Shown: positions 1-64,000 of the stretch, one piece after another
How positions within the stretch are numbered: the stretch's first letter is position 1
Layout: every line of letters begins with the position of its first letter
Assembly (NCBI GenBank): GCA_052327205.1
Contig: CM126203.1
Location: 40,734,001 to 40,798,000, forward strand
Source of the DNA: Somniosus microcephalus
Taxonomy: Eukaryota
Direction: 5' to 3'
DNA: 64,000 bases
The notes under the pieces: generated by a model
Database searches by the model: none
Told to the model about the DNA's origin: nothing
Seen by the model: only the letters and a program-made list of their open reading frames with translations
Program-made: the position numbers and the translations under genes

Positions 1-1131
1 CTTGATTTTTGAAAATTGGTTTTGAGTTATAGGCTTTATTAAATGCTGAAATTTCCATTTAAAATGCGTCTCGTCCTTCATTTTCCCCGTGGGAGTTCCT
101 TGCCACGGCAAACTACTCCAGATAAGGCAACGTTGACTTTTTGGGACTACTGTAATTGATCTATTGATATGGGCTTTTGCTGTATTGATATATTGCGTGT
201 TGCTGCATTTTCAGCATGACTTCCTTTTTCTATCCTGATCCCCCTTCGTCTTGTTCATATATGGCACAATGCCCTGACTTTATTCTGTTAATTTTTTAAA
301 AGTAAATCTGGATATTGTTCTGAAATCCAAGATCATTGGTTCATATTGAATTAACTTGTTATTTAACTGACTTGATTTTCTTGTTACCTTGTGCAGTGTT
401 GGTGTTTATTGCAGGATGTTGAATTTTTCTGGCCCCAACCCACGTCAATTTGTATCTTGATAATTGTTCATGGAGTAGCTGTTTTAATTCTGTCTTAGAT
501 TACAATGTTAAAATGTGGGAGAGGTTACCAAACGGAGAATGGGAGTGGTAAAATCACGTAAGAACATGTTGGCAACAGACTTAAGGCTTGTAGATCAACC
601 AACTCTTGTGTTTTCACAGCTTAATTCTTCACCTGTTCTCTTTCCAGAAAAGTATCTCATTATTTTGTGGATCTATTTTTACTGACTTATTCAGTAGCTT
701 CTCAATCGATGGGGTAATGGCCAAGCTTTATGCAGAAAATCTGTTAATTGAGGTGCTACTGAGCAACATACTTTTACTTCTAAATATCCATGGAGACTTT
801 TTAATTTAAAAAAATGCTAAGGTAAATTTCAGTTAACGTAGAATAGTTTCTTGAGTCTTCCCCTTTCTTGCAGCATGTCTAAATACATTGAAAACACTTG
901 GGTAACTAGGGTTTCTGGCTTCAAAAGGATTTCCTGTCTTTGTTTTTTGCTATTTTATGTTTTCACTAAATCTGCATTGTTGGTCGTTTTACTTGTCTAG
1001 CATTTTTCTTTTATGGGGATGACTTGCATTTCTATAGTTCTTAAGTGCATAGAAACTAGGAGCAGGAGTAGGCCATTCGGCCCCTCGAGCCTGCTCCGCC
1101 ATTCAATGAGATGATGGCTGATCATTCAAAT

Positions 1132-4110
1132 TCAGTACCCTGTCCCTGCCTTCTCCCCATATCCCTTGATCCCTTTAGCCTTAAGAAATATATCCAACTC
1201 CTCCTTGAATATATTTAATGAACTGGCCTCCACCGCCCTCTGGCAGAGAATTCCACAGGTTCACCACTCTCTGGGTGAAGAAATTCCTCCTCATCTCAGT
1301 CCTAAATGGCTTACCCCTTATCCTTAGACTATGGCCCCTGGTTCTGGACTCCCCGGCCATCGGAAACATCCTTCCTGCATCTAGTCTGTCCAGGCCTGAC
1401 AGAATTTTATAGGTTTCGATGAGATTCCCCCCTCTCAATCTTCTAAACTCCAGTGTGTATAAGCCCAGTCGACACAATCTCTCCTCATACATCATTCCTG
1501 CCATCCCAGGTATCAGCCTGGTGAATCTTCGCTGCACTCCTTCCATGGCAAGAATGTCCTTCCTCAGATAAGGCGACCAAAACTGCACACAATACTCAAG
1601 GTGCGGTCTCACCAAGGCCCTGTACAATTGCAGCAAGACATCCTTGTTCCTGTACTCGAACTCTCTTGCTACGAAGGCCAACATACCATTTGCCGCCTTA
1701 ACCGCCTGCTGCACCTGCATGCTTACCTTCAGCGACTGGTGCACAAGAACACCCAGGTCTCTGCACTTCCCCTTCTCCCAGTCTATTGCCATTCAAATAA
1801 TAATCTGCCATCCTGTTTTTGCCACCAAAGTGGGTAACCTCACATTTATCCACATTATAGTGCATTTGCCATGTTTCTGCCCAATCACCCAACCTGTCCA
1901 AATCGTACTGGAGTTTCACGACATCCTCCTAACAGCATACCCTCCCACCCAGCTTTGTGTCGTCTGCAAATTTGGAGATATTACATCCAATTCCCTCGTC
2001 CAGATCATTAATATATATTGTGAACAGCTGGGGTCCTAGGACCGATCCTTGCGGTACCCCACTAGTCACTGTCTGCCACTCGGAAATCGACCCGTTTATT
2101 CCAACTCTTTGCTTTCTATCCGCCAACCAGTTCTCTATCCAAGTCAATACCTTGCCACCAATCCCATGTGCCTTAATTTTGCACGCTAATCTCTTATGCG
2201 GGACCTTATCGAAAGCCTTCTGAAAGTCCAAATACACCACATCCACTGGTTCTCCCTTATCTATTTTACCAGTTACATCCTCAAAAAATTCCAGTAGATT
2301 AGTCAAGCACGATTTACCTTTTGTAAATCCATGTTGACTTTGTCCGATCCTGTCACTGCTTCCCAAGTGCTCTGCTATTACATCTTTTATAATTGACTCT
2401 CGCATTTTCCCCACTACCGATGTCAGGCTTACCCGTCTATAATTCCCCGCTTTTTCTCTACCACCTTTTTTGAATAGTGGGGTAACATTAGCTACCCTCC
2501 AATCCATGGGTACTGTTCCAGAGTCTATCGAGTTCTGGAAGATGACCAGCAATGCATCTACTATTTCTCGGGCCACTTCCTTAAGTACCCTAGGATGTAG
2601 ATTATCAGGCCCAGGGGATTTATCGGCCTTCAGTCCCATCAATTTTCCTAACACCATTTCCCTACAAATACTGATTTCTTTCAGTTCCACCCTTTCATCA
2701 GACCCTATGTTCCCCGGCATCTCTGGGAGGTTATTTGTGTCCTCCTTTGTGAAGACAGCACCAAAATATGTATTTAGTTGGTCGGTCATTTCTTTGTTCC
2801 CCATTATAAATTCCCCTGATTCTGACTGCAAGGGACCTACGCTTGACTTCACCAATCTTTTTCTCTTCACATATCTATAAAAGCTTTCAGTCAATTTTTA
2901 TGTTCCCTGAAGGCTTACTCTCATATTCTATTTTCCCCTTCTTAATTAATCCCTTTGTCCTCCTTTGTTGAATCCTAAACTGCTCCCAATCCTCAGGATT
3001 ATTGGTTTTTCTGGCCAATTTATATGTCCTCTCCTTGGATCTTATGCTATCCCTAATTTCCCTTGTTAGCCAAGGTTGAGTCACCTTTTTTGTTTTATTT
3101 TTATGCCAAACTGGGGTGAACAAATTCTGTAGTTCATCCATTCGGTCTTTGAATGTTTGCCATTGCCTATCCACCATCAACCCTTTTGAGTGACATTCCC
3201 TAATCAATCCTACCCAACTCGCGCCTCAGACCATCGTAGTTTCCTTTATTTAAATTTAGGACCCTAGTCTCTGAGTCAACTACTTCATTCTCCATCTTAA
3301 TGAAGAATTCGATCATATTATGATCACTCCGACCCAAGGGGCCTCTTACAACAAGATTGCTAATTAATCCTTTCTCGTTACATAATACCCAGTCTAAGAT
3401 GGCCTGATCTCTGGTTGGTTCCTCGACATATTGGTCCAGGAAACCATCCCGTAAACACTCCAGGAATTCCTCCTCCACAGTATTGTTACTAATTTGTTTA
3501 GCCCAATCTATATGTAGATTAAAATCACCCATGATGACTGCTGTGCCCTTATTGCACGCTTCTTTAATTTCCCGTTTAATGCCATCCCTAACCTCTGCCT
3601 TACTGTTTGGAGGTCTATATACCACTTCCACTAACGTTTCTGCCCCTTATTATTTCTCAGTTCTACCCATACAGATTCCGCATCATCGGAGCTAATATCC
3701 TTCCTTACAATTGTTAATCCCTTCTTTAACCAGTGATGCTACCCCACCTCCCTTTCCTTTTTGCCTATCTTTCCTGAATATTGAATACCCCTGGATGTTG
3801 AGTTCCCAGCCATGGCCATCCTTGAGCCACGTTTCCGTAATCCCAACCAAATCATATTTGTTTACTTCTATTTACGCAGCTAATTCATCCACCTTATTAC
3901 GAATGCTGCTCGCATTAAGACACAAAGCCTTCAGGCTTGTTTTTTTAACGCTCTTAGACCTATTAGAATTATTATTTACTGTGGTCACGTTTGATTTAAA
4001 CCGTTGATTTCTCTGACTGCCACTTTTGTTTTTCTCCTTCCTATCTTTTGCTTTCATCCTTGTTTCCCTTTCCTCTGTCCCCCTGCTCAGGTTCCCAACC
4101 CCCTGCCATT
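1132..4110 (-). pseudogene. CR1 ORF2 (endonuclease/reverse transcriptase), frameshifted
   Basis: Consecutive ORF-track pieces 3872..4057, 3200..3631, 2887..3207, 1929..2894, 1698..1919 and 1181..1792 carry [51 protein letters not shown] and FADD. Confidence 0.92.
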
Positions 4111-5059
4111 TTAGTTTAAACCTTCCCCCAGAGCACTAGCAAACACTCCCCCTAGGACATCGGTTCCAGCCCTGCCCAGGTGCAAACTGTCCGGTTTGAA
4201 CTGGTCCCACCTCCCCCAGAACCGGTTCCAATGTCCCAGGAACTTGAATCCCTCCCCGTTGCACCATTCCTCTAGCCACGTATTCATCTGAAATATCCTT
4301 CTATTTCTACTCTGACTAGCACGTGGCACTGGTAGCAATCCTGAGATTACTACCTTTTGAGGTCCTATTTTTAAATTTACCTCCTAACTCCCTATATTCT
4401 GCTTTTAGGACCTCATCCCGCTTTTTACCTATATCGTTGGTGCCTATATGCACCACGACAACTGGCTGTTCACCCTCCCCTTCCAAGATGTTCTGCAGCC
4501 GCTCTGAGACATCCTTGACCCTTGCACCAGGGAGGCAACACACCATCCTGGAGTCTCGTTTGCGGCCGCAGAAACGCCTATCTATTCCCCTTACAATAGA
4601 ATCCCCTATTGCTATAGCTCTACCCCTCTTTTTCCTCCCGTCCTGTGCAGCAGAGCCACCCCTGGTGCCAGGAAGTTGGCTTCTGCTGCTTTCCTCTGAT
4701 AAACCATCCCCCCCAAACAGCACTCAGTGGTGTATCTGTTTGAGAGGGATGTCCACAGGGGACCCCTGCACTACCTGCCTGCGCCTAGTACTCTGCCTGT
4801 TAGTCACCCGTTCCCTTTCTGCCTGTCCAACCTCTACCTGCGGTGTGTCCAGCTCCGTAAACGTGCTATTCACGATGTCCCGAGCATCGCGTATGCTCCA
4901 GTATGCATCCAATCGCAGCTCCAGTGCCACAATGCGGTCTGTCAGTAGCTGCAGCTGGATGCACTTCCTGCACATATAGTTGTCAGGGACACAGGAAGTG
5001 TCCCTGTGTTCCCACATATCGCAGGTGGAGCATACCACGTGGTCGGGCTGTCCTGCCAT
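4111..5059 (-). pseudogene. CR1 ORF1 (zinc knuckle/leucine zipper plus SGNH esterase), disrupted
   Basis: CSTCDMW...MCRKCIQLQLL, GDSIVRG, HIGTNDIG and DSLHLG motifs, split by a stop and a frameshift. Confidence 0.9.
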
Positions 5060-5096
5060 GACTTGCCCTTCAATCCCACTAATTACACTACAGTTA

Positions 5097-5418
5097 CAGG
5101 AAACTTTGTGCTATCCGGCAACGACGGGACCGAGCTGTTGCCGTCCCATCAAAACTGCCGGACAAACCAGCGCTAATGTTGAAACATATGGAGATTTTGA
5201 GCTCCGTATCTGGCAACAAACCCAGCTTCGAAACAGTCAGCCGTACCTTGCAAGCGTCTCTGTAGCTTAGCAACAGCTTCAGCGAGACCTTGCAGAGCCT
5301 GACTGGTGGAAGAAAAAAAGCAACGAAAAGAAAAAAAACCTAACGAAACGGCTCCTGATTTTTGCCGGTGGCTTGAGCATTCCGGACAGTTAACCTCCGG
5401 ATAAACCAAAGTTTCCTG
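5097..5418 (+). mobile_element. Tc1/mariner(Tigger)-type MITE family A, copy 1, nested in the CR1 5' UTR
   Basis: TIRs CAGGAAACTTTG...CAAAGTTTCCTG flanked by TA on both sides; homologous to 26022-26339 and 40131-40566. Confidence 0.88.
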
Positions 5419-5599
5419 TAAATGGTTTACCAACAGTCCCCGTTACACCAGAGAGACCTTAGTAACTATAAACCAGAGTTTAAGTTTATAAAGAGAGAAA
5501 TACTCACCAACCAATCACTTACTTGCTTTCTGGTGACGTCACACTTTAATTACTTTTTACTTCTCTCCCTCTGAGCTCGGAGATTGGAGACTGGTACGT

Positions 5600-6073
5600 C
5601 TCACCTGGTCTAGCGCCCTTTTTAAACTGCCGAGTCTCGTGCAGGTCCGCACTGCCGCCTCCGCTGCTGCTGTGGGGCCTCACCTGGTCTGGTGCCCTTT
5701 TTAAACTGCCGAGTCTCGCGCAGGTCCGCACTGCCGCCTCTGCTGCTGCTGTGGGGCCTCACCTGGTCTGGCGCCCTTTTTAAACTGCCGAGTCTCCCGA
5801 GTTGTCTCGCGCAGGTCCGCACTGCCGCCTCCGCTGCTGCTGTGGGGCCTCACCTGGTCTGGCGCCCTTTTTAAACTGCCGAGTCTCGCGCAGGTCCGCA
5901 CTGCCGCCTCCGCTGCTGCTGTGGGGCCTCACGTGGTCTGGCGCCCTTTTTAAACTGCCGAGTCTCCCGAGTTGTCTCGCGCAGGTCCGCACTGCCGCCT
6001 CTGCTGCTGCTGTGGGGCCTCACCTGGTCCGGCGCCCTTTTTAAACTGCCGAGTCTCCCGAGTTGTCTCGCAC
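5600..6073 (-). repeat. GC-rich tandem monomer array (units 79, 79, 91, 79, 91 bp plus a partial unit) at the CR1 5' end
   Basis: Unit starts CTCACCTGG at 5600, 5679, 5758, 5849, 5928 (CTCACGTGG variant) and 6019; 91-bp units carry an extra CCGAGTTGTCTC. Confidence 0.95.
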
Positions 6074-6479
6074 TGCTTTTGCAGGGCAGTGGTAGCGAGT
6101 GGACACCAAGCTGGGATTTACAGGAAAAGAGAAACAGTAATCAATTGTAAAATGAGTAGATTCCACAAATAAAAGGAATTTCATGATACAGTAAAAGGAA
6201 ACCAGCATTTACAGTAATGGTACTGCCTGAAAATATACTGGGAATCATTCAACTTATTCACTTGTCATCAAGAACTGGAGGAACAACTTGAAACAAGAAG
6301 AAAACTTCAAAGTTCTTGCCTATAATACTGGCAGTTTTCTGATTTTTGATTTTATTGGTGTTGCTGAAATAAACACACATGCCAAATTTTCATGTCCTTT
6401 GTATTTTATAGCATAAAACTGAAAATGGGTGGCTGGCTGAGCCTGAAGGCCTTTTCCTGTTGCCAATATGTTCCTACAG

Positions 6480-6990
6480 CATAGACTTGCATAGAAATTA
6501 CAAAATAGAACAAGGCCATTCAGCCCAACCAGTCCATGTTGGTGTTTATACTTCACATGAGCAGTAGTCTTAATCCCATATTCTGCCTGTTTCCCCATAT
6601 CCCTTCATCCCCTTTCCTTCTACCTTTTGAAGCAGAGACCATGTCAACATTTAATCACTAAACTGTGGTAGTGAATTTCACAGCCACACAACCCTCCTTT
6701 TTAAAAAAAAAAAAACATTATTTCTCCTGCTTTCTGCCATAAGTCTCTTACACTTAATCTTTTTTCTATGTCCCCTTGTTCTAGAGCCTTTTTCAAGTCA
6801 CCCTTTGTATTTTAATTCCTTCATACCAGGCATAAATCTAGTGTATCTGCCCTGTACCCCCTCTATTGCCTCAACAACCTTCCTATAGCGTGGAACCCAA
6901 AAGTGGTCTTAGTAAGGTTTTTTTTATAGATTTACCATTACGTATTTACTTTTTTATTCTACAATGCTTGCCATAAAACCCAATATTTCA
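6480..6990 (-). mobile_element. Degraded CR1 3' fragment
   Basis: catagaaatt...ggccattcagcccaac tail and decayed 3' ORF2 sequence. Confidence 0.7.
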
Positions 6991-7119
6991 CACAAGTTCA
7001 CATGTCAGTTGTTAAAGCACAACATTACTACTATCCACTAACTGAACATATGTCCTGGCTTGATGTATAAAACTGAACTAGCAAGATTAATTTTGTGTAC
7101 TACTTGTTGTTCTCCCTTT

Positions 7120-7460
7120 CTTTCCTGAAGGCACTTACTCCTTGGGACACGGGAGGTAGCTGTACCTTGCCCAAGTGGACATTATTCATGTGTGGTCCTT
7201 AGCCGTGGGTATAAGCAGGCTGATCCTGTCCTCTCCAAATGTCCATGTGCATGCATTTGCAATGGGGGTTGCTACATGTCCACCTCGAGCAACAAACCGA
7301 GTGTCAATTCTCCCCCCCCCGCCAACACCTTTCTAACCCAGAGATGTTGACTCCAGTTGTAGCTCACTAGCACTGCTCTCACTGTTACGAGATAACTGCA
7401 CAGGTCAGTGACTGAACTTGGGACTTTCCACGTCTGTGGTCCAGCTGCTCAATAGATGCG
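7120..7460 (-). mobile_element. Ancient tRNA-derived SINE-like repeat; related decayed copies near 8790, 13790, 24330, 29500, 42510, 43140, 47570, 48990, 51740, 52930 and 63110
   Basis: Recurrent decayed motif of the type ctgagccata..gaccaggaaggtcccaggtt..atc..tggtctgtgctgagttagctg on either strand. Confidence 0.55.
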
Positions 7461-7729
7461 CTAGTTGAGGAATTGGTGGCGCTAAGTTACTGATGTGTGC
7501 CAGTATTTTACTAATTTCATATATAGTGCAATGCAAGCTACTTATAGCAGGCTTGTTTATATGTAGCTCATTTATCTGAAATGAGTGGCAGTTCAGTATG
7601 TTCCTACAAAGTAATATCTGGGTTTTTGTCGTTGTCTCCCTGTCCTGAATGATTTTAGAACTGCTTGTTCCACTTTTGTATTTAAGCAGACAGACTTTGT
7701 TTTGATTTTTAAGGTCAGTGGCTCTGCAA

Positions 7730-8270
7730 TAACTACAAGAAGTATTTATATAGCGCCTGTAACGTAGTAAAACGTCCCAACGCGCTTCACAGGAGTGTTA
7801 CAAGACAAAAAATTTGACACGAGCCACATGAGATATTGGGGCAGATGACCAAAAGCTTGGTCAGAGAGGTAGATTTTAAGGAGTGTCTTAAAGGAGGAAA
7901 GAGAGGTAGAGATGCGGAGAGGTTTAGGGAGGAAATCCCTGAGCTTAGGGCCTAGGCAGTTAAAGGCATAGCCACCAATGGTTGAGCGATTAAAATCAGG
8001 GATGCTCAAGAGGGCAGAATTAGGAGTGTAGAGATATCGCTGGGGGTGGGTTGTGGGGCTGGAAGAGATTTCAGAGAGGGGTGAGGCCATGGAGCGATTT
8101 GAAAACAAGGATGAGAATTTTAAAATCGAGGAGTTGCTTAACTGGGAGCCAATGAAGGTCAGTGAGCACAGGGGTGATGGGTGAATGAGACTTGGTGTGA
8201 GTTAGGACACAGGCAGCATAGTTTTGGAATACCTCAAGTTTACATGGGGTAGAACGTGGGAGGCCAGCCA
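7730..8270 (-). mobile_element. L2-clade LINE 3' fragment
   Basis: ORFs with SPITPVLTDLHWLPV..FKILILVFK and FKTLLKIYL, typical of the L2 ORF2 C-terminus; tail tttatatagcgcct. Confidence 0.85.
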
Positions 8271-8666
8271 ATCATTTAAGATGGTGGGGAAAAGTAGTAT
8301 GGCATTCAGCTGATCCTTCTGGTGTACTAAAGTGATCGTACGGCGGAGTCCATTGTACAAGTGGAAGATACGCAGAAGTGGAATTTACAAATAAGTTTTG
8401 TGTACAATTTTACAGCAATTATCCAAAATTAATTTGTTGCAATGTACTCTAATCGTTTGATTAAATCAACATCCATATCTGTTGTAGCAGTGGACTTGTG
8501 ATTGAACTCTATTGCTTTGGCTTGGCATTAGAGTTTCTGTCTGCTGTATTCCGTCATCCACCATATGTAAGTCCAGTTGGAGCTGCCGAAAGTTGTGGAG
8601 CTTCCTGATGGTTCTGTAACTATTTGCACTACCAAGTGCAGAATCCAGCAGTAAAGACTAGGATCT

Positions 8667-8752
8667 GTTCTGAGGAAACATCAACCTGTCTTTTCTCTGC
8701 AGATATTGACTGACTGACTGCTATGCATTTCCAGCATTTTCTATTTTTATTT
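8667..8752 (+). mobile_element. Degraded Penelope-type short repeat (hammerhead core broken)
   Basis: gttctgag-gaaacatcaac...tttccagcattttctatttttattt resembles the copies at 15156 and 52277. Confidence 0.55.
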
Positions 8753-10277
8753 AAAATTTGAAGTTTTTTTTTTAATGACTTTTGCTCGGCTTAATATCTG
8801 ATCTGTGCTAAATTTGCAGGACAGTAGTAGAGGTGCTATAATTGGCTTCAGCACCTTTGGGTTGGGAGTGGAGGATACAAAGCTGCTCCCCCCAGAAGAG
8901 TGAGCAGGTAGCTCACATATGTGATGAGCCTATTTAATTTTGTTTGTGGATACTGCTCTCCTTTCATTGGTCAATAACTAACTAACTCGGGTTGAATTTA
9001 GCTTTGCATCACTGTGCTATCTTTGGTTCTCCCCAAAAGGAAGCGATTCTCCCAGCAGGTAGATATTTCTAATATTAAAAAAAAAGCCTTATGCTGTGTA
9101 ATCTGAAGAGTACAGTTAATGGAAAGTACTTTTACCCCCCCAAGAAGATCAAGAATATTCTTACCGACAGCTTTTTAAAAAACTTCCATTATGTGTCCAT
9201 GTAGGTTGACAGTTACTTTTGAAGCATGGTTTAGCTGTACTCAATGAGAGTGAAATCCCTCAATGCTGTTGTGATTTCATTATTACTAAACAGTATGGCT
9301 AAGCTCTCCTATTATGAAACTATTAATGAGTAGCAGTAATGAGGCAGATAGTGTATTCTATTGTTGAAGCATACAGGATCCTCTCCCCTGATGACCTAAT
9401 GGATGAAAGCACCACCTGCTGTAGCGCTGAGCCAAATGGACTAGACGCTTTCTGATTGAGGGAAAAAGGAGGAAGATAAAAATAATGCCAGTCGGGAATC
9501 TTAAAAGTGCTTTGTTACACATTTTTCTGTTCATTTTGGAGGTTATAAATTCCTCCTGACAAGGAGTTACCCAGAATCACTGAATAATAACTAATTGTCT
9601 AGTAGTTCACAAGTCACTTGCTTTCCTGCCTCTTCAGTTGTCTGTATATTTAAAGATTTTGGAGAATTAACCCAATGGAGAGATCAGGACGGTTTCACTG
9701 GAAGAAACACTAATTTGAAGGATTTTTTATTTATAACAGTGTTCTTGATTTTCACCTGCTGATGAAGGCTATTGTGATTTGTCAGATTCTCATGAGATCA
9801 TTACTGTTTGCAGTGAGCGGTTACCATACTAATGTTGCAGTTCGAAGGAAGCTACTTTAATACAAAATATAGTCTTGTTAAAATTAGGTCTCTTAGCACT
9901 GATGCGTGCAATAGTAATTCTGATTTTTCTCCAAAAGACACTTAAATTCGTTCAGGCTTGATCAGGTACTTTGCAGGTGGTATAATTAATTCTTTTCCCT
10001 CGTCATTCCTCACTCAGTGGTGCCCATCCAGAGGAGGTGGAGGCAATATAATTCTCGAAAGGAAGGAATTGAAGATCACTTTTTCTTATCTAGCAGTGGA
10101 TTTAAGAGTGGCAGAAACCCGAGAGAAGGTTGCTGGATGGCTGACTCTGTGGGAAAACTGTTGACATTTGAGAAATCTTAAGTTGTGGAAAAATAACTTA
10201 CTGGGTCTGGGAAAATTGGAAGAAATAAATCATTAGAAAAACTGAATTCTAGTAAGTTTTTCCAATCCAAATGATAG

Positions 10278-53556
<43,279 letters not shown>

Positions 53557-56340
53557 ATGAAGGCGGTGACTGAAGTGAACACATTTTTGTTGCACATCTC
53601 TGATGTCAGCTCCCCACTCTTACCGACAGGATCTGTAAATATGTGTCAGGGTTTCATAAATGCCTACAGATCATAGACTTTCAGAATTGAAGGTCTTTTT
53701 TTTTATCCTGCTGACTTCAAAAAAAAAAAAATCTGAAATTTTGGAGGTGACTTCTGTACTATGTGTTTGTGAACCCCCGTGAGTGGGAAGGTGACATCAA
53801 TTGAATGCACTCAACACCCTTCTTGCAATTGGCTTCCCGGGTTTTTAACGTAATTTCTAAAGAATATTGAGAGCTATTTAAAAAGTTGGGTGTGTCACAG
53901 AAATGTAGTCTAATCATTACTGTCTTGAGATTCACGGTCAGCAGTATGCTGCCCTAGCACTGGATCCTCTAAGCACAAACTTATGTCAGGGCGGCAGTGT
54001 CTGACAGAAAATGAACGGAAACTACATGCAGACCACAGGAAATACCTGATGTAAATTGTGATGTACAGATTAATGTACCCAGTTTAAAAAAAAAGACATG
54101 TTAAAGAGGGATAGGTATTTGGAATTGAAGACTGAGGGGGGAGAAGAAGGGAGAGGTAAAATTAGGGCGTGTACTGACCATCGTTTCTAAATTCCTTGGA
54201 TTTTCTAACAAACAGAAATTTAGTACGTCTGTAGATCACCAGCTGCATTACGGAACAGTTCTGAGTCTGCGTTTCCATATTGCTGCTTATTGACGACCTA
54301 AAGTAGCGAATTTAGGCAGTCAGCGAACAGTTATTACTTTATTTTTAAATCCTAAAAGTTTGAGTGAAGTAGGAAGTGTTTGATAAATTAACTTGGTTTC
54401 ATGTTCTAATTTAGAGGACTGGTCTTGGACTCAGTACTGTTTTGTTAATGCAGATGCAGATTGTCATCAGTAACTACCTGACAGATTATGTAGAAAATTA
54501 TACATTGATCATTTGGATACCGGTTTTCCCTCCATGTAATGTCAATTATAGTACTTGAAGCCCAACATTTCTAAGGATACTTCTTGCTCTGCAGTTTTAC
54601 GCATGCCCCAGACTTTGTATGTTTTTAAAAGGGGCCCAGAATTTTTGGAGAAAAAAAAACCAGATTTGCTTCTTTATTTCTGCAGTTACAATTAATTCCC
54701 ATGGTTCTGAAATGCAAAAGGTACCAAATATACAATGCAATAAACAGTTTTTTTTGAAAATTGTTCTAACTGGGGTATTTATTAACATGGTTTTATTTTG
54801 CAGATTTCAGTTTCCTGGAGATTTATTTAAAAATTATGTGCCCCAGCATTTTGATTCTAAAGCACTGTCTGTTACTTATGAAGAAAATGTGATTTGCTCC
54901 CTGTTTATTTGATTTTAATTGTATACAACTTGTTTGTAAACGGTCTGTCCTAATCCCAGCTGGTTATCCAAGAAACATGCATTTCAGAGAAGTTGAATCT
55001 GAGGTTGTGAATTCTTATGTTACTGACTTGACGTTTGGCTACACAAACCAAGTAAAAAGACTGCACAATGTTCCATTTTAATGTTGCAGGGCTTTTGTGT
55101 ATTTTTTCCTGATCACTCTTGAAGCAGTTAAAGCTGGAGGCTGGGGGTACTGTGTACATCTATCCAAATAATGCAGCTGTGGGTCTGTCAAGAGAAAGCT
55201 TCCTAGGTTGGTATGAATAATGGACTTCTCATTGGTTCACAAGCTAGGATTATCAGTGGGTCTACATCAGTATGATCACTTTGAACCTGAACTCTTGTTA
55301 GGATTTGGTTTTGATCACTGAGGTTTTTTGTGTTCATGTCTTAAACCATTTCAGCACTGAGCCTTGTGTAGGGTTTTATTTTTCATTGTCTTTGAGATCC
55401 ATCCAGCACACAGGGTACTGGTACAGCGTATGAAATGTAAATTTTACATTTGTTTATGTGGTTAGTTCCATTTTAACCGCAATGGTTGTATTCAGCATCT
55501 AATAAACTGGTAGTGTTTGTGTCATGTTTGTCATAAGTCTTAATGCTAGAATCCACTCTCAATGCATTTAACTGCATTCACTTTGCTGCAAATGGGGATC
55601 TTTTAGGTTGGAAGGTTACAAATTGTTTTTGCTTTCTTTGGAAAGTATAGTAAATTAAATAATTTTTTAACTGCTTTTATAATGCTGTCCTTTGTAGACA
55701 AGCATTTTCACGTACAAAGGGATGTGCTATATGTGATCCTTTTAATCAGTGCAGTGGGCTGATTAAAACTACACTGCAGCTGTAATTTAGGAAGGAAGTG
55801 GAAATGCTTGGTCCTTTCATTGTCCAATCACAAGCTAGTCTGCTACAGTAGCACACCACTCACCAGGGAGACCCAAAGTCCCTTTGGCTGGGGGTTACAG
55901 TCAAGCTGCTGCCTTGAGAGAAAAACCACGCTAACTTTTGCTTGGGTTAGGATATTTATTCCTGCCTCTGGTTATCTAAGGAACAATACTAATATCGACA
56001 GCCTGCATTGTGGCTATTTTCCACTTAAGCCATCCCCCAGTTGACACACAATAAGCTAAATTGCTTGCATTTCAACTTTTTTTTTGTACTAAACAGCTTG
56101 CTGGTCGGGCTTTATTTTTTTTTAAACCAAGCCGTGTCAACATTGCTGGTCCCAAGATTTATTTGCCCCAGGATTTTGCAACAGCTCTTTGATCAATGGA
56201 GTAGACGAAACACCTGTCTAGAAAGTATAAAAAAGTAGTGTGAATTAATTTTAATTATACAGTAATGTTAACACTTTGAGAATACAATATAGCTATGTTT
56301 TAGATTATTTGAAATAAACTGTATATAAGGGAGGATAATA
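53557..56340 (+). other. NAA15: NAA15 3' UTR with alternative polyadenylation signals
   Basis: TE-free AT-rich stretch after the stop; AATAAA at 54739, 55501 (followed by a GT-rich tract) and 56313. Confidence 0.6.
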
Positions 56341-57600
56341 CAAACTAAGGCTGAATCTGTAAAGATGCATAAACTGTGATGGCGTTTTGAACGTTTGCTG
56401 CTATTGGTTTTCTGTAATCGGAACCTGCTGTAGCATTCTAGTTTAGTAAATCCTTATTTTATTACAGTTGATGCCAATGAACTAGAACATTAATTTTCTC
56501 CTTGGATAGAAGTTTCACCACAATATTTAATTCTATAAGAATAGCATAAACATTCACCAAAGAAACTTTAAAATCACTTAAAATTGATGCATTATTGACC
56601 AAACAACACATATGATATATGTGGCCTCTAACACAATGCAACAGATTGAAATGTATAATTACAATATATCTGAATATAAGTTCTATAACATTGGCCCCAG
56701 ACTTATTTTGCTGGTAGATGGTGCCTTTCCCCTTCAGAATCAGACATGGATACCGTGGTCTTTACTACCCACATACACTTCAGCACAGTAGCAAAATAAA
56801 CTTTAAGTAACCTGTGTATAAATGCAATAAGTATTAGTCTGAAATAGGCATAGGGTTGGAATGGAAATCTGTGAATGGAACAAGTCTTTAATGGATTCAG
56901 TGGCACTAACTGTAAAATTTGAGAAAATTAATCTCGCTTGTCTTTTTTAAAAGTAAGAATTACCAAACTATTTTCCAGACTTAAATTTCAATTTAAAGTG
57001 TTTGACTTTTCACTACCTTCTGTTAATAAGTTCAGTAAATACTTTCCCGTGGTGGACAGCAGTCCTCATTCACAAGCTCCAAACCAAGCCATAATCTATG
57101 GCTTTACCAATGTGTTTACACCCAAAAGGTTATGTTGTCTTTTGTCAGATGCTGTTGGATCTGCTGTATATTTCTAGCATTTTCTGCTTTTATTTATTCC
57201 TAAATCTACAGGATTTTGCTAGCACCCAGTGTCCTTACTGTACCAGTTATGGTGCACATTCTTAGTTAATTTAACCTGTTTTCTCCACTATTTCTATTGG
57301 CTGTACAAAATACAGTACAGGAGGATCCTGTTACAGCAACTCAGTTTGTCAGTAACTCAAATGATCACTTTACCAACAGATCAGTATATCAGAAAATATA
57401 TATCTCTACTGTTGATCCCTCTTTGAAGCAGCTAATTAAATACCTGAAACAAAAGCAAAATACTGCAGATGCTGGAAATCCAATGTATAATTAAATAGCT
57501 GTTCAAAGTTTAAATGCTGTAAAAAGAATGATGGTGCTTTTTATGTTCCATTCATTGCACCAGATCCAAAAACTGGTCATTTTGAAGTGTTGACCCTTTG

Positions 57601-57977
57601 TGTTCTGGATTGAGTAGATTTGGCCTATATTCTCTAGAGTATAACATTCTGAGGGCTTGCTAGGGTAGATGCTGAGAGGCTGTTTGCCTCTGGCTGGAGG
57701 GTCAGATTCTCATGATACGAGGTTGGCCATTTAGGATCGAGATGATAAATGTCATCACTCCGAGGGTTGTAAATCTTTGTAATTCTCTATCCCAGAGGGT
57801 TGTGTATGCTCAGTCTTTGAGTATATTCAAGACTCAGATTGATAGATTTTTGGGCACTTGGGGATAGGGCAGGAAAGTGGAGTTGATGTAGAAGTTCAGC
57901 CATGATCTTACTGAATGGTGGAGCAGACTCAATGGGCTGCGAGGCCTACTCTGGCTCCTATATCTTTATGTTCTTGT
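57601..57977 (+). mobile_element. 5'-truncated CR1 3' end with 14-bp TSD
   Basis: GTGTTGACCCTTTG at 57587 and 57978; homologous to 22635-23045. Confidence 0.88.
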
Positions 57978-60499
57978 GTGTTGACCCTTTGAAACAGCCT
58001 GAGGATTGTTTATAGTGAGACCAATTAGCAGGCTATTAGTAATGGTAATTAGCATAACAGAATTCCACTGTATTACTGCTGTCCTGGAGTTCTGTTAAAT
58101 CCTGCTGAATGTAGAAATAGTTTAGGGTAATCTAGACTAATTTGTCCAGTTCATCTTGCTATGTCCTGCACCCCATTTTGATGCAGTGCTTCAAGTTTTA
58201 GAAACTCTGCTTTTCTGAAATTGAGTTTGAGGCACATAGGAGAGGTACTCCAAATCTAACTGCTGTACCTGACCTGTGAGGGTTTCCCCAAAATGTTGCA
58301 CTTCCATCCCTCATCTTGATTAGCATAAAGGCTTCCATGTTGTACAGAATTCACATGACATTCTCACCAGTGAAAGAACAAGTGTTACTTTGTTGATTAT
58401 TCATCTGTCAAGTGAAAGTCAAAAGGGTAGTGTCATATCCTGTTACTCTTTTTAAAGCTTTAAAAAATACTGGATGAGAAGAGTATTTGGTAGTGCACTA
58501 CTTGGTAGGTACTGGAATTAGTTGAATCCTGCAGCTGTAGCAAATGATCACTTGTTAGAGGTTCAGTTTAGATTGGGCCTGCAGGTTTTACTAGGAACAT
58601 CAAAACATAGAATGTAGAGCTAATCCTGAAATATTTTTAATTCAATCTAGAGTCCTATTTAATGTGATTAGTAAAATTTGGGGTTTGTTACCACTTTTTG
58701 TTTTTGGATACACAAACTTTGCTGGAATAACTATCGTGCAGTGTTATGACTACATGTTCTATGCAGTTAATGGTTGGCACTTAAAAATGTATGTTCCAAG
58801 TTCAGGTATGTGGTGAGGAATTCCGGGAAATCTCGCTTCTGCACAATTTCAAGGAACATTTCCGAAGCAACATCCAGTTGCCAGTTGCAGCTGAGAAAAG
58901 AAGACAAAGTGATCACTAGTTAAATAGCAATCCTTATGGTTAAGTGTATTCATCTAATAAGAGAATAAATTGAACTTCAGTAATTCTACATAGTGTACCT
59001 GTTCCCTCAAGCTAAATTTATTCAATAGATTACTTAACTTCAGTGTTGCATCTTAAGTCAACTCTTACAAGACAACTCGAGGCAGAGGGGCCAAAAATCC
59101 ACCTCCATTCTGGCTCATTGCCCAAATAAGGTCAACAATTTCTTCTTTTCCCCACCTCCCCCTCCCTCTTGCACCCAACCATCAAGGTGTGTATGTGCCC
59201 TACAAGCATCTTTAATGCCCAGTGTGATGGTAAGGGATAGTCTCTGATGCTGAAAGATAGCACCACTGACCATGCAGCATTCTTAGTCCTGTACTACAAT
59301 ACCAATTTAGATTATGTAAAGTCAAAAGTGGGGCTTGAACCCACAACCTGACTCAGGTGAGAGCATAACTCCTTAGCCACGCTAACAGCACCTAATACGT
59401 TTATTCGTTGCAGCTGCTTGCACTAGGAAAAAGACTATTATGCTATAATTTTCTAAACCTTTGCTTCGAAGCAGAATTAATGATTGCTAACTTACAGAAA
59501 TGTTTGCCTTTGTGTTGAATCTCTTCCCATTCATGAGTGTGTTTTCCAGGAGTATTATATAGAAGTGTATCTTGTATACATCTCTCCAAAGTTAAACCAG
59601 AAATAAGCATTCAATATGGCCAAGCAGTGTGTGGGTAGAAAACTACCTATAGGAACTGATGTTGCTCTCCTAATAGGGATTGAATTGTTTTTCTTCTCCT
59701 AGGAAGCACTTCCCCTCTGATCAGTACCTATCCCAGGAAACATTTCAGCCAGGATCTCTCTATTAGGGTGCAGGTTGGCATTTCTTCCCCAATCATCAAG
59801 CTAGCCTTTTCTAACTAGCGGATATGAATTTTTTTCTGCAAATCTTACCTGTCCGTGCAGCTACGCAAAACCTCCTGTAATTCAGTTCCTAATTCCTTTA
59901 TAAGAGTTTGGACAAGGTTTCTGGTGACAGCTCTGTCATCATCCTCCAATTTTACTTCATGTCGAATCCACTGCCAAACCTGTAAGACAAGTTTAAGAGC
60001 AATAGTGAGATGGCACATTATACAGTAGTTATGGTAATGGGTATAGAGCTTCTATCTTTACATTAAGGACCTGATATGCTCCTACCCTGTCACAAGCAGC
60101 AGAATCTGCCTCTAACCCAGGCCCTACCACTTTGAAAGAATTGGTTACAACTAACGTAGCTAGCTTTTAATATTATCAAATTTAACTTTTCACCGCAATC
60201 CACAGTTTATTTTTAATCGGCATGGACCCTGAACTGATGTATACACTTCTGTCTTTACAACATTGCATCATGGTGAGTCGGAGGAAATGCTATTTTACAA
60301 TCAGGAGTGTTATACTATGTATTACACTGCATTATTAATTAGTTGATTATCTGTGACGTTACTTAGATTTTAAAAATTCTCTTCCTGTAACACTGCTCTG
60401 TCTCTCTTCATGCCACTCAGCTGGAGGGCCTATGGATCAGCAACAGCCTCTTTTAAATTAAAAAGATCTTCAAGCCATTTCTTCCCCCTTTTTAAGCCA

Positions 60500-61185
60500 T
60501 CTCCCTCATCCTTTAAGTGCTCGATGTGTCTCATAAGAAGTTTATTAGTAAAATTCAGGTGGATGCTATAAGAAGAAATGTAGCAGCATGGGCAGAAAGT
60601 TGGTTGACCGGGAGGAAACAAAACACTTCGGGTATAAAAACAGAAAATGCTGGCAATACTCAGCAGGTCAGGCAGCATCTGTAGAGAGAGAAACAGTTAA
60701 CGTTTCAGGTCGATGACCGTCAGCATTTAGGGGTTTATAAATTCAGGCATAGAGTAAAAAACTAAAGAAATATTGATGAATTTATACAAAATATTGGTTA
60801 GGCAACAGTTAAAAGTGCTGTGTGCAGCATTGGGTGTTCCATTGTACAATGTCCAGTGTAGATTCACCAGGATAGTGCCAGGGATAGGAAACTAGTTAGG
60901 AGGAGAAACTTGAGATGGTAGGACTATTTCCAGTGGAGCAGAGAAAACTAGGACAAGATTTAAGAGGTTTTTAAAATTATGAATAGTTTTGATAGTCTTT
61001 CCTCATCACCTCTGGTTGGGTAGTCAGTGATGAGGGAGCCATCAATTTAAAATTATGACGTTAGGAGAGCGCTTTAGAAAAATGTCTTTATGCAGAGTGT
61101 TGAGTGAAATGCTTTGCCACAGGAAGTGAATGAGGCACAAACTTCCTTTTAAGGGAAAACTGGATATATATTTGAAGCTGAGGCA
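60500..61185 (+). mobile_element. Degraded CR1 fragment with a nested Penelope-type repeat (60634-60723, minus)
   Basis: gtgctgtgtgcagcattgg...agattcaccaggatag; the insert aaaacagaaaatgctggc...gttaacgtttcaggtcgatgaccgtcag has a partly deleted hammerhead core. Confidence 0.7.
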
Positions 61186-61229
61186 CTGGAGAAGTCTTTG
61201 ACTTCTCTAACAAGCTCATCAGCTTCTCC

Positions 61230-61323
61230 ATTGTAAAAACTGCGCATGCGCAGAAATGTAAAGGGACCGCACACTAAAAGAAACCGGTCGTGCAGAACAA
61301 AGCGCAGCTTACAGGGAACGTTG
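61230..61323. mobile_element. Partial hAT-type MITE related to family D
   Basis: Shares taaagggaccgc with 47448-47460 and ends in TIR GGGAACGTTG. Confidence 0.6.
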
Positions 61324-64000
61324 GTTGCAAGTACAATTCAAATAGCCGTGTCTAAACCAGAGTCCAACTCTCTGCTGTTAGAGCTACCAGGCCACCTGCC
61401 ACAGATTTTAATGTCAACTGGCACTTAAGTTTCTACACACAGCCTCATGGCAGGAGATGCAATATATTACAAGGTGGCATGCTTTGCTGTGATGAATCAC
61501 TCCCACTTCTGGTTCTGCATGGAATTTTAACTGGTGCTCCCTTGTCTTAAGAGAAGCAAATAGGGCAGTGGGAAGAAGAAGGGTTAAGTATTTTTAGTAT
61601 AAAGTACACACCAAGAGTATTCATTTTATAAAATTAATTGAAGGCATGATTCGTTCATTTTAGTAGCATATTTCCCCTTTTCAGGTAGGTGTCCATTTAT
61701 GCCTTTGACCAGCAGTGTAGCCCAGTGTATGCAAATGGTACACTTTGTATTCACTGGGACAGCAACTCAGGTGTTGAAGTGCAGGTTTCTGCCTCAACAG
61801 CTGATTTGTTGCTGCACCTGGCACAACTTGTACCCAATGCTGCTGCTTCATTGCAGAACTGGACCCTCTGGGAATTCCGGTTAAATCAGGAAGTTTTACC
61901 TGCAGCAGAATTCAAACCTCAAATAAAGCAGTAATGTCAGGTAGGTGCATCAGTCAGAACCAGCAATAAGGAGCTCATCAACAAGGGAGTGTGGCTCTAT
62001 GAACTGTGGGGTTTGGGAACTGGGGGCTTTGCAGGAGGGAAGAGTGTCTGTGAACTGGGAAAAATTGGAGGGGGCTGAATGTCTGAATTGGGAGGACTGG
62101 AGAGAGAATATCTGAAATGAGGGGCAGGAGAGGTGGAGTAGAGGGAAAGGAGTGCCTCTGCGAAGGGGGAAGAGCAACTGCTGAGAAACCTTTTGGGCAA
62201 GTCTGGTTTGTAACTTCAATGTAGATATACCTAAACAAAATTTAAAAATAGCATTTGGGACGTTAAAATAAGTTTGGGCGGTTTCAACCCAGTTCCTAAT
62301 GTATGTGATACCACAGTACAAAACTACCCTCAGATTGGTACTAAATTAGCAATCTGACTTGAAGTAAAACATGTCTTGCAGCCATTGGAATTGAGGTATT
62401 GGGGCAGTGCAGAGGTAACTTCACATTTTGATCCATAATGTACTTGACCCGAGCATGCTTAATACAGACACCAGGTACAAAAAGGTGGGGAAATATTCCA
62501 TTCTGCAGGACGAACATCTTTATTGTGATGCATACATAATATAGGAATGTTCCACAGTACTTAAGAAATTTTTAAAAAATTATTCAAGATGGTTAAACCT
62601 ATTTCTAGAAACTTAAGTACATCACAGAAATTTACCTCATGTTGAGCAACCAAACACCAAAATTTCAGATTTTATTAAATTTTTTTACTGTAGTCTAATT
62701 AAGGTAACTTTCTGTACCTGTGATCGAGAAATCTCTGCAGTAGCTGAATCTTCCACCTGACCCCGAAAGTAAAAGTGACCTTGACCTACAGTAAAAATAA
62801 GGTTGTTGCAACTTATTTCAAATAAAATGAATATAACCATCAAGATTCAAGCTTGTTATTTTTTAAAGTCTATTCACAACGTTGGTATAAAAAATTAACA
62901 TTCCTGCTATTAATTATTATCTAGATATCATTCCCAATTATATATAGGGCAAGTTTTTTTTTTTTACAGCTGTAACAGCCATGCCAACATGTCAGACTTA
63001 CTCTGCAATGGTTTTATTAGCATCATTTCATACCAGCTAATTTTTTGGCTTGCAAACCAAGTGTCAAGGATACAAATACTTTTTACTCTGCAGACAAGAG
63101 AGATGCCTGATCTCTGCTGAGTTAGTGGGGGGAGGGGAAATTTACAATGTTGATGTCAAAATTTACCAACATTCCTGTGCCTGATGGTGTATATATCCTT
63201 GCTGGAGATTTGTATCTGTGGAATTCAGGTGAGAAGAGCGTATGGCTCAAAGGTGATGCCCCCTAAAGGCAAACTGACACTCCTTGTTCAGGCTCGCACA
63301 TGAACAATGGCCATTTAGACAAGCCACCAGAGGCCAACTAATGTATGCTGGCCCAAGCATGAGTAGTGAAATACACGCTCCTCTTTTGACTTAAGTGTTT
63401 AGAGTTAAAACTGGGTGCAAGTTGGGGATGAATGCCTTCTTGTCACAGATGCCCCTCTCCCCACACCTGCCTTTTCCTCCAAATCTCATCATCTCTATGC
63501 AGTGCAACATTTTGGGGCAGTTAGCTGATTCCATAGTCCACTCCACTGTTAGCAGAAATCTGCTCCATACAACATTGTTACGCTTAGCCACTAAAAAAAA
63601 TCAAAATCTCCCCATTGGAGTTACAGATTTCTTTGGGACTCATTTTGTGCAGGTGCTGTTAGGTGTGTCTGATTGCTGGTCATGCCTTTTCTTATTTGCT
63701 AGTTAGGAGTTGTGCATAATGGGTCCAGACAAGTATATCACTTCCCTCCACTCCCCTCCAAACATGCAGTGTGTCATCATAGCAAGGATCCCCATCTAGT
63801 GGCTTGACAGATAACTGATAAACTTACTTCCAAGCAGCAGAACAAGAACTGACATGCAGTACAAAGACTGGGGACTTATCAACCTATCGAGTTGGAAGGT
63901 AGTCATTGTATTACCAGGCTGCCTTTGGCTTCAGCTATGCCCACATCCTTTTATCAGATCAGATTAAAGGAGCGGATGTATGGGCAATTTGTTCGATTTC

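Follow-up and report, generated by a model that had tools for sequence, protein, structure and literature searches.

In this work we analysed a window of 64,000 nucleotides from Somniosus microcephalus (contig CM126203.1, positions 40,734,001 to 40,798,000, forward strand), in which a CR1 LINE begins with a tandem array of short units. Comparison of this array with those of other copies in the genome makes it likely that the array is the 5' module of the element and that each unit is a complete pol II core promoter, whose TATA box would start a capped transcript about 31 nt downstream. The arguments for this are the linkage of the array to CR1 5' ends, its variable number of units, the phasing of the 5' ends, a conserved strand-specific box and local duplication of units; one point against it is that the box of the window subfamily, TTTAAAAA, is non-canonical. 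A wider proposition, which we hold probable but with less assurance, concerns the whole clade, whose UTR core is intact in at least 2,000 copies of this genome: stacked TATA-initiator promoters would be burned at a rate of at least one unit per round and regrown by duplication, and the unit sequence would have been replaced at least eight times with only the TATA-to-start geometry kept, so that promoter turnover would be visible in a LINE from outside the mammals.

In the cycle that we propose, the box of a given unit would start a capped RNA at the initiator downstream of it. Transcription would begin past the fired box, which would be missing from the RNA and hence from the new genomic copy; only the boxes farther downstream would be retained. 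A lineage would thereby lose at least one unit per copying cycle, lost units would be regained through duplication, and over time whole monomer types would be swapped ahead of the constant UTR core while the box-to-start spacing is kept.

A CR1 element antisense to NAA15 carries the array

The array belongs to a full-length but broken CR1 LINE (1047..6076, minus strand) that retains esterase, endonuclease and reverse transcriptase (RT) remnants. CR1 elements end at the 3' side in short tandem repeats, not in poly-A, and usually lack a target-site duplication. In the 71 copies whose 3' end could be mapped, the tail consists of TTCTATG-type repeats, and a target-site duplication was sought for the window copy and none was found. 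The ORF1 remnant (4110..5059, minus strand) is frameshifted and is composed of a Cys-rich N-terminal part and a GDSL esterase; its match to PF13472 (E 6.5e-05, 23.9 bits) is that of a frameshifted fragment and is under the curated cut-off. The ORF2 remnant (1181..3955, minus strand), which contains stops and frameshifts, matches the endonuclease family PF14529 (E 1.6e-10) and the RT family PF00078 (E 3.2e-26). An esterase-type ORF1 is named as a CR1 feature in the available part of PMC13343379. The element is assigned to CR1, as opposed to L2, on its architecture and on what is known of these groups.

The window copy is 89-96% identical to sister copies across blocks of ORF1 and ORF2, and its UTR differs from theirs by a 28-nt deletion and by an extra inverted-repeat insertion of ~325 bp. 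This MITE-like insertion (5093..5421, no strand assigned), bounded by inverted repeats, is missing from the sister copies. It recurs at 40127-40570 in a copy that has a 114-bp tandem duplication, and its ends carry ACAGGAAACTTTG in opposite orientation; both CR1 copies of the window thus contain it, the second CR1 (37100-41490, minus strand) being more diverged, likewise antisense to NAA15, beginning within ORF1 and having no 5' array. DNA contigs from a public run, which may be the source sample, span both junctions between the array-bearing element and its flanks, so the CR1 insertion is no assembly artefact.

The host gene was recognised from an exon (11602..11757, plus strand) identical to residues 83-134 of a PDB NAA15 chain, with further exon-like frames downstream, which places the CR1 antisense to NAA15. 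No earlier NAA15 exon was recognised in positions 1 to 10,300, and the CR1 is presumably intronic. The window copy is dead as a retrotransposon, and nothing indicates an effect of it on NAA15.

Organization of the array

In element order, the array (5600..6076, minus strand) is composed of a truncated outer unit, five full units of 91, 79, 91, 79 and 79 bp (measured by anchor spacing) and a terminal part-unit. The sequence GGCAGTTTAAAAAGGG, used as anchor, recurs at six minus-strand positions, 6050, 5959, 5880, 5789, 5710 and 5631, in agreement with the initial annotation, which had described, in plus-strand order, five full units of 79, 79, 91, 79 and 91 bp plus a partial one, passing directly into the CR1 5' UTR as we also find at the locus. 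TRF scores the array 651 at period 79 and 806 at period 170 (97% matches); its GC content is 65% and its CpG observed/expected ratio 0.80.

The first TATA-like box, TTTAAAAA (6038..6045, minus strand), has one mismatch to TATAWAAR, the TATA consensus used for scoring, and the five remaining boxes start at 5954, 5875, 5784, 5705 and 5626 on the same strand. The first initiator-like site, CCCACAG (6010..6016, minus strand), owes its presumed function to the clustering of sister-copy 5' ends there; the predicted +1 A of this unit is 6013, 32 nt past the first T of TTTAAAAA, the other predicted +1 A positions are 5922, 5843, 5752 and 5673 (minus strand), and the terminal unit of the window array is without an initiator-like site. 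Between the TATA-like box and the initiator lies a word that resembles both a splice donor and an E-box, CAG|GTGAG (6019..6026, and also 5856, 5765, 5686 and 5607, minus strand). CAGGTGAG is found in five units, and in one unit CACGTG, at 5935, differs by a single base change from the E-box word of the others. All the motifs named at the outset (TATA-like box, CAGGTG, CACGTG, GTGACGTCAC, CCAAT and donor words) could be located, the CCAAT at 5511 being on the plus strand and reading ATTGG in element sense. Since the outermost unit is cut ~33 nt past the initiator A, the window locus alone does not display a start site.

The monomer is a 5' module of the CR1 family

A search of the 6.4-Gb genome with one unit returned 170 matches, from which 40 places among 118 candidates were scored. 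At 37 of the 39 array loci other than the window, the array continues straight into the same CR1 5' UTR and ORF1. In one exception a few shared letters link it to the 3' portion of ORF2 (an internal deletion), and in the other a different element breaks it directly after the UTR junction; linkage to CR1 5' ends amounts to 38/39 loci when this interrupted locus is included. The interrupting element, at L050, carries TATAAAAG and looks LTR-like.

The pattern of the array-UTR junction has 120 exact matches in the genome. A set of 113 loci of the window's own monomer type was assembled from the window, the 39 monomer places, 60 junction matches of the 100 listed and 13 loci from UTR searches; the UTR was found in 111 of them, and the 5' end was mappable in 109. 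These 109 copies have from 0 to 14 full units (none in 19 copies, one in 25, two in 21), and two arrays, longer still, extended beyond the sequence retrieved. The monomer is thus not confined to one locus, its matches lying at the 5' ends of the same CR1 subfamily, and the proposal of a family-wide 5' module of variable copy number, made from the window alone, holds.

Shared variants point to local duplication of units. The 12-bp variant behind the 91-bp units has three exact matches in the genome, all at the window locus and in three units, which implies that these units were duplicated after the variant arose, either there or in a source element with no other surviving copy. Across 208 units from 44 loci, 7 of 56 locus-private variants occur in several units, frequently at a distance of two units, whereas shuffling of the labels gives 0.56 on average and 3 at most; at one locus the same donor change is present in three adjacent units, and units diverge by 7% within a locus vs 17% between loci. 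The 12-bp variant and the 7 shared private variants support the regrowth by duplication implied by the earlier idea of a self-regenerating array. The 49 other private variants are confined to single units, indicating that most units are older than their mutations. Regrowth would take place either in DNA or during cDNA synthesis, and the two-unit steps favour unequal exchange or slippage.

The 5' ends of genomic copies are phased within the unit

In the own-type set, 67 of the 109 5' ends lie within -4..+9 of the initiator A (CCCACAG or CTCAGAG), compared with 16% of 599 simulated random truncations treated by the same pipeline (P 1e-26). The proportion is similar in the three locus sets (24/38, 35/59 and 8/12), and the counts include a few miscalls, such as L042, which is the edge of a nested insertion, and L160, which stopped early. 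Exact +1 starts number 21/109 vs about 2 expected. The base before them is G in 13 of 21 cases (30% expected, P 0.002), and in 3 of 23 for starts at phases of 10 or more. A G ahead of +1 is what a reverse-transcribed cap would leave, an indirect sign of capping; target-site duplications are mostly absent (4/71 copies exceed the null maximum, one of the four in a GT microsatellite), so this G cannot be proven untemplated by the target. The ends that fall outside the -4..+9 interval number 42/109, and many ends lie 1-12 nt downstream of +1 within a CAG/GCG triplet run, where the alignment is fuzzy.

One box-to-start spacing recurs in seven of eight monomer groups

The UTR core around the CRE is common to many subfamilies that carry other monomers, and a 28-letter degenerate pattern of this core has 2,012 exact matches in the genome. 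A wider-clade set was chosen by UTR core alone and comprises 90 of the first 100 core matches listed (the last five and five already obtained were excluded); one of its loci also belongs to the first set. An array is present in 67 of the 90 copies, and most of the remaining copies have one part-unit. The 67 units form eight groups, with periods of 46 to 111 bp, that are mutually without local similarity at the threshold used and may be related by remote common descent. TATAWAAR with at most one mismatch is found in 39/67 units, where shuffled sequences give 1.4 and the antisense strand gives none, and 28/67 units have two or more mismatches.

The 5' end could be mapped relative to the box in 74 of the 90 loci, leaving out 4 without a box by the pattern used, 1 that ran off and 11 with low scores. 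With the TATA register set post hoc, after the units had been inspected, 35 of these ends fall 28-35 nt downstream of the box (null 9.8%), and the peak at 30-33 nt contains 25/74 vs 4.3 expected. After three copies with identical flanks were dropped, 32/71 ends are at 28-35 nt (P 2e-14), a count that still includes a fourth identical-flank copy (L280) and scores some walks stopped within arrays as misses. By eye, only 4/90 copies start downstream of the last box, which is consistent with the absence of the initiator word from most terminal units. The canonical distance from TATA box to initiator is about 30-31 nt, and the peak of ends at 30-33 nt is as a TATA-Inr core would give. The TATA-like box noticed in the window is a conserved element that predicts where copies begin.

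These ends are also to be judged against the main rival, an internal, downstream-type promoter as in mouse L1, made of an initiator and GC-rich downstream sites or of a CRE/CCAAT core acting at a distance, the A/T island being incidental and kept by descent. We consider this unlikely, though it accounts for several features: mouse monomers have phased 5' ends without TATA boxes (available parts of PMC6454616 and PMC7778262), +1 coincides with an initiator-like word, conservation is highest in the UTR core and the subfamily box has one mismatch. However, the spacing of 28-33 nt recurs in 7/8 groups whose sequences do not align (the sole copy of the 47-bp group starts at 14), the box is strand-specific and far above shuffles, and TATAAAAG with no mismatch occurs in 7/67 units belonging to several monomer types. 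It is highly unlikely that the pile-up of ends reflects stalling of RT or microhomology joining at the CAG/GCG triplet run. Many ends do lie within this run, and 5' truncation of LINEs via microhomology is common (PMC3287187, in the part available), but the distribution has a sharp upstream edge, with 0/71 ends at 19-27 nt past the box, the same distance is observed in types without the triplet run (46-, 77- and 80-bp), the G excess is at +1 only, and simulation via the same pipeline gives no pile-up. A functionless minisatellite grown at the CR1 5' end is the least credible explanation, since its GC-rich units, triplet-length variation and local duplications are offset by the restriction of the array to CR1 5' ends in 38/39 loci and by its repeated replacement by other units that retain a TATA-like box in register. 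We thus prefer to regard the units as putative core promoters in which the TATA-like box sets the start.

The UTR core, donor-like words and RNA reads

The conserved core of the UTR, found clade-wide (5500..5560 in the window, minus strand), contains an A-run, the CRE GTGACGTCAC (5533-5542, minus strand), a donor-like GTAAGT, ATTGG and a donor-like GTGAGT; the two donor-like words are AAGTAAGT at 5524 and TGGTGAGT at 5509 (minus strand). The AA|GTAAGT of the window is a mutated version of the family's CAG|GTAAGT, and the two donors and ATTGG are retained in 78, 79 and 80 of the 90 wider-clade copies, across monomer types. The family UTR (window equivalent 5060-5530) has four donor-like words conserved across subfamilies, two of which are lost in the window copy, and one such word directly precedes the ORF1 start codon.

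The initial annotation had pointed to an E-box in the units and to a possibly spliced 5' UTR, and neither a functional E-box nor splicing is supported. In the wider clade CAGGTG is present in 2/67 units and CAGGTA in 37/67, AGGT(A/G) is missing from 21 units and any CANNTG is found in only 4/67, a lack of conservation that leads us to reject a functional E-box; the CACGTG of the window, as described above, is a one-base variant of one unit. As for splicing, a GT..AG deletion was found in 0/104 aligned UTRs, and loci with a changed base after a donor yielded no spliced copy among 30 read (of 150), 11 of 11 and 30 read (of 56), these 71 loci being point mutants, short slips, insertions or chance matches. 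One predicted splice junction had 0 matches, and the two RNA runs described below showed no GT..AG joint among those listed, with 23 weaker joints outside that list. The search is blind to the loss of whole units between identical CAG|GT sites. Use of the monomer or UTR donors for splicing is rejected, as no precise GT..AG removal was found in the genomic copies searched, and our guess is that the conserved UTR donors might recruit U1 without splicing.

The two raw RNA runs were chosen by species label only, and their library strand was not calibrated. At a sister locus (L134), with reads matched at 85% identity, depth is 2-16 per direction on the monomers vs 150-650 on the UTR core. Six molecules from one run start there one base before the initiator A; their number is small, and they are confounded by read-through from copies ending at this position. 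In the first 14,000 nucleotides of the window (1-14000), at 98% identity, RNA depth is zero over the array, but the NAA15 exon at 11.6 kb is almost uncovered as well, and the zero therefore carries no information on antisense transcription.

Comparison with known promoter modules

LINEs are taught to need internal TATA-less promoters, since sequence upstream of the start is lost on copying. If our reading is correct, a TATA-driven tandem array would be a second solution to this loss, one in which the start is fixed and the units lost in each cycle can be counted. The genome would then contain thousands of scattered compact GC-rich core promoters, some of them intronic as in NAA15, and rapid turnover of 5' ends would not be limited to mammalian L1. 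The maintenance of monomer arrays, an open question in mouse (PMC6454616, available part), would become testable on thousands of copies.

The closest known layout is that of the mouse L1Md A, Gf and Tf subfamilies, whose monomer promoters are followed by a tether (PMC6454616, PMC7778262, PMC5381506; available parts of each). As in these elements, tandem 5' units of variable number precede a constant linker, the 5' ends of genomic copies show phasing relative to the unit and are interpreted as start sites, and unit types are replaced over time, with expansion via duplication. The likeness described here is one of layout; the shark elements belong to a different LINE clade. As far as these sources go, mouse units are also longer (~200 bp vs 46-111 bp in the shark CR1 clade), and mouse starts lie near YY1 or AP-1 sites, whereas the CR1 ends lie 28-35 nt after a TATA-like box. 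L1 regulatory regions are described, in the available text of PMC7778262, as being without TATA boxes; the presence of a TATA-like box upstream of the CR1 ends sets them apart from the TATA-less starts of an L1Md-type promoter. The monomer-promoter layout is thus known from mouse, and the upstream TATA-Inr core is likely a variant of it.

The A-module of the Dictyostelium element TRE5-A is tandemly repeated and has the character of an internal promoter. In the available part of PMC3159450 it is 200 bp long, lies at the 5' end of a non-LTR element and has promoter activity; the CR1 array resembles it in being a 5' module on a non-LTR element and differs in size.

Within CR1, the 5' UTR of chicken CR1-B acts as a promoter in a reporter assay, E-boxes are a named feature of it, UTRs vary by subfamily, and turtle and pufferfish CR1 are said to contain a 32-bp direct repeat (available text of PMC2734521). 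The shark clade shares with these elements the CR1 affiliation and subfamily-specific 5' UTRs, but unlike in chicken CR1-B the E-boxes are not conserved; the same portion of that paper has 0 matches for TATA and describes no long array. CR1-group elements without ORF1, ORF1(-), have 1-5 repeated subunits of 100-500 bp near the 5' UTR (PMC13343379, 2026), for which the available text proposes no function, with 0 matches for promoter, TATA or monomer. In contrast with these ORF1(-) elements, the shark elements have an ORF1 of esterase type, and their arrays can reach 17 units or more. The literature consulted holds no account of TATA-bearing tandem 5' monomers in CR1, and Repbase, Dfam, subscription papers or supplements may hold one.

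Additional observations on individual loci

Very long arrays are found at L079, L132, L283, L311 and L271. Among them are arrays of at least 17 units of 90 bp, at two loci where the array extends beyond the sequence retrieved, and others of 12 units of 72-79 bp, 12 of 111 bp and 17 of 46 bp. An identical 5' flank is found at different places of contig C1 for L254, L257, L263 and L280, and also for L235 and L236, which indicates that the CR1 was multiplied inside a larger repeat or duplication. At L137, L239, L271 and L292 the UTR core is kept and a different ORF1 start follows, which suggests recombination between CR1 lineages at the core. Finally, L259 and L260 (G000 C1, about 66.70 and 67.90 Mb), which are identical across 1,400 nt, carry an apparent promoter of host type, with two CCAAT boxes, ACTTCCGG and GTCACGTG, ahead of one TATA-bearing part-unit of CR1; the CR1 may have inserted into a promoter, a host promoter may drive a source element, or the arrangement may point to the origin of the monomer.
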